Shown here piece after piece: positions 1 to 64,000 of a DNA stretch of 64,000 nt (its first letter is position 1; every line of letters starts with the position of its first letter). The stretch comes from a candidate division FCPU426 bacterium (GTDB lineage: Bacteria; Oederibacteriota; Muellerivitia; Muellerivitales; Muellerivitaceae), in NCBI GenBank assembly GCA_963738405.1, contig CAVTWJ010000009.1, positions 32,001 to 96,000 of the forward strand, written 5' to 3'. Under the pieces are notes generated by a model. It saw only the letters and a program-made list of their open reading frames with translations. It had not been told where the DNA came from and searched no databases. The position numbers and the translations under genes are program-made.

Positions 1-661
1 ATCGGGAATCGCCAGGCTAGAGAAAGCTGGAAACCGGGTTTTTATTAAATGGGAGGATGTAGCCCGGTTGACCAAAAGGGAACGGATGAAAGACATAGTG
101 GTTACCAGCTTGGACCCATCTAAAAAAATCATGGTGGATTATCAATTTGAAGGGTTCGAGCAGATTCGAGACAGAGTTTTTATGGAATTCGAGAAAAGGC
201 TGTCCTTGCCAGTGGTGGCCACGACCTACGGCCCAAAATGGATTCATCCCAACTTTGTCTTGATGGGATTTATGGGAGCTTTTATTGGACTATTGTGTTT
301 CGCCCGATTCAGCCAAAAAACCACAGGCGATACGAGCGGGTTTAACTTCTTAATTATCCTTTTAGTGGGTTTTTATTTGTTCATTCTTTTCGCGGAAACA
401 AAAGCGGTGAAGGCCCTGACCTTAAACGGAAATGAAATTATCCTTCGCAAACTTTTTGGAAAGAAAATTCTACAAGGACGTGAAGTGGCGGACATTTCCA
501 TGGATAGTATCGCGGGCCAACACGGGACTTTTTATTACCGAATTCAACTGACTGCCGAAGATGGGAAGAAATACATCTTCGCCAATGATCTTGGAACAGA
601 AGTGGGTGTTTATCCGGTCCTCAAGAAATGGCTGGAGAAACAAAAAGGCGGACGAGGCTAG
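1..661 (+). CDS. Hypothetical membrane protein, 5'-partial (two TM helices followed by a PH-like soluble segment)
   Basis: The frame of ORF 68..661 is open back to the window edge (SGIARLEKAGNRVFIKWEDVARLTKRE...). It has two hydrophobic segments and is AT-richer than the window average. Confidence 0.7.
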   Translation, partial: SGIARLEKAGNRVFIKWEDVARLTKRERMKDIVVTSLDPSKKIMVDYQFEGFEQIRDRVFMEFEKRLSLPVVATTYGPKWIHPNFVLMGFMGAFIGLLCFARFSQKTTGDTSGFNFLIILLVGFYLFILFAETKAVKALTLNGNEIILRKLFGKKILQGREVADISMDSIAGQHGTFYYRIQLTAEDGKKYIFANDLGTEVGVYPVLKKWLEKQKGGRG

Positions 662-811
662 GCCTGAAAAAATCTGTTTTACGACGTCCATTCAACTAAA
701 TCCCTTTTGAGTTAAGCCCTAATAAAAATAATGACTATGTCAATTTGGCAGGCTTTTTCCTACACTTCCCTTCGTTAGCAGGTGTTTTGAGGCGAAGAAA
801 AACAGGGGAGA

Positions 812-1768
812 GTGAACATGAAGCATTTGAGCCAATTGGCAGGGATTGTTTTGTTACTTACCAGTTTTGTGGCGGTTTCCAATGCGGATACGCTTTTTGA
901 ACCCGTGAATTCCAACCAATCTTCCGCTTACCAACGGGACCCATCCAACTTATTGCAGTTCGCCAAGGCCGTTAAACCCACAAAGCACACCGAAGACGCC
1001 GCCGACGAAACCATCAACTTGTTCGATGGTTCGGGAACCTTCGTACAGCTTTACACTGGCTACGACTATTCCATCATGGGCGACATCAGCAACGGTTTTA
1101 ATAACCTCAAGCCGGCCTTCCTCAACGGCAGCCCAAGCCTATCGGCCGCGGGTGGGAGTTTTCAAAACAGCGGTATCCGCACGGGGGTGCTTTACGGCAT
1201 CCACTTGGATTCCTCCAGCAGTTTTGCCTTGGATATCAGCAACGTCACGACCGTGCCTAGCAGTTTGACGTTTTCTACCGGGACGACGCAGGTGGCCAGC
1301 TTCAACCTGTTGCCTTCACTTTTTAGCGCCTCCATCGACTATTCCCTCAACCTCATCCAGGGACCGGGAAGCCGGACCTACGTGGCCCTGGGGGCCGGCT
1401 ATTACCATGGAGCCGTGGCTTATTACGGCAGTGGGGGCGGGTACGGCAGTGGAACCTTCACGGGCGACAATATCGGTGGGACCTTGGGGATTGGGGAAGA
1501 GATCGCCCTAGGTTCGAATTTTGGGTTCAATTTTTCCTTGAACGGCCGTTACGCTTACTTCAGCCGGGCCAGTTCTAGCAATGCTGCCGGCTACGCTGGC
1601 GGATCGGGCACCATTTCCCTGGCGCTCATCCAGCAAGGCCCGACCGGCCGGTTCCTGGTGCCGATTGCGAACAACCTGATCGATGCGAATCCCAACATCG
1701 TTTCCTACGCCGGGATGGACTTTTCGGGCATCGACGCCAACGCGGCGGTGGAATACCACTTTTTCTAA
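812..1768 (+). CDS. Outer-membrane beta-barrel protein (paralog of the barrel in 34692..35957)
   Basis: Signal peptide, amphipathic Gly/aromatic strands (YVALGAGYY, GGTLGIG, NGRYAYFS), C-terminal Phe (VEYHFF), RBS ggggag. Confidence 0.75.
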   Translation: MNMKHLSQLAGIVLLLTSFVAVSNADTLFEPVNSNQSSAYQRDPSNLLQFAKAVKPTKHTEDAADETINLFDGSGTFVQLYTGYDYSIMGDISNGFNNLKPAFLNGSPSLSAAGGSFQNSGIRTGVLYGIHLDSSSSFALDISNVTTVPSSLTFSTGTTQVASFNLLPSLFSASIDYSLNLIQGPGSRTYVALGAGYYHGAVAYYGSGGGYGSGTFTGDNIGGTLGIGEEIALGSNFGFNFSLNGRYAYFSRASSSNAAGYAGGSGTISLALIQQGPTGRFLVPIANNLIDANPNIVSYAGMDFSGIDANAAVEYHFF

Positions 1769-1794
1769 AAGCTTTTCGAAGGTCAGAATTTATT

Positions 1795-1886
1795 TAGTTC
1801 GTTTTTCTAAACGCGGTCCCCGGCACCACTTCCCAATGGGTGGAGCCGGGGTGCATCCAGATCAAAGGTAGGGCCATCCAATCCCC
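1795..1886 (-). repeat. Diverged duplicate of the 3' end of the GT-C/PA14 gene; direct repeat of about 3362..3453
   Basis: 1828..1864 is identical to 3395..3431 (37 bp). The minus strand reads GDWMALPLIWMHPGSTHWEVVPGTAFRKTN* versus GDSMAVNLIWMHPGSTHWEVVPASTFGKINQRKL* in the gene. Confidence 0.9.
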
Positions 1887-1940
1887 TTTAGCGCTCAAAA
1901 CCTATCAGATAATATTGGGTTATTGTTGGTTAATGTTTGG

Positions 1941-1968
1941 TTGATAACTGGAAAATACCGGATAGAAT
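1941..1968 (+). promoter_or_regulatory. Putative sigma70 promoter of the TA operon
   Basis: TTGATA-16 nt-TAGAAT upstream of RBS gggagg and the ATG at 1997. Confidence 0.4.
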
Positions 1969-1996
1969 GCGTAAACTTACTTAGAGGGAGGCGACC

Positions 1997-2365
1997 ATGT
2001 CCACGCCGCTTTTAGATCTGCCAAAAGACCATCTTTCGTTATTTAAAAAAAACAAACCCGACTATGAGAACATCGTGGATTTCCTACATCTCAAAAGGGT
2101 GGATGTGGCAAAGGCAACGGGGCTGGCGACCTCTTCAGTCCGTTTTGATGGGAAAATACCTCAGGAATTATCCGAGATACTTCTTCAATGGGCGGTTTTG
2201 TTCAATAAAGTAGCGGAATTTTTTAAGGGCGATGTTTATAAAACGAATCTTTGGTTCAATGTTCCGAATCCTTTGTTGGGAAATATAACTCCAAAAGATA
2301 TGATCCGGCTGGGCCGCTATAAAAAACTTTATAGTTTTGTTTCACAGGCTATCGAAGACAATTAA
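1997..2365 (+). CDS. Xre/MbcA/ParS-type antitoxin (DUF2384-like C-terminus)
   Basis: N-terminal HTH-like segment (RVDVAKATGLATSSV), C-terminal WFNVPNPLLGNITPKDMI motif, directly upstream of a RES gene. Confidence 0.85.
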   Translation: MSTPLLDLPKDHLSLFKKNKPDYENIVDFLHLKRVDVAKATGLATSSVRFDGKIPQELSEILLQWAVLFNKVAEFFKGDVYKTNLWFNVPNPLLGNITPKDMIRLGRYKKLYSFVSQAIEDN

Positions 2366-2379
2366 AACAGGTATTTAAG

Positions 2380-3297
2380 ATGGATAAGAGCCGGCGAAAA
2401 AAGAAACTTGATTCCCGCGCCTTATCCTTTCTCCTCCCGACCTATTTACCTCTGGATCAATTCAATGTTCTTGACGTGCAGCGTTGGCAATCCGGCCAAC
2501 AAAAGCTCAAGGATTTTTATGGGCAATGGTATTTCGAATTAGCCAGGCAACGTTCCCGGGCGAAAGAATCAATCAATCGCTCACTTCAGAAGGCAAGCAC
2601 ACCCTATTCTTTCTCCCCTTGTTATAGGGTATTTCGCTTTAAATGGGCCTTGGGCCCGCTTTCTTCCAAAGGAAGCCTTAAGGTTCCGGGTGGACGTTTC
2701 AATATCGGTGACATCGACGAGAGCTTATTTCAGAAATTTCCCGCCCTTTATTTGGCTGAAGACGCAGATACGGCTCTCTGTGAAATGATAGGACCGAGAC
2801 GAAATCCTTTGGAAACATTCAACCAATTTGATTTGGCTTCGATTAATGAGAAATCATTATCAATTGTGGCAACTTATGGGGAACTTGAATCGGTGGTGGA
2901 TTTGACCAATCGGGAATGCCTGAAAGAATTTATTGATGTAGTTAAAACTTTTACCGTTTCCAAAAGTCTTGAAAAATTGGCCCAGGAAGTGCGGATCAAT
3001 CTAAATGGCGGCACGGTTAATAGCGTGGATCTTCTTATGGAAACCCTCATGAATCCTAATTGGAGACAATTTCCAATGCATGTCGATGTACCCGCAAATT
3101 CTCAAATATTTGGACAGCTTGTTTGGGACGCAGGAATCGAAGGGGTTGTCTATTCCTCGAAATACACTAATAAAAAGTGTTTTGCGATTTTCCCGAATAA
3201 CCTCAAGGGCGGCGATTCATTTGTGGAAATTATGGATGATGTTCCCAAAGGCGCAATTAAGCGTTTAGACTCCAAAACGTGGGAAAAACTTATTTAA
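2380..3297 (+). CDS. RES-domain toxin (NAD+-degrading / ART-like family) with N-terminal extension
   Basis: GGRFN, ALYLAEDADTALCE and GIEGVVYSS motifs supply the R-E-S triad; 14 nt from the antitoxin; AT-rich. Confidence 0.85.
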   Translation: MDKSRRKKKLDSRALSFLLPTYLPLDQFNVLDVQRWQSGQQKLKDFYGQWYFELARQRSRAKESINRSLQKASTPYSFSPCYRVFRFKWALGPLSSKGSLKVPGGRFNIGDIDESLFQKFPALYLAEDADTALCEMIGPRRNPLETFNQFDLASINEKSLSIVATYGELESVVDLTNRECLKEFIDVVKTFTVSKSLEKLAQEVRINLNGGTVNSVDLLMETLMNPNWRQFPMHVDVPANSQIFGQLVWDAGIEGVVYSSKYTNKKCFAIFPNNLKGGDSFVEIMDDVPKGAIKRLDSKTWEKLI

Positions 3298-3348
3298 ACA
3301 ATAGTGGAAATAAAGTTATAAGACCCGAAAAATTTTTAAGTCCAAGAC

Positions 3349-5493
3349 TCAAAGCTTACGTTGGTTGATCTTCCCGAAAGTAGAGGCTGGCACAACTTCC
3401 CAATGGGTGGAGCCGGGGTGCATCCAGATCAGATTCACGGCCATCGAATCCCCGCCCGTCTTAATAAATTCCACTTTGATCGAATGTTCTCCCTTATGAA
3501 GGTTCAGTTTTTTATCTGAAGGCATTCCCGCTCCATAAATCTTTTTCCCATCCAAGAAAATAGTCCCTTGGTCCTGGGTCAGGCATTCAAATTGATATTC
3601 GCCTGAAGCTGGAATTTCCAAATGGCCCTTCCAGCGGATGCTGAAGGGGGGCGGGTTGGTGAAGGGAAAGTCCTGCTTGCTGGTGAAATTCAAAAGAGGG
3701 TCGCTCTTTACCGTCACGGGAGTCCCCAAAAAGAAGCTGGTGTTCCAATAGGTTCCCGTCAGGCCCTTATCCCAACCCTTGAAAGAATTGACCGTTAGAT
3801 TGGATATGGCGTAGCAGGAGACAAGGGTTCGTCCATCCGGGCTTTGCAAAGCATCCTCTGTGCCTCCAGGAAAAATAGTTTTGAGAAGGTCCAAAACCCC
3901 GGCCTTGCCCTCCTCCGTGAAAAAAACCGCGTCCTTGTCCTTAGCTAAATTTCCGGCGGCCAGATCGTTGAGATTGAAACGAACGATGGCCGCCCCCGAG
4001 GCATCGGCGAGGAACCGGGTGGTATGGTTTTCGTAGTAAAGGGGCGGGAGATAAAAGCGGTAGCGGCCCGGATATAGTTTTTCCAGGTTTTCAACGCCCC
4101 GGCCGATGTAAGTCTGCTCTAACCCAAATGAGGTCTGGCAGGCGGGGTCTTGGTCCATCTTCTCGAAATAGATCAGGTAGTTTTGAACCGCGATGGGGGC
4201 AATCAGGGCAAAACCCAAAAAAGGAATAAGCCATTTCGTTTTATTGGAAAGGGCTAAGCGCCGCCAGAATTCTTCCATCGTGGTTCCGGCGAAATAGGCG
4301 GCAAAGACCGAGAGAATCCAAAGCCGGTTGGAATTGGCGGGGTCATTCGCCAGCGTCCCTACGGCGAGGAAGATCAGAAAACCCGCCAGGGGATAAAACC
4401 CGCCCCTTTCTTTGCGCCGCAACCAAGCCAGGCCCAGCCCCAAAACAAAACAGACCCCGGTGATGTCATCCAGCATCCGGGTTCCCGGCAGATTATGGCG
4501 GGGGTTGGGGTCGCCTTGGCGGTTGAACATCAAAATATTCGAAACCGCCTGGTCCCAGAGGGGTTTCAAACTGTGCTGGGCTTTGATGTTGTTGCCGATG
4601 AAGATGTCGCTCTCCCGGTTTCCCGCCGTGTGGTTCAAGACCAAATAGGCCAAGAGGGGCAGGGCCAAAAGCAAAAAGAGCCCCGCCCAAAGAGCCAGAG
4701 CCCTGGCCTTCTTTGATCCCCTGCGAAACTCGTAAAACCCGAAGAGCAAAAAGAGAAGGGGAACCACTTTGAAGATTTGGTAGGTATAGAGCCCCAGTCC
4801 CAAAAAGAGCGCCGAAGGGTAAAAAGAAGATTTCTGGTTCTTCATGACCCAATGGAGCCAAAAGGCCAGCCCGGCGAAAAGAAAAAAGCCGGTTTGGCAG
4901 GAAGGATACCCGGTGCGGGGCTCAATCCAGTTCCACCGCATGAGCCCCAATAATAGAAACGAAAGGAGGGCGGTTCGGGGGCCCGCTAACTGCCGAATGG
5001 CCCAATAGATGAAAGGGAAAGAAGCCATGGCGAGGGTTACGAAGAACAGGTGGAAGGACAGGTAGGAAGAACCGAAAAGCCAAAACCAACCCGCCAGGAA
5101 ATAGGGAATCAGCAGTTCGGGAACCGGGTAGCTGTAAATGTCGTAAAAGGGCCGCCAGCCCTTCAAAACCCAAAGGCCGTATTCCCCTTCCAGCCCCTGG
5201 TCGGTGTGCATCCCATCGGGCATGGAATCCAGTTGATAGACCCGAAGGAAGAGGGCGATCAGGAAAATAAAAACAAAGGCAACCGTTTCGACATCAAGAG
5301 AAAGGGGCTCGAAAGCCGGGGAGCCGATCTGGGGGTCCCGAAACAACAGCCAAAGGGCCAGGCCGTAAAAAAATAATCCGGGAGCCAAGGTCCAGGGTGC
5401 GCCGGACTGGGCCATCCAGAACTGCCCCAAGGCCGCCGATAGAAGCGGCGCCCAACATTTCATCCAGGAAGGGCGTGTGGTTGAAGGGGGCAA
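3349..5493 (-). CDS. GT-C membrane glycosyltransferase (ArnT/PMT-like) with C-terminal PA14 domain
   Basis: Many TM helices, LRVYQLDSMPDGMHTDQG acidic first loop, PA14-type C-terminus (GLTGTYW, FSIRWKGHLEIPASGEYQF). Confidence 0.85.
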   Translation of the reverse strand: MPPSTTRPSWMKCWAPLLSAALGQFWMAQSGAPWTLAPGLFFYGLALWLLFRDPQIGSPAFEPLSLDVETVAFVFIFLIALFLRVYQLDSMPDGMHTDQGLEGEYGLWVLKGWRPFYDIYSYPVPELLIPYFLAGWFWLFGSSYLSFHLFFVTLAMASFPFIYWAIRQLAGPRTALLSFLLLGLMRWNWIEPRTGYPSCQTGFFLFAGLAFWLHWVMKNQKSSFYPSALFLGLGLYTYQIFKVVPLLFLLFGFYEFRRGSKKARALALWAGLFLLLALPLLAYLVLNHTAGNRESDIFIGNNIKAQHSLKPLWDQAVSNILMFNRQGDPNPRHNLPGTRMLDDITGVCFVLGLGLAWLRRKERGGFYPLAGFLIFLAVGTLANDPANSNRLWILSVFAAYFAGTTMEEFWRRLALSNKTKWLIPFLGFALIAPIAVQNYLIYFEKMDQDPACQTSFGLEQTYIGRGVENLEKLYPGRYRFYLPPLYYENHTTRFLADASGAAIVRFNLNDLAAGNLAKDKDAVFFTEEGKAGVLDLLKTIFPGGTEDALQSPDGRTLVSCYAISNLTVNSFKGWDKGLTGTYWNTSFFLGTPVTVKSDPLLNFTSKQDFPFTNPPPFSIRWKGHLEIPASGEYQFECLTQDQGTIFLDGKKIYGAGMPSDKKLNLHKGEHSIKVEFIKTGGDSMAVNLIWMHPGSTHWEVVPASTFGKINQRKL

Positions 5494-5628
5494 GAGCGAT
5501 CCTTGAGTTGAAATCAGCCACTATCATAACCCATCCGAGGGCTTGGCCGCCGTTGACGGTCCTTCAGCCCGGCCCTAGGATAGGTCTTGCTGAAAAGTAC
5601 CGGCAGTGGCTCAGTTTGAATTAACGCC

Positions 5629-5752
5629 GTCATTGCGAGGCCCAGCCCCAATCGGGGTGGTTTGAGCCGTGGCAATCTCAGTTAAAAGCCGAAAAAAACC
5701 TGGGATTCCCACGTCGCAAACCAAGCCTATCGGCTTTGCTCCTCGGAATGAC
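5629..5752. repeat. Palindromic miniature element (REP/RPE-like gtcattgcgag...ctcggaatgac type)
   Basis: Terminal IR gtcattgcgagg / cctcggaatgac (11/12 match) and inner IR gtggcaatctcag / ctgggattcccac; intergenic. Confidence 0.7.
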
Positions 5753-5808
5753 AAACAGACCTAAAATCTGTTTTATCTTTTTTAAAATTAGTTTCCCCCG
5801 GAGGGAAC

Positions 5809-6312
5809 TTGAAAGCCGCCTCTTGGATCTTGACTGGACTTTTCGCGCTTCTCCTCGTCTGGTCCCTTTCCCAAATGCCCTCACCCGGCGATCCTACCGC
5901 CCCCCTCTCCGTCCATATCAGTTCCCGATACGCCTCCCAATCGGCCTCCGAAACGGGTTTTAACAACCCCTTGTCCGCGGTGCTGGGCGACTACCGGTCT
6001 TTCGACCTTGTCCTCTTATCCCTTCTTTCCCTGGGGGCCTGCCTGGTGGGTTGGGGAAGCGCCCGGGAACAGGAATCCCAACTGCCCCCCCTGCGCCGTC
6101 TCTTTTTCGTTCTTTGCGTCCTGGGAAGCCTGGCCCTCATCGGCCTGGGTTTCTACACCCTCTTCAAGGGATGCCGTTTCCTCGACTATGAATGCTGGGT
6201 GCAATTCGCGCCGCCCGCGGCGGCCAGGGTATTAGGCGCCGAATGGTCACTGGGACTGGCCCTACTGGTATTTTTTCTTTCTTTCTTTGTCCGTTCCAAA
6301 GGGAAACCATGA
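5809..6312 (+). CDS. mrpB: MrpB/MnhB-like membrane subunit (divergent)
   Basis: NNPLSAVLGDYRSFD resembles the MrpB NxVxAxLxDYRxxD motif; FLDY motif; 4-bp overlap with the next gene. Confidence 0.6.
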   Translation: MKAASWILTGLFALLLVWSLSQMPSPGDPTAPLSVHISSRYASQSASETGFNNPLSAVLGDYRSFDLVLLSLLSLGACLVGWGSAREQESQLPPLRRLFFVLCVLGSLALIGLGFYTLFKGCRFLDYECWVQFAPPAAARVLGAEWSLGLALLVFFLSFFVRSKGKP

Positions 6313-6644
6313 CCCCCCACATTCCCCTTATCTTTCAGTACATTCTGCCGTTCGGTTTGGCGGTTTTAGGTTTTTGGGGCCTGACTTCCTTCACCCGCCT
6401 GGACCAAAAAGCGGGAGCTTGGTTGATGCTCCAATTGGCCGTTGGGGTTTTCCTCCTTCAACTCGCTTTTGAAAACCCTGCCGCAGGCTCCACAGGCGCC
6501 AATCCCTTTGTTCTTTCTTTAGGTGTGATGGTCGCCTTAACCGGTCTTTTGGTTTTCTCGCTTCTTTTGGGGCTGGCCATTTTTTTAAAGAGGCAGAACG
6601 GCAGTTGGGACGGGGATGAAATCAACCGGAGGCTGAAACCTTGA
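6309..6644 (+). CDS. mrpC: MrpC/MnhC (NuoK-like) three-TM subunit (divergent)
   Basis: About 111 aa, three TM helices, ANP motif before TM3, GSWDGDEI tail; lies between mrpB-like and mrpD-like genes; start taken as ATG 6309. Confidence 0.6.
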   Translation: MTPHIPLIFQYILPFGLAVLGFWGLTSFTRLDQKAGAWLMLQLAVGVFLLQLAFENPAAGSTGANPFVLSLGVMVALTGLLVFSLLLGLAIFLKRQNGSWDGDEINRRLKP

Positions 6645-8152
6645 ATCCTAACGGGCCGATCCTACTCCTTCTTCTGCCCTGGGTGGGCGCCTTGCTGACC
6701 CTGGGGGCGGCTTTTCTTTCCCGCCGATTATGTTCCCTGATTTATCTCGCGGCCTTGGGGCTGGACGGCTGGATTCTTTTTCAAACCTTTACTCCGGTTC
6801 TTACGAACGGATTTTTGAATTACCAGTTAGGAGGATGGGCCCCGCCCTGGGGGATTGAGCTGGTGGAAACCCCCTTCAACGCCTTGCTTTGCGGTTTTGT
6901 CCTGCTGGTAGCTTTCTCAGCCTGGTTTTACGCCCGAAGGCTCCGCCTGCCGGGGCCCACGGGGGCAAGACGCGAACGATGGCTCCTTTCCCTCTTTTTG
7001 TTTCTTACCGGGACCGCCTTGGGGCTTTTGCTTTTACGGGACGCCTTTTCCCTTTACCTGCTGTTGGAAGCCCTGGTGATTTTTGGAGCGGGGACGATCC
7101 TCCTCCTCAACCCTAAGGGCGCGCTGGACGCCTACCGGCTTTTGCTTTGGGGCAGCGCCGCCGCCACGCTTTATCTTTTGGGAGTGGTTTTTCTCGCAGC
7201 CTCGGCGGGAACCGTCCAACTGGATGACATTCTTGCCCAGCTCTTTACCTCCAAGACCCCGGGCGTGGCCCTGGCCGCAGGGTTTTTAACGGTCTTTGCC
7301 TGGGCCTTCCCGGCCCTATTCCCCGCGCCGGCCCTCTATAGCCGCCTCTTAAACCACACCCCCTCTTTCGTCACCGGCTTTCTGGTTTCCTTGGGGGCTA
7401 GGGCTACGGGCTACCTTTTATTCGTGTTGTGTTTCTTCACCCTGAATGTGCCGGGGCTTCTTTTACCCCTCGGGGCCGAGGCGCTTCTTTACGGCCTCGT
7501 TCTCTTTTTCTTTTCCGGATTTGTCTTGGCCCCGCGCCAGAAAGATTTTCAACAGGCCATGGCCTACTTGGCCGTGGCGCAGGGCGGATACCTTTTGGCG
7601 GGTTTTATTTTGGGCAACAAGAGCGGCCTGGCGGGAAGCCTGCTGGAATTGTTAAGCCAAACCCTGGCCGTGGCCGGGTTGTTCTTCGTGTCGGAGAGCC
7701 TGCGCCAGGGCGCGGGGCCCCACCCCCTTTCCCGGATGATCGGCCTGGCCCGGCACCGCTTCTGGACCTGGACGGCGCTGATGGTTTTTCTGGCCTCGGC
7801 GGTGGGCGTCCCGCCCACGGGCGGGTTCTTCGCGAAGTTCTATTTATTCCAAGGCGCCCTGGAAAAACACGACTGGGTCCTGCTGGCGATTCTTTCCGCG
7901 GCGGCCATCTTTAATCTTTATTACCTGGGCAAATTTACCTTTTACCTTTGCGAGCACCGGCCTTCGGTGCCCGACCTGCCGCCCCCCTCTTTTTCATCCC
8001 TGTTCCCCATCATGGTTTTGGCGGCGGGGGTTTTGTTGCTGGGGGTTCTGCACCAGGAAGTGCTTCAAACTTTTGTGGAGCCGGCCCTGCCCAGGGCCTT
8101 CCAAAACCTGCCGGTGCCCAATGTGCCCTTCCTGGGCAAGGCTGTTGAATAA
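6641..8152 (+). CDS. mrpD: MrpD/MnhD (complex I antiporter-like) subunit, divergent
   Basis: YQLGGWAPPWGIE, FSLYLLLE and GVPPTGGFFAKF motifs; about 14 TM helices. Confidence 0.8.
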   Translation: MNPNGPILLLLLPWVGALLTLGAAFLSRRLCSLIYLAALGLDGWILFQTFTPVLTNGFLNYQLGGWAPPWGIELVETPFNALLCGFVLLVAFSAWFYARRLRLPGPTGARRERWLLSLFLFLTGTALGLLLLRDAFSLYLLLEALVIFGAGTILLLNPKGALDAYRLLLWGSAAATLYLLGVVFLAASAGTVQLDDILAQLFTSKTPGVALAAGFLTVFAWAFPALFPAPALYSRLLNHTPSFVTGFLVSLGARATGYLLFVLCFFTLNVPGLLLPLGAEALLYGLVLFFFSGFVLAPRQKDFQQAMAYLAVAQGGYLLAGFILGNKSGLAGSLLELLSQTLAVAGLFFVSESLRQGAGPHPLSRMIGLARHRFWTWTALMVFLASAVGVPPTGGFFAKFYLFQGALEKHDWVLLAILSAAAIFNLYYLGKFTFYLCEHRPSVPDLPPPSFSSLFPIMVLAAGVLLLGVLHQEVLQTFVEPALPRAFQNLPVPNVPFLGKAVE

Positions 8153-8201
8153 TCCTCCAACCGCGCCTCAAATCTCCCCTAAAAGCTCAATAACCGCTCC
8201 C

Positions 8202-8233
8202 TTGACTCTAGACTATACTCTAGAGTCTATACT
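8202..8233 (+). promoter_or_regulatory. MerR-family promoter/operator (ZntR/CadR type)
   Basis: TTGACT (8202) - 20 nt - TATACT (8228). A perfect 9-bp dyad gactctaga-N6-tctagagtc (8204..8227) fills the long spacer. Confidence 0.9.
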
Positions 8234-8251
8234 TTCTTCAGGGAGAGCCCC

Positions 8252-8641
8252 ATGGAACAAATCCAAGTCAGCCTGCAGATCGGCGAGGTCGCCAAGGCCA
8301 GCGGACTTTCTATCCATACCATCCGCTATTACGAAAAGGAGGGGCTGCTCAAAGAGCCTTTTCGAAGCGGGGGCGGTTTCCGGCTTTACCCTGGTGAAAC
8401 CGTAGATCAACTGCTTTTCATCCAGAAGGCCCAGGGTTTCGGGCTGACCCTGAATGAGATCAAGCAAATCATGTGCTGCGGGGACCAGGGGCTGGGCCCC
8501 TGCTGCGATCTGACGGTGGACCTGTTCGCGAAAAAAATTGACGAGTTCGAGGCCAAGATCAAGGAACTGCAGGGCATGAAGAAGAAATTGAAGACCGTGT
8601 TGGGAAGCTGGGTGGGAAAGAAAAAAAGTAAGGGAGGCTGA
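8252..8641 (+). CDS. MerR-family transcriptional regulator with CC-x7-CC motif
   Basis: IGEVAKASGLSIHTIRYYEKEGLL and FRLY HTH; C75/C76/C84/C85; coiled-coil C-terminus. Confidence 0.92.
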   Translation: MEQIQVSLQIGEVAKASGLSIHTIRYYEKEGLLKEPFRSGGGFRLYPGETVDQLLFIQKAQGFGLTLNEIKQIMCCGDQGLGPCCDLTVDLFAKKIDEFEAKIKELQGMKKKLKTVLGSWVGKKKSKGG

Positions 8642-8642
8642 T

Positions 8643-9083
8643 ATGGCGCAAAAGGTCTTGATTCTCTGCACAAAAAACTCCTGCCGGTCCCAAATGGCGG
8701 AAGGGGTTTTAAAACATTACGGCGGCGATAAGTTCATCGTCGAGAGCGCGGGCTTGGAGCCCACCCACGTCAACAAGAACGCCATCAAGGTGATGGCGGA
8801 AATCGGCATCGACATTTCGGGGCAACATTCAAAAGACGTAGTCGATTTTCTCGGGGATTACTTCGGCTACATCATCACCGTCTGCTCCGACGCGGATCAA
8901 AGATGCCCTATCTTCCCTGGGGTATCCAGGAGGCTCTATTGGCCCTTTAACGACCCGCCCCAGACGGAAGTGGAAACGCCGGAGATTCTGGATGAGTTCC
9001 GGAAGGTGAGGGACGAGATCGTCGTAAAGTTCAAGGAAGTCGCTGAGAAGGGCTTCCCGCTTATCGCCGAGTCGAAGGGTTAA
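8643..9083 (+). CDS. arsC: Arsenate reductase, thioredoxin-coupled LMW-PTP type
   Basis: CTKNSCRSQMAEG P-loop plus TVCSDADQRCP resolving cysteines; ars context. Confidence 0.9.
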   Translation: MAQKVLILCTKNSCRSQMAEGVLKHYGGDKFIVESAGLEPTHVNKNAIKVMAEIGIDISGQHSKDVVDFLGDYFGYIITVCSDADQRCPIFPGVSRRLYWPFNDPPQTEVETPEILDEFRKVRDEIVVKFKEVAEKGFPLIAESKG

Positions 9084-9104
9084 AAATTCGAGGAGGAGTC
9101 TGGA

Positions 9105-9953
9105 ATGGAAAATCATCCCGCCGAGTCTGAAAAGATCAAATCCGCCGTGAGGGAAAGATACGGCAAGATCGCCGAATCAGCCCAGCCGACCTCCTGCTGC
9201 GGGATGGAAGAATCCCAAACGCCTTCTTCCTGCTGCGGGGGAGGGGAAGAGAAGGGCGGGTTCTCCTACAGCTTCATCGGGGAAGATTACCAGAAGCTTC
9301 CGGGCTACCAGCCCGAGGCGGACCTGGGGCTGGGCTGCGGCCTTCCCACCGAATTGGCGGTTATCCAGGAGGGGGACCATGTCCTTGACCTGGGGAGCGG
9401 GGCCGGCAACGACGCCTTCGTGGCCCGCCGGATCGTGGGGGAAAAGGGCCGGGTGACCGGCGTGGATATGACGCCCCAAATGATCGAAAAGGCGAAAGCC
9501 AACAGCCAAAAGCTGGGTTATGCCAATGTGGATTTTCTTCTAGGTGAAATCGAAAAACTTCCCTTAGCTGACGGCACGGTGGATGTGGTGATCAGCAATT
9601 GCGTCCTGAACCTGGTGCCTGACAAGGCGCAAGCCTTTAAGGAAATCTTCCGGGTGCTCAAACCCGGGGGCCATTTCAATGTTTCGGATATCGTGCTGGA
9701 CCGGGAATTGCCCGAAAAACTCCGCAGGGAAGCCGAACTTTACGTGGGTTGCGTTTCGGGAGCCAGCCGGCGGAGTGAATATTTGGAATTGATTCAAAGC
9801 GCGGGTTTTAAAGATGTCCGGGTTCAAAAAGACCGCCGGGTGGATGTTCCGCAGGAAATCCTGAAGAAGTACCTGAGCCAAGCTGAATTGCGGGAAATGG
9901 AAGCGTGGGGCTTAGGCATCGCCAGCATCACGGTTTGGGGCGTGAAGCCTTGA
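9105..9953 (+). CDS. arsM: Arsenite S-adenosylmethionine methyltransferase
   Basis: LGLGCGLP, VLDLGSGAG, ISNCVLNL and YVGCVSGA motifs; N-terminal CC pairs. Confidence 0.93.
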   Translation: MENHPAESEKIKSAVRERYGKIAESAQPTSCCGMEESQTPSSCCGGGEEKGGFSYSFIGEDYQKLPGYQPEADLGLGCGLPTELAVIQEGDHVLDLGSGAGNDAFVARRIVGEKGRVTGVDMTPQMIEKAKANSQKLGYANVDFLLGEIEKLPLADGTVDVVISNCVLNLVPDKAQAFKEIFRVLKPGGHFNVSDIVLDRELPEKLRREAELYVGCVSGASRRSEYLELIQSAGFKDVRVQKDRRVDVPQEILKKYLSQAELREMEAWGLGIASITVWGVKP

Positions 9954-11047
9954 AACCGGCGGCCCCAATAGCCGGCAAGGGGAAGAACGCCACGGGCCTA
10001 GCCGCCAAGATGAACATTTTCGAGCGGTACCTATCCCTATGGGTCGCTCTTTGCATGGGTTTAGGCATCCTCATCGGAAAATTTTTTCCCCAGGTCGTTA
10101 CCTCCCTTCAAGGCATGGAATTCGGCACTGGAAGCCATATCAACATTCCCATCGCCATTCTCATCTGGCTGATGATCTACCCCATGATGTTGAAGATTGA
10201 TTTTGCGTCCCTCAAAGGCGTGGGGAAGAAGCCGAAGGGTTTGCTGGTGACCCTTTTCGTCAATTGGCTGGTCAAACCCTTTTCCATGGCCCTCTTCGGA
10301 TGGTTGTTCCTCAAAGTTCTCTTCGTCCCCTGGCTGGGGCCCGAGATGGCCAACCAATATCTGGCGGGGGTCATTATCCTGGCCGCCGCTCCCTGCACGG
10401 CCATGGTTTTTGTCTGGTCCTATTTGGCGGGCGGGGACGCGGCCTATACCCTGGTTCAGGTTTCCGTGAACGACCTCATCATGTTGGTGGCTTTCGCCCC
10501 GATCGTGCGGTTCCTTGTGTCGGGCGCCTCGGGGTTGGAAGTGCCTTTCCAGGTTCTTTTATATTCGGTGGTCATCTTTGTGGTGATCCCCTTAAGTCTA
10601 GGGGCTTTGAGCCGTTGGACCCTTATTCGGGCCAAGGGCGCCAGATGGTTTAATGAAAAATTCATGACCTTCTTTCATCCCCTCACCATCCTGGCCCTGT
10701 TGGCCACACTGGTTTTAATTTTCGCCTTTCAGGCCGGGAACATCACGAACCGCTGGGTCGATGTGTTCCTCATCGCCATCCCGATCCTGATCCAGGTCTA
10801 TTTCAACGCGGGTTTGGCCTACGGTTTGATGAAACTTTTTAAAGTGCCCTATCCGGTGGCGGCGCCGGGCGCGTTGATTGGCGCCTCGAATTTCTTTGAG
10901 TTGGCGGTGGCGACCGCCATCGCGCTTTACGGGCCCGGAAGCGGGGCCGCTTTGGCGACGGTGGTGGGGGTCCTAGTGGAGGTTCCGGTCATGCTATCGG
11001 TTTGTTCCATTTGCGTTTCGAGTAAAAAATGGTTTGAAAAGGGCTGA
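9950..11047 (+). CDS. acr3: Acr3-family arsenite efflux transporter
   Basis: FERYLSLWV, AAPCTAMVFVWS, GASNFFELAVA and VEVPVML motifs; start is TTG 9950 (coupled to arsM) or ATG 10010. Confidence 0.95.
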   Translation: MKPAAPIAGKGKNATGLAAKMNIFERYLSLWVALCMGLGILIGKFFPQVVTSLQGMEFGTGSHINIPIAILIWLMIYPMMLKIDFASLKGVGKKPKGLLVTLFVNWLVKPFSMALFGWLFLKVLFVPWLGPEMANQYLAGVIILAAAPCTAMVFVWSYLAGGDAAYTLVQVSVNDLIMLVAFAPIVRFLVSGASGLEVPFQVLLYSVVIFVVIPLSLGALSRWTLIRAKGARWFNEKFMTFFHPLTILALLATLVLIFAFQAGNITNRWVDVFLIAIPILIQVYFNAGLAYGLMKLFKVPYPVAAPGALIGASNFFELAVATAIALYGPGSGAALATVVGVLVEVPVMLSVCSICVSSKKWFEKG

Positions 11048-11067
11048 CCCCGAAAGTGTTTTTTGTT

Positions 11068-11093
11068 CCAAGACCCTGCGGGTCTTTGGTTTT
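11068..11093 (+). terminator. Possible intrinsic terminator after acr3
   Basis: ccaagaccc-tgc-gggtctttgg hairpin followed by tttt. Confidence 0.45.
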
Positions 11094-11099
11094 GACTTT

Positions 11100-11174
11100 C
11101 TCTTTCCGCCGGTCAGGTTTGCGGGGCCCACTGGAACGGGCAGCTCCACCCGTAAGTCCTGGCCGGGGAAGGAG
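11100..11174. other. Long GC-rich stem-loop with potential pseudoknot (REP-like element or structured RNA)
   Basis: Stems ctctttcc/ggaaggag, ccggtcagg/cctggccgg and ttgcggg/cccgtaa enclose gccc-actggaac-gggc; loop tgga can pair with downstream tcca. Confidence 0.5.
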
Positions 11175-11234
11175 TTTTCAACCGCTTGATTTACGATGGC
11201 GCTCGTCTCAAATTAAATCATGAAGGAATAACCC

Positions 11235-11636
11235 ATGAAAAAAATCCTTTTTCTCTGCGTGGCCAATTCGGCCCGGAGCCAAATGGCCGAAGGGTTAGCC
11301 AAGGCTTACTTTGGGGATCAGGCCCTCGTTCAAAGCGCCGGATCCAAACCCTCGAAGGTGAATCCCTACGCCGTCATGGCGATGGCTGAAATCAACATCG
11401 ACATTTCCAAAAACCGGTCCAAGTCGGTGGAAGAGATCGACCCTTCCACCGTGGACACGGTCATCACCCTTTGCGCCGAGGAGGAATGCCCGGTCTTTTT
11501 AGGAAAGGCCGAAAGGTTCCATTGGGGCCTTCCAGACCCGGGCGTGGGAAAAAACACCGATGAAGAAAAGCTTCAAAGCTTCCGGGAAGTCCGCGATGAA
11601 ATAAAAAAAAGAATTGAAGCGCGATTTCCCAAATAA
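11235..11636 (+). CDS. arsC: Second LMW-PTP-type arsenate reductase
   Basis: [22 protein letters not shown] and HWGLPDP motifs. Confidence 0.88.
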
Positions 11637-11643
11637 AAAGGGA

Positions 11644-11886
11644 TTACAGAGTCTTGTGGGTGCCGTCGCAGTAGGGCTTGTTCTTGGAATGCTTGCACTG
11701 GCACAAGAAGGCGGTCTTGGTTTCCTCGGCCTTGAATACGATAGGCGCAAAACCCTCGTGTTCCTTATGGCTTCCGTCGCAAAAGGGCTGGCTCTTGGAA
11801 TAACCGCAGGCGCACCAGGCGTAGGTTTTTCCGGATTCCAACTCGACCTTGGCGGGGAATTTGGCGGCGATATTCGGCTCGGACAT
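11644..11886 (-). CDS. CDGSH iron-sulfur protein with two CDGSH motifs (MiNT-like)
   Basis: WCACGYSKSQPFCDGSH and LCQCKHSKNKPYCDGTH. Confidence 0.93.
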   Translation of the reverse strand: MSEPNIAAKFPAKVELESGKTYAWCACGYSKSQPFCDGSHKEHEGFAPIVFKAEETKTAFLCQCKHSKNKPYCDGTHKTL

Positions 11887-12123
11887 AGGGGCTCTCCTAA
11901 AATTTTTTCGACAAACTCAACAGTCCCTTCATGCTAGGGAGCCTGCCTGTTAAATACAACCTCCCGGCTTTTATTGCGGTTACGAAAGGGTAACAATCTT
12001 TCATCTTTCTTTTGAAACCTGAAAAAACCTATTGGTGTGGGTAAAACCCATTGTTAGAGTTAAAGTAGTGTTTAGCCCTGCGTTCATACATTCCCAGGGC
12101 GGCAACAACGCCAAGGATCACTT

Positions 12124-14040
12124 ATGACCGACGCCACAAACCGGGAACTGGAATGGCTGGAAACGGACGGCCTAGGGGGCTTTGCTTCCGGGACGGCCCT
12201 GGGGCTCCGCACCCGCAGGTACCATTCCCTCCTTCTAACCGCTACCACACCCCCGACAGGGCGCATGGCCCTGATCAAGGGCGTGGATGCCTGGGTGGAA
12301 ACGGGCGACGATTTTAATTTCTTGAATCCCCAGGCCTATTATCCCGATGTGTTGGTTCCCGAAAAAACCGATGCCCTGGTTTCCTTTGAGGCCAAGCCCT
12401 GGCCCCGCTGGGTTTACAAGCTCAGCAACGGGCTTTTGTTGGAATACGAATTTTTCGTGCCCCATGGAAAACCCATGGCCGTGCTTTCTTTCAAATTGCT
12501 TTCCGAATCGGGCTCGGTTCGGCTTTCCTTAAGGCCCCTTTTGGCGGGCTGCGATTACCATTCCCTTCACCACGAAAACCCCGATTTCCGGTTTGAGGCC
12601 GATGTGTTCGATAAGTTGGTCCAGTGGAGGCCCTATCCGGGATTGCCGGTGATCTCCGCATTGCACAACGGCCATTACCATCACAAACCCGACTGGTACC
12701 GCCAATTCCTTTATGAAAAGGAAAGGGAAAGGGGCCTGGACCATCTGGAAGACCTGGCCTCCCCGGGGCTCTTTCAATGGACCATCACCAAGACCCGCGC
12801 GGTCATCCTTTTTTCAGCCAACGGCATCCGCCCCGCCGGGGAACAGGACCTGCCCCAGGTTGAGGAGATGTACGACTCGCTCCGGAGTGCCGAGGAAGAA
12901 AGGCGAAAATGCTTCGCCTCCCCGCTTCAAAAAAGCTCCGAATCCTATTTCGTGAAAAGAGGAAAGGGAAAATCCATCGTGGCGGGCTATCCCTGGTTTA
13001 CCGATTGGGGAAGGGACACCTTTATCGCGCTGAGGGGTCTGGGCATTGCCCAAGGTCGGATGGAGGAAAGCCGGGATATATTGCTCGAATGGTCCCGCAC
13101 TCTCGACCCCCAAGGCATGCTGCCCAACCGTTTCCCCGACAAGGGGGAAGACCCCGATTACAATTCCGCCGATTCGGCCCTTTGGTTCATCCAGGCGGTG
13201 AGGGAATATTTCCTCGCGGGGGGGAAGGGCGGGGAAAAGGAACTGGCCGAGGCGGTGTGGAAGATTTTGGAAGGTTATAAGGCTGGGATCCGTGTGGGAA
13301 TCGGGGTGGATCATGACGGCCTCCTGTGGGTCGGGGAAGGCGACAGCTCCCTGACTTGGATGGACGCGAGGGTCAACGGCGGCGCGGTCACGCCCCGGGT
13401 GGGGAAACCCGTCGAAGTGGAGGCCCTTTGGCTCAACGCGATCTTCTTCGCCCTCACGCTGACGAAGACTCCCCATCCCGAATGGAAAGAGCTTTTCGAC
13501 CGGGGGATGAAATCTTTCCAGGAAAAATTCTGGTATGAGCGGGGCGGCTACCTTTATGACGTGGTGGACCGGGACCGGTTTCCCAATTCGGTCGACACTC
13601 GCTTTCGACCCAATCAAATATTCGCGGCCGGCGGCCTTCCCTTGACGCTGGTGCCGCCGGATCAGGCCCGCCGGGTCGTGGAGCAAGTTGAAAAGAGGCT
13701 TTGGACTCCCGGCGGTTTGAGAACCTTGGCGCCCGGGGAACCGGGCTACCAGCCCCATTACCGGGGAAGCGTCATCGAGAGGGACAGCGCCTACCACCAA
13801 GGCCCGGCTTGGCCCTGGCTTCTGGGACCCTTCGTGGAGGCTTGGTTGAAAGTTGAGGGGGCGGATAAAACCGAAGCGAAGAAAAAATTCCTGGATCCCT
13901 TGATGGAGCGCCTGAAGGAAACGGAAACGAACCACCTGCCTGAACTTTTTGACGGGGAAGAACCGTTCCAAGCCGGAGGTTGTCCCTTCCAGGCATGGTC
14001 CCTGGGAGAACTATTACGGTTGGAAAAAATCCTTTCCTAA
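12124..14040 (+). CDS. Glycogen debranching enzyme-like amylo-alpha-1,6-glucosidase
   Basis: EWLETDGLGGFASGT, AGYPWFTDWGRDTFI, LTWMDA, YHQGPAWPWL and CPFQAWS motifs. Confidence 0.92.
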   Translation: MTDATNRELEWLETDGLGGFASGTALGLRTRRYHSLLLTATTPPTGRMALIKGVDAWVETGDDFNFLNPQAYYPDVLVPEKTDALVSFEAKPWPRWVYKLSNGLLLEYEFFVPHGKPMAVLSFKLLSESGSVRLSLRPLLAGCDYHSLHHENPDFRFEADVFDKLVQWRPYPGLPVISALHNGHYHHKPDWYRQFLYEKERERGLDHLEDLASPGLFQWTITKTRAVILFSANGIRPAGEQDLPQVEEMYDSLRSAEEERRKCFASPLQKSSESYFVKRGKGKSIVAGYPWFTDWGRDTFIALRGLGIAQGRMEESRDILLEWSRTLDPQGMLPNRFPDKGEDPDYNSADSALWFIQAVREYFLAGGKGGEKELAEAVWKILEGYKAGIRVGIGVDHDGLLWVGEGDSSLTWMDARVNGGAVTPRVGKPVEVEALWLNAIFFALTLTKTPHPEWKELFDRGMKSFQEKFWYERGGYLYDVVDRDRFPNSVDTRFRPNQIFAAGGLPLTLVPPDQARRVVEQVEKRLWTPGGLRTLAPGEPGYQPHYRGSVIERDSAYHQGPAWPWLLGPFVEAWLKVEGADKTEAKKKFLDPLMERLKETETNHLPELFDGEEPFQAGGCPFQAWSLGELLRLEKILS

Positions 14041-14080
14041 AGACTCTTGTTCCCTTTTATATTTCCTATAATACGCCCTC

Positions 14081-14740
14081 ATGAAAAACCTCCTAACCCT
14101 CCTCCTCTTTTCCGGAGCTCTTCTTTCCTTTTTTTCCACCCCGGCTTGGTCGGATGACGCCGACCCGAGGCTTCGGGTGCTTGATTGCGTGGGGAATGTG
14201 ACCGTATTACGAGACCAAACGGAAGAAACCACCCGATTGCGCGCAGATCTGCACGTGGATGACGGTGACAGGATCGTCACCGGCCCCAAGTCCGAGGCGG
14301 TTTTGAGGCTGAAGAACCGGGTTTACCTCCACCTGGCTGAAAACACCCGCCTTTCCATCAGCCGCCTCCGCTATTTCGAGGGACGGGGACTGACCTTTCG
14401 AGTGACACTCCTGTCGGGAAAATTAGTGGCCCAGATGGACCAAAAACCCGACTACCCCTTTGAAATTTACGCCGGAGATGTCGTCTGCCAGGCCCACGGC
14501 ACCTTGGTGGAGGTGGTGAAGCAGGGCGACCAGGTGAAGGTCTATTCCCACCAGGGGGCCTTCGTGACCAGCAGTAAGGGAAGGACCGAAATCGCCAAAA
14601 AGGGCCAGGTGGTGGTTTATACGGGTGGAATATTTAAGGATAAGTACTCTATTTCCACCGAGGACGAAGCGGATTTAACCGAGTGGCGGGAGCATTTGCA
14701 CGACATTCGCACCGGCCATTCCCACGGCGGGCCCCATTAA
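14081..14740 (+). CDS. Secreted FecR-domain protein
   Basis: Signal peptide; GDRIVTGPKSEAVL...LAENTRL and HGT motifs. Confidence 0.75.
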   Translation: MKNLLTLLLFSGALLSFFSTPAWSDDADPRLRVLDCVGNVTVLRDQTEETTRLRADLHVDDGDRIVTGPKSEAVLRLKNRVYLHLAENTRLSISRLRYFEGRGLTFRVTLLSGKLVAQMDQKPDYPFEIYAGDVVCQAHGTLVEVVKQGDQVKVYSHQGAFVTSSKGRTEIAKKGQVVVYTGGIFKDKYSISTEDEADLTEWREHLHDIRTGHSHGGPH

Positions 14741-14872
14741 TTTACCCCGACGTTGAGGGGCATTGATGCTTGACTCCCCACGCGAAACCCCCGACAATTA
14801 CGCCTCCCCAGGGGGCCTTCCGGACCATACCCGGCAAGGATTTCCCACCAAGAAAGGCATAGAGACCCACAG

Positions 14873-16540
14873 ATGATTTCAGCGAAAGAAGTAACCCTCC
14901 GCTTCGGCAAGAAAACCCTATTCGACAAGGTCACGGTCAAGTTCAACCCGGGCTATTGCTATGGCCTGATCGGCGCCAACGGCGCGGGTAAATCCACCTT
15001 CATGAAAATCCTGGCCGGCCAGCTCAAGCCCGACGAGGGAGAAATCGCGGTGGACCGGGGCGTCAAGGTGGCTATGCTCAAGCAGGACCAGTACGCCTTC
15101 GATGAGTACACGGTTCTCGATACGGTCTTGATGGGGCAAGAAGAGCTCTGGAAAATCCAGCAGGAAAAGGACGCTCTCTACGCCAAACCCGAGATGACCC
15201 ACGACGAGGGCCTGAGGGCCGCCGAATTGGAAGCCCAGTTCGGGGACATGGACGGCTACGCCTACGCCGCCGCCGCGGGCGAGCTGTTGGAAGGCTTGGG
15301 GATTGAGACTGCCCGGCACGAAACCAAGATGAAACTTTTGACCGGCGGTTGGAAGGTGCGGGTGCTGTTAGCCCAGGTGCTTTACGCCAAGCCGGGGGTG
15401 CTGCTCCTCGACGAACCCACCAACAATCTGGATATCCGAACTATCGACTGGCTTGAGGATTACCTGAATTCTTATGAAGGAACCATCATCGTCATTTCCC
15501 ATGACCGCCATTTTCTAAACCACATCTGTACCCATATCGCCGACGTGGACCGGGAAAAGGTGACCGTCTATACCGGCAACTACGATTTCTTCGTGCACGC
15601 CTCCCAGCAGAACCTGGACGCCAAGATGACCGAGAACGCCCGCAAGGAAAAACAAATCTCCGAACTGAAAGCCTTTGTGGCCCGGTTTTCGGCCAACGCC
15701 TCCAAGAGCGCCCAAGCCACCAGCCGTGCCCGGCTCCTGGAAAAAATCGAACTGGAACAAATCATCCCCTCGACCCGGCAATATCCCCGCTTGTTCTTCA
15801 AGGAAAAGCAGGGTGCGGGCAAGGACATCCTCAACGTCAAAAGCATCAGCAAGGGATTTGGCGATTTGAAAGTGCTGAGAAAAGTCAGCTTCATCGTGGG
15901 CAACGGCGACAAGGTGGCCATCATCGGCCCCAACGGCGTGGGCAAGACCACCCTGATCAAGTGTCTGGTCGGGGCCTTTCAAAACGAGGGGTCCAACCTG
16001 GCCCAGTGGGGCTTGAAGATCGACGAGGGGCAGATCGCCTGGGGCTCCACGGTGAAACTTTCCAGCATGCCCCAGGACGTGAAGGAAGAATTGACCACCG
16101 ACATGACGGCCCTGGAATGGCTGCGACAGTTCGCGCCATTGGAAGAGGGCCAGGTAATCCGCGGTATGCTCGGGCGAATGCTTTTTACCGGCGAAGAGCA
16201 GGACAAGAGCGTGAAGGTGCTATCGGGCGGTGAGTGCCAACGCATGGTGCTATCCCGCCTGATGATCGAAGGCGGAAACGTTCTGATTTTGGACGAACCC
16301 ACCAACCACATGGACCTGGAATCCATCGAGTCCATGAGCAAGTCGCTGGAAGAGTACACGGGCACGGTGATTTTCTCATCCCATGACCAGGATTTGATCG
16401 GCAAGGTGGCCAACCGGATTTTCGAACTGAGACCCGACGGTACCTACTCGGACTTCAAGGGAAGTTACGCCGAATATGAGGATTGGTCGGCCCGGGAAGT
16501 CAAAAAGGCCAAAGAAGCGGCGAAAAGCGCCAAAAAATAA
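14873..16540 (+). CDS. ABC-F ribosome-associated ATPase (YbiT-like)
   Basis: Two ABC domains (GANGAGKST, GPNGVGKTT), DEPTN motifs, RFSANASKSAQATSR linker, no TM helices. Confidence 0.92.
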   Translation: MISAKEVTLRFGKKTLFDKVTVKFNPGYCYGLIGANGAGKSTFMKILAGQLKPDEGEIAVDRGVKVAMLKQDQYAFDEYTVLDTVLMGQEELWKIQQEKDALYAKPEMTHDEGLRAAELEAQFGDMDGYAYAAAAGELLEGLGIETARHETKMKLLTGGWKVRVLLAQVLYAKPGVLLLDEPTNNLDIRTIDWLEDYLNSYEGTIIVISHDRHFLNHICTHIADVDREKVTVYTGNYDFFVHASQQNLDAKMTENARKEKQISELKAFVARFSANASKSAQATSRARLLEKIELEQIIPSTRQYPRLFFKEKQGAGKDILNVKSISKGFGDLKVLRKVSFIVGNGDKVAIIGPNGVGKTTLIKCLVGAFQNEGSNLAQWGLKIDEGQIAWGSTVKLSSMPQDVKEELTTDMTALEWLRQFAPLEEGQVIRGMLGRMLFTGEEQDKSVKVLSGGECQRMVLSRLMIEGGNVLILDEPTNHMDLESIESMSKSLEEYTGTVIFSSHDQDLIGKVANRIFELRPDGTYSDFKGSYAEYEDWSAREVKKAKEAAKSAKK

Positions 16541-16610
16541 ACCGCGGACCTGCCTTCTTTAGGGGCGGCCGTTATAATCATCCAAAAGTTGTTTAAAGGC
16601 GGAGGAATCA

Positions 16611-16919
16611 ATGGCGGAACAAACCTGGCAGGAAAGAATCAAGACGGGGCGCAACGAAGATTGTCCCTGCGGATCGAAAAAGAAATACAAGAAGTGCCAT
16701 TTGCAGGCCGACGAAAAGGCCGAAAGCGAGGCCCTGGCGAATGTGAACGCCGCCGCGGCCGCCGAGGCGAAGAAGCACGAGGACGAGCATGACCACGAGC
16801 ACCATGACCATGAGCATCCCCACGCTCACAAGCATGAGAAGGGCGGTCCGGCCAGGCCCCATACTTCCACGAATACCTCCAAACAGACGAGCGCTCCCCG
16901 CAAGGTAGGATCGTCTTAA
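16611..16919 (+). CDS. SEC-C motif protein with His-rich tail
   Basis: GRNEDCPCGSKKKYKKCH followed by HEDEHDHEHHDHEHPHAHKH; RBS ggagg. Confidence 0.8.
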   Translation: MAEQTWQERIKTGRNEDCPCGSKKKYKKCHLQADEKAESEALANVNAAAAAEAKKHEDEHDHEHHDHEHPHAHKHEKGGPARPHTSTNTSKQTSAPRKVGSS

Positions 16920-16936
16920 GGCTTTCAAAACATAAT

Positions 16937-17037
16937 TTTCACCACCAAGGCACAAAGACACCAAGGACAACGAAGTTTTCTTGATTTTAAGCTTTTTTAA
17001 CCTGTCTTTCTTGGTGACTTGGCGTCTTGGTGGTAAA
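16937..17037. repeat. Miniature inverted-repeat element (caccaaggcacaaag type)
   Basis: Left arm ttcaccaccaaggcacaaagacaccaagg; right arm reverse complement tttaccaccaagacgccaagtcaccaaga; arms show about 8-nt internal periodicity around an AT-rich spacer. Confidence 0.7.
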
Positions 17038-17057
17038 GATGGTTTAAAGGAGTTGTT

Positions 17058-17444
17058 ATGCCGAGGGAAAACATCAGCACGGGCTCGAAGTGGGAGCCGA
17101 TTTTAGGCTATTCTCGCGCGGTCAAGGTAGGTTCCCATTTGTTCGTATCCGGCACCACCGGCACGGGACCGGACGGCAAAATTGTGGGCGTCGGCGACGC
17201 CTACGCCCAAACGGTGCAGGCCCTGAAGAATCTGAAGGCCGGGCTGGAGAAGGCGGGTTTTTCAGCGTCCGACGTGGTGCGCACCCGGCTTTTCGTGACC
17301 GAAGCCGCCGAATGGGAAAAATACGGCAAGGCTCACGGCGAGGTTTTTGGCGAGATCCGCCCCGCCATGACGCTGGTGGAAGTTTCCCGGCTGATCGATC
17401 CGGACATGATGGTCGAGATCGAAGCGGATGCTTATAAAGCCTGA
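17058..17444 (+). CDS. RidA/YjgF/UK114 family protein
   Basis: [20 protein letters not shown] and VEIEA motifs. Confidence 0.9.
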
Positions 17445-17473
17445 CGCCTTGCCTGAGAACCGGTTTTAAAACC

Positions 17474-17513
17474 AAGCCTCTTTCCCATACGGGCAAGGGG
17501 CTTTTTGTTTTTT
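17474..17513 (+). terminator. Intrinsic terminator
   Basis: aagcctctttccc-atac-gggcaaggggctt followed by a T-rich run. Confidence 0.65.
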
Positions 17514-17527
17514 GAAAGGAAATAAGA

Positions 17528-18004
17528 ATGGAACATTTATGGATGCCCGACATTCCGCTGGCCGAAAAAATATTGCGTTCGGTAGTGGTTTATCTTTTTC
17601 TTCTTTTGGCTTTCCGCTTCACGGGCAAGCGCCAAGTGGGATCCATGACGCCCTTCGACCTGGTAGTGCTATTGATCATCTCCAATGTGGTGCAAAACGC
17701 CGTGATCGGAAACGACAATTCCCTGGGCGGGGGGCTGATCGGGGCGGTGACCATCCTTCTCTTGAACTGGGGCGTGGTGGAACTGGCCTACCGCTTCAAG
17801 GGCGCCCGCCGGACTTTGGAAGGAGAGCCCACCCTTTTGGTGCATAACGGGAAAATACTTCAACATCGTTTAGAAAGAGAGCGCATTACCCACGATGATC
17901 TGGAGGGGGCCTTGCGCAAAAGCGGGGTGGTGAATGTTTCTGAAGTGCGCTTTGCGGTGCTGGAAGAAAACGGGCAGATTTCGGTGATACCCAAAGGAAA
18001 GTGA
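17528..18004 (+). CDS. DUF421/YetF-like membrane protein
   Basis: GKRQVGSMTPFDLVV, GEPTLLVHNG and AVLEENGQISVI motifs. Confidence 0.9.
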   Translation: MEHLWMPDIPLAEKILRSVVVYLFLLLAFRFTGKRQVGSMTPFDLVVLLIISNVVQNAVIGNDNSLGGGLIGAVTILLLNWGVVELAYRFKGARRTLEGEPTLLVHNGKILQHRLERERITHDDLEGALRKSGVVNVSEVRFAVLEENGQISVIPKGK

Positions 18005-18014
18005 ATCCGAGAAG

Positions 18015-20144
18015 TTAGGTTCCCTTCAATTGTTTCAAAATTAACCGCGAGGGCGTAAGGTCCAGCGGAGCCTGGCGGGCTTTTTCATAAGATTTTATGG
18101 CTTCCGCGTTCATTCCCTTGGTCTGGTATAAATTCCCCAGTTCAAAACAAATCGCCGCGGTGGGGTAACCCTCACTTACTGCATTTTGAAGCGCCGCCAG
18201 GTGGGCCGGGTAGTCCAGCTTGCCGTATTCGAAGGCCGCCACCTTGTCCCAATAGACCGATTCCAAAAAAGGATCGCCCTTCGCCAGTTCTTCTCCCTTT
18301 GAGAGTTCTTGTAAAAGCACGTCCCAATCCTCATGCGGTTGCCAGAGCCTGTCGCCATCCACTTCCCGCAGGAGTGCGTTTAGATCTCTCCACCGGTACC
18401 AAAATTCATCTTTTTCATCCTCAATGGGAATCACCGCCAAAACCAAGCCTCCATCAGGTTTTTTCAAATCCTGTCCCACCCAAAACCATTGGGTCTCCGG
18501 GAATCTTTTTTCCAAAAAAGGCTGATAGTGGACGTTCACATAGAGGGCTGCCCAGCCGATTTTCCCGGGAAGCTTGAGGCTATCCCACTCGCCGGAGAGA
18601 GGCCTCGAAAAGAGGGAAAGGGTGGCGTCATTCTGGGCTTCGGTATCGAAATCAGCCAGGATCAAGCCTGGGCCCTTTTCTTTCCAGGTTTGTTCTAAGA
18701 CCCGGTAGGCGCGAAGTTTTTCCACCGATTTGACGGGGCGGTCGAAGTTTTCTGGTTGTGCTTCGCAATCGGCCCAGGGTTCCACCAGGCGGGAAAAATC
18801 GAAAACCAGGGAAATCAAAAGCAATAAACCCAGGTAGGGCCAGCGCCGTGGCGGATTCAACCCTTCCAAAAGATAATGAAGGCCTAGGGCGGAAACGAAT
18901 AGAAGCGGGGGAAGCACTTGAACGACCCGAAAAGCTTCCAGGTTCATAGATAGGAGCCCGGGAAGTAAAAGAATTGGAAAAGATAGAAGAACCCATCCCG
19001 CCCATGATTCTTTGCGACGTTGGATAACTTGAACCAACCCCAGGAAAAAACACGCTCCAAGGAGGGGGTTAAGGAAACCGCCCTCAACAGGGCTATAGGC
19101 TGCTTCCCGGTCGAAAGCTCCCCAAAATAAAACGGTCAGGTAATGCCAATCCACTTCCACCTGGTGCGCCCAGGGAAACCATCCGCTCCAGGGGGTCAAG
19201 GAAGCCAAATGATTCCCAAAACCCTCGGTGAGAACCGCCCAAAGGAATGGAAAAGCCCCCAAACCAAGCCCCAAAGCAAACCAAAGCCATAATTTGCGGG
19301 GTTCCAAATTTTTCCAATAATTCCAGGCTGCGAAGAGAACGCACAAAAGCGCTGCTGAAACCCAAGAAGTGAAAGAAAGAAATCCCAAACCCGCCGTAAA
19401 ACCAAAAATAAAAATCTTTAAAAAAGCACCTGCTGTGTTTGGAAGATGGAGAACCCAGGCTAGGGCAATAAGAATTAAGAATTCGAAAAGAGGTAGTGTC
19501 ATGCCTTCATGGCAGTGTCGTCCCATATAGAGGGGCCAGAAGGAGAATGCCAGGAGGGCGAAAAAAACCAAGGCCAGGGAGGATGAAAAGAGCCGCCGGG
19601 CGGATATATACCCTATTCCCAAAGTCAAAACTGAAACGATGGCCGGGGGAAGCCAAAGGCTAAGAAAAGGATTAAACCCCAATCGAACGGCCCAAGCGGT
19701 CAGGAAGAAGGTCAGAGGCGGGGTTTGGGCAAAGGAATAAAAGAAACGGTGCGGCCATTGCTGGCTAATTCTTAAGGCTAGGGTACCGATACCGCCCTCG
19801 TCCGAGTTAGGCCAAGCGGGAAGGGATTGGATGGCGGTTAAGCGGAAGGCTAGGGCAAGAACGATGAATAACAGCCAAGCCCAAGGGGAAAGGGGTGAGA
19901 GGATTTCAATTTTCCAAGGGAGCGGAGAGGGAGCTAGTGGTTTCCGCCAAGCGTTATAAATCGGTATTCCGAATCCGCCCAGTACAAGCGCCAACTGAAC
20001 AAACCCGTTCATGGGGAGAAAGGTCAGCGCCGAACCCAAAATCAAAAACCACCCGAACCAGAGGAACCTGCCATCGAGAGGACTGGTTGAATTGGATTCG
20101 GTCAAGGAAACCTCGTGTTTTTCGGATGAACGCCCCTTCATCAT
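18015..20144 (-). CDS. GT-C membrane glycosyltransferase with C-terminal TPR
   Basis: FRLTAIQSLPAWPNSDEG acidic loop, many TM helices, C-terminal TPR (FELGNLYQTKGMNAEAIKSYEKA); start uncertain (ORF is open to 20252). Confidence 0.75.
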   Translation of the reverse strand: MMKGRSSEKHEVSLTESNSTSPLDGRFLWFGWFLILGSALTFLPMNGFVQLALVLGGFGIPIYNAWRKPLAPSPLPWKIEILSPLSPWAWLLFIVLALAFRLTAIQSLPAWPNSDEGGIGTLALRISQQWPHRFFYSFAQTPPLTFFLTAWAVRLGFNPFLSLWLPPAIVSVLTLGIGYISARRLFSSSLALVFFALLAFSFWPLYMGRHCHEGMTLPLFEFLILIALAWVLHLPNTAGAFLKIFIFGFTAGLGFLSFTSWVSAALLCVLFAAWNYWKNLEPRKLWLWFALGLGLGAFPFLWAVLTEGFGNHLASLTPWSGWFPWAHQVEVDWHYLTVLFWGAFDREAAYSPVEGGFLNPLLGACFFLGLVQVIQRRKESWAGWVLLSFPILLLPGLLSMNLEAFRVVQVLPPLLFVSALGLHYLLEGLNPPRRWPYLGLLLLISLVFDFSRLVEPWADCEAQPENFDRPVKSVEKLRAYRVLEQTWKEKGPGLILADFDTEAQNDATLSLFSRPLSGEWDSLKLPGKIGWAALYVNVHYQPFLEKRFPETQWFWVGQDLKKPDGGLVLAVIPIEDEKDEFWYRWRDLNALLREVDGDRLWQPHEDWDVLLQELSKGEELAKGDPFLESVYWDKVAAFEYGKLDYPAHLAALQNAVSEGYPTAAICFELGNLYQTKGMNAEAIKSYEKARQAPLDLTPSRLILKQLKGT

Positions 20145-20239
20145 AAAGGCGAAAAGCTTCTTTACGAAGCCTTCAAATGAGTGGGACTGGGAATACAGGG
20201 AAAGGATCGGGACAGCTTCGCGGAAGGGATTCGGGCAAT

Positions 20240-20384
20240 AAAAAAGCCGCACGCTCCGGAAGCCCGGAGATCAGGGGCTCACCCTGTAATTAAAGTGGGA
20301 GTGGCCCATACTCTGATTGGCAGCGCGGCGTGGGACTATCCTTCACTCCGAGCCTAGACGATTCAAGACTTCGTTCGTTCCAGA
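20240..20384 (-). ncRNA. Candidate structured RNA (6S-like rod or leader switch) ending in a U6 tract
   Basis: GC-rich island in an AT-rich intergenic region with extensive alternative base-pairing; TAAATT -10-like box just upstream on the minus strand; family not established. Confidence 0.35.
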
Positions 20385-20529
20385 AAAAATTTAACGGCGC
20401 ATAAAATAAGCCAAGTTCATCGGTTGTTTTATCCACGGAATTCGATTTCCGTTTTGAATCAAAAGGGATAAACGAAGAACCTTAATTGAAATTTAATCTT
20501 TAAAATTTTGGAATGTAAACGGACTTTAT

Positions 20530-22239
20530 CTAAACGTAACTGACCCGGCTTTTGGGGGGCTCGGGTTCTTTCTTTACCTTTTTGGGCTTGCGGCGGGAGG
20601 GTTTGGAGTCCGACTTTTGCTTGTAGTGAAGGATCAACAAGACGCCCCCCACCAGAAAATAAACCAGGCCGAATTGCGGGGCGGCGAAAAGGCCGAACTT
20701 ATTTTGCAATCCCGTGTCGGTCAGCCGATAGGCATGGATGAGGCCCGTCATGGCAAGGGCCGCACCGGCGAAGGACCAATAGGCGGCCCGCTCGAATTTG
20801 CGGTCGATGATGTAAACCATCATGGAGGCGAACACCATGGAGGTCAGAAGAAAACCCTGGCTGAGAAAAACCACTCCCCGGATATAGAGAAGGCTTCCGA
20901 ATTTATCCCAAGCCGTGAAGAGTGTCGCGCCCGATACCTGTAGGGTAGGGAGAATCACCATTTGAAGCACGAAGGCGGCGAAGGCGGGGATCAGGCCAAA
21001 GGCAACCGCCAAACCGTGTTCCTTCGGGATTTCCGTAAAGGCCTGGGCCGTGATGATGATGGCGATCCAAAGCAGGATTCCCAAAATGCATTCCTGGGGA
21101 ATCACCTGCAGGAAAAGGGTCACGCCCCCGAAGAGGCACAAAAGGGCGATGATCACTCCGTTCAAGATGGAATAACCGTGGCGGGCGCCCAGGGCTTTCC
21201 AGCCCGGATGTCCGATGTAAATGGTGGTCGGGAATGCGCTTCCGAAAAATCCCGCGGCAATGGTGGCTATGCCGTTGGTCAGAAGAGAGGGTTTGGTGGG
21301 GTAACGGTCGCCCCCCGCTTCGGCGCTTTCAAGATTTTGCAGGGAGCCGATGACGTTGAAGAGGCCCATGGGGAATATGACCGCTAGGTATTTCCAACCG
21401 GAGGAACTAAACATCAAGGCCACGAGGTCTTTCGGAACAGCGTGGGGCGGGTAAAAGCCCCATTGGATGGGGTCGGTCGAAACGTTTAAGGTGATGACGT
21501 GGAGGCTATAGAGGGCCCAGGCGATCAGGCTTCCCAAGAGCACCGCCAAAAAGCCGCCCGGCAGGGAATAGGGCCATTTGATTTTGGAACCGTAGGAAAT
21601 CAGGATCAACATCATGGGGAAAAGCCCCACTAGAGGATTGGCGAAGATTTGAAAGATGAATCCCATGGCGATAAAGGTAATGGCCACTCCGGCCAGGGCG
21701 CAAAGCATGGCGGCCCGGGGAGTGTTTTGCCTCAACCAGTCGCCCGCGTAAGCCCCGCCGATTTCCATCAATCCATTTAAAAAACAAGCGAAGAGCCCGA
21801 CCTGCCAAGCAAGGTGGTAATCATGGGTGTCCTGATAGACCGGTGCGATCACCAGAAAGATAAAGGCGATCAGGCTAGGAGTATTGATGCCGAAGGGAAG
21901 GGCCGTCACGTCAGTGCGGCCGGTTTGAAGGGCCAGCCTGCGGGCCTGCCAAGCGTAAAAAAGATTCCCGATGAGGATAGACAAGGCGGCGCCGGGCAGG
22001 ATCTGGCCGGTGATAAATTCCGTCGGGAAACCGCAAAAGACCTTGCAGAGCCCGCCTACCAGCATCAGTTGAAGAAGATTGTCGATAAAGAGCCCAAAGA
22101 AACCGTCCAGGTCGCCCCGGGTGAACCAGGGCAAATCCCCGCCGGGAATATAATCTTTGGAATGCACGAGAAAGCGCAAAAAGGCAGGATTTTTTTGGAA
22201 CGAGAGGGGCTTTTTAAGGAAATCCATGAGCTTGGACAT
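20530..22239 (-). CDS. NCS2/AzgA-like nucleobase permease
   Basis: GDLDGFFGL, TALPFGINTPS and FPTTIYIGHPGWK motifs; many TM helices. Confidence 0.85.
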   Translation of the reverse strand: MSKLMDFLKKPLSFQKNPAFLRFLVHSKDYIPGGDLPWFTRGDLDGFFGLFIDNLLQLMLVGGLCKVFCGFPTEFITGQILPGAALSILIGNLFYAWQARRLALQTGRTDVTALPFGINTPSLIAFIFLVIAPVYQDTHDYHLAWQVGLFACFLNGLMEIGGAYAGDWLRQNTPRAAMLCALAGVAITFIAMGFIFQIFANPLVGLFPMMLILISYGSKIKWPYSLPGGFLAVLLGSLIAWALYSLHVITLNVSTDPIQWGFYPPHAVPKDLVALMFSSSGWKYLAVIFPMGLFNVIGSLQNLESAEAGGDRYPTKPSLLTNGIATIAAGFFGSAFPTTIYIGHPGWKALGARHGYSILNGVIIALLCLFGGVTLFLQVIPQECILGILLWIAIIITAQAFTEIPKEHGLAVAFGLIPAFAAFVLQMVILPTLQVSGATLFTAWDKFGSLLYIRGVVFLSQGFLLTSMVFASMMVYIIDRKFERAAYWSFAGAALAMTGLIHAYRLTDTGLQNKFGLFAAPQFGLVYFLVGGVLLILHYKQKSDSKPSRRKPKKVKKEPEPPKSRVSYV

Positions 22240-22424
22240 GGGGAAAGCCTAAACGCCGTTTCAAAACCGGTCAAGGCAATTTAGGAAGCTAAAAGACCGC
22301 GGAAAAAGATTTTAGGCCCTGGGTAACGAAAATCGATAGCCTTTGGGCGTCGGGCCGGGATTCCACCCTTGGAAGCAATCGTCCGATCCCATTTAACAAG
22401 AGGGTAAAAATTTGATTCGGGGGA

Positions 22425-22457
22425 TTGACACTCTTTCGGATAATCAGTATTACTGAT
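22425..22457 (+). promoter_or_regulatory. Putative MarR operator next to a -35 box
   Basis: TTGACA at 22425 and perfect palindrome atcagta-t-tactgat at 22443..22457, upstream of the MarR efflux operon. Confidence 0.6.
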
Positions 22458-22490
22458 GATCACAACCATGACGATAAGGAAAAACAATTA

Positions 22491-22988
22491 ATGGTCACCA
22501 AAACCCATTTTGAAAAATCCAATCTCCCGGATGGGATACCCGAAGCTCTTTTGGGCCGAATGGGTTTTTTGCTCAATAAGGGAGCCCAAAAGATCCGGGA
22601 CGCCTACCAAGAGGCGCTGGAACCCCTGGGGATCGACGGAAAACAATACGGTGTCCTTCTGGTCTTGAGCTCCAAAGGGCCGGTGAGCCAGCATGAGATC
22701 GGTCTTTGCACCCGAATCGATCGAACCACCATGGTGGCCATCATCGACGATTTGGAGCAAAAGGGACTTGTGGAGCGGCAGGAACATCCCACCGACCGGC
22801 GGACCCACGCGCTAGTAATAACGGCCAAGGGAAAAGAAGTTATCCCGAAGGCCCATAAGCTGGGCGAGGCAGCCGATAAAAAGTTTTTAGCGGGGCTGTC
22901 GGCCCGCGAGCAAAAAGAAGTTTTACAACTTTTGAAAAAGCTGGTTTTGTCCCATCTTGCCGTTGACGCGAATCGAGGAACGCCATGA
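22491..22988 (+). CDS. MarR-family regulator
   Basis: IDRTTMVAIIDDLEQKGLVERQEHPTDRR winged helix; start ATG 22491 after RBS aagga. Confidence 0.92.
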   Translation: MVTKTHFEKSNLPDGIPEALLGRMGFLLNKGAQKIRDAYQEALEPLGIDGKQYGVLLVLSSKGPVSQHEIGLCTRIDRTTMVAIIDDLEQKGLVERQEHPTDRRTHALVITAKGKEVIPKAHKLGEAADKKFLAGLSAREQKEVLQLLKKLVLSHLAVDANRGTP

Positions 22989-24391
22989 GACGACTGACTT
23001 TATTGTGGACCCTGTTGTTAATGGGAAGTTTGGCCCGGCTGGCCCATAGCCAAGGAATGGAAAAAACGGCTACCGCCACTCCGCTACCCGCCACTTCACC
23101 AGCCGTGACAACGGCACCTTCGGCCCAGCTGGATCTTTCTACGGCGGAACAGGAAGCCCTTCAGCATTCTCCCGAATATCAAAAAGCCGTGAATTTCGAA
23201 AGGGAGACCTCCTGGGGCCAAGTGGAAGCCATCTCGAATGGTTTTATTCCCCATCTTTCCATCGGGGGTAAATATTTCTTCGACAATCAATACGCCCAGG
23301 AGCAGGTGTCCTTCGCGGGTCCCCTCGAACCCTTCCTGCAAAATTTTCCCATCGCTTCCCTATCCTTGGACGCAAGTTTCGACCTTTTCGACGGATTTAA
23401 GAACATCCATAAGCTCGATTCGGCCAACAACATTCACGATTCGGCCAAACTGCTTTCGGACTGGGAATCCTTTCAACTGCAGGAACAAGTCCGGCTTGCC
23501 TTTTACAAAGCCCAAGCCGCTAAGGAACTTTCCGATATGGCGGATCAAAACGTGAAGACCCTGGAAGACCACCAGCGCATCGTTAAGGACCAGCTGGACA
23601 ACGGACAAGCCACCCAATACGACCTCTTGCGGGTGGAGGTCCAGCTTTCGGAAGCCAAGTCGGACCAAATCTCTGCCAACGACGACGTCGTCTTGGCCCG
23701 GGAGGCTTTGGCCCAGGCTATGGGGCTTCCAAGCGACGATAGGAACCTCACGGGAGACCTTCCGGTTTTAAACGCGGATGGCATACTCGCGGCCATGGCC
23801 CCCGCCGACTTTGAAAACAGGCCGGATTTAAAGGCCAAGGAACTTCAAACGAAAGCCGCGGAAGACGACAATGCCGCCAAGGCTGCTTTTTGGTTCCCCC
23901 GGGTTTCGCTCATCGGTGAATACGAATGGTACGACGCCCAGAATTATTTCTTGGGAGCCCCCAGCCCGGTTGAGAATACGGGCAATTTCAACAGCAGCTA
24001 TTTCCTAGGCGCCGCCGCCACCTGGGACCTCTTGGATGGCGGGGAATCCTTCGCGAAAGCCAACGAGGCTGGCGAAAAGGCCCTTGAAGCCCGAAATGAT
24101 TTCGACAGCGCCAGGCTGCAGGCGCCCTACGACTTCGACCTATGGAAGCGCCGCCTGGTTTCCAAGGTCTCCCTGTACCAGGCGAAACTCACCGACATCG
24201 ACAAGGCGAAGGAAAGCGCGCGGCTGGCCACCCTGGGGTTCAAGGCTGGCACCCGCACTACCACCGACGTTTTGGACGCCGAATTAGAGGAATTTCGCGC
24301 GGAGGCTGGCTTGGTCCAAGCCCAAGTCGACGCGCTGGAAGCCCTCATCCACCTTGAAACCGCCGTGGGAAAAAGGATCAGCCATGAGTAA
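22985..24391 (+). CDS. TolC-family outer-membrane efflux protein
   Basis: Signal peptide; GQATQYDLLRVEVQL and GTRTTTDVLDAE repeats; efflux operon context. Confidence 0.9.
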   Translation: MRRLTLLWTLLLMGSLARLAHSQGMEKTATATPLPATSPAVTTAPSAQLDLSTAEQEALQHSPEYQKAVNFERETSWGQVEAISNGFIPHLSIGGKYFFDNQYAQEQVSFAGPLEPFLQNFPIASLSLDASFDLFDGFKNIHKLDSANNIHDSAKLLSDWESFQLQEQVRLAFYKAQAAKELSDMADQNVKTLEDHQRIVKDQLDNGQATQYDLLRVEVQLSEAKSDQISANDDVVLAREALAQAMGLPSDDRNLTGDLPVLNADGILAAMAPADFENRPDLKAKELQTKAAEDDNAAKAAFWFPRVSLIGEYEWYDAQNYFLGAPSPVENTGNFNSSYFLGAAATWDLLDGGESFAKANEAGEKALEARNDFDSARLQAPYDFDLWKRRLVSKVSLYQAKLTDIDKAKESARLATLGFKAGTRTTTDVLDAELEEFRAEAGLVQAQVDALEALIHLETAVGKRISHE

Positions 24392-25238
24392 CGAAAAAAA
24401 GTCGCTCTTAATCAAAATTGTCCTAGCTGTGGCAGTAGGATCGGTGCTTTATTTCGGCATCCACGCTTACTTCTACGAATCCACCGACGACGCTTATGTG
24501 CAGGCCCATGCCTTGATGCTTTCTTCCCGCATCGGGGGAACGGTGCAAAAGGTGCTGGTGAACGAGAACGACCAGGTCAAGGCCGGTCAACTCTTGGCCC
24601 AGATTGACGACCAGGATTATTCGGCGGCCTATAACCAGGCCGTCGCCGACCAGTCTTCCGTGCAGGCGGATTTGGTCCAAGCGGCCCAAAACTACGACCG
24701 CATCAGCCAGCTGTACCAGGAACAGGCCGTTTCCAAGGCCGATTTTGACAAGGCGGTGGCTCTCTACCGCAACTTGCAGGCCCGGCTGAAGGCGGACCAA
24801 TTCAAGGCCGATCAGGCCAAGCTGAACCTAAGCTACACCCAGATCACCGCCCCCGAGGATGGGGCCATCGCCAAGAAGTCGGTGGAGCCCGGCATGGTGA
24901 TCCCCCCCGGTCAGGCCCTTTTTGGTTTTGTTTCCTCCCGGGAGAGGTGGGTGACCGCCAACTTCAAAGAAACCCAGCTCGCGGTCATCAAACCCGGCGA
25001 AAAGGTGGAAGTGGATGTGGACGCGGTGAAGGGAAAGAAATTCGAGGGAACGGTGGATTCGATCGGTTCGGCCACCGGTTCCATTTTCACTCTTTTGCCG
25101 CCTGATAATTCCACGGGCAATTTCACCAAAGTGGTCCAAAGGGTGCCGGTGAAGATCTACCTATTAAACCTAACCGCCGAGGATATTGAACGCCTAGCGG
25201 CGGGGCTGTCTGCGGTGGTGGATGTGAGAGTCCACTAA
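24384..25238 (+). CDS. emrA: HlyD/EmrA-family membrane fusion protein
   Basis: STDDAYV, ANFKETQL and LLPPDNSTGNFTKVVQRVPVKI motifs. Confidence 0.92.
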   Translation: MSNEKKSLLIKIVLAVAVGSVLYFGIHAYFYESTDDAYVQAHALMLSSRIGGTVQKVLVNENDQVKAGQLLAQIDDQDYSAAYNQAVADQSSVQADLVQAAQNYDRISQLYQEQAVSKADFDKAVALYRNLQARLKADQFKADQAKLNLSYTQITAPEDGAIAKKSVEPGMVIPPGQALFGFVSSRERWVTANFKETQLAVIKPGEKVEVDVDAVKGKKFEGTVDSIGSATGSIFTLLPPDNSTGNFTKVVQRVPVKIYLLNLTAEDIERLAAGLSAVVDVRVH

Positions 25239-25322
25239 GGACTCCGTTCCTAACTTTTAATTTCTTAACATTTAAACCTCACGGCCCCTCAAAAGGGGCC
25301 CCCAAGAGTTCGAGGAATCCAG

Positions 25323-26969
25323 ATGGCGAAGTTTTCTTCCAAAACCCCCAGCACTCCCGTCCGCCCGCAGGGCCAAGCAGCACAAGCCGCGCCTGAAAAA
25401 GGTATTTCGCGGGAGGCCCTGATGATCGTCATCACGGCGGGTCTGGCTTCGATGCTCGAAATCGTCGATACCTCCATCGTAAACGTGGCCATCCCCACCA
25501 TGATGGGCAACCTGGGCGCCACCTTAGATGAGATCGGCTGGGTGGTGACAGGCTACATCATTTCCAACGCCATCGTGCTGCCCATCTCGGGCTGGCTGGG
25601 GGTGCGCTTCGGCCGCCGCCGCTATTACCTCACCTGCATCATGCTGTTTGTGGCCTCCTCCGTGGCCTGCGGCCTGGCGCCCAACCTGTCCACCCTCGTT
25701 GTTTTCCGGGTCATCCAGGGCATGGCGGGGGGGGCCCTGCTTCCCACTTCCCAAGCGCTGATACAGGAGGCCTTTCCGGGAAGATCGGGCCTAGGGTCGG
25801 CCCTTTACGGCATGGTGGTCATCATCGGGCCCACTTTGGGCCCGCCCTTGGGCGGCTACCTAACCGATCACTTCGGCTGGCGGATGATCTTCAACATCAA
25901 TATTCCCCTGGGGATCTTGGCGGCCTTTCTCGCCTCCATTTACATTAAGGACCACAAGGTGGAAAGCCACCACGCGGAACACCATGAGCGGATGAAGAGC
26001 GCTCCCGTGGACGCCGTAGGGTTGGGCCTGCTCGTGGCCGCAGTGGGATGCCTGCAGTTCGTATTGGAACGGGGTGAGGCGGACGACTGGTTTTCCTCCG
26101 GCACTATCTTGATCATGACCCTACTCGCGGGCATTTGCGCCCCGGCCTTCATCTGGTGGGAACTGAAGACCGAGCATCCGATCGTGGACCTGAGGCTGTT
26201 CAAGAATATGGCCCTCGCTAACGGGACCTTTCTGATGGCTTCCGTCGGGGGAATGCTCTATTCCCTCATCTTCTTCGTCCCCATCTACTGCCAAAATATC
26301 CTGAATATGAACGCTTCCCAGACGGGGAACATATTTATGCCGGGGGCGATCCTTTCGGGTCTCATGATGCCGGTCATCGGCATGCAGCTGCAGAAAAGGG
26401 ACCCGCGGCTTTTTATTGTCTACGGGCTCTCCTGCATCGAAATCTGTCTCTTTATGATCGCCCACTTCTCCCCCCAATCGACCTATTGGAACCTCTATTG
26501 GCCGCTATTGATCCGCGGGGCCGGGATGGCGGCCCTCTTCGTGCCTATCAACGCGGTGGTGCTGGGACAATTTACCGGGCCCAACCTGGGCCAGGCGGCG
26601 GGCATCATGAACCTGTCCCGCCAAATCGGCGGCAGTGTGGGCATCGCGGTGCTTTCCACCATGTTCAAACAATCCCAGGACCGGGTGTACCACAACATGG
26701 TTAAATACATCAGCCCCTTAAATTTGGGCTTTAACCAGTGGGCCCAATCCGCCAAGGCCCTGGGGTATCGGTTCTCCAACGAGGTGGGCATGATGAATCC
26801 CAATATCCTTTTGGCCAAGGAAGCCTATTTCAGGGTCCAGAAACAGTCCTTCGTGGTCAGTTTTGATTTCATGATGTGGGTGATGGTGTTGGTTTTTGGG
26901 TTGACCCTGATTCCCACCTTTCTTCTCAAGCGTCCGCCCAAGATGGGCGGGCCGATGGACGCCCATTAA
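25323..26969 (+). CDS. emrB: DHA2-family MFS efflux permease (EmrB/QacA)
   Basis: DTSIVNVAIP, WVVTGY, GPTLGPPLGG and WRMIFNINIP motifs. Confidence 0.93.
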   Translation: MAKFSSKTPSTPVRPQGQAAQAAPEKGISREALMIVITAGLASMLEIVDTSIVNVAIPTMMGNLGATLDEIGWVVTGYIISNAIVLPISGWLGVRFGRRRYYLTCIMLFVASSVACGLAPNLSTLVVFRVIQGMAGGALLPTSQALIQEAFPGRSGLGSALYGMVVIIGPTLGPPLGGYLTDHFGWRMIFNINIPLGILAAFLASIYIKDHKVESHHAEHHERMKSAPVDAVGLGLLVAAVGCLQFVLERGEADDWFSSGTILIMTLLAGICAPAFIWWELKTEHPIVDLRLFKNMALANGTFLMASVGGMLYSLIFFVPIYCQNILNMNASQTGNIFMPGAILSGLMMPVIGMQLQKRDPRLFIVYGLSCIEICLFMIAHFSPQSTYWNLYWPLLIRGAGMAALFVPINAVVLGQFTGPNLGQAAGIMNLSRQIGGSVGIAVLSTMFKQSQDRVYHNMVKYISPLNLGFNQWAQSAKALGYRFSNEVGMMNPNILLAKEAYFRVQKQSFVVSFDFMMWVMVLVFGLTLIPTFLLKRPPKMGGPMDAH

Positions 26970-27335
26970 ATGGCTGAGTTCATCCATCAAGCCTCGATCG
27001 TGGAGGCGGCGGGAAATAAACCCAAACGCATTGAGGAATTTTTTGGCCTTGTCAATTCGAAGGAGGGGGCTGTCAGCATTGCCCGTATGAAAAGCCCCGA
27101 GGGCTGGGTGGAGCCGGGGCAAACGCCAGAATTTGAGGAATATACGGTGGTGTTGTCGGGCTTGTTGAGAGTGGAAACGAAAACGGGAGTATTGGAAATT
27201 AAACCAGGGCAAGGAGTTCATCTTTTGAAAGGGGAATGGGTCAAATACAGTACCCCTCATGGCGGGGGCGCCGAATATATCTCGGTCTGTCTTCCGGCCT
27301 TTTCCCCCGCGACGGTCCATCGGGATCCTTCCTAG
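26970..27335 (+). CDS. Cupin (EutQ-like)
   Basis: GWVEPGQTPEFEEYTVVLSG and CLPAFSP motifs. Confidence 0.85.
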   Translation: MAEFIHQASIVEAAGNKPKRIEEFFGLVNSKEGAVSIARMKSPEGWVEPGQTPEFEEYTVVLSGLLRVETKTGVLEIKPGQGVHLLKGEWVKYSTPHGGGAEYISVCLPAFSPATVHRDPS

Positions 27336-27384
27336 GAGAGAGGAAGGGGTCTCTGGGGGGCGGTACCCTGAACCGCCCTCGAAT

Positions 27385-27418
27385 AAAAAAAGGCTGAGCC
27401 CAAAGGCTCAGCCTTTTT
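27385..27418. terminator. Bidirectional intrinsic terminator between convergent genes
   Basis: aaaaaaaggctgagcc-caaa-ggctcagccttttt; overlaps the stop codon of the minus-strand MarR gene. Confidence 0.85.
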
Positions 27419-27875
27419 GTTTTAAAAGGGCCGATTGAATTTTATTTTTGGTTCCCATTTTGACCGGCGTGATCGATTCCGCCACCTTGTCGAGGAGGGA
27501 CAAGAGGGTATTTCGTTCCTCGGTGTTCAAGGGAGCGACAAGGACTTCGGCCACCCGGCCATAAATCTGGTCGATTTCCGCGGCCATTTTACGGCCCTTC
27601 TCGGTCAGCAAAACCTGCCAGCAGCGGTGGTCGGTTTCATGTTCCTGCCGATGGATCAGCCCGCGGGAAATCATGGAGGCGACCGCCCGGTTCACCGCGG
27701 CGGGGTCCGTGGCCGTGGCGCGCGATAAATCCGCCAGGGAGCATTTGCCGGTGGAGTCGATAAACCGCAGCATGACCGCCTGCTTGGGGCCTATTTCCAG
27801 GTGTTTCAAATTTTGGGTAAAGATAAGGTTGAGTTGGCGTCGGACCGTCCTGAATTTTTCATAGGCAATCACCAT
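27408..27875 (-). CDS. MarR-family regulator
   Basis: LADLSRATATDPAAVNRAVASMISRGLI...DHRCWQVLLTEKG. Confidence 0.88.
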   Translation of the reverse strand: MVIAYEKFRTVRRQLNLIFTQNLKHLEIGPKQAVMLRFIDSTGKCSLADLSRATATDPAAVNRAVASMISRGLIHRQEHETDHRCWQVLLTEKGRKMAAEIDQIYGRVAEVLVAPLNTEERNTLLSLLDKVAESITPVKMGTKNKIQSALLKQKG

Positions 27876-27989
27876 TCTTCAAACCCTCCCCTTAATTCTT
27901 TGAGGCCGTTCATGACGGCTTCGGACCTGATCGACTCAGGAATCATTTGAGAAGTTCCAAAGATTGATAAGTCCTGTAATATGGACGAC

Positions 27990-28010
27990 AGTAACTAGTT
28001 AAAAGTTACT
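27990..28010. promoter_or_regulatory. Palindromic operator candidate in the divergent promoter region
   Basis: agtaact-N7-agttact between marR and the cytochrome c gene. Confidence 0.45.
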
Positions 28011-28069
28011 TTTTCAACGGAAGAAACGTCAAAAGCTAGGCAAACGAAGCATCTTGAAGGGAAAAATTC

Positions 28070-28600
28070 ATGATAAAGGCATACATTTGGGGATGCGTCA
28101 CGGTTCTTTTGGTGTTATTGGGCGGGGGATACTGGTTTATCTCAACGGGCATGATGCCCGCCAATGCCGACAGCAAACCTCCCGCCCTGGAGCAATGGGC
28201 GGCTCACGCTTCTTTGCGGGCGTCCATACAAAGGGAAGCGCCCCAGGGGCCCAATCCCATGGCTTTGACCAACCCCAATTTAATCGAGGGTATTCATCTT
28301 TACGCGCAAAACTGCGCGGTTTGCCACGGCGCTTCCGACGCGAAACCTTCCAACATCGCGGTGGGGCTGTACCAGCACGCGCCCCAATTAGCGGATGACG
28401 GGGTAGAGGATGACCCGGAGGGAAAGATATTTTGGAAAATCAAACACGGCATCCGGCTCACCGGCATGCCGGGGTTCAGCGGCACACTCAGCGACGATAA
28501 AATTTGGAAAATCACCCTTTTCTTAAAGCACATGGATAACCTGACGCCGGGCGCGAAGCTTGAATGGCAAAAGGTTCCCAGCCAAGGGCCGCTTACTTAA
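28070..28600 (+). CDS. Membrane-anchored monoheme cytochrome c
   Basis: N-terminal TM helix, CAVCH heme motif, TGMPGF axial Met. Confidence 0.9.
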   Translation: MIKAYIWGCVTVLLVLLGGGYWFISTGMMPANADSKPPALEQWAAHASLRASIQREAPQGPNPMALTNPNLIEGIHLYAQNCAVCHGASDAKPSNIAVGLYQHAPQLADDGVEDDPEGKIFWKIKHGIRLTGMPGFSGTLSDDKIWKITLFLKHMDNLTPGAKLEWQKVPSQGPLT

Positions 28601-28604
28601 AGCG

Positions 28605-29420
28605 TCAGCCGAACTCCACGCAGCGCATGGAAAGGGTTCCATAGTCAAAACCCTCATAAGGGTAGCGAATCTTTGGCGTTCCCTGGGCTTCGGCGGCTGC
28701 GGCCGCGGCGACCAAAGGGATATAGTGGTCATCCGTGGGATGGGAAAGGGCGCCTCCCGGCGCCTCCCGGTATCGGGTTAGCTGTTCCAAATCAAACTGA
28801 TTCAAAGCTTTTACCGCCCAAGCGTCAAAATCCGCCGCCCAGGCCTCGGGCTTCGCTTCCCGGTCGGCGAAGTTGACTTGGCGGAGGTTGTGGGTCACGT
28901 TTCCGCTTCCGAGGATGAAAATGCCCTCGTCCCTCAAGGGCGCCAGCGCCCGCCCTAAGGCCAGATGTTCCGATAGGGGAACCCGAGTAGGCAGGGAAAC
29001 CTGGAAGGCCGGGATATCCGCATTCGGAAACATTTTCATCAAAGGCACCCAAGCGCCGTGGTCCAATCCTCTTTGAGGGGCGGGCGAGGGCCTGAACCCC
29101 GCAGAACGTAAAAGCTCCAACGCCTTATTTATTTCCTCGACGGCCGCCGGGGGAGCGTATTGGACGCGATAGAGCTCATCGGGGAATCCGTAGAAGTCAT
29201 AGAGAAGAGGTTGTGGGGTTAAGGGACCTACTTGGGGTTGAGGGGACAACCAGTGGGCCGAGAGCACCAGAATGGCCTTGGGTTTCGGGAAAGTTTGGGC
29301 CCAACGATGCCAAGCCTGGGTGATGGCATTGTTTTCCAAACCCAGGGTCGGGGCCCCGTGGCCCACGAATCCTACCGGCATTCGGCGATTTTTTGAGGTT
29401 GTTTCAGCTGGTACAGCCAT
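28605..29420 (-). CDS. Class III extradiol dioxygenase (DODA/YgiD/LigB type)
   Basis: HGAP, SAHW, YDFYGFP, RGLDHGAWVPL, GSGNVTHNL and HPTDDHYIPL motifs. Confidence 0.92.
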   Translation of the reverse strand: MAVPAETTSKNRRMPVGFVGHGAPTLGLENNAITQAWHRWAQTFPKPKAILVLSAHWLSPQPQVGPLTPQPLLYDFYGFPDELYRVQYAPPAAVEEINKALELLRSAGFRPSPAPQRGLDHGAWVPLMKMFPNADIPAFQVSLPTRVPLSEHLALGRALAPLRDEGIFILGSGNVTHNLRQVNFADREAKPEAWAADFDAWAVKALNQFDLEQLTRYREAPGGALSHPTDDHYIPLVAAAAAAEAQGTPKIRYPYEGFDYGTLSMRCVEFG

Positions 29421-29526
29421 GGTTTGTCCCTTCTCAACTTGAAAACCATTCAAGCTTTAAGATAGGACAAAGCCGGGAAAAACAAAGACCTTTGCAGTAA
29501 AGAAAAGACTTTGTCGCGAAGGGGCG

Positions 29527-30039
29527 TTATCTCAGGGTGAGGGGTTTGCGAAACAACTGAATTTCAACAAAAGTCACATCCACCAGAACCTTGCAGACGG
29601 CGTCCGGTTCCTGATTTTGAAATTCTTTGGGTATTCCAGGCTGGATTTCGGGAGCTTCAATCAAGGCCGTTCCCAGGCAAAGGCGGGCCATCCTTTGGGT
29701 GAATTCCACGGCCAGCCGGTCAAAGAGGGCTCCGCCGACACGGGATAGGGGGCTGGCATTTTCCTGGAGAAAGTTTTCAAGCCTGGGTGAGGTCCGAACC
29801 ACGCAGACCAGGCCCTTTTCGCCGCCTACCCGCAGGGTGCGGGCCAGGTTCATGTCGGACGATTGAATGCGGAAGGTATTGAGCCAATGGATGGGAATCT
29901 CGCCGATGTTTTTGAGGGACTGAGCAAACTGGATGAAACATTCCTCCGGCTTGGGGGTCCAGGGAAAGGGCAGCGGCGGAGGGCTTTTCTTGGATTTGGT
30001 ACGAACGTCGTGGCGCGTTTTCGGCAGAGTCGAATTCAT
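29527..30039 (-). CDS. Hypothetical protein (possibly CheX-like fold)
   Basis: 170-aa ORF filling the gap; only a vague alpha/beta resemblance to CheX. Confidence 0.5.
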   Translation of the reverse strand: MNSTLPKTRHDVRTKSKKSPPPLPFPWTPKPEECFIQFAQSLKNIGEIPIHWLNTFRIQSSDMNLARTLRVGGEKGLVCVVRTSPRLENFLQENASPLSRVGGALFDRLAVEFTQRMARLCLGTALIEAPEIQPGIPKEFQNQEPDAVCKVLVDVTFVEIQLFRKPLTLR

Positions 30040-30244
30040 TGGGGTCCCCGTTTCTCAATTTAAAATGTCCCTTCATGACAAAGCAAAGGACATGCCAAGA
30101 GTTCTTTTTGGGAAAAGGACTAAAAAGGCCGGTTTGCGGCCTAAGGGTCATGATGAGAAAGGTTTGAGATGGGTAAAAGAAATCCAGGCCCTCTCACAAT
30201 GGGTAATGACGGTTGTTCTGGATTTTGGGGAAAGCGAACCTAGA

Positions 30245-30664
30245 ATGCTGAGAATGCTCAAGCGAACTTTAAAATATCTGATGGTTTTGGCGGGCCTCTG
30301 CGCCGGATGGGGAGTTCCCTTCCTTTGGGCCGAAGATGGGCTTACCCCTATCGCGACCAATGTCTGGTCCGCTCCCTCCAGACGGCTCACCACAAACGGC
30401 TTAAGTCCGCTCCGCAAAAGCTGGAAGAAAAATCCGCCCATCCCCGTGAAGACGCCCGGCTTTATTCCACTTCATCCGCCGGGAAACGGAAATGGGCAAG
30501 TGAACGCTCCCACTCGGGGGAATTTCTCGGCCCCCCGAAACCTCCCCAACGGCGCTTCCGGCCGTCCGGTTGTCGGAAGCCAGTTGATCCGCGGAGTTCC
30601 CTCCACCGTCCTGGGGCCCGGAAGCCCCCCTTTGAACAGCCTCTACCGGGATCCGATCCCTTAA
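30245..30664 (+). CDS. Hypothetical secreted Pro/Gly/Asn-rich protein
   Basis: Signal-peptide-like start (MLKRTLKYLMVLAGLCAGWGVPFLWA); overlaps the tail of the convergent ORF. Confidence 0.45.
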   Translation: MLRMLKRTLKYLMVLAGLCAGWGVPFLWAEDGLTPIATNVWSAPSRRLTTNGLSPLRKSWKKNPPIPVKTPGFIPLHPPGNGNGQVNAPTRGNFSAPRNLPNGASGRPVVGSQLIRGVPSTVLGPGSPPLNSLYRDPIP

Positions 30665-31408
30665 GGCCTCCCATCCGGCGAAGAAAAGCTCCATGGCTTT
30701 GGAGGTTTCATCGGCGAATTTTTGAAGCGCCTCAGGCGGGATGGCGATGTTCTCCTCGTAAATCATTACCCAGTCGCCCCTGCCTTGAAGGCGCCAATTG
30801 GGGTGTTCGAGCAGGTACTCCTGGAATTCCTTCGAGAAAACATTTTCATATTTCTGGGCGTTGTGGGTTTCTCCCCACAGATGATGCCGGGGTCTTTTAA
30901 AATCCCCCAATCCCTTCATTTCGATCCGGCCCATCGCCGGTCCGGCCACGATATCCCGGATGTCCAATTCCAAGAGCCGGTGAAATTTATCAAAGAGCCT
31001 CAAGGGCACCAGCTCGAAATAAGGAAGGCCCGCCCCGCGTTTTTGGAAGAGGGCCAGGGTTTCCATGGAGCCGTCCCTTTCCTGGGAAGGGGTTTCCAGG
31101 TAAAAAAGGATCCAGCCGTTTTTTTCTCCCCGCAGGATGTTTTGGGTGGCCGGCTCCAAACCCAGCCGGCCGCGGGTCAATCCCGCCTGCCGGGGCCTTA
31201 AGGGATAGGGGAGGTCGTAACCGGCGTTAGCGAGGTCGGAGGAAAAAACAAAATATCCGAATCCCATTTGATGGGCTTGGAAACGGAAAGCCTCCCTTTT
31301 GCGGAGAACCTTGCGGATATAACGGAAGGCGCTGAGGCCGAAGTAGAGGACAAAGCCGATGACGAACCAAACAAGGATGGAAGGATTCAAGAAAGGCGAA
31401 TCACTCAT
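30401..31408 (-). CDS. Hypothetical membrane-anchored protein
   Basis: N-terminal TM helix and globular body; the last roughly 85 codons look like low-information read-through over the opposite ORF. Confidence 0.65.
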   Translation of the reverse strand: MSDSPFLNPSILVWFVIGFVLYFGLSAFRYIRKVLRKREAFRFQAHQMGFGYFVFSSDLANAGYDLPYPLRPRQAGLTRGRLGLEPATQNILRGEKNGWILFYLETPSQERDGSMETLALFQKRGAGLPYFELVPLRLFDKFHRLLELDIRDIVAGPAMGRIEMKGLGDFKRPRHHLWGETHNAQKYENVFSKEFQEYLLEHPNWRLQGRGDWVMIYEENIAIPPEALQKFADETSKAMELFFAGWEALRDRIPVEAVQRGASGPQDGGGNSADQLASDNRTAGSAVGEVSGGREIPPSGSVHLPISVSRRMKWNKAGRLHGDGRIFLPAFAERT

Positions 31409-31528
31409 GGAACTAGTATGGTCCCATTTTGGAAAAAAATTTAATTTTCATGCGGATAGAAGAGGAAATTAACTCCGCCGTAACAGCTGCAGTTAGGAAA
31501 AAGATTTTCTTGGATCGTTTTTTTGTTT

Positions 31529-32059
31529 TTATTGCCCGTTTATTGTCGGCGGTTGGAGGGGGCGGCGCCATTCGGCCAAATCCTCAGGGAGGGGTGGGGA
31601 AGCCTGTTGAAAACCCACGACGGAAAAAAGCTCCTCCGTTGAGACCTTTCCCTTCGGTCCCAAAAACAAACCCTGAACATAGGCCCGCGCGCAGAGCTTT
31701 CCTTCCGACTCGAATTCCTGGCGCAGGTAAAGCCACTTCTCATCCCAGGCGATGAGCTGGGTTTTAAGCAGGTAGGACCGGAAGGGCCGTAGTGGGCGGA
31801 AATAGCTGATCCGGGCCGCGCCCAGCACGGGAAACCAATGGTTTTTCAGGATGGAGCGGAGAAACCCCGCCCGCACCACCAGGTCAAAACGGCCCAGGTC
31901 CATCAGGGTCAGGTACCGGCCATTATTCATGTGCAGGTTATTGTCCAGGTCCGTCGGCCAGACCCGGCCGGCCAGGAGGGAAGTTTCGTTCAACCTCAAT
32001 TTTCCGGGTTTTAAGAGAAGAATTAAAATGAGTTTTAAAAGTCTGAAATAGAGGTTCAT
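31529..32059 (-). CDS. Hot-dog-fold thioesterase family protein
   Basis: RVWPTDLDNNLHMNNGRYLTLMDLGR motif. Confidence 0.9.
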   Translation of the reverse strand: MNLYFRLLKLILILLLKPGKLRLNETSLLAGRVWPTDLDNNLHMNNGRYLTLMDLGRFDLVVRAGFLRSILKNHWFPVLGAARISYFRPLRPFRSYLLKTQLIAWDEKWLYLRQEFESEGKLCARAYVQGLFLGPKGKVSTEELFSVVGFQQASPPLPEDLAEWRRPLQPPTINGQ

Positions 32060-32820
32060 GGATTCGACTTAACCGTGGTCGGTATGGGGAAATCGACCGG
32101 CTGGGAAGAGGGCTTGAATTGACCGGCCCTTTTTTGCGCCTCGTGAATTTGATCGCCCGTCATGCGTTTTTCCAGCCACTCCAAATCATCATGCAGATCG
32201 TTGGTTTTTTCCTCATCCAGGTCCGCCTGTTTCAGTGCGATTGAGAACCATTTGTAGGATTCTACAAAATCCTTAGGGTTTCCCTCGCCCATGGAATACA
32301 TCTGCCCCAGATTAACCTGGGCATCCTCATCCCCCTGGTTGGCGGCTTTTTGAAACCAGGAAAGGGCAAGGGTTAGATCCTTGGCTCTGCCCTCCCCGCG
32401 CGCGGCCATCAAAGCGAGGTTCATTTGGGCCGAAGCCAAACCCTGCGTCGCCGACTTGTTGAACCAATAGAGGGCTTTGGCGTCATCCCTTTTCACGCCC
32501 AGGCCCGAATGGTAGAGAAAACCCAGGTTGTTCTGCCCGCCCGGATCACCTTTGCGGGCGGACCGCTCAAACCAAATTTTCGCTTGGGTGTAATCCTTCA
32601 GAATCCCGTAGCCGTTTTCATACATCAGCCCCAAGGCGCATTGGCCCGCCGGGTCGTCCTTTTGGGCGCTTCGGCGGAAATAACTCAGGGCGGCGGTGAA
32701 ATCCCTGGCCCGTAAGGCCTCTTGGCCTAACCGGAGGGAATCCTCAGCCCAAAGGGGATTGCGAACCGCCGTGAAAAACAAAATCGCGGGCAATATTAGA
32801 AGAATTGTTGTTCTGTTCAT
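32056..32820 (-). CDS. Secreted Sel1-like repeat protein
   Basis: Signal peptide; repeated LGxMYxxGxG...AxxWF units. Confidence 0.92.
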   Translation of the reverse strand: MNRTTILLILPAILFFTAVRNPLWAEDSLRLGQEALRARDFTAALSYFRRSAQKDDPAGQCALGLMYENGYGILKDYTQAKIWFERSARKGDPGGQNNLGFLYHSGLGVKRDDAKALYWFNKSATQGLASAQMNLALMAARGEGRAKDLTLALSWFQKAANQGDEDAQVNLGQMYSMGEGNPKDFVESYKWFSIALKQADLDEEKTNDLHDDLEWLEKRMTGDQIHEAQKRAGQFKPSSQPVDFPIPTTVKSNP

Positions 32821-32889
32821 TTAGAGGGGAAGCATAAGGAGAGCAAGGGCGAAGGGCAAGGGAAACCGGGAACGGGGAGGCGGAAGCGG

Positions 32890-33252
32890 TCAGACCTTAG
32901 AAGTAAATTCCCCGGTGATGGCTTCCTTACGGTCGGGGAAGGTTTCCAGGTTTTGACTCAATTCCATAAACTCAAAGCCATCCTGGACTTCAGGCTTGAG
33001 GCCGAACAATACCATTTTCCCTCCCGCGTTTTTCAACCGGTGCTGAAATTCCAAGATCTGGCTCCAAGCCCCGGTGCTCACATACTGCACCTCCGTCAAA
33101 TCGAGCATCAGCCTGACCATGGAAGAAGGGGCGGATTGAAATGCATCAGCTAACTTTGTGAGGGTTCCAGCGTAAAGGAAACCTTTCAGTTCAAGGCAGA
33201 AAGTGTTCGTGAGTCGGGGAACGGCTTTTATTTCATACGTGAGCGAATCCAA
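32890..33252 (-). CDS. STAS-domain anti-sigma factor antagonist
   Basis: LMLDLTEVQYVSTGAW and GGKMVLFGLKPEV motifs. Confidence 0.85.
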   Translation of the reverse strand: MDSLTYEIKAVPRLTNTFCLELKGFLYAGTLTKLADAFQSAPSSMVRLMLDLTEVQYVSTGAWSQILEFQHRLKNAGGKMVLFGLKPEVQDGFEFMELSQNLETFPDRKEAITGEFTSKV

Positions 33253-33429
33253 ATGAAAACTCCAACTCTTTAATACTTATTGGAGTTCACTATAGAAACA
33301 CTTTTGGCGATCTCTCTAGTGGAAAAGGACTTTAAAAGGGAAATCGATTGAGCGGTTCCCGGGCTCGAAACGGTCTCCGAGGCGGATTAACACTTTCCGG
33401 GATCGGATGAAGAAAAAAGATCGAAGGTC

Positions 33430-33903
33430 TTATAACACCAAACGCATCAAAACCATGCAAAGCAGGATGACCAACAAAGCCACCAAGGGAACAAGACTCA
33501 TGGCATTCACCGTTTTTTCGGCGTTAGGGGCGAATTTGTTTCCGTCCCAGACTTTTTTGAGCAGGGTCGGGCCAATCCGGGGAGCGAAGATCAATAGGAT
33601 CAAGGTGGCCGTCATGGCGATGGAGAAGGCGATCCCGTAGGGGGTGCCCATATCCTTGGCAGTGTGGATGGGCCCGAAGAGGGTTCCCCGGAGGATGCCC
33701 AGAAGAAAAGTCATTCCGCCTGAGGAAGCCATGAGGATACTGGTTTTCTTCAAAATACCCTCGTAGAAGGCCTTGGCCTCGGCTGAGGGCCTAGACAAGA
33801 TGCCGGGCCAAAGCACGAAATGCATATAGACCGCGCTTCCGATCAAAATCGAACCGAACATCACGTGCAGGTATTGAACGACGATCAAGCCGATATTGGA
33901 CAT
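33430..33903 (-). CDS. Four-TM membrane protein (DUF2269/CopD-like)
   Basis: Four hydrophobic helices, YLHV in TM1, RBS ggggag. Confidence 0.7.
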   Translation of the reverse strand: MSNIGLIVVQYLHVMFGSILIGSAVYMHFVLWPGILSRPSAEAKAFYEGILKKTSILMASSGGMTFLLGILRGTLFGPIHTAKDMGTPYGIAFSIAMTATLILLIFAPRIGPTLLKKVWDGNKFAPNAEKTVNAMSLVPLVALLVILLCMVLMRLVL

Positions 33904-33982
33904 GGGACTCCCCTTTAATGTTTCGTGGCGGCGTTATTTTATGGGGTCCCCGGAGAATATCAACAGTGAATGGCGAAATGCC

Positions 33983-34576
33983 TTAGTGCTTCCCCTTGCC
34001 CCAAACCGAGTCCAGGTACTCGTCCCGGCCTGAGTTGGAGTGGTAAAGGTTGTAATGGAGCGGGTTCTTTTTGTAGAAGTCTTGGTGGTAGTCTTCGGCC
34101 GGATAAAAGTTTATGAACTTTTTGACCGGCACCACGATGGGCTGGGGGTACCGGCCCGATTTGTCCAGGTCCGCCTTTGATTTTTCCGCCAGCTTTTTCT
34201 GCTCCTCGCTGAGGTAAAAAACCGCGGCGCGGTACTGGGGGCCCCGGTCCACGAACTGGCCGTTCGGGTCGGTTGGGTTGATCTGTTTCCAGAAAACATC
34301 CACCAGCTGGGCGTAGGTGATCTTGGAGGGGTCGTAAGTGATGGAAACACCCTCGGTGAAACCCTTCTCAGCGTAGTCGTCGTAGGTGGGGTTTTCGCCG
34401 GTCCCGTCGGCATAACCCGCGGTCACCTTCAAGACGCCCTTGAGCTGTTCAAAGGGCGGGGTCATACACCAGAAACAGCCCCCGGCGAAGACGGCGGATT
34501 GGGTTTGCGGCTGGGCGAAGGCAAGGGCGGCCGCTAGCATTCCCCCAGACAGGAATAAAAGAATCGATTTTTTCAT
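33983..34576 (-). CDS. msrA: Peptide-methionine (S)-S-oxide reductase, exported
   Basis: FAGGCFWC, GQFVDRGPQYR and FYPAEDYHQDFY motifs; signal peptide from ATG 34576. Confidence 0.93.
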   Translation of the reverse strand: MKKSILLFLSGGMLAAALAFAQPQTQSAVFAGGCFWCMTPPFEQLKGVLKVTAGYADGTGENPTYDDYAEKGFTEGVSITYDPSKITYAQLVDVFWKQINPTDPNGQFVDRGPQYRAAVFYLSEEQKKLAEKSKADLDKSGRYPQPIVVPVKKFINFYPAEDYHQDFYKKNPLHYNLYHSNSGRDEYLDSVWGKGKH

Positions 34577-34644
34577 GGTCTGCCTTTCGAGAGTTCTTGC
34601 TAAGAAATACGGCCCAAGGGGAAGGAAGTTACAAGAGGTGAAAC

Positions 34645-34679
34645 AAAAAAGGCCGCTCCCTATAAGGGAACGGCCTTTT
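34645..34679 (-). terminator. Intrinsic terminator of the TPR-barrel gene
   Basis: aaaaaaggccgctccc-tataa-gggaacggcctttt. Confidence 0.8.
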
Positions 34680-34691
34680 CGACACTTTATT

Positions 34692-35957
34692 TTAGAAGCT
34701 GTACCAATTGATGGAAGCGCCGATATCAAAACCAGTAAAATCAACCGTGGCGTAGGTTTCACCGTTCGTTCCGATATTGGCGGGGTTGTCGATATCCACG
34801 GTACCGTCCGAAAACTTGGCCAGGACCCAGGAGTTGCCGTCGGAGAGAGAACCCCGGAAATTAGAAATCTTGGCGTACCGCCCCCTGGCGAATAGTGAAA
34901 CGCCAAAGTTTGGCCCTACCGCGAAATCCCGCCCGATGCCGAACTGGAAACCCACGGTACCGGCAGTCAAATCCCCGCTGGGGTTATTGAAGTCGTTGAA
35001 GTAATTGGGATCGCCGTTGGAGAATTCATAATTCACCACACTGTAGTTTTCCGCCACACTGACCGTACCCGCATAATAGCCGACCCCGGCTGTAAGGAAA
35101 AAACGGCCTCCCGAGTCGGGAAGGAACAAGTAATAATCGAGAGTAATGGGTACCACATAGGGGGTCAGGGTGGTGGACCAGGAATCTTGGTTAAGATTTC
35201 CATTGTTGTCATATTCGGTTGCGGGCGCGGAATCAGAAGCATTGAAGGTGTAATCATTGGCCTGGATATAGCGCACGCCGATGGCGATTCCGTTGTTGGG
35301 ATTCAACAGGAATCCCAATTCCCCGCCGACGTTGAAACCTCCCGACTGCATGGAGGCGTTGCCATTGGTCATGCCAAAGAAATTCCCGGCGGCTACCTGG
35401 GCATTTTGGCTGTTGACGCTATTGGTCAAATCGCCCTGCTGGGAATAGGTATATCCAAAGTCAAAACGTGACCACATCTTGGCGTGATCCATGGGGGCCA
35501 AGCCATCGTTGTAATTAACCGGCGTGGGTTCAACGATGACCGGGCGTCTGCGCTTGATAACAATGGTTTCCTGCGCGGGTTGTTCTTGGTTATAAGAAGG
35601 CTGTTCGGGCTGGGTCTGCGCGGGGGCCGTATTGACGTTAGTGGAGCTCAGGTTGTCCACCATCACCTTCAGGGTTGGATTGTTGGGGTTAAGCTGAAGG
35701 CTCTTCTGGTAAGCCGCCACCGCGTCGGTTTGGTCGTTTTGCTTCATGTAGGCGTTGCCTAGGTCTTCAAAAGCCTGGGCATTGGCGGGGTCCGCTTGGG
35801 TGGCCTGCCGGAAATAACCCACGGCCTTATCGTAGAGGCCCTTTTGAAATACGGCCTGTCCCAAGGAATCGTATTCTTGGGATGTCATTTGTGCCCCGGC
35901 CAAGTAGGGGGTCAAAAAAAGAGAACAAAAGCTGAACAGCGTCAGGGTTTTCTTCAT
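34692..35957 (-). CDS. TPR-containing outer-membrane beta-barrel protein
   Basis: Signal peptide, two N-terminal TPRs, Q/P linker, barrel strands and C-terminal WYSF. Confidence 0.8.
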   Translation of the reverse strand: MKKTLTLFSFCSLFLTPYLAGAQMTSQEYDSLGQAVFQKGLYDKAVGYFRQATQADPANAQAFEDLGNAYMKQNDQTDAVAAYQKSLQLNPNNPTLKVMVDNLSSTNVNTAPAQTQPEQPSYNQEQPAQETIVIKRRRPVIVEPTPVNYNDGLAPMDHAKMWSRFDFGYTYSQQGDLTNSVNSQNAQVAAGNFFGMTNGNASMQSGGFNVGGELGFLLNPNNGIAIGVRYIQANDYTFNASDSAPATEYDNNGNLNQDSWSTTLTPYVVPITLDYYLFLPDSGGRFFLTAGVGYYAGTVSVAENYSVVNYEFSNGDPNYFNDFNNPSGDLTAGTVGFQFGIGRDFAVGPNFGVSLFARGRYAKISNFRGSLSDGNSWVLAKFSDGTVDIDNPANIGTNGETYATVDFTGFDIGASINWYSF

Positions 35958-36075
35958 GCGAGTCTCCTTAATGAATCTCTTAATTTGGACGTATGGACAG
36001 CTTCAAACGTTACGAGCGTGGATAGTATTTAAAAAAGGCACGGGAAAAGATGAGATATCCAGCATATCAAGGTTT

Positions 36076-38016
36076 CTAAAGAGCCGCCATGAGGCTCATA
36101 ACCCCGGGGCAGGAGGGGTTCAAGGCCAGAACCGATTGGTAGCAAAGCCGCGCCTTTGCCTTCTGGCCCAGTTTGGCGTAGGCCGAGGCCAGGTTGTAAT
36201 AGATCTCGTAATAGCGCCCGCCGGACAAAACCAGTGCGCGGAAGAAAAAGTCCTTGGCCGTTTGGTAATCCCCCATCTCATAGGCCAAGCTTCCCAGCCT
36301 CATGCAGGGCATGGGGTAGCGCTGGGGAAAAAGAAAACCATCCAGCCAGTCGGCCAAGGCGTTGCGGGGCATGGTTTTGATTTCATTTAAGGTTTTATCT
36401 TCGTCCAGGGATGTTATGCCCCAATCCTTCTCCAAATCCCTGGGGGTGACCGTGGGAAGGTTCGACGCTCCGCCGGGAGTCGCCCAAACGGCGGCTAGGT
36501 CATCCAGATAAACCATCCGCCATCCCGGCATCGCTAAAAGTTGTTTCGTCCAGGGGATATCGGCCATGTGGTCGTAAACCACCGCTTGAAAGTTATAGCT
36601 TTGGGCAAGGGCCGAAAGCCCGCCTTCGGCGTAACTTTGGTAATACTGTCTGAAAAGATTCTCGCCCATGACTTCCAACCGTCCGTCGATAAAAACCGGG
36701 GCCTGGGTTTCCCATTCCAAGAATCCCCCAAAGGCCATGTTGTTCAATAGGGGCGCCTGGAAGCCGCTGTTTTTTAGGAATTCACCGGCCCTTAAGGGAA
36801 GGTGCTCCTTGTCCATGCCCCAGCCGTTATGGACAATCCGGCGCTCCGAAACGTAATAGGCCCCTGTCGCCACCCTAAGACAGATAAAAAATATAAAGAC
36901 GGCAGCGCCCAACCCCAGCCACTTAGGCGGCGACCAAAGCTTCCATTGGTTTTCTTCTCCCGCGACTCGAAAGGTCAGCAGTTCCCTTACCGTCTTTGCC
37001 GCGAAAGGCAGGGCCGACAGGAAAAAAAGCGGAACATTGCGGATCGCCAGGGCCGAAAGGACGAAAAAGAAAACCGTCAGGGCATATTCGTGGAATTTTC
37101 GGCGGGGCAGGGTTCCCAGCACTAAGAGAAGAATAACAATGGAGAGGACGCGGTAGCTGTCCACGGGAAAGGCTGGAAAGAAGGGAGAATTGGCGACCGC
37201 CGAGGCCGTCCAGGGGGATTGGAGTTCGGACACCGTATTCTTGAAATAACTCGCGGGCGCCAAGCGGGTTAAAAGCAAAAAGGGAAAGGAAAGGGCCTTA
37301 AACCCATAGGGGTTCACCAGGGTGATAACGACGGAAGCAAGAAAGGTTTTGAGCAGGGAGGGGTTCAGCCGGTGGTTCTCAAAATAATCGGTCAGCAGGT
37401 AGGCGGCGATGACCGTCCAGCCCAGGGGGAAAAGGCCCTCCACATTTGCCCAGAGAAGATGAATCACGGGAATGAGAAACAAACCGCCCGTTTTTCCCTT
37501 GCGGTACAGATCCAAGCATAGAAAAACCGAAACCAAAAAGACCCAGGTGAGAATTTCGGGACGTGCTAAGAAACGGATTTCCATGGCCAGGGTGCAGGGA
37601 AGCAAAAAGAAAACCTGAAGCCAGCGGGGACAGCCGTCCAGGGAAAGTCGGATGGAGGTTAGGCCGCAGGCCAGAAGAATCAGGGCCATGTGGCATCCGG
37701 TTAAAAGGGAATAGCCCCCCAGCCGGTAAAGAAGAAGGGAAAAGACCTGGTAGAGCCATTGACTGTCCAGGTATTCATGGCCCGCGGCGGTATAAGTGAA
37801 AGAATCCTGTCGGGGCACGTCCAGGTGATCCAGAATCCACCTACCCGTGGCCAGGTGGAACCCCAGGTCGAAATCAAAGTTTTTCCGCGCGGCGAAAAGG
37901 AAGATCAGGGCGAAGCAAAGGGAAAGGGGCCAGACCCAGGGGTCGGCAAGAAAAAGCGAAAGTCTCTTATAGATCCGGCTGTAAAGGGGGCTGGGAGGGA
38001 CCGGGAGGGTATCCAC
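36076..38016 (-). CDS. Polytopic membrane protein, probable GT-C glycosyltransferase, with C-terminal TPR
   Basis: DFDLGFHLATGRWI, RPE, LWANVEG and FIDGRLE motifs; C-terminal TPRs. Confidence 0.75.
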   Translation of the reverse strand: MDTLPVPPSPLYSRIYKRLSLFLADPWVWPLSLCFALIFLFAARKNFDFDLGFHLATGRWILDHLDVPRQDSFTYTAAGHEYLDSQWLYQVFSLLLYRLGGYSLLTGCHMALILLACGLTSIRLSLDGCPRWLQVFFLLPCTLAMEIRFLARPEILTWVFLVSVFLCLDLYRKGKTGGLFLIPVIHLLWANVEGLFPLGWTVIAAYLLTDYFENHRLNPSLLKTFLASVVITLVNPYGFKALSFPFLLLTRLAPASYFKNTVSELQSPWTASAVANSPFFPAFPVDSYRVLSIVILLLVLGTLPRRKFHEYALTVFFFVLSALAIRNVPLFFLSALPFAAKTVRELLTFRVAGEENQWKLWSPPKWLGLGAAVFIFFICLRVATGAYYVSERRIVHNGWGMDKEHLPLRAGEFLKNSGFQAPLLNNMAFGGFLEWETQAPVFIDGRLEVMGENLFRQYYQSYAEGGLSALAQSYNFQAVVYDHMADIPWTKQLLAMPGWRMVYLDDLAAVWATPGGASNLPTVTPRDLEKDWGITSLDEDKTLNEIKTMPRNALADWLDGFLFPQRYPMPCMRLGSLAYEMGDYQTAKDFFFRALVLSGGRYYEIYYNLASAYAKLGQKAKARLCYQSVLALNPSCPGVMSLMAAL

Positions 38017-38030
38017 GGGAAAGGCGTACT

Positions 38031-38252
38031 TTAAGAGGCGGCGGAGATGACTTCCTTGAAGTCCTGAAGCAATACGCTTTGGACGATGGGAAGGGATGCC
38101 TGTTCGATGGTGTTTTGGGCCGGGTCAAAGGGAGCAAATTTAGTGGAGGCTGGATTGTCGGAGAAGGAAAAATCCTGGGCCGCCCGTTCGGGGGCGGGAA
38201 ACTCAGGGTAGGTGTAGGGCATGGCTTCTTCGGGTTTGGCGAACGGGTTCAT
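38031..38252 (-). CDS. Small hypothetical protein
   Basis: 73-aa ORF ending 14 nt before the next co-oriented gene. Confidence 0.4.
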   Translation of the reverse strand: MNPFAKPEEAMPYTYPEFPAPERAAQDFSFSDNPASTKFAPFDPAQNTIEQASLPIVQSVLLQDFKEVISAAS

Positions 38253-38390
38253 GTCTTCAGTTTATCCCTTGGCCTGGGGCTTTAAAACATTTTTTACAAG
38301 AAAGTTCCCTTGTTTCTTGTGAGTCTTTCCGCCCCAAGAGGACTAAAATAGGGGCGAGAGGCCGTTCTATCCCACGTTAGGAGGGCCGTC

Positions 38391-40283
38391 ATGAGCGTCG
38401 CCGATACCGCCAAACATTTAAACGAAAAAGAGAAAGAATCCCTGGAAGTGGCCGAGGGGGCCCGGGAAACCGAATGGACCCAGCCTTCTTTCGTGGCCGA
38501 ACTTTTTATGGGGCACTTTCGTCCCGATCTCATTTCCCCCTATCCCCTGCAATCGCCTGAGGATAAGGCCGTGGGCGATGAGTTCATGGGCCGCCTGGAA
38601 GCTTTTCTTAAAGAAAATCTGGACCCGGACGAGGTGGATAAGACCACCCTGCTTCCCCAAAAGGTGATCGACGGGCTGGCCAAATTGGGCTGTTGGGGAA
38701 TGAAGATCCCCAAGGAGTACGGCGGGCTAGGCCTTTCCCAGGTCAACTACAACCGCGCGGTGGCCTTGGTGGCCTCCTATTGCGGGTCTACCGCCGTTTG
38801 GCTTTCCGCCCACCAATCCATTGGCGTTCCTCAACCCCTAAAGCTTTTCGGAACCGAGGAGCAAAAGAAAAAATATTTTCCCAAGTTCGCGGCTGGCGCT
38901 GTCTCGGCCTTCGCCCTGACCGAGCCCGGTGTGGGAAGCGACCCCGCCCAGATGACCACCACCGCCGTACCCTCGCCCGACGGCAAGACCTGGACGATCA
39001 ACGGCTCAAAGCTTTGGTGCACCAACGGCCTAGTGGCGGACGTGATGGCGGTAATGGCACGCACACCCCCTAAGATGGTTCACGGCAAAGAGAAACAACA
39101 GATCACCGCCTTCATCGTCGAAAAGGGAACCCCCGGAATCGAATACACCCATCGGTGCGATTTCATGGGCATCCGGGCCATTCAAAACGGCGTCATCAAG
39201 TTCAACAACGTGAAGGTAACCTCTGACGCTATCCTTTGGGGCGAGGGACAGGGCTTGAAGCTTGCCCTCATTACCCTCAACACCGGGCGCCTCACCCTGC
39301 CGGCCGCCTCGGCGGGAATGAGCAAACAGGCTTTGCAAATCGCCCGCAACTGGGGCAAAGAAAGGGTGCAGTGGGGCCAGCCCATCGGCAAGCATGAGGC
39401 TGGGGCCGTCAAGATCGCCAACATGGCCGCCTCTACCTACGCCCAGGAAAGCATGACCTATTACACCTCCGCGCTGGTGGATAAGGGCGGGGCGGATATC
39501 AGGCTTGAGGCCGCCATGGCCAAACTGTTTTGTTCCGAAGCCTCTTGGAAAATCATCGACGACCTGATGCAGTTGCGGGGCGGGCGTGGATACGAGACAG
39601 CTGCTTCACTTATAGGCCGTGGCGAAAAGGGCTACGCGGTGGAGCGCATGATGCGCGACTCTCGTATTAACCGCATCATCGAAGGCACCAGCGAAATCCA
39701 GCACCTGTTCATCGCCCGGGAGGCGTTGGATAAACACATGCGCCTGGCGGGCGACCTGCTTTCCCCCAAAACCTCGATGGGCCAAAAAATAAACGCCCTG
39801 GTGAAGTGCGCCCTTTTCTATCCCTTCTGGTACCTGCGCATGTGGCTCCCAACCGGTTGCTGGCCCCGCTTCTCCGAATACGGTTCGCTGGCTGGACACA
39901 TGCGGTTCGTTGAAAGGAATTCCCGTAAATTAGCCCGTACACTCTTTCACCAAATGATCAAGTTCGGCCCAAAGTTGGAACGCAGGCAGATGATCCTGGC
40001 CCGCCTAGTCGAGGTAGGCACGGAATTATTCGCCATGGCGGCCGCCTGCTCCAAGGCCATGGCGGTTGAAAAAGAGAACCCTGACTTTCAGTGCTCCCGC
40101 GAACTAGCGGACCTCTTCTGCCGTCAGGCTCGCATCCGCGTCTACAACTATTTTGTGGGCGTCTGCTGGAACACCGACATCAGGGATTCCAAGGTTGCGG
40201 TAAAGGCTATGGAAGGCGTTTACGAATGGATGGAAAAAGGAATCATCGTGGATGACGGCGCGGGTTTTAGGGGGAAGAAATAA
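38391..40283 (+). CDS. Acyl-CoA dehydrogenase (ACAD9/VLCAD-like long form)
   Basis: FALTEPGVGSD, NGSKLWCTNG, GGRGY and RIIEGTSEI motifs. Confidence 0.95.
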   Translation: MSVADTAKHLNEKEKESLEVAEGARETEWTQPSFVAELFMGHFRPDLISPYPLQSPEDKAVGDEFMGRLEAFLKENLDPDEVDKTTLLPQKVIDGLAKLGCWGMKIPKEYGGLGLSQVNYNRAVALVASYCGSTAVWLSAHQSIGVPQPLKLFGTEEQKKKYFPKFAAGAVSAFALTEPGVGSDPAQMTTTAVPSPDGKTWTINGSKLWCTNGLVADVMAVMARTPPKMVHGKEKQQITAFIVEKGTPGIEYTHRCDFMGIRAIQNGVIKFNNVKVTSDAILWGEGQGLKLALITLNTGRLTLPAASAGMSKQALQIARNWGKERVQWGQPIGKHEAGAVKIANMAASTYAQESMTYYTSALVDKGGADIRLEAAMAKLFCSEASWKIIDDLMQLRGGRGYETAASLIGRGEKGYAVERMMRDSRINRIIEGTSEIQHLFIAREALDKHMRLAGDLLSPKTSMGQKINALVKCALFYPFWYLRMWLPTGCWPRFSEYGSLAGHMRFVERNSRKLARTLFHQMIKFGPKLERRQMILARLVEVGTELFAMAAACSKAMAVEKENPDFQCSRELADLFCRQARIRVYNYFVGVCWNTDIRDSKVAVKAMEGVYEWMEKGIIVDDGAGFRGKK

Positions 40284-40473
40284 AACATTAAGTTGATGGT
40301 GTTATCCACGACTGGGACCCGTTTTTTATTGTTCGAGATAAGATTTTCCTAAAAACACCACCCCTTTTTTGAATAGATAATCAAAAGACCCCATTGGTTT
40401 TCTGGGTTCTCCTTTGACAAAATATTTGGGTTAGAAAACGCCCTGAAAGACGCTTTTCACCCAAGGATCCACC

Positions 40474-41430
40474 ATGTCATTCACCCATCGTTCCATCCTT
40501 CCGAAAGACATGGAATCTTGCGCCTCCAACCTTCGGGAAAATTTTGCCTATGATCCCGGCCTCCGCCGCAGGCTTCTTTCCCTTTGGCAGGAACTGGACT
40601 CGGCGGGAGGGTGGAACACTGTGGCGATCGATGACCGCCGTCTTCTCCCAGGAGAGAGGCTGGTCGGTTTCGGCATCTCGGTTTTCGTTACCGAGGCCTT
40701 CACGGCCCGGGCCCTCAAGGGGCTACCCCTGATTTCCCACGCCTTCCTGGAGCAATGGGAAAAGGGAGACAGGCCCTATCTTTCCCGAAAGGAAGTGGCC
40801 AAGGCCAACTCCGGGACCGGGCTCAACCTGTTGGTTCTCCACTATGGATGGAACGAGAAAAAAATAAACCCTGTGGATATCCCCAAGGTCCAGTTGAAAC
40901 AGACCGAGCGTTTCATCGAGCAGCACGCCGGTTACCGGGTCAAGGAATACATGCAGGAAGTCCACGGACCTTATTTGAGGGATTTCGTCCTGAGGGCCGG
41001 AAGCGTCCTGCGCCACGACTACCAGGAAAAGAAATGGAAAGCCGCTCTGAAAGGCGTGTCCAAGGCGGATTGGCCTTACCTGACCGGCTTCCGGCCCGAG
41101 GAAACCCTGGCCAACCCCGGCACCGCCGCCTCGATCTTCCAGGCAAAGACCCTTCAGCCCCGGTTCCGGTTGTCACCCAGCGAGCAAAAGATGTTGGAAC
41201 TGGCTTTGGAAGGGAAGACCGACGAGCAAATGGCTTCCAGCCTGGACCTTTCCCACTGGACGGTCAAGAAACGCTGGCAGTCGGTCTACCTGAAGGTCAA
41301 AAAAGCGGACCCCGACCTGGTCGACGACTCGGGGTCCCGTGAGGCCGGGGAAGGCCGCAACCGCCAGAGGCGGAGGCACCTGATGGATTACCTGAGAAAC
41401 CATCAGGAAGAATTAAGACCCCGGGCCTGA
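40474..41430 (+). CDS. Transcriptional regulator with C-terminal LuxR-type HTH and GNAT-like N-terminal domain
   Basis: LSPSEQKMLELALEGKTDEQMASSLDLSHWTVKKRWQSVYLKV; no receiver domain. Confidence 0.75.
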   Translation: MSFTHRSILPKDMESCASNLRENFAYDPGLRRRLLSLWQELDSAGGWNTVAIDDRRLLPGERLVGFGISVFVTEAFTARALKGLPLISHAFLEQWEKGDRPYLSRKEVAKANSGTGLNLLVLHYGWNEKKINPVDIPKVQLKQTERFIEQHAGYRVKEYMQEVHGPYLRDFVLRAGSVLRHDYQEKKWKAALKGVSKADWPYLTGFRPEETLANPGTAASIFQAKTLQPRFRLSPSEQKMLELALEGKTDEQMASSLDLSHWTVKKRWQSVYLKVKKADPDLVDDSGSREAGEGRNRQRRRHLMDYLRNHQEELRPRA

Positions 41431-41546
41431 GACGTTCCTAAAGCCTTTCATTGATAATTCCCTGAAAACTACACCAAAAGGGGCCTATCCGAAAGATTCC
41501 CCCTTCCCATAATTGCCATCATCATTTGTGATCGATGGAGGGGAGC

Positions 41547-42644
41547 ATGGGCTTTATCAAAAGTATTGGTTTGGTTGTTATTTCGGTTTTTCCGATTTTG
41601 GTGGGGTTCCTTTTTATCTCTTCCACGGGGGGCTGCGGGGACAAGTCCGCCACAGCTCCCGTCACGGTGACCCAGGTTGCCTATGCCACCCCTCCGCCCA
41701 ATACCTTAGCGGGACGGGATTGGAACTACGCCACCCTCTCCGCCCCATTTGGCTACAAACTCGATGGTGCCAGCGTGACCTATAACGGTCTCATTTGGGA
41801 AATCGCGGGAGGAGTCTATGGGTTCTCAAACGATGTCTGGTCCTCGGCGGATGGGATCAATTGGACTTCCGTTCTGGCAAGTAACGCCTCGCCTGGCCCC
41901 AACCAATTTCCCCCACGGCAGGCCCTCAGCTGCCTGGTTTATAACGGAAAGATGTGGGTCATTGGCGGGGGGAATACTTCCTACCTCAACGATGTCTGGT
42001 CCTCGATCGATGGAATGACCTGGACCCAGGTATTGGCCAACAACAACTCACCCGGGCCCAACCAGTTTGCTCAGAGGAAGGGCCAAACCTGCCTGGTCTA
42101 CAACAATAAAATGTGGGTCATCGGAGGGTATACCACCGCCAATCCCTTTAATGATGTCTGGTCTTCCAGCGATGGAGTGACATGGACCAAGGTACTTGCG
42201 GACACCGCTTCGCCTACTTCGAGCCAGTTTTCCCGGCGCTCGGGCGCCACCGGCCTGTCCTACAACGGATCCATGTGGTTGATCTCGGGGCAAACCGCGG
42301 GAGGTATATCCAACGATGTCTGGTCCTCGACCGATGGAATAACCTGGACCCCGGTATTGGCCAACAACAACTCACCCGGGCCGAGCCAATTTCCCCAAAG
42401 GTCCTATCAAACAAGCGTTGTTTATGGAAATGCCATGTGGGTCATCGGCGGATATGACTTAAACGGCCTCAACGATGTTTGGTATTCGACGAATGGACAA
42501 TACTGGACCGAGATGACGGCTTCCGCGGCTTTTCCGGGCCGTTATGGAGCTACCAGTGTGGTTTTTAACAACCGCCTCTGGCTGATCGGTGGAACCTATA
42601 ACTCATCTATTTTCTATAGCGACGTGTGGTACAGCCCATTTTAA
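41547..42644 (+). CDS. Lipoprotein with Kelch-like six-bladed beta-propeller
   Basis: Lipobox-like TGGC; six repeats of YNxxMWVIGG...NDVWSSxDGxxWT; near-identical nucleotide repeats at 41987..42068 and 42311..42392. Confidence 0.85.
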   Translation: MGFIKSIGLVVISVFPILVGFLFISSTGGCGDKSATAPVTVTQVAYATPPPNTLAGRDWNYATLSAPFGYKLDGASVTYNGLIWEIAGGVYGFSNDVWSSADGINWTSVLASNASPGPNQFPPRQALSCLVYNGKMWVIGGGNTSYLNDVWSSIDGMTWTQVLANNNSPGPNQFAQRKGQTCLVYNNKMWVIGGYTTANPFNDVWSSSDGVTWTKVLADTASPTSSQFSRRSGATGLSYNGSMWLISGQTAGGISNDVWSSTDGITWTPVLANNNSPGPSQFPQRSYQTSVVYGNAMWVIGGYDLNGLNDVWYSTNGQYWTEMTASAAFPGRYGATSVVFNNRLWLIGGTYNSSIFYSDVWYSPF

Positions 42645-42667
42645 ATTAAAAAAACAGGAGGGATCGG

Positions 42668-43674
42668 ATGATCCAACGAATATTATTTTTGATGGGCTTG
42701 ATGCCCCTGGCCTTTTTCCACATGGCCTGTGGAAATCCCCCTGCGGGGCCGGTCACCAACAACACCAATAATTACGGCCTGACCCCGGTACCCACCTGGA
42801 ATCCCGCCATCGGGGCCAATTGGTACGAAGCCACGTCGGCGGCCGATTGGTCGGCCCGTAACGGCCACAAGGCCGTGGTCTACAACAACAAGATCTGGAT
42901 TACCGGCGGATATACGTCCGACTACACCAACGAGGTTTGGTCTTCCGCCGACGGTGTCCATTGGACCCAAACTGCCGGCGGTTCCATGGGCGTGACCTTT
43001 CCCGTGCGATACGAGCACTCTAGCGTGGTCTTCAACAACAAAATGTACGTGATCGGGGGGCGGGGACCGTCTTCCTCAACGACACCTGGTCATCTTCCGA
43101 TGGCGTCACTTGGGCTGCCTCGGCCAGCGGGGGAGCCACCTTCTCGCCGCGGTACGGACATTCCAGCGTTGTTTTCAACAACAGGATTTGGGTGATCGGG
43201 GGGAACGACGGGAGCTACAAGAACGACGTCTGGTCCTCTTCCGACGGGGTCAGCTGGATCCTTGCCACGGCCAGCGCGGATTTCGCGCCCCGGGAATATT
43301 TCGCGGCTGTCACCTATAACAACGCCATGTGGGTGATCGGCGGGTACAACGGGACCTTTACCGACGACGTTTGGAATTCCACGGACGGGGCCCACTGGAC
43401 CCAGGTAACGGGAGCCGCCGAATTTTCCGCGAGAGACAGCTTCTCCGCCTTGGTCTACAACGGGGCCCTGTGGGTTATCGCCGGGCACCCTTTCAGCGGC
43501 GGGAACGCGAACGACGTTTGGTATACCACCGACGGCAACATCTGGACCAAAGCTACCTCGGCGGCGGGGTTCACCGGAAGGCTCGACCAAGCCTGCGAGG
43601 TATTCAACAACCACATGTGGATCATCGGCGGATACACCTCCACGGCGGTCAATGACGTTTGGTTTTCACCCTGA
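42668..43674 (+). pseudogene. Second Kelch-like propeller lipoprotein, frameshifted at a G6 tract (43055..43060)
   Basis: Lipobox HMAC. Adding one G gives ...MYVIGGAGTVFLNDTWSSSDGVTW..., joining ORFs 42668..43195 and 43192..43674 into six blades. Confidence 0.85.
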
Positions 43675-43727
43675 GGGATCACAAGCTCGGCATGCGGGAA
43701 ACATTTTATAAATTGGGGAGGTTCGTC

Positions 43728-44448
43728 ATGAAAAATAGCCTGAAAGCCGCTGTCCTCGGGATATTCCTTTTAGGCGGTGTGGCCGTTCTATGGATGCAAG
43801 GATGCGGTCCCTCACCCGTGGCCGCAACGAGCAACCCTACCCCCCACCCCGACCGTCGTCTTTAACTGGGCCTATCCGGAGATCTACACTACGAACAACT
43901 CCCCGAGCGCCTACATCCAGCTCCAGGTCAACGGGTCCCCGGTCACCAACGCCGCCGTGACGCTTTCCGGTTCCTTCGCCGGTGCGCCCGTGACGGCCGT
44001 CTACCAGTCCGCCATCACCCATTCGGGACAGGTATACGCGGATTACCAGTTCCAAACCTTCACCTATACGGCGGGGCAAACCTACATTATCAGCACGACG
44101 GCTCTGGGGTCGACCGCCGCGGTCACCGTCACCGCGCCCGGTAATGTCGTCCTCAGCCTGGACGCCAACGGGGCCGTGACCCTGGCCGATGCGGGCCTAC
44201 CGGGAGGCAAGGGGTTCGTGGTGGTCGAGGATAACCCGTATACCACGACGACCTTGAATCTTTCCAACCCCGCCTTCCCCGTGACCCTGGCCCCGCCCAC
44301 CAGCTCCGTTTATCCAGGCGGATCGGGAACGGTCTACGATGTGGATGTGCGGACGGAGCACGACAGCACGACCGCGACCAACGCGACCGTGGCCTACGGG
44401 TCCATCGAGTTATGGGAAGAGAAGGACCAGCCCGTCACGATTCCTTGA
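43728..44448 (+). pseudogene. Thr-rich beta-sandwich lipoprotein, frameshifted at a C6 tract (43840..43845)
   Basis: RBS ggggagg, ATG 43728, lipobox MQGC. Removing one C gives ...SNPTPTPTVVFNWAYPE..., continuing into ORF 43777..44448. Confidence 0.8.
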
Positions 44449-44674
44449 AGCTTATACTGCGTCCCTATTTCGCCCGAGTTTTACCGGGTTTCCCCTAAAC
44501 GGGATTGACGCTGAGTTGAGTCAACCGAACACGGCCTTTCAAGTTAAAAGCGACCAACCCTTCTCCCAAAACCCTTTCTGAACCCTGGCTCCTTGCGTAT
44601 GATCAATAGGCCCTAGGGTCCATTTTTTAGAAAAGCAGCCCTTTCCCACGCCCTCTTTGAAGAGGAATGAATTC

Positions 44675-45181
44675 ATGCCTGTCCGACCAGCCTCTGAAAA
44701 AGACATCCAAGTCATTAGTGATATCTATGTAAAGACTTGGCTTTCTACCTATCGGGGCTTGGTGCCTGGTTCTTTCCTGAAAGCCGTAAATCCTATCAGC
44801 GCTGATAAAACTTTCCGGGAAAGTTTTATCTCCCAGGGTTATTCCTATTACGTTCTTCTGGCTGAAAGCTCCCAAGGTGAAATCATGGGCTATCTGGACG
44901 GGGGAGGAGACCGGGAAGACCCAAAGAAAAACCTAGGCGAGATATACGGGTTGTATGTTCAGGAAACATTTCAAGGTAAAGGAACCGGCTTGGAGCTTCT
45001 GCGACAAGCTTTTGATAAATTCCGGGTCTTAAAATTCCACAGCGTTCGTACTTGGGTCTTGCGGGAAGGGCCCTCCTGGGGTTTTTACGAGAAGGTTGGG
45101 GGGAAACTTCAAACTGAAACCAAACGACTCGCTATCGGGACCGATTCCATCAACTTGGTTTCCTATCGATGGGATCTTTGA
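44675..45181 (+). CDS. GNAT-family N-acetyltransferase
   Basis: VRPASEKD, LYVQETFQGKGTG and FYEKVGG motifs. Confidence 0.9.
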   Translation: MPVRPASEKDIQVISDIYVKTWLSTYRGLVPGSFLKAVNPISADKTFRESFISQGYSYYVLLAESSQGEIMGYLDGGGDREDPKKNLGEIYGLYVQETFQGKGTGLELLRQAFDKFRVLKFHSVRTWVLREGPSWGFYEKVGGKLQTETKRLAIGTDSINLVSYRWDL

Positions 45182-45288
45182 TACGGGCGACCTTTTGTTA
45201 GCTTCATTATGACCGCTGTCATAGCTTGGTCCCGCAAAGGATTTCACAATAGGGCCGTCACGCAGAACCAATCCCCAGGAGCTAACTT

Positions 45289-45897
45289 ATGACTGAAAAC
45301 AAACCCGAAAAACCTAGGATTCACCCTGCGGCCGCAGTGGTCATCGGCGCCCTTTGCGCTGCAGTCTTTATTTCCCTCGTAATGGTTTTCGTGAACCTGC
45401 AAGAAAAGACGATCGGTTATTGGGAAAAACCCAAGCTGGCCGAACCGCCCCAACTTCTGCCCAAAGCGACGCCCGTTCCCCCGGCGAAAATGCCGGAACC
45501 CAAACCAGTCGTGAACGTGGTGAAAACCGCTCCCGAGACCTTGGTCTGGCGGGGCTTCGCCGATGGTTTGACGGAAAGCCAAACGACGGGCAAGGCCCTG
45601 CTTTATTTCTTTACCGACGGTTCCAGCGCGCTTTGCCAAAAGGTCGTGTCCGATTTTTTCGCCGAAGGTCAAATCGCCGCCCGCATCAACCGGTCCTTCG
45701 TTCCCATTCGAGTGACCGACGAGATTAAATCGAAAGGGCACAACAGCGCCGAGGTGATGAATTTTGAGAACAAGTTCCAAGTCACGGGTTTTCCCGTGAT
45801 GGTGGTGCAGGTGCCGGGCCGCAAGGGTTATAAGAAACTGGTCAGCTACACCGATGCCGTCTCGGCCATGGACTTCCTAAACGATTCGATCAAATGA
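45289..45897 (+). CDS. Membrane-anchored thioredoxin-fold protein (SxxC)
   Basis: TM helix and Pro-rich linker; GKALLYFFTDGSSALC and FQVTGFP cis-Pro motif. Confidence 0.75.
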   Translation: MTENKPEKPRIHPAAAVVIGALCAAVFISLVMVFVNLQEKTIGYWEKPKLAEPPQLLPKATPVPPAKMPEPKPVVNVVKTAPETLVWRGFADGLTESQTTGKALLYFFTDGSSALCQKVVSDFFAEGQIAARINRSFVPIRVTDEIKSKGHNSAEVMNFENKFQVTGFPVMVVQVPGRKGYKKLVSYTDAVSAMDFLNDSIK

Positions 45898-46012
45898 GTT
45901 TCAGCTTCAACCCGCGTCAATAAAGCATCAATAAGTTTGTTTTCTACTTACATTCCCTCTGCACTGGCCCATAAGATGTGCCCACTTTTTATCCGCTGGA
46001 AGGAAACCGGGA

Positions 46013-47113
46013 ATGCCGCAGGCCACAAAACAGGGAACAGAAAATTACGCCGCCCGATTTCCTGAATATCAAAAGGCCGGTTTTTACTGCGATTTCATGG
46101 AAACTCGTGTTTCTTCCCTGGGGCTTGGCACCTATCTGGGGGAATTCTCCGACGAAGACGATCATCTCTATGTCGAGGCGATCAAAACAGCGCTCCTGTC
46201 CGGCATCAACCTCCTCGATTCGGCCATCAACTACCGTTGTATGCGCAGCGAGCGCAACATTGGAACGGCCATTAAGGAATTGAAAAAAGAAGGCAAGATC
46301 ACACGGGAAGAGGTGGTGGTCTGCACCAAGGGAGGGTTTATTCCCTTTGACGGCAGGCCCCCTGCCGACCCCGCGAAATATTTTCTGGAAGAATACATAA
46401 AACCGGGTATCTGCGGCTCCAAAGACATTGTGGCGGGCTGCCACTGCATGACACCTAATTATCTCCGCAACCAGGTAGAACGGTCTCTCTACAACCTGGG
46501 CCTTCAGACCATCGACCTTTTTCATGTCCACAATCCCGAGATGCAGTTGGATGAGGTTCCCCGGATTGATTTCTTGGACCGGCTGGAGCTGGCTTTCGAG
46601 GAATTGGAAAAATTGGTGAAGGAAGGAAAGATCCAAGCCTATGGCACCGCCACCTGGAACGGCTACCGGGCCCGGTCGGACCGGCAGGAATACCTGTCGC
46701 TTCACGACATCTTGCGCACGGCCGAAAGGGCGGCGGGAAACAGCCGCCACCATTTTCGGGCCATTCAACTGCCTTACAATTTAGGAATGCCGGAAGCCTT
46801 CATCCTGAAAAACCAACTTCTGGGGGACCAAACCCTTCCGGTTCTTCAGGCGGCACAGTCCAACGGTATAGCGGTCTTTACCAGCGCTTCCCTATTACAG
46901 GCCAAGCTGACCCGAAACCTTCCCACATCGGTTTTGGAAGCCTTTCCCGACCTTCCTACGGATGCCCAAAGGGCCATCCAGTTTGCGCGGTCCACTCCCG
47001 GTGTGACGGCGGCCTTGGTGGGCATGAAAAAGAAGGAACATGTTCGGGAAAACCTGGGCGTTGCCAAGGCCGTGACTACCCCTGAAGAAATTCTTCGAAA
47101 GCTTTTCAAATAA
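46013..47113 (+). CDS. Aldo/keto reductase
   Basis: SSLGLGTY, DSAINY, VCTKGG, HNPE and IQLPYN motifs. Confidence 0.9.
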   Translation: MPQATKQGTENYAARFPEYQKAGFYCDFMETRVSSLGLGTYLGEFSDEDDHLYVEAIKTALLSGINLLDSAINYRCMRSERNIGTAIKELKKEGKITREEVVVCTKGGFIPFDGRPPADPAKYFLEEYIKPGICGSKDIVAGCHCMTPNYLRNQVERSLYNLGLQTIDLFHVHNPEMQLDEVPRIDFLDRLELAFEELEKLVKEGKIQAYGTATWNGYRARSDRQEYLSLHDILRTAERAAGNSRHHFRAIQLPYNLGMPEAFILKNQLLGDQTLPVLQAAQSNGIAVFTSASLLQAKLTRNLPTSVLEAFPDLPTDAQRAIQFARSTPGVTAALVGMKKKEHVRENLGVAKAVTTPEEILRKLFK

Positions 47114-47115
47114 TC

Positions 47116-47772
47116 TTAGGCCCGGCTTCTGGTTTTTTGCTTGACCCCCGGGTCCAGCAATATTGACAGCAGCATCCCCGTAAAAAATCCCCCCACATGG
47201 GCCCAAAAGGCCACCCCGCCCTGGTTGACCGGCGAATAGGCGGCCAGGAAATATTGTTCCAAAAACCAGAAACCCACCACGAAGAATGCCCGGGCCGGTA
47301 TGGAAAAGATGGGGAAGATTAAAAAGAAAAACTGAAGGCGCATTTTTTGCCAAGGGAAGAAGATCATGTAGAGGGCGCAGATGCCGGAGATGGCCCCGGA
47401 GGCGCCGATCATGGGGATGGTGGAATGGGGGTTCACCGAATACTGAACCCAAGCCGCCCCGAAGCCGCTTAAAAGGTAGGCGATGATGTAGCGGAAGGTG
47501 CCCAGCCGGTCCTCCACCTTTTCCCCGAACACGTATAAAAAGTACATGTTGCCCAAAAGATGGACCAGCCCCGCGTGGAGGAACATGGAAGAAAGGATGT
47601 CCCTTAAGTAGGGGTGGGCGGGGATGAATCCATGATGCCAGACGTAAGCGTCAAAGTTGGGGAGCATCATGGATTTATAAAAGTAATAACAGTTCAGTCC
47701 GATGAGTATCCAATTGGCGAGGGGAAACCGCTTGGCGGGTTTTCCATCCTCGACGGGCAACACAAAAAACAT
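47116..47772 (-). CDS. Rhomboid intramembrane serine protease
   Basis: MFLHAGLVHLLGNM, GASGA (catalytic Ser) and AHVGG (catalytic His). Confidence 0.93.
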   Translation of the reverse strand: MFFVLPVEDGKPAKRFPLANWILIGLNCYYFYKSMMLPNFDAYVWHHGFIPAHPYLRDILSSMFLHAGLVHLLGNMYFLYVFGEKVEDRLGTFRYIIAYLLSGFGAAWVQYSVNPHSTIPMIGASGAISGICALYMIFFPWQKMRLQFFFLIFPIFSIPARAFFVVGFWFLEQYFLAAYSPVNQGGVAFWAHVGGFFTGMLLSILLDPGVKQKTRSRA

Positions 47773-47775
47773 CGG

Positions 47776-48489
47776 CTACCTCACTTTTCTTTTTCCCTTG
47801 GCGCCCATGGAAAAAAACAGGAAAAGGACCAATCCTACGGCGGCCGCGCCCAAATGGGCGATCCAAGCCGTTCCCGCGGTGGGATGAATCGTCAGGAGCG
47901 GCCCGCAAACCTTGTTGAGGGATGGAAACATCTCCGACAGGCGGTACCAGGGCAAGAAGGCCATGGCGGCTTGAATCCCCACCCAGAGCACCATGGTGTA
48001 AATGGTCCGAGAGGGAAATTCCACCACCGGCGCCCCGAAGAAGGTGATGTACCACTTCATGCGCCCCCAGGGGTAATGAAGCAAATAGATGACCCCCAAG
48101 CCCGTTACGACCCGAGAGGCGCCCACAAAGGCCAGCACACCGTCCGGATGGATCAAACGCTGGGTGAATTCGCCCGCGATACCGCAGGCCAAGTAGGAAA
48201 AAAAATAACGCCCATGGCCCCATTCCTTTTCTACGCCCCTTCCAAAGATGAAAAGGAAGGTCAGGTTGGCCACCAGTTGGGCCCAACTGCTATGGATGAA
48301 GAGGCCCGTGACCAGGGTATAGGAAAGGTGCCGGGCGGGAATAAAACCGAACCGGTCCAGTATTTGAAGAAAATCCGGGCGTCCCAGGGTGATAAAGGCA
48401 ATGCCGATGTTCAACAGAATCATCAATGTATTGGAAAGGGGAAGCCGCTTGGGGGCGGGGGTGTCTTCGGTGAAGGTGATGAATAACAT
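47776..48489 (-). CDS. Rhomboid-like protein with altered active-site motifs
   Basis: FIHSSWAQLVANL, GASRV and AHLGA; clear paralog of the adjacent rhomboid. Confidence 0.85.
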   Translation of the reverse strand: MLFITFTEDTPAPKRLPLSNTLMILLNIGIAFITLGRPDFLQILDRFGFIPARHLSYTLVTGLFIHSSWAQLVANLTFLFIFGRGVEKEWGHGRYFFSYLACGIAGEFTQRLIHPDGVLAFVGASRVVTGLGVIYLLHYPWGRMKWYITFFGAPVVEFPSRTIYTMVLWVGIQAAMAFLPWYRLSEMFPSLNKVCGPLLTIHPTAGTAWIAHLGAAAVGLVLFLFFSMGAKGKRKVR

Positions 48490-48552
48490 GGAAATCCCAT
48501 GGAATGGATTGGCCTGTTAAAAGGCGAGCCGCATTATAAAAGCAAAGACGGG

Positions 48553-49695
48553 TTACTTCACCAGCGCCCCTTGGGCCAAAGGCGTCTCGGCCACGGAAAC
48601 CACCTGATTGGGTTTTCGGACCGGCACTTCCCAAACCCCAGGGATGGCCTTTTGGCATTGGGGGCAGGTTCCCCCCTTTTGCAGTAGATTCTTTTGAACC
48701 CGGTAGCCTGTTCTTTCCACCAATAAGGTTTCGCAGGAGGGGCAGTAGGTATTTTCGGTGGTTCCCACCTCGCCGGGCCGGTTGCCCGAATAGACAAAAT
48801 CCAATCCCGCCGCGCGGCCGATCTCGTAACTTAGGTTCAATTGGCTGGGCCCCGTTGGGGGCCTATCTTCCATTTTGTAATCGGGGTGGAAGGCCGTCAC
48901 GTGCCAGGGAATTTCCCTTGAGACGGAGGCGATAAAGCGGGCAATAGAGGAAAGCTCCTCCTCGCTATCGTTCAAGCCTGGAACCACCAGGGTCACCACC
49001 TCCACCCAGAAGCCCATGTTTTTTAGCCGTTCTAGGCTTTCCAAGACGGGTTTCAGGGTTCCGCCGAAGTGCTTGCGGTAGGTTGGGTCCTTGAAGCTTT
49101 TCAGGTCCACTTTATAAAGGTCGAGCCGGGGCCGAAGATATTCCAATACCTCGCGGGTGGCGTTGCCGTTGGAGACGAAAGAAGTTAAAAAGCCCCGGGT
49201 CCTAGCCAAATCAAATACCTGGGCGGCCCACTCGGCCGTGATGAGGGGTTCGTTATAGGTGGAAGTCACCACCCGGCATTCGTTTTGAAAGGCCAGGTCC
49301 ACGATCTCCCGGGCGGTTAGATCGGTCAGGGCGGAGGAGGCTTCGGCGCAGTCCGGGTCCCGCAGGGCCTGGCTGGTAAACCAGTTCTGGCAGTAATCGC
49401 AGCGGTAGTCGCATCCCAGCATGCCGAAAGAAAAGGCTCGGGAGCCGGGAAGAACATGGAAAAAAGGTTTTTTCTCGATCGGGTCCACCTGAAGGGCGCC
49501 GGTATAGCCGCTGGGAACCTTGAGGATGCCCGCCTCGTTGAAACGCACCTGGCAGACGCCCTTGCGCCCTAGGGGGATAGGGCAGCGGTGCCCGCAGGCG
49601 TAACAACGGACCTTGCCGTCCTCCAGTTTTTCGTAAAGCTCGCCTGGTACGGTGCGGGCCCCCAGCATTTTTTCCAGCGTGGTTTTCTCGCTCAT
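48553..49695 (-). CDS. amrS: AmmeMemoRadiSam system radical SAM enzyme
   Basis: N-terminal CYACGHRC...CQVR, DPIEKKPFFH, CDYRCDYCQNW and C-terminal CPSC/CPQC. Confidence 0.9.
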   Translation of the reverse strand: MSEKTTLEKMLGARTVPGELYEKLEDGKVRCYACGHRCPIPLGRKGVCQVRFNEAGILKVPSGYTGALQVDPIEKKPFFHVLPGSRAFSFGMLGCDYRCDYCQNWFTSQALRDPDCAEASSALTDLTAREIVDLAFQNECRVVTSTYNEPLITAEWAAQVFDLARTRGFLTSFVSNGNATREVLEYLRPRLDLYKVDLKSFKDPTYRKHFGGTLKPVLESLERLKNMGFWVEVVTLVVPGLNDSEEELSSIARFIASVSREIPWHVTAFHPDYKMEDRPPTGPSQLNLSYEIGRAAGLDFVYSGNRPGEVGTTENTYCPSCETLLVERTGYRVQKNLLQKGGTCPQCQKAIPGVWEVPVRKPNQVVSVAETPLAQGALVK

Positions 49696-49786
49696 GGCCT
49701 CATTTTAGACCTGCCGGGTGTCAAAATTGGGCTCCCTCGGGCATAAAAAGACGTAAAATCATTTGCACTAAAGATTGAAGGAAAAC

Positions 49787-51202
49787 ATGTCCAAAGCTAA
49801 AGCCCGTAAGGCCGCACTCGGCATCCCCAAGGATGTCCCCAAACCCGTCCCCTCCTCCGCGAACGCCCGCAAGGGCCTGGAATGGCTGGACGCCCTCATT
49901 TTGTTGGAAGGCGTTTTCGGCGGTAAGTCGGGGAAGGCTTTTCGCAGGGTCTTGCGCTGGCTTTCCAGCAAAGAAGAGGAGGACCCGGCCAAGGGTTTTC
50001 GCCGATGGGGAAAATTTTGGAGGGAAGTTTTGGAGTTCGAGGAATTTGTCACCCACCCACGAATCGGGACCCTCCTGCAGGATTTCTGGCTGGAGCGGCT
50101 TTTGGAAGACGCCAACGCCTTTCACCGCAAGGCGGAACAATCTCCGCTATCGGGCATCAGCCCATCGCTTTACCAGGCCTATTTAAGGGAATTAGACCTA
50201 TACCTCAAGATTCTCAAGATCGATTGGGAAGGGGAGTTTTTGAAAAAGTCCGGCCTCTTGGGCCGGGCGGAAGCGCCCTCGCTTGAGGGCGTGAAGGAAA
50301 CCAAGAAAACCAAAGAGCTTACGGTCCCCACGGCCTCCCGCGCGGCTTTGAAGGATATTTTGCTTCGTGGCGCGGAGCCCATAAGGTCCAAAGTTGAATT
50401 GATCGCGGAACATTTTCAGGAGAACGGCTGGGGGCTCTTCGGGCGTTACCGGGCCTTTCGGTGGGAAGACCGGGGAACGGGCGGAAACCTAGTGGGCTTG
50501 GAATCCCTGGACCCTATCCGTCTCAACCAGTTGGTGGGCTATGGGGAACAGCGCCAGCCTTTGATTGATAATATCGAAGCCTTTGTCGCCGGTAAAACCG
50601 CCAACAACGTTTTGATTTACGGGGAAAGGGGAACGGGAAAGTCTTCCACGGTAAAGGCGCTGTTGAATGAATACGGGGATAAGGGGCTAAGGCTTGTGGA
50701 AGTTTCCCCGACGGACTTAAAGGAACTGCACGATATCCTTCCCCTGCTTCGGGGCAGGCGTGAAAAGTTCGTCCTCTTTGTGGACGATTTGTCTTTTGAG
50801 GAGAACGAGACATCTTACAAGGGCCTCAAGGCCATTCTGGAAGGAACACTGGAGCCGACACCCAAAAACGTCATCCTGATCGCCACTTCCAACCGGCGCC
50901 ATCTGGTGAAGGAATTCTTTTCCGACCGCACCGAAGGGGTTCAGAAGGATGGGGAAATTCATGGGGCGGATACGGTAGAGGAAAAACTTTCCCTCTCTGA
51001 CCGTTTCGGTCTGGTGATTTCGTTCTACTCACCCGATCAGGAAACCTATTTCAAAATGGTGGATAGTTGGGCGAAGGCCGAAGGCATCAAAATTCCGGTC
51101 GATCAATTACACCTAAAGGCCGCCCAATGGGAAAGAGCCAACAACAGCCGGTCGGGAAGAACGGCACGGCAGTTTATTAATGATCTGCAAGGGAGAATTT
51201 AG
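49787..51202 (+). CDS. DUF815-family AAA+ ATPase
   Basis: ANNVLIYGERGTGKSS, FVDDLSF, ATSNRRHL, EEKLSLSDRFG and RSGRTARQF motifs. Confidence 0.9.
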   Translation: MSKAKARKAALGIPKDVPKPVPSSANARKGLEWLDALILLEGVFGGKSGKAFRRVLRWLSSKEEEDPAKGFRRWGKFWREVLEFEEFVTHPRIGTLLQDFWLERLLEDANAFHRKAEQSPLSGISPSLYQAYLRELDLYLKILKIDWEGEFLKKSGLLGRAEAPSLEGVKETKKTKELTVPTASRAALKDILLRGAEPIRSKVELIAEHFQENGWGLFGRYRAFRWEDRGTGGNLVGLESLDPIRLNQLVGYGEQRQPLIDNIEAFVAGKTANNVLIYGERGTGKSSTVKALLNEYGDKGLRLVEVSPTDLKELHDILPLLRGRREKFVLFVDDLSFEENETSYKGLKAILEGTLEPTPKNVILIATSNRRHLVKEFFSDRTEGVQKDGEIHGADTVEEKLSLSDRFGLVISFYSPDQETYFKMVDSWAKAEGIKIPVDQLHLKAAQWERANNSRSGRTARQFINDLQGRI

Positions 51203-51221
51203 ATGGTGGCTAGAACGGTCG

Positions 51222-52832
51222 TCATGGAGTGACAGTCATGGTTTGAGTGGGTGTGGATGTACATGTTTGAGTAGCAGTAACGGTCGGGGTGTTTGTAGAA
51301 GTGAGTGTTGGAGTAACGGTGGAGGTCCAACCCATCCAATTGGTGGCTGAAGCGGTAGCCGTCATTGTCTGCGTTGGCGTAATTGTAGGAGTAAGAGATG
51401 GTGTGAGGGTTTCGGTATCAGTGATGGTTGATGTAAATCCCCCCAAATTGGTAGCGGTAATGGTCGGTGTAATTGTTGCCGTAAAGGTTTGGGTGGGCGT
51501 GAAAGTGTCGGTTGGAGTTGGAGTTATGGTGTAGGAGTTGGTGGGAGTTTCCGTCATCGTTTGGGTCGAGGTATTCGTTGCTGTGAAAGAAAGCGTGGCC
51601 GTAAAGGTTTCGGTAGTAGTGGAAGTAAACCCGCCCAAATTGGTTGCCGTGGAAGTGGCGGTTGGCGTATTTGTCAGTGTAGAAGTGGCGGTTTGGGTCA
51701 TTGTTTGGGTTGGTGAAAATGTGGGGCTATTGGTTGGTGTCACTGTACTGCCGATATTGGTGGGAGTGGATGTCATCGTTTGAGTCGGAGTATTCGTGGT
51801 GGTTTTGGTCTGGGTCACGCAAGGGGTGATGGTGACTGTTGGAGTCATCGTTTTGGTCATCGTGTTAGTGGGGGTTCCTTCCGGGGTGGCGGTCATTGTT
51901 TGGGTTGGTGAAAATGTGGGGCTATTGGTTGGAGTCACTGTACTGCCGATACTGGTGGGAGTGGATGTCATCGTTTGAGTCGGAGTATTCGTGGTGGTTT
52001 TGGTCTGGGTCACGCAAGGGGTGATGGTGACTGTTGCAGTCATCGTTTTGGTCATTGTGTTAGTGGGGGTTCCTTCCGGGGTGGCGGTCATTGTTTGGGT
52101 TGGTGAAAATGTGGGACTATTGGTTGGAGTCACTGTACTGCCGATACTGGTGGGAGTGGATGTTATCGTTTGAGTCGGAGTATTCGTGGTGGTTTGGGTC
52201 TGGGTCACGCATGGGGTAATGGTGGGTGTAACCGTTTGTGTGAGTTGATCGGTTGGAACGGGGGTAAAGGTAGAACTTTGGTTTGCCCCGACGCCCCAGG
52301 GTGAAAAATGGTTAGAAGTAACGGTAAAGACATGATTCACCGTGTCTTGGGCTTGAGTGGGTGCTTCTACCCAAGCGCTGCCGTTGTAAAAAATCACTTC
52401 CAATTGGCTTGTCGTAGAACCGAATGGAATATTGGCCGGGTTATAAGTGAAAAACATGGAGACACTGCCGGTCAGGGTGGCCGAGCCTGAATCGTAATAA
52501 TAAACATCCCCTACGGCTTTAAGGTAACTGGGCAGGGGTGGGGCGGTAGAAAAGGCGGCCTCCGTAATGCTTACTGTCGTGCTTTGACTCAAGACTCCCT
52601 GGGGAATAATGATTCCTGTTTGGTCGGGAAGAAAAATAGTCGCGCCCGCGGTTTTGTCGACAAACTCAGATTGGGTCGCGATGGGTACGGGTGTGGCGGT
52701 TGGATTTGGTGGTTTGGGGGAAGTGGGACTGAGGGAATAGGTTTTGCTGCTCGTGCAAGCCCAGCCAAGGAATAAAAGGATCGGCAGGACAAAAAGAAAA
52801 ACCAAAACAATTAAAGTGTGACGGGAGAACAT
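51222..52832 (-). CDS. Lipoprotein with ZU5-like N-terminal domain and very long Thr/Pro-rich mucin-like tail
   Basis: Lipobox GWAC; IIPQGVL...NHFSPW domain; about 350 aa of TxT/TPT repeats. Confidence 0.8.
   Translation of the reverse strand: MFSRHTLIVLVFLFVLPILLFLGWACTSSKTYSLSPTSPKPPNPTATPVPIATQSEFVDKTAGATIFLPDQTGIIIPQGVLSQSTTVSITEAAFSTAPPLPSYLKAVGDVYYYDSGSATLTGSVSMFFTYNPANIPFGSTTSQLEVIFYNGSAWVEAPTQAQDTVNHVFTVTSNHFSPWGVGANQSSTFTPVPTDQLTQTVTPTITPCVTQTQTTTNTPTQTITSTPTSIGSTVTPTNSPTFSPTQTMTATPEGTPTNTMTKTMTATVTITPCVTQTKTTTNTPTQTMTSTPTSIGSTVTPTNSPTFSPTQTMTATPEGTPTNTMTKTMTPTVTITPCVTQTKTTTNTPTQTMTSTPTNIGSTVTPTNSPTFSPTQTMTQTATSTLTNTPTATSTATNLGGFTSTTTETFTATLSFTATNTSTQTMTETPTNSYTITPTPTDTFTPTQTFTATITPTITATNLGGFTSTITDTETLTPSLTPTITPTQTMTATASATNWMGWTSTVTPTLTSTNTPTVTATQTCTSTPTQTMTVTP
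51696..52224 (-). repeat. Intragenic tandem repeat, 195-bp unit, about 2.7 copies
   Basis: ggtcattgtttgggttggtgaaaatgtggg recurs at 51696, 51891 and 52086. Confidence 0.92.
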
Positions 52833-52991
52833 AGCGCCCCCTCCTCAAACCAACTTTGGTATCAAAAAAAGATATTGGCTCTTCATAATCTAGAGAGATA
52901 GATCCTTATTTTATTCCTCTTTTGGGGATAAAAATTCTAAAAAACACCTAAAATAAGCCAACGAAATGAAAGCAGGTCATGAAAGAGGCGA

Positions 52992-53471
52992 ATGATGCCG
53001 GTTGATTTCACAGTTTTTAAGGATGCCGTCCCCTATCGGGGCTTCAAAGACAAGGATTGGGACCTTTTCGGAGGGATTTTTCAGGAAAAATCCTTTCCTG
53101 TGGGCGCCCATGTTTTCAAAGAAAACGATCCCGGGGACGGACTTTTCCTCATTCGTTCCGGCAAGATCCGCATCAGCCGCCAAGTGGTGCCCGATGGCCG
53201 CAGGGAAGCCTATGAGCAGCTTTTGATCGTTCTGACCTCGGGAATGCTGTTTGGTGAGATGGCCATCGTGGATAACGCCCCCCGGTCAGCGGACGCGATC
53301 GCGGAGGAAAAATCCACCCTCTTTTGGATGCCCCATGCCGAGTACGAAAGGCTCAAAACCGAGCATCCGGCCACGGCCCTGAGGGTTCAGGATCTAGTAG
53401 TGGTGACCCTTTGCTCCCGCATCCGTGAAGCCAACCACAGCTTTGAAACTATCCGGTTCTGGTGCACTTAA
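52992..53471 (+). CDS. Stand-alone cyclic-nucleotide-binding domain protein
   Basis: VFKENDPGDGLFLIRSG and FGEMAIVDNAPRSA; no HTH. Confidence 0.88.
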   Translation: MMPVDFTVFKDAVPYRGFKDKDWDLFGGIFQEKSFPVGAHVFKENDPGDGLFLIRSGKIRISRQVVPDGRREAYEQLLIVLTSGMLFGEMAIVDNAPRSADAIAEEKSTLFWMPHAEYERLKTEHPATALRVQDLVVVTLCSRIREANHSFETIRFWCT

Positions 53472-53555
53472 AACCAGTCCGAAGTTGGCAGTTTGCAGTC
53501 GGCAGCCAGTCCATCTCCCGTTGAAACGGCCCACGAAATAAATGAGAAAACCCCT

Positions 53556-54512
53556 GTGTTGAAAATACAACGAATCCAAACTGCCATCATGTTCATGGCA
53601 GTCTTTTCATTCTTAGAACCGGTGTGGGCAGGATCGAAAATAAAGCCCCCTGTTTTTCCTTCTTTAGTCCTCTGCACCCAGCGGGGCCACGTGGCCCATG
53701 TTTCTCAAAATAAAATCGATTTGGAATACGACGGGGACGGCCAAGCCCGTGAAATTCAGCCCCAGCCCGCCGAGGCCCGGGTACTGGTCACTGGGGGGCC
53801 GCGCCAAGTTTATCTTTTGCGCAAGGTGGACAGCGGTTTAAGAATCCTTTGGGACTGGTCGAACCTGGAGGGAGTTTCCATTGTCAGCGCCGCCGCCGCC
53901 GACTGGAATTTAAAGGGCGAACCCACCCTCATCCTCGCGGGGGACGCCCTCGGCAAACGGTTGATCTTGGCCGAGGCGAAATCCACCGGAATAAAAATTC
54001 GGTGGCAATATCCCCTTCCAGATCTGCCCGTGAAGGTAAAAGTCTGCCCGGACAGCGGAAATTTTCTTGTGCTTTTGGAAAACGGAACGATTGAGGAAAT
54101 CCAGTTTCAAGTGGATCAACTGGCATGGCAATGGAATGCGGACAAGGGATCGAGCTCTCTTAAGGACGCTCTGCGGGGCCCGTTAGGGGATACCTATGCG
54201 GTTCAAACCGATGGAATGGTACTTTGCATCCACCACGATAAAACCATCGCCTGGAAAACCCAGCTCCCTTTCCAAAACGCCGGGAGAAAACTGGACCAGG
54301 CTTCGCTTTCTCTTTATAAGAAAAAGGGAAACAGCTGGCTGATGGTATCGGTCCATGATCTAAAAGGACCGGGAGCCACAGATATTCTCTACCTGCTTAA
54401 TCCCGAAAGCGGAAAGGTCATGAATTTCAGTGATCATTTGGGAAAGGAAGTCTATCCCTTCTTAGCTTCCGCAGTTCCAGATGAACCCTTCTATTACCGG
54501 AAACAACAATGA
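53556..54512 (+). CDS. Secreted protein, probable beta-propeller
   Basis: Signal peptide ending VWA; recurring ILWDW/IRWQY/LAWQW/IAWKT strands; start uncertain. Confidence 0.6.
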   Translation: MLKIQRIQTAIMFMAVFSFLEPVWAGSKIKPPVFPSLVLCTQRGHVAHVSQNKIDLEYDGDGQAREIQPQPAEARVLVTGGPRQVYLLRKVDSGLRILWDWSNLEGVSIVSAAAADWNLKGEPTLILAGDALGKRLILAEAKSTGIKIRWQYPLPDLPVKVKVCPDSGNFLVLLENGTIEEIQFQVDQLAWQWNADKGSSSLKDALRGPLGDTYAVQTDGMVLCIHHDKTIAWKTQLPFQNAGRKLDQASLSLYKKKGNSWLMVSVHDLKGPGATDILYLLNPESGKVMNFSDHLGKEVYPFLASAVPDEPFYYRKQQ

Positions 54513-55615
54513 ACCCTATCAATCAATCCAAAGTCTGCGCGGCGCTGTTTCTTATTTTGACCTGCGGGTCTTTGGATTCGAGAGCCCGGGCCCAAGAGGG
54601 AAGTTTGTTTTCCGGAGAGGCGTCGGTGGAAGCGGGGTTGTATAGCCCTTCCACCACGGGAACCTATGGTCTTTCACGCCTTCTATTAAAAAACGAGGAT
54701 GACCTGGATTCGGATCTTTTGCTTTCCTTCGCCGGGGAAGCTGACGCACAGGCCACCGGATCCGATTTATCGCCCTCTTGGCCGGTTTACCCTCAAACCA
54801 ACGCCCTGCGGCTTCAAACCGATAATCTGCCCGGAACGGATGGAACCCTTTACAGCCTTCAATTGGACCGGGCTTTTATAAAATGGACCACCGGCCCCTT
54901 GGAAGTTAAAGCAGGCCTTCAGGATTTCGATTGGGGTTCCTCTTATCTTTACCGCCCGACGGATTATTTCTTTCCCGTACCTCCCCTGGTTTGGCAAAGG
55001 GACGAGCCCTTGGGAAGCGAGGCCCTGGACGCCTCCTGCTTCCTTTTCGAATTTCTAACCGCCGAGGGGGCGGTCCGCTTTCTCGATTCAGGAAGGGCCG
55101 AGGGAGTTATTCGGCTCGTGAACAAGGGGATTGGGATAGGGGTCAGCCCCAGTTTTGCCTTTTTGTCAAACCGTAACGGGGCGGGGTTGGAACTCTCCGG
55201 AACCTTTCCTGATTTTCAGGCCAGACTGGAGGGAGTGAACTGGTTTTACTCGGACGGCACGACCCGACTGGAATGGGTGGCGGGTCTTTCGACCGTGAAA
55301 AACCAAACCACTTTCAATCTTGAGTTTTATAAAGACGCTTCGGGTCAAGTCTTGGGCGGTTTCTCCAACGGATATACATCCGCTTCCTATTTTTTCGCTT
55401 CGGTTGAGAAGAGGTTTCCTGCAAAATGGGGGGCCTTCGCAGGTCTGCTCAAGTCGGTGGACGGGGGACCGGCCCTTTTTTGGATTAAGGCCGAAGTGGA
55501 CCTCGACCCGAATTTGGGCTTGAGCTACCAGGCTTGGCTGCCCATCGGGGCGGAGGACGGCCCTCTCGCGGGGCTGACGCACCGAAGCGGCATTTCCATC
55601 ACAGACACTTTTTAA
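54509..55615 (+). CDS. Outer-membrane beta-barrel protein
   Basis: Signal peptide, LDRAFI...AGLQDFDWG...PTDYF motif, C-terminal Phe. Confidence 0.7.
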   Translation: MNPINQSKVCAALFLILTCGSLDSRARAQEGSLFSGEASVEAGLYSPSTTGTYGLSRLLLKNEDDLDSDLLLSFAGEADAQATGSDLSPSWPVYPQTNALRLQTDNLPGTDGTLYSLQLDRAFIKWTTGPLEVKAGLQDFDWGSSYLYRPTDYFFPVPPLVWQRDEPLGSEALDASCFLFEFLTAEGAVRFLDSGRAEGVIRLVNKGIGIGVSPSFAFLSNRNGAGLELSGTFPDFQARLEGVNWFYSDGTTRLEWVAGLSTVKNQTTFNLEFYKDASGQVLGGFSNGYTSASYFFASVEKRFPAKWGAFAGLLKSVDGGPALFWIKAEVDLDPNLGLSYQAWLPIGAEDGPLAGLTHRSGISITDTF

Positions 55616-55625
55616 CGGGGAACCC

Positions 55626-56216
55626 ATGGAACCAACTGTCATTGACCGCAAGGTCCTTCCGAACAACCTGATCATGATTGGGATGTTTGGGAGCGGGAAG
55701 AGCACCATCGGCCGCCACCTGGCCCAAAAAATCCGCTACGATTTTGTGGATGTGGATCAGTTGATCGAGCGCCGGTACCAGAAGCCCCTCGGCCGGGTGA
55801 TGGATATGCTGGGAATGAAAGGCTTCATGAAGGCGGAAGAAGAGGTGATCCTCACCCTCCGCAACCGCCATTGCGTCATCGCTCCCGGAGGAAGCGCGGT
55901 TTATTATCCCAAAGCCATGAAACATCTGAAAAACTTGGGCCCCTGCGTTTTCCTGAAGGTCCCCCAGGGGGAATTGAAGGCCCGCGTGGGGGGGCCGTTA
56001 AAGGCGCATGTGGTACGCCGGGGAGGAAGCACTTTGCGGGCGCTCTTCGCGGAACGGAAGCCCCTTTACGACCGTTACGCCGATTTGACCGTGGACGGCG
56101 CCAGCCATTCGGTCGAAAAGATATGCGGCTTGATCCTTTATCAATTGGGCGCGATTCCCAAACCGCCCAGGGCAAAAAAAACAAAATCGAAACGCAAGAG
56201 TCCCTTGATCCGCTAA
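55626..56216 (+). CDS. aroK: Shikimate kinase
   Basis: GMFGSGKSTIG, DVD, PGG and ERKPLY motifs. Confidence 0.85.
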   Translation: MEPTVIDRKVLPNNLIMIGMFGSGKSTIGRHLAQKIRYDFVDVDQLIERRYQKPLGRVMDMLGMKGFMKAEEEVILTLRNRHCVIAPGGSAVYYPKAMKHLKNLGPCVFLKVPQGELKARVGGPLKAHVVRRGGSTLRALFAERKPLYDRYADLTVDGASHSVEKICGLILYQLGAIPKPPRAKKTKSKRKSPLIR

Positions 56217-56253
56217 TCCCTGGCGGCCTTTTGGGCTCCCTCGAGAAACAACC

Positions 56254-57021
56254 ATGGAAAATTTAAGAGTTTACGGTTCTGCCCCTTTCACAGTCACCCT
56301 TCTGCATGGCGGGCCCGGGGCGCCCGGTGAAATGGCCCCTGTTGCCGATGAACTGGCCCTGGCCCGAGGCGTTTTGGAACCCCTCCAAACCCGAAACACC
56401 ATCGAAGACCTCATTCAGGAATTAAAGATGATTTTGGAAGAGCATGCCGTTCTCCCGACGGTTCTGGTGGGATATTCCTGGGGAGCCTGGCTGGGGCTTT
56501 TGACCGCGGCGCGCTTTCCCAACCTGGTTCGCAAGCTCATCCTGGTTTCCAGCGGTCCCCTTGAGGAAAAATACGCCGCTGAAATCACCCAAACCCGTTT
56601 GAACAGGCTCAGTTCGGAAGAAAGGAAAGAGGCCCGTCACCTGTTGGGCAAGAAGAACCTCCAACCGGGTGAATTCGCCCGTCTGGGGGAATTGATGGTC
56701 CTCGCGGACGATTTCGACCCCCTTCCCCTGAAGCCGGAGGGGCTCCTTCTCAATCCGGAACAATTTGAAAGGATTTGGAATGAAGCCTCTGCCTTGCGGA
56801 AAAGTGGGAAACTTTTGGAGGAAGCAAAACAAATAACATGTCCCGTGGTCGCGATTCACGGCGACCATGATCCCCACCCCTCAGCGGGTGTGGAGGCCCC
56901 TCTAACGGGGCTTTTGGCTGATTTTAAATTCATTCTCCTCGAAAAATGCGGCCATACCCCCTGGATGGAAAAAAGGGCTCGGGAAACCTTTTTTAAGGTT
57001 TTGGAAAGGGAATTGGACTGA
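56254..57021 (+). CDS. Alpha/beta hydrolase
   Basis: HGGPG, GYSWG, HGDHD and CGHTPW motifs. Confidence 0.9.
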   Translation: MENLRVYGSAPFTVTLLHGGPGAPGEMAPVADELALARGVLEPLQTRNTIEDLIQELKMILEEHAVLPTVLVGYSWGAWLGLLTAARFPNLVRKLILVSSGPLEEKYAAEITQTRLNRLSSEERKEARHLLGKKNLQPGEFARLGELMVLADDFDPLPLKPEGLLLNPEQFERIWNEASALRKSGKLLEEAKQITCPVVAIHGDHDPHPSAGVEAPLTGLLADFKFILLEKCGHTPWMEKRARETFFKVLERELD

Positions 57022-57040
57022 GGAGGCGGCAGTGCCCGCC

Positions 57041-57778
57041 CTATTGAATGATCCCGTCCTTAATCCGCACTTTGCTTTGTATCGTCCGTTCACCCGATTG
57101 GATTTCAAAACTGTAGGCGCCGGGCGGGGCTGGGGTTCCGCTGTCGGTTGTTCCATCCCAAGTGAAGATTTGCTTGCCCGCTGGGAGCATTCCGTTAAAT
57201 AGGTGCCGGATGAGGACATGATCGGCGTCAAAGACCCTGACGGTCGCGAGGCCCGCTTCCGGGTTGTCCACGACCATCGAAAGCTGTTCGAACTGCTTTC
57301 CCCTAACCGAAAGGTTAGAGGCCGTCGGCACCGGGGGGACAGGCGGGGAAGAATAAGAGAATGAGGGAACTGGCACTGACAGCGCCGGGGGAATCCGGGA
57401 AGCCTTTTTTTCGACGGGGACCACCCGTAATTCCAGGGAGGGATGATCCTCGGGAAGCCGAGTCACCGAGGAAGCCGGCATGGGGCTGTGGTAATTGAGG
57501 AAGATTCCCACCAGATGAACCAAGAGGGCGATCAATCCCAGGTTTAACAAGGCTAAAAGGGACAGGGGAATCCAAGAACCGATGCTGCTCCAAAAACTCG
57601 TGGGAAGGGCGTGTTCAGCCCATTGGGGCTCGGCCTGGCCGGACTGGCGGTAAAGCTCGGCCATGCGGTCGGCCATCCGGCTTGCGGCATCGGGCGATTG
57701 ATCCAGAAGCCGGGTCAATTGGGCTTCTTCGGGGGCGCTTAACTCGCGCTTAAAATATTCTTCCACCAAATCGTTCAC
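57041..57778 (-). CDS. Putative anti-sigma factor with C-terminal FlgD Ig-like domain
   Basis: Coupled to the ECF gene; short N-terminal helical domain, one TM helix, Pro/Ser linker, VRVFD...LIRHL...TWDGTTDSG...GAY motif. Confidence 0.75.
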   Translation of the reverse strand: MNDLVEEYFKRELSAPEEAQLTRLLDQSPDAASRMADRMAELYRQSGQAEPQWAEHALPTSFWSSIGSWIPLSLLALLNLGLIALLVHLVGIFLNYHSPMPASSVTRLPEDHPSLELRVVPVEKKASRIPPALSVPVPSFSYSSPPVPPVPTASNLSVRGKQFEQLSMVVDNPEAGLATVRVFDADHVLIRHLFNGMLPAGKQIFTWDGTTDSGTPAPPGAYSFEIQSGERTIQSKVRIKDGIIQ

Positions 57779-58347
57779 GGTTTCGCTTCTTTCAATTCAT
57801 TTTGCATCAGCTGTTTCAAGGCTTTACGGCACCGGGCCAACTGGGACATCACGGTTCCCGGGGGGATTTTCAACTGCTGCGCAAGCTGGATGTAGCTTAC
57901 CCCTTCCCGGTCCCTCAAAATAAGGATCTCCTTGCACTTTTCTCCCATCGAGTCAATCAGGGTATTCAGTTTTAAAAGGAGCGCCTTTTTTTCCTCCTCC
58001 TCGTCTTTTCTCTTTTGAAACCAGCCGGACTGGGAAAGGGTTAATTTTTCCAAATCTTGCTCTAAGGAAGACAAGAGCCGCTTACGTTTGCGGAGCCTTT
58101 CGTAGCAAAGGTTGACGCAAATATGGTTCAGCCACGTGTAAAGGCTGGACTCAAACCGGAATTTTCCCAATTTGCGCCAGGCGATGATGAAAGTGTCTTG
58201 GACCACATCCTCGGCGTCCGAGTCCCCCGAACCCAAAAAGTGGACGCAGACGGGATAAAGCCGCCTGGCGTAATCCCCGTAAAATTGGGCTTGGGCCTCC
58301 CTGTCTCCGGCCAGGATCCTTTCAACCAGGCTCCTTTCGTCGGACAT
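57775..58347 (-). CDS. ECF RNA polymerase sigma factor
   Basis: DAEDVVQDTF, SLYTWL and SYIQLAQQLKIPPGTVMSQLAR motifs. Confidence 0.93.
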   Translation of the reverse strand: MSDERSLVERILAGDREAQAQFYGDYARRLYPVCVHFLGSGDSDAEDVVQDTFIIAWRKLGKFRFESSLYTWLNHICVNLCYERLRKRKRLLSSLEQDLEKLTLSQSGWFQKRKDEEEEKKALLLKLNTLIDSMGEKCKEILILRDREGVSYIQLAQQLKIPPGTVMSQLARCRKALKQLMQNELKEAKP

Positions 58348-58806
58348 TTCTTCCCTTTCCTTATAGTGATTGATGGGAGGTTTTTATTCTTTCCCCGCCC
58401 ACGAATCTGAATGAACCCTTTTGTCCCTATCCGGGCTTGCACCCTGAAAATGCCTGGAGGGTTGGAATTGGAAAGCTTCCCTGCAAGGAAACTTTAGGAT
58501 GGAAATTCCACGGGCCCAATATTTACCGGTATTTTAAGTGGATTTGGGAAGATCGGGCCTCATTAAATCCAAACTATATTTTTTATTCGCGATGGAATAA
58601 AGGCGCGGCAAATGACGCCATATCAATCGCTCCGACCTTTCCGACGGCTCTGGCAAACGGAACAAAGGTTGGCGGCTTTCCTGGGTTCAACCCACCCAAA
58701 CCTCCATTGGTGGGTTTTTCATGTTCATTTACATTGAACTACTCTCCAGAGTGGAACGGCCCAAGGTTATAATAGGGGCCGGTAAGGGCCACTTTCGGGA
58801 GGGCTA

Positions 58807-59790
58807 GTGAAGACCGCGGTCATCGGTTCGGGCAACATGGGGACGGCTATGGCGCTGGTGCTGGCCGACAACGGCCACACGGTGGCTTGTTGGGACCATA
58901 TTCCTGAAGTTGTGGAAGACATCCGGAAAAACCACGTCAACCAGCGGTTTTTGCCCGGCATCAACCTTCCACCCGGGGTGACCGCCGACCACCTCTTGAA
59001 CCATGTGGTCAAAGAAGCCCAGCTCATCCTCGTCTGCGTCCCCTCCACCTATTTTGGCCATGTGGTGAAAAGTTTTTCCCCCTTCGCCATGCCCCAGGCT
59101 TTGGTCGTCGGCGCCGCCAAGGGGTTGGAAGCCTCCACTGGGAAACGGCTCAGCGAGGTTTACGCCGTGGCTTCCCCCCATCCCACCGAGAATTACCTGG
59201 CCCTCTCGGGCCCCTCCATCGCCAACGAATTCGCCCAAAAGCGCCCCACCGCCGTGGTGGTGGCCGGAAGCCTGTCCCACGCGCAAAAGGCAGCCGAGGT
59301 TTTGCGCAATCCCTATTTTCACGTTGAGGTAAGCGCTGATTTAGCAGGGGTGGAAATCGGGGGGGTGTTGAAAAACATCTACGCGATCGGATTCGGCCTC
59401 CTCGACGGGTTCAATCACGGCTCCTCCAACCTCAAGTCGGCATTCGCCACCCTGGCCCTTTCGGAAATGAAAACAGCCGCGGCCCATTGGGGCGCTAAGC
59501 CTGAGACCCTGGACGGCTTGGCGGGATTGGGGGACCTGATCACGACCGGATTCTCCCGCGATTCCCACAACCGCCGCTTGGGTGAACTCCTTGGAACAGG
59601 CGTTGAAACCGAGAAGGCCCTTTCCCGCTTGGGCGTCAGCCTGCCCGAGGGCGCGCAAAACGGCCCCATCGTTCTTCGGGCCCTGGGGGCGGGTTCGCCC
59701 ATCCCCCTTGCCCAGCTCATTCAAACCTGCTTAAATCAACCTTCCTCCCGGACCAAATTTATCGACGATGTCTGCCGGTTGCTGGCTTGA
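58807..59790 (+). CDS. gpsA: NAD(P)H-dependent glycerol-3-phosphate dehydrogenase
   Basis: GSGNMG, KGLE, SGPSIANE, LKNIYAI, GLGDLITT and SHNRRLG motifs. Confidence 0.93.
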   Translation: MKTAVIGSGNMGTAMALVLADNGHTVACWDHIPEVVEDIRKNHVNQRFLPGINLPPGVTADHLLNHVVKEAQLILVCVPSTYFGHVVKSFSPFAMPQALVVGAAKGLEASTGKRLSEVYAVASPHPTENYLALSGPSIANEFAQKRPTAVVVAGSLSHAQKAAEVLRNPYFHVEVSADLAGVEIGGVLKNIYAIGFGLLDGFNHGSSNLKSAFATLALSEMKTAAAHWGAKPETLDGLAGLGDLITTGFSRDSHNRRLGELLGTGVETEKALSRLGVSLPEGAQNGPIVLRALGAGSPIPLAQLIQTCLNQPSSRTKFIDDVCRLLA

Positions 59791-59832
59791 GGGTCTCGAG
59801 GGGTCCATTCAGATTCCCGAAAGGCCGCCGCA

Positions 59833-60270
59833 ATGGGCATTGAGTTTGTTTCCCATTTTCCCGAGTGGCACCACCTTCTTCTAAAGGTCAAGGACGCCGA
59901 CCTTTCCATCCGTTTTTATTCCGAATTCTTAGGTATGGCCGCCGTTGTGGATCAGAAGGACAACGACGGCTGCCGTTGGGTCTGGCTCCGGTTTTCCGAA
60001 AATCCCACCGCGCCCTTCCTGGTTTTAATGGAGGAGGGAAGCCTTAAAAAAGGCGCGACCGCCCAGGCCACCCTGCCTACCCTTTCCTTTAGATTGAACG
60101 ACCTGAAACCCGTGGAAGAAATAGGGGCGAAGGCCAAACAAGAAGGTTGTCTGGTGGAGGGGGCGCATTACGGGGGACACATGAGGGGATATTTTTGCGT
60201 GCTCTCGGACCCCGACGGCAATCTGCTGGAATTCGCCTATGTGATCACCCCCAAACCCGGGCAGGCCTAA
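59833..60270 (+). CDS. VOC/glyoxalase family protein
   Basis: HLLLKVKD...SIRFYSEFLGM and DPDGNLLEF motifs. Confidence 0.85.
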   Translation: MGIEFVSHFPEWHHLLLKVKDADLSIRFYSEFLGMAAVVDQKDNDGCRWVWLRFSENPTAPFLVLMEEGSLKKGATAQATLPTLSFRLNDLKPVEEIGAKAKQEGCLVEGAHYGGHMRGYFCVLSDPDGNLLEFAYVITPKPGQA

Positions 60271-60303
60271 GCGTCGTTTAACCCTTTAACGCGGGAGTTC
60301 TCC

Positions 60304-61860
60304 TTGACGGTTCTTACCCCCCTTCGAAAAAGCCTCTGGGCTTTTTCCCCTTGTGAGTTTCTGATCTCCGCTCTCTTCGGCATTTTTTACCTATTGGCCT
60401 TGTCGGCTTTCTTCGCCGAGCGGCCGGGAGCTGCTCCCGCCCTTTTGGAAGCCTCTTGTAATATCCTGATTTGGACCGCCTGGATGGCGCTGGTGGCCTT
60501 CCGACGGCCTCCCCCCTTTGGGGGATGGGGATTGGTGCGGGGTCTCGGCCCCTGGCTGGGCTTGGTTTTATGCTACAGCCTCATGAAGCCCCTGGTTCCC
60601 GTCTTGCATCCAAAACTTTTTGACGCGGACTTGAAAAGCCTCGACCTGGGCTCCATGGGGAAGGGACCCTCCCTTTGGGAAAGGGGTCTTTTGGGCCACC
60701 CGCATCTCACCGATCTGTTAAGTCTTTGCTACTTGGGCCTTTTCGCCTGGCTGGTCGGCCTGATCCTCTACCACAGCTGGTTCCGGCGGGCCCTTTACCA
60801 GCGGTTCATGCTGGGGTTGATATTGGTCTATATGGGCGGCTTTCTCGGATACCTTCTCTATCCCGCCATCGGCCCCCGGTTTGCCTATCCCCAGGAATGG
60901 ACCTGGCTTCAGGGGGGATGGATTTTCCAAACCGCCGGGGGCCTGATTTCCCGGCTGGGGGCGAGGTTCGACGTGTTTCCCAGCCTGCATGGGGCCCTTT
61001 CCGGTTACCTGGCGGCGTGGCAGTTTCGGCACGACCGAAAGTCACTGGTTTGGGGCATCCCCTTGGGGCTTTCCATCTGGCTTTCGACCCTTTTCCTGGG
61101 GTTCCATTATTTTCCCGATCTGGTGAGCGGGGGGCTTTTAGCCTTAGTCAGCGCTTGGGCCGCGCCGAGATTTGAAAAAATGGCCAGGGCTTACCGCCAT
61201 TCCTTCCATCCGCCCCTGGTGTGGTTGTTGGATTTGACCGAGGGCATGGAAAAGCCCTCCGGCCGGCTGGCCGAGCGCTTGAGCGAGATGCTGGCCCTGG
61301 GCGTGGATACGGTTCCCGGGTTTCTTTGCGGGGAGGAATCGCCCTCCCGGGCGGAGGAACCCCTCAGGCGGGCGTTGAAGGACCTGGGAGGGGGGCCCTT
61401 TTGGCTGAGACCCTCCAGGGGGCCGGTTTCCCAACCGAGGGCCTTGAAGGCTTTATCCCTGGAACAGGTGGCGCGGACCCTCTTGGACAGGGGGTCCGAA
61501 AAGGAGCGGTGGATCGTCCAAAAGGCAATCAAGGTCCATGCGCTCGGCGTCTGCCGCGGTCTTCCCCCGAAGGGATCGGCTTTAAGCGAGGTTCAATTGC
61601 GGGTCACCCTTTTGGCGGGTGGAAAAACATCCGCCTTAAGGCTGTCATCCAGGCCGCTTTTGTTCAGAGGCTGGTTTGAAAACCCGATGGGCTATTTCCC
61701 CCCCTCGTTTCCATTGAGGGGGTACCAGCTTTTTGAGCTTGTCGGGGTCGCCCGCCAATTGGCGGCCCGATGGGGCCGGGGGGCGGAAATAGAGTGGGCC
61801 CTAGCGGAGGGAAAGATGTTTATTTTGGATGCGAGACAACACCGGGAGGCACGGCCTTGA
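60304..61860 (+). CDS. PAP2-superfamily (Aur1/IPC-synthase-like) membrane enzyme fused to a degenerate PEP/pyruvate-binding ATP-grasp-like domain
   Basis: YPAIGPR, FPSLH and HYFPD motifs; C-terminal GVDTVPGF, WIVQ and EIEWAL...FILDAR. Confidence 0.75.
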   Translation: MTVLTPLRKSLWAFSPCEFLISALFGIFYLLALSAFFAERPGAAPALLEASCNILIWTAWMALVAFRRPPPFGGWGLVRGLGPWLGLVLCYSLMKPLVPVLHPKLFDADLKSLDLGSMGKGPSLWERGLLGHPHLTDLLSLCYLGLFAWLVGLILYHSWFRRALYQRFMLGLILVYMGGFLGYLLYPAIGPRFAYPQEWTWLQGGWIFQTAGGLISRLGARFDVFPSLHGALSGYLAAWQFRHDRKSLVWGIPLGLSIWLSTLFLGFHYFPDLVSGGLLALVSAWAAPRFEKMARAYRHSFHPPLVWLLDLTEGMEKPSGRLAERLSEMLALGVDTVPGFLCGEESPSRAEEPLRRALKDLGGGPFWLRPSRGPVSQPRALKALSLEQVARTLLDRGSEKERWIVQKAIKVHALGVCRGLPPKGSALSEVQLRVTLLAGGKTSALRLSSRPLLFRGWFENPMGYFPPSFPLRGYQLFELVGVARQLAARWGRGAEIEWALAEGKMFILDARQHREARP

Positions 61861-62528
61861 AAAAAAGCCTGTGGCTTTTAAGCCTCGCGGCGATTTTAGT
61901 GATATGGGCTGGCTGTGTCCCCATCAGCCAGAATGTTCCCGTTTACGCGCCCGGCCAGGTTGAGTACCGGGGAAGAAGCCCTCTGGATGTCTGCCAGCCG
62001 CACTCCCTGCCGCATCGTTTGATTGCGGCGACTGCCAGTATGCCTTCTTCCATGCTGGTCGTAGGCGGCGCCGAGATGAACGACCAGGCTGATTTCGATT
62101 ATTGGTGGAGCCAGGTGAATGCCCAACTGGACCCCAGTGTGCCCGTCAACAGCAAGGGCGAACCCTTGATCGATTGGGCCAACCAAACGGCTTATTTCGC
62201 GGTGATGCCGGTCAATAACACCTGCCAAACCGTTTCTCCCTACCAGGATGGGATGAATACCGACTGCTATACCATTTCTGTTTTAAATTACATCGAAACC
62301 GCGGCTCCCCCCTGCAACCCCGGGCCTCTGAGCCAGATTCCCGTGTTCATTTATATTTTTCCGAGGACCAACCTTCCCCTTTCCTTCAAATGGATCACCC
62401 CCACTCCCCAACCGAGCCCTACCTACACCCCGACCGCCACCGTGACCGCCACACCTACCGTTACCCCCACTCCGGCACCCAGCCCTATCCGCAAACACAG
62501 GAGGCGGCATGTTCAACAGCCGGTTTAA
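61857..62528 (+). CDS. Lipoprotein with Thr/Pro-rich C-terminal tail
   Basis: TTG start coupled to the upstream stop, lipobox WAGC, TPTPQPSPTYTPTATVT tail. Confidence 0.7.
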   Translation: MKKSLWLLSLAAILVIWAGCVPISQNVPVYAPGQVEYRGRSPLDVCQPHSLPHRLIAATASMPSSMLVVGGAEMNDQADFDYWWSQVNAQLDPSVPVNSKGEPLIDWANQTAYFAVMPVNNTCQTVSPYQDGMNTDCYTISVLNYIETAAPPCNPGPLSQIPVFIYIFPRTNLPLSFKWITPTPQPSPTYTPTATVTATPTVTPTPAPSPIRKHRRRHVQQPV

Positions 62529-62970
62529 CAGGTTTGCGGCCCTTCTCCTGGGACTTTTCTGGGTGATGGGAGCGGAAAGGGCCAGGGCCGCCAATGAGCT
62601 GGTGACGGTCCCCTTGGTCTTGGGCGACTATTACGCCTGGGCCTATACCGAGGCATTTGAGGACGGGGCCAATGTTTACGGCTTTACCACGGCGGGAGTG
62701 GACGCTCTTGGGTGGGGCTGGCTGGCTTTTTCACCCGATTACACGGGGCTGTTTTTTGTGAACGCGGCGGGCATCTCCAAAACCGTTTATCCCGCGGTGG
62801 TTCTGCTGGCCTCCTCCGACCCGCAAATCCGTAACCGGGCCTGGATCGCCTTGGGCACCCACGCCTGCACCCTCTTGACCCTTGAATTCCTGGGCCGTCC
62901 CGAGCTGGGGGTGCAGGCCATGGGCCCCCGGGGAGATGGAACGGGCGTGACCCTGGCTTTTCGGTTTTAG
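62509..62970 (+). CDS. Hypothetical exported/membrane protein
   Basis: Signal peptide, hydrophobic body, C-terminal GVTLAFRF beta-strand; RBS aggagg. Confidence 0.65.
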   Translation: MFNSRFNRFAALLLGLFWVMGAERARAANELVTVPLVLGDYYAWAYTEAFEDGANVYGFTTAGVDALGWGWLAFSPDYTGLFFVNAAGISKTVYPAVVLLASSDPQIRNRAWIALGTHACTLLTLEFLGRPELGVQAMGPRGDGTGVTLAFRF

Positions 62971-63076
62971 GATCGGATTCGTCCCGAATCCTTTTTAAAA
63001 TGATTCTTGATGCGCTATATTGCGGCCTGAATTTCATAGGTTCTTTCATCTCAATCCATTCGTCGGGGGTCATGCT

Positions 63077-63676
63077 ATGAAGGTGGTTTGTTTCGATCTA
63101 GAAGGGGTGCTTGTTCCTGAGTTTTGGGAAGAGTTCTCGAAAATGACGAAAATCCCCGAACTGATGAAAACGACCCGGGAAGAGCCGGATTACGATTTAC
63201 TGATGAAAATGCGGATCGCCGTTTTGAAACAGCACCATCTCGGCATGAAAGAAGTGCACCAGATCGTCTCCCAAATGAGCGCTCTCCCGGGCGCGAGGGA
63301 GTTTTTGGATTGGCTCCGAACCCGGGCGCAGGTGGCCATCCTGACCGGCAGTTACTACGACTATATCGGCCCGCTCCTGGAAAAGATCGGAAACCCCTTC
63401 ACCTACGCCAACTCCTTGCTCATCGATGAACAGGGGATGATGGCGGGCTATCAGTTGCGGGAGCCGGATGGAAAAATTGAGGTGATCCGGCGTTTCAAGG
63501 AAGGCGGCTTCGGAACCATCGCGGTGGGGGACTCGTTTAATGACGTTCGGATGCTTAAGGGCGCCGATGTGGGGATTCTCTTCAGGGCCTGTGACGCGCT
63601 CAAAGAGCAGGAAAAACAGCTGCTCCGCGCGGAAACCTATGACGAATTAAAAGGCATCCTGGAAAAATTAGTTTAG
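63077..63676 (+). CDS. thrH: Phosphoserine phosphatase / homoserine phosphotransferase (HAD)
   Basis: DLEGVLVPEFW, TTREEPDYDLLM and GDSFND motifs. Confidence 0.9.
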   Translation: MKVVCFDLEGVLVPEFWEEFSKMTKIPELMKTTREEPDYDLLMKMRIAVLKQHHLGMKEVHQIVSQMSALPGAREFLDWLRTRAQVAILTGSYYDYIGPLLEKIGNPFTYANSLLIDEQGMMAGYQLREPDGKIEVIRRFKEGGFGTIAVGDSFNDVRMLKGADVGILFRACDALKEQEKQLLRAETYDELKGILEKLV

Positions 63677-63733
63677 AAAAATCAAAGCAGCAAACATATC
63701 GATAGATTGAATTCACGGCGAGGGTGGAAGGTA

Positions 63734-64000
63734 TTATTCGATGTTGTAGTTGAAGACTAGGCTTATTCCCTGAAAATTCTGCTCGGCTTGGTTGGCGTTA
63801 AAGAGAAACTTGGCCAACTTGGGCGAGTAGAAAAGCCCAGCCGGTTGGTATTCCCGTCCGGCTTGAATGTCCAATTCCGCCTCGTAATTTTTCAAAAAGG
63901 TCACGTCGATCCCTAGGGTCAGGGACGGCATCTGATCCGTCTCATTATTGAGCGGATGGACGTTTGCGTGGGTGACATTTTGCCATTGGTAGGTCGTGTC
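63734..64000 (-). CDS. C-terminus of a probable outer-membrane protein (starts outside the window)
   Basis: Frame open from 64000 (DTTYQWQNVTH...); amphipathic strands ending QGISLVFNYNIE. Confidence 0.55.
   Translation of the reverse strand, partial: DTTYQWQNVTHANVHPLNNETDQMPSLTLGIDVTFLKNYEAELDIQAGREYQPAGLFYSPKLAKFLFNANQAEQNFQGISLVFNYNIE

Follow-up and report, generated by a model that had tools for sequence, protein, structure and literature searches.

An arsenic-detoxification operon headed by a MerR-family gene, and not by an arsR gene, was found in the 64,000 nucleotides of bacterial DNA analysed here (the window). Its gene order is merR-arsC1-arsM-acr3, with arsC2 further on. The arrangement is common to dozens of uncultured bacteria, all members found being encoded in metagenome-assembled genomes or on metagenome contigs. 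Since dozens of bacteria possess such a MerR-headed arsenic operon, it probably constitutes an undescribed kind of arsenic-activated gene switch. In the textbook view, arsenic sensing in ars operons is carried out by ArsR repressors. The regulator encoded in the window is best explained as a MerR-family activator that would sense trivalent arsenic, i.e. arsenite, probably antimonite and perhaps methylarsenite (probability roughly 0.65). An earlier note on this DNA had proposed a MerR activator that senses arsenite or organoarsenicals through a distinct binding site, and the conservation of the cysteines, the gene context (38/38 loci) and the promoters (36/37) speak for this proposal. Direct observations concern the protein family, the architecture of the promoter and how far it is conserved, the conserved pattern of cysteines, the exclusive association with arsenic genes and the kinship with mercury-type MerR proteins; the effector, the ligand set and the activation of the regulator are what we infer.

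The gene for the regulator (8252..8641, forward strand as for all genes described here) encodes a protein of 129 amino acids and is separated by 1 nt from arsC1 (8643..9083). The product of the latter is a low-molecular-weight-phosphatase-type arsenate reductase (LMWPc, PF01451) with cysteines at positions 9, 14, 81 and 88, which scored 133 bits against TIGR02691, under the cut-off of 174.3. After 21 nt follows arsM (9105..9953), encoding an arsenite S-adenosylmethionine methyltransferase (NF008823, 342.9 bits, cut-off 263), and after another 56 nt acr3 (10010..11047), encoding an arsenite efflux permease (TIGR00832, 372.2 bits, cut-off 282.8, match from residue 1). The close packing of these genes described in the earlier note is borne out by the gap lengths, and the second arsC gene is indeed present downstream. 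This gene, arsC2 (11235..11636), encodes another reductase of the same type (LMWPc; cysteines 8, 80 and 85; 44.5% identical to ArsC1). It begins 187 nt past acr3, and the gap contains a terminator-like hairpin (11070..11086, forward strand; AAGACCCTGCGGGTCTT, then a T-rich tail) found by consensus scan only, a scan that returned 8 sites in the region compared to 8.1 expected in shuffled sequences. "Tightly spaced" is therefore true of the first four genes only. In two relatives (L002 and L003), this arsC2 paralogue is located at most 15 nt past acr3. For 8150..11700, no RNA run was listed, and small parts of the region are contained in only two soil DNA runs.

The stated absence of ArsR/SmtB genes holds for the window and for the 374-kb contig on which it lies, where no HTH_5 (ArsR) match was found, but not for the whole 3.18-Mb genome, which has five such matches on other contigs. 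With these five matches in a genome of 90.7% completeness, it could be argued that the MerR-like protein is an autoregulator or a plain repressor and that arsenic control is exerted in trans by one of the ArsR/SmtB-family proteins; an ArsR-like ORF located upstream of the regulator gene in two basal relatives (L010 and L011) would fit this. Such control is very improbable. Four of the five proteins contain 0, 1, 1 and 2 cysteines and no CVC, CCx5C or N-terminal CC arsenite site, a statement that covers these four, the fifth match (L084) being weak (22.7 bits). Furthermore, the gaps within the operon leave no room for a second promoter, since they measure only 1, 21 and 56 nt. Across the remaining 39 loci of the arsenic-linked clade, ArsR-like small flanking ORFs are confined to L010 and L011 (66 of the 70 unassigned small flanking ORFs were scanned together and the remaining four separately, none of these four being ArsR-like). 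The ars cluster is the only one in the genome, as judged by searches with the ArsC, ArsM and Acr3 sequences of the window.

The promoter in front of the regulator gene has the architecture of MerR-controlled promoters. A -35 hexamer TTGACT (8202..8207, forward strand), read from the sequence and conserved as TTGAYN in relatives, is followed after 20 nt by the -10 hexamer TATACT (8228..8233, forward strand), and a 24-bp palindromic putative operator, GACTCTAGA-CTATAC-TCTAGAGTC (8204..8227), is positioned inside this spacer. A Shine-Dalgarno-like GGGAGAG (8241..8247, forward strand), likewise read from the sequence, is situated 4 nt 5' of the ATG. Promoter and dyad (8202-8233) are thus as previously described; counting outward from the centre, 11 of 12 positions of the dyad pair. 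According to section 3.2.3 of PMC11672702, canonical MerR-type promoters have spacers of 19–20 bp; the spacer found here, with the operator dyad enclosed, is within this range. No promoter-like site with a 16–18 nt spacer was found between 8000 and 12100 in a sigma-70 scan. The dyad pattern has one match in the window at up to 3 mismatches (0 expected, 100 shuffles) and remains the only one genome-wide when up to 6 mismatches are allowed, in an anchored scan that scored only 24-mers containing one of two core five-base words. The expected co-occurrence of the dyad with this type of MerR and with arsenic genes is seen in the relatives: of the 37 non-redundant loci in arsenic context whose upstream DNA extends over 70 nt or more, 36 share TTGAYN, the 20-nt spacer and the dyad (35/36 within the clade itself). 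The spacer is 20 nt long in all 94 relatives in which the motif was found, and a dyad with this centre and a similar core (CTnGAGTATACTCnAG) recurs in relatives. The start codon lies 18 nt past the -10 hexamer here, and 15–19 nt past it in most relatives.

The regulator has a MerR-type winged helix-turn-helix (PF13411, 63.7 bits, cut-off 21.6; PF00376, 59.8 bits, cut-off 28.2) and the long helix 5 and overall fold of the family (PF09278, 50.9 bits), while it scores under every NCBIfam equivalog cut-off. An AlphaFold2 model (pLDDT 81.5, dropping to about 70 around residues 71–90) shows the canonical helices, among them residues 67–77 and 81–120. CadR, PbrR and CueR were its best Foldseek matches (probability 1.00, TM about 0.7–0.78), and MerR (probability 1.00), NmlR and SoxR were also among the matches. 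The only cysteines are those at positions 75, 76, 84 and 85. The C-terminus reads ...GSWVGKKKSKGG, has no cysteine past residue 85, as already noted, and lacks a C-terminal metal-binding loop as well as any C-terminal cysteine or histidine cluster. In the predicted model, Cys75 and Cys76 are located at the end of helix 4 and Cys84 and Cys85 in the first turn of helix 5, which places the new cysteines at the hinge between both helices. The conservation of the cysteines among ars-linked homologues was confirmed in an alignment of 89 sequences, all of which have C84 and C85 and at least 90% of which have C76. As read from the listed positions, C-x7-CC is present in 119 of 120 homologue clusters, C75 in 85 of them. 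The two vicinal pairs postulated earlier (C75-C76 and C84-C85) are hence complete in the regulator itself, whereas family-wide only C76, C84 and C85 are retained; judged from the alignments, these three cysteines define the family and C75 is variable.

Gene context was surveyed at 120 loci (identity 45% or more), including 38 in which the regulator has C76 and C84-C85 without a C-terminal cysteine and in which at least 300 nt of downstream DNA were available. All 38 are followed by arsenic genes (ArsC, ArsM, Acr3, MIP channel or ArsI) and none by mer, cad, znt or cop genes. The glyoxalase-fold genes in arsenic loci encode ArsI/CadI (144 and 139 bits, cut-off 116). The 62 loci of relatives that keep a C-terminal cysteine are distributed differently: 52 are linked to mer genes, 3 to ars genes, 2 to both and 5 to neither.

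Three thiolates can bind Hg(II), Cd(II), Pb(II) and Cu(I) as well as arsenic, and for this reason the effector is not fixed by the sequence alone. The regulator might still sense a soft metal cation (Hg(II), Cd(II), Pb(II) or Cu(I)/Ag(I)), with the arsenic genes being co-regulated with metal stress. Its nearest relative of solved structure, the Hg(II)-responsive MerR 4ua1 (E 1.5e-19), its three cysteines able to bind Hg(II), and an operator almost identical to that of mer-linked relatives would agree with this, as would the MerT/MerC/MerP operons headed by the relatives with a C-terminal cysteine, one of which (L033, outside the 72-row clade described below) is accompanied by a true MerA (559 bits, cut-off 454). 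Soft-metal sensing is nevertheless unlikely: the whole clade has lost the metal-binding loop ligands, which make up two of the canonical three, mer, cad, znt and cop genes are absent behind all 38 regulators of the arsenic type, and the metal-specific NCBIfam scores are far under their cut-offs (e.g. MerR, 87 vs 150.85).

In the full tree of 135 rows, the 40 arsenic-linked proteins group together without exception (SH-aLRT 91), in a clade which is placed in a 72-row clade (SH-aLRT 96) whose other members head MerT/MerC operons. Its most basal arsenic-linked members are L010 and L011, which kept the C-terminal cysteine and have the ArsR-like ORF, a weak ArsR/HTH_20-like one, directly upstream. 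The arsenic clade was also monophyletic (SH-aLRT 90) in a 67-row subsample, on which an AU test was performed (LG+G4). The topology in which the mer-linked ingroup is held together, with the arsenic clade as its sister, was not rejected (delta lnL 17.25, p-AU 0.179), so that nesting of the arsenic clade inside the mer-linked group is favoured but not proven.

The regulator might also be a thiol-redox or electrophile sensor, whose cysteines would form disulfides or adducts under oxidative or thiol stress, to which arsenic gives rise as well, and would not bind arsenic directly. Pairs of vicinal cysteines are reactive towards redox changes, and NmlR and SoxR are among the Foldseek matches. Sensing of oxidative, carbonyl and nitrosative stress is known in the MerR family (PMC11672702, section 3.2.3). 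We consider this improbable, given that the operons of the arsenic-linked clade carry only arsenic-specific functions (Acr3, ArsM, ArsI, ArsC, MIP) with no redox-repair genes in first positions and that the conserved unit consists of three cysteines, not of two pairs. CX2CXCX5C, the C-terminal [2Fe-2S] motif of SoxR, is absent from the regulator, and with 44.8 bits against TIGR01950 (cut-off 116.9) the protein is not assigned to SoxR.

For the arsenic-sensing activator, a mechanism can be modelled by analogy with MerR, CueR and ZntR. A dimer of the regulator bound to the 24-bp palindrome in the over-long 20-nt spacer would keep its own promoter weak. Arsenic would be bound by the thiolates of C76, C84 and C85, with C75 as a possible fourth ligand in this subtype, at the hinge that joins dimerisation helix 5 to helix 4 of the DNA-binding domain. 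Binding might then shift the DNA-binding domains and under-twist the spacer, bringing the -35 and -10 hexamers into register, whereby a single merR-arsC1-arsM-acr3 transcript would be turned on and arsC2 presumably expressed via read-through.

The variable C75 may be related to gene content. An arsM or arsI gene is present at 17 of 27 loci of the four-cysteine CC-x7-CC variant and at 0 of 9 loci of the three-cysteine variant (Fisher p 0.0012, raw association). Only 4–5 phylogenetically independent pairs exist (median sign-test p 0.25), and the link is therefore kept as a lead only. A more far-reaching scenario is possible but doubtful: the clade could represent an arsenic sensor of the activator type, the first of its kind, derived from a mercury sensor by moving the ligands from the inter-subunit metal-binding loop to the intra-subunit hinge of helices 4 and 5. 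Allostery in the MerR family would thereby gain a new entry point, and the four-cysteine variant would be tuned to methylarsenite.

No MerR-family arsenic sensor was found in searches of full texts outside subscription journals, nor in the excerpts of PMC10433974 and PMC7965956; what the former offers is a prediction of MerR2 sites in front of the arsR gene of a Pseudomonas. Section 3.2.3 of a 2024 review (PMC11672702) names Hg, Cd, Pb, Co, Zn, Fe, Ni, Au and Cu as sensed by MerR proteins, with arsenic unlisted. A MerR-type arsenic sensor would extend the list of MerR effectors to a metalloid and would indicate that effector specificity can shift through relocation of ligands with the DNA operator unchanged. 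Genes of this family currently carry the labels "Zn(II)-responsive regulator of zntA", "copper efflux regulator" or "heavy metal-responsive"; arsenic operons seemingly devoid of a regulator would be explained. Arsenic biosensors would gain a component of the activator type, switches of the MerR kind being commonly regarded as tight and sensitive.

Among known systems, the Hg(II)-responsive MerR proteins (Bacillus megaterium MB1, PDB 4ua1/4ua2; Tn501 MerR, 5crl) are closest, the B. megaterium protein being the best sequence match among solved structures. Fold, long helix-5 coiled coil, the first position of merR in the operon and the over-long spacer enclosing a dyad are shared. Of the three cysteines conserved in Hg(II) MerR, the first lies at the N-terminus of helix 5, and the C-terminal metal-binding loop supplies the remaining two (PMC11672702, section 3.2.3.3). 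The regulator keeps only the first of these, its C84 aligning with Cys79, a Hg ligand in the B. megaterium protein, and ends before the metal-binding loop that carries the other two. The place of MerR Cys114 is occupied by the conserved W120 in a gap-free extension of the 4ua1 alignment; in the relative L013, the equivalent tryptophan aligns directly with Cys114. Unlike in Hg(II) MerR, two or three new cysteines (C85, C76 and often C75) flank the hinge, the score against the equivalog TIGR02051 (given above as MerR) is insufficient, and the genes headed are arsC, arsM and acr3 instead of mer genes.

The sister MerR clade (L013, L020, L033 and others; 45–65% identical to the regulator), itself uncharacterised, has (C)-x7-CC plus the cysteine of a C-terminal "VCPQIE". 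Operator core, 20-nt spacer, the CC in the beginning of helix 5 and, in many cases, C76 are shared with the regulator, while the tail is about 15–25 residues longer, with one cysteine near position 132–134, and MerT-MerP, MerC and CopZ-like operons are headed. CadR, PbrR, ZntR and CueR (6jni, 5gpe, 1q05) are the top structural matches, and the 20-nt spacer found here is as in canonical MerR-type promoters; all of them take ligands from a C-terminal loop of the partner subunit, which the regulator lacks, and scores of 79.6–84.9 bits (cut-offs 143–168) place it outside the ZntR, CadR-PbrR and CueR equivalogs.

With the ArsR/SmtB repressors (R773 ArsR, AfArsR and CgArsR), control of an ars operon is shared. 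The fold is unrelated, and the regulator has no match to PF01022 or PF12840; it might be ArsR-like in sensing without being a member. Arsenite sensors use three thiolates including a vicinal pair, CCx5C in AfArsR, and three ArsR lineages built such S3 sites independently (PMC11672702, section 3.2.2.3). The same chemistry would be expected of the regulator with its three conserved cysteines. ArsR is a repressor released from DNA, whereas the regulator would be expected to remain on the DNA as an activator, with its sensor site at the hinge.

The ars stretch extends from 8202 to 11636 with all genes on the + strand. The first gene encodes a MerR-family regulator of 129 amino acids (8252-8641; Pfam MerR_1, MerR and MerR-DNA-bind) and is followed by arsC1 (8643-9083; Pfam LMWPc; cysteines 9, 14, 81 and 88), arsM (9105-9953, 282 amino acids; Pfam methyltransferase domain; NCBIfam arsenite methyltransferase, 342.9 versus a cut-off of 263) and acr3 (10010-11047; Pfam SBF; NCBIfam Acr3, 372.2 versus 282.8). 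Since the gaps between these genes are only 1, 21 and 56 nt, the four most probably form one transcription unit. The last gene, arsC2 (11235-11636; Pfam LMWPc; cysteines 8, 80 and 85), is separated from acr3 by 187 nt (11048-11234) including a terminator-like hairpin (11070-11086); the arsC2 paralogue is found at most 15 nt after acr3 in two related loci from other genomes (L002 and L003). The operon does not differ from the window in GC content (0.545 and 0.542). ArsC1 and ArsC2 are diverged arsenate reductase paralogues (44.5% identical), and their order, ArsC1 first and ArsC2 last, is fixed in several relatives (L001, L002, L003 and L089, as in the window), which suggests that the two differ in role or in redox partner. 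The short ArsM carries vicinal cysteine pairs near its N-terminus (31-32 and 43-44), echoing those of the regulator. Convergent with arsC2, with 8 nt between the gene ends, an 80 amino acid protein with two CDGSH iron-sulfur zinc-finger motifs (PF09360, 82.9 bits) is encoded on the - strand (11644-11886).

The regulator contains four cysteines, at positions 75, 76, 84 and 85. An AlphaFold2 model based on 89 homologues (mean pLDDT 81.5) includes the canonical MerR elements. Because the modelled helix 4 comprises residues 67-77 and the long helix 5 residues 81-120, C75/C76 are predicted to close the former and C84/C85 to open the latter, at the hinge between DNA-binding domain and coiled coil, where the pLDDT drops to about 70. 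The best Foldseek matches of the model are CadR, PbrR691, CueR and MerR, and the protein scores below every metal-specific MerR equivalog cut-off of NCBIfam (87 versus 150.85 for MerR, about 80-85 versus 143-168 for ZntR, CadR and CueR). That the regulator is a retained soft-metal sensor appears improbable. A lysine/arginine-rich C-terminal tail (8609-8638), GKKKSKGG here and KKKK or KRKRR in relatives, is kept in arsenic-linked and mer-linked clades alike and might contact DNA.

A search space of 5.8 billion proteins yielded 120 listed homologue clusters (56-100% identity), and all family members found are from uncultured bacteria. As read from the cysteine positions, C-x7-CC is present in 119 of the 120 listed clusters and the full CC-x7-CC in 85. 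In an alignment of 89 sequences, G80, L81, P83, C84 and C85 are invariant, and C76, G77 and W120 are conserved to at least 90%. The four-cysteine CC-x7-CC site described in the earlier note is thus family-wide with respect to C76, C84 and C85 (119/120) but not to C75 (85/120). With C84/C85 invariant and C76 conserved to at least 90%, the conserved unit comprises three cysteines, to which C75 is a frequent addition. Two homologues with identities to the query in the 80% range (P0012 and P0023) are each recorded with a longest contig of 1,287,077 bases and may be paralogues within one genome.

For the gene context, 79 loci were fetched from species-representative genomes and a further 80 from metagenome contigs. 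They were sorted by the cysteines of the regulator and by the arsenic or mercury genes that tblastn detected, the query genes first being named via Pfam and NCBIfam. Counts refer to those 120 loci that reach 45% identity, judged where at least 300 nt of downstream sequence were available, and are not fully independent, as some loci represent the same DNA in both collections (e.g. L008 and L105). Regulators with C76 and C84/C85 but no C-terminal cysteine are found at 45 loci, of which 38 could be judged; all 38 carry arsenic genes (ArsC, ArsM, Acr3, MIP channel or the glyoxalase-fold enzyme ArsI/CadI) and none mer genes. Downstream DNA was too short at the other seven, in five of which an arsenic gene begins, and three N-terminally cut copies (L127, L144 and L161) are likewise arsenic-linked. 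Regulators with a C-terminal cysteine near 132-134 account for 70 loci, 62 of them judged: 52 have mer-type genes (MerT-MerP fusions, MerC, small thioredoxins, DF-family proteins or CopZ-like chaperones), three ars genes only (L010, L011 and L032), two both (L018 and L130) and five neither. L048 and L056, which complete the 120 loci, lack both cysteine features and have neither kind of gene downstream. The operon of L033, a relative with a C-terminal cysteine, has a true mercuric reductase (TIGR02053, 559.4 versus 454.45) as its last gene, so that a portion of the mer-linked group, at the least, is a genuine mercury system. A thiol-redox sensor would be another reading; it is regarded as unlikely.

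The operons L018 and L130 are hybrids, in which a C-terminal-cysteine regulator without C76 stands ahead of genes for a MerT-MerP fusion, a CopZ-like iron-sulfur chaperone and ArsC. At L032 (5213-7830), the C-terminal-cysteine regulator precedes AhpC, an ArsM-like methyltransferase and a radical-SAM/DUF3641 protein, a gene set which may resemble arsenosugar-type gene pairs.

In a tree of 135 distinct proteins, all 40 arsenic-linked proteins of the same type as the window regulator fall into one clade (SH-aLRT 91), nested in a 72-row clade (SH-aLRT 96), the remaining branches of which are mer-linked. Between this larger clade and the distant heavy-metal MerRs lie additional mer-linked clades. 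The cyanobacterial MerRs sampled belong to the distant outgroup. The arsenic clade was again monophyletic in a 67-row subsample (90), for which a topology with the mer-linked ingroup as separate sister was 17.25 lnL worse and unrejected by the AU test (p 0.179). Under either tree, absence of the C-terminal cysteines from the arsenic clade is the derived state, since such cysteines are present in the mer-linked ingroup as well as in more distantly related MerRs. The most basal arsenic-linked regulators, L010 and L011, retain the C-terminal cysteine and may be transitional forms.

The promoter consists of a -35 element TTGACT (8202-8207) and, after a 20-nt spacer, a -10 element TATACT (8228-8233), both on the + strand. 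Within the spacer lies the dyad GACTCTAGA-CTATAC-TCTAGAGTC (8204-8227); 11 of its 12 positions are complementary about the centre. A promoter-like site with a normal spacer (16-18 nt) was not found within 8000-12100. At up to 3 mismatches, the window contains a single copy of the dyad pattern, versus no copy in 100 shuffles, and the 3.18-Mb genome likewise a single one at up to 6 mismatches in an anchored scan scoring only 24-mers with one of two core five-base words; because of this single occurrence, the operator seems to be the only genomic target of the regulator. Among arsenic-context loci with enough upstream DNA, 37 after removal of redundancy (36 clade members and L032 from outside the clade), 36 have TTGAYN-20 nt-TAnnnT with an internal dyad, the sole exception being L006 with AATTCT as -10 element. 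The same architecture is present at 46 of 47 mer-linked loci, the spacer is 20 nt wherever the motif was found in either context, and the arsenic clade has the operator core CTnGAGTATACTCnAG in common with the mer-linked regulators most closely related to it. The sensor appears to have changed while DNA recognition stayed.

An ArsR-type gene had been reported missing from the window, and no match to HTH_5, the Pfam ArsR domain, was found on the whole contig. Five HTH_5 matches lie on other contigs of the genome. Four of these proteins, fully read, contain 2, 1, 1 and 0 cysteines and no CVC, CCx5C or N-terminal CC pattern, and the fifth match is weak (22.7 bits); control of the arsenic response in trans by an ArsR-family protein is considered very improbable. 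A second arsC or acr3 was not found in the genome by tblastn with ArsC1, ArsC2, ArsM and Acr3 of the window as queries. Among 66 small flanking ORFs scanned at 39 other arsenic-clade loci, two were ArsR-like, upstream of L010 and L011; these weak ArsR/HTH_20-like ORFs lie directly upstream of the regulators (L010:5294-5632, 27.2 bits; L011:5347-5775, 21.9 bits).

The genes arsM and arsI make and break methylarsenite. Operons with either gene are found only behind CC-x7-CC regulators (17/27 versus 0/9 behind x-C-x7-CC; Fisher p 0.0012), and four to five independent contrasts all point in the same direction or are neutral without reaching significance (median p 0.25). The association of C75 with these operons is regarded as a lead.

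What is established is that the protein belongs to the MerR family, that its promoter has the MerR architecture, that three cysteines at the hinge are conserved, and that regulators of this type are linked exclusively to arsenic genes. The reading as a whole, a MerR-type activator binding arsenite at the three-cysteine hinge site, is given a probability of about 0.65. The S3 site for arsenite would consist of C76, C84 and C85; arsenate would be perceived only once reduced by basal ArsC. By binding at the hinge, arsenite would reposition the two DNA-binding domains, so that the 20-nt spacer is under-twisted and transcription activated, corresponding to the MerR-type activator scheme outlined in section 3.2.3 of PMC11672702. 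Among ArsR-family arsenite sensors, S3 sites were built three times independently, including CCx5C, according to section 3.2.2.3 of the same article.

Full-text literature searches, with subscription journals outside their scope, revealed no MerR-family arsenic sensor, and arsenic is missing from the list of metals sensed by MerR proteins in that 2024 review (PMC11672702). Among solved structures, Hg(II)-MerR of Bacillus megaterium (4ua1, E 1.5e-19) matches the regulator best in sequence. The two metal-binding-loop ligands of 4ua1 have no counterpart in the regulator, because the protein ends ...GSWVGKKKSKGG. A conserved tryptophan stands opposite Cys114 of 4ua1 in the alignment with L013, as does W120 of the regulator by gap-free extension of its own alignment. 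C84 of the regulator aligns to Cys79 of 4ua1, the sole Hg ligand at the start of helix 5.
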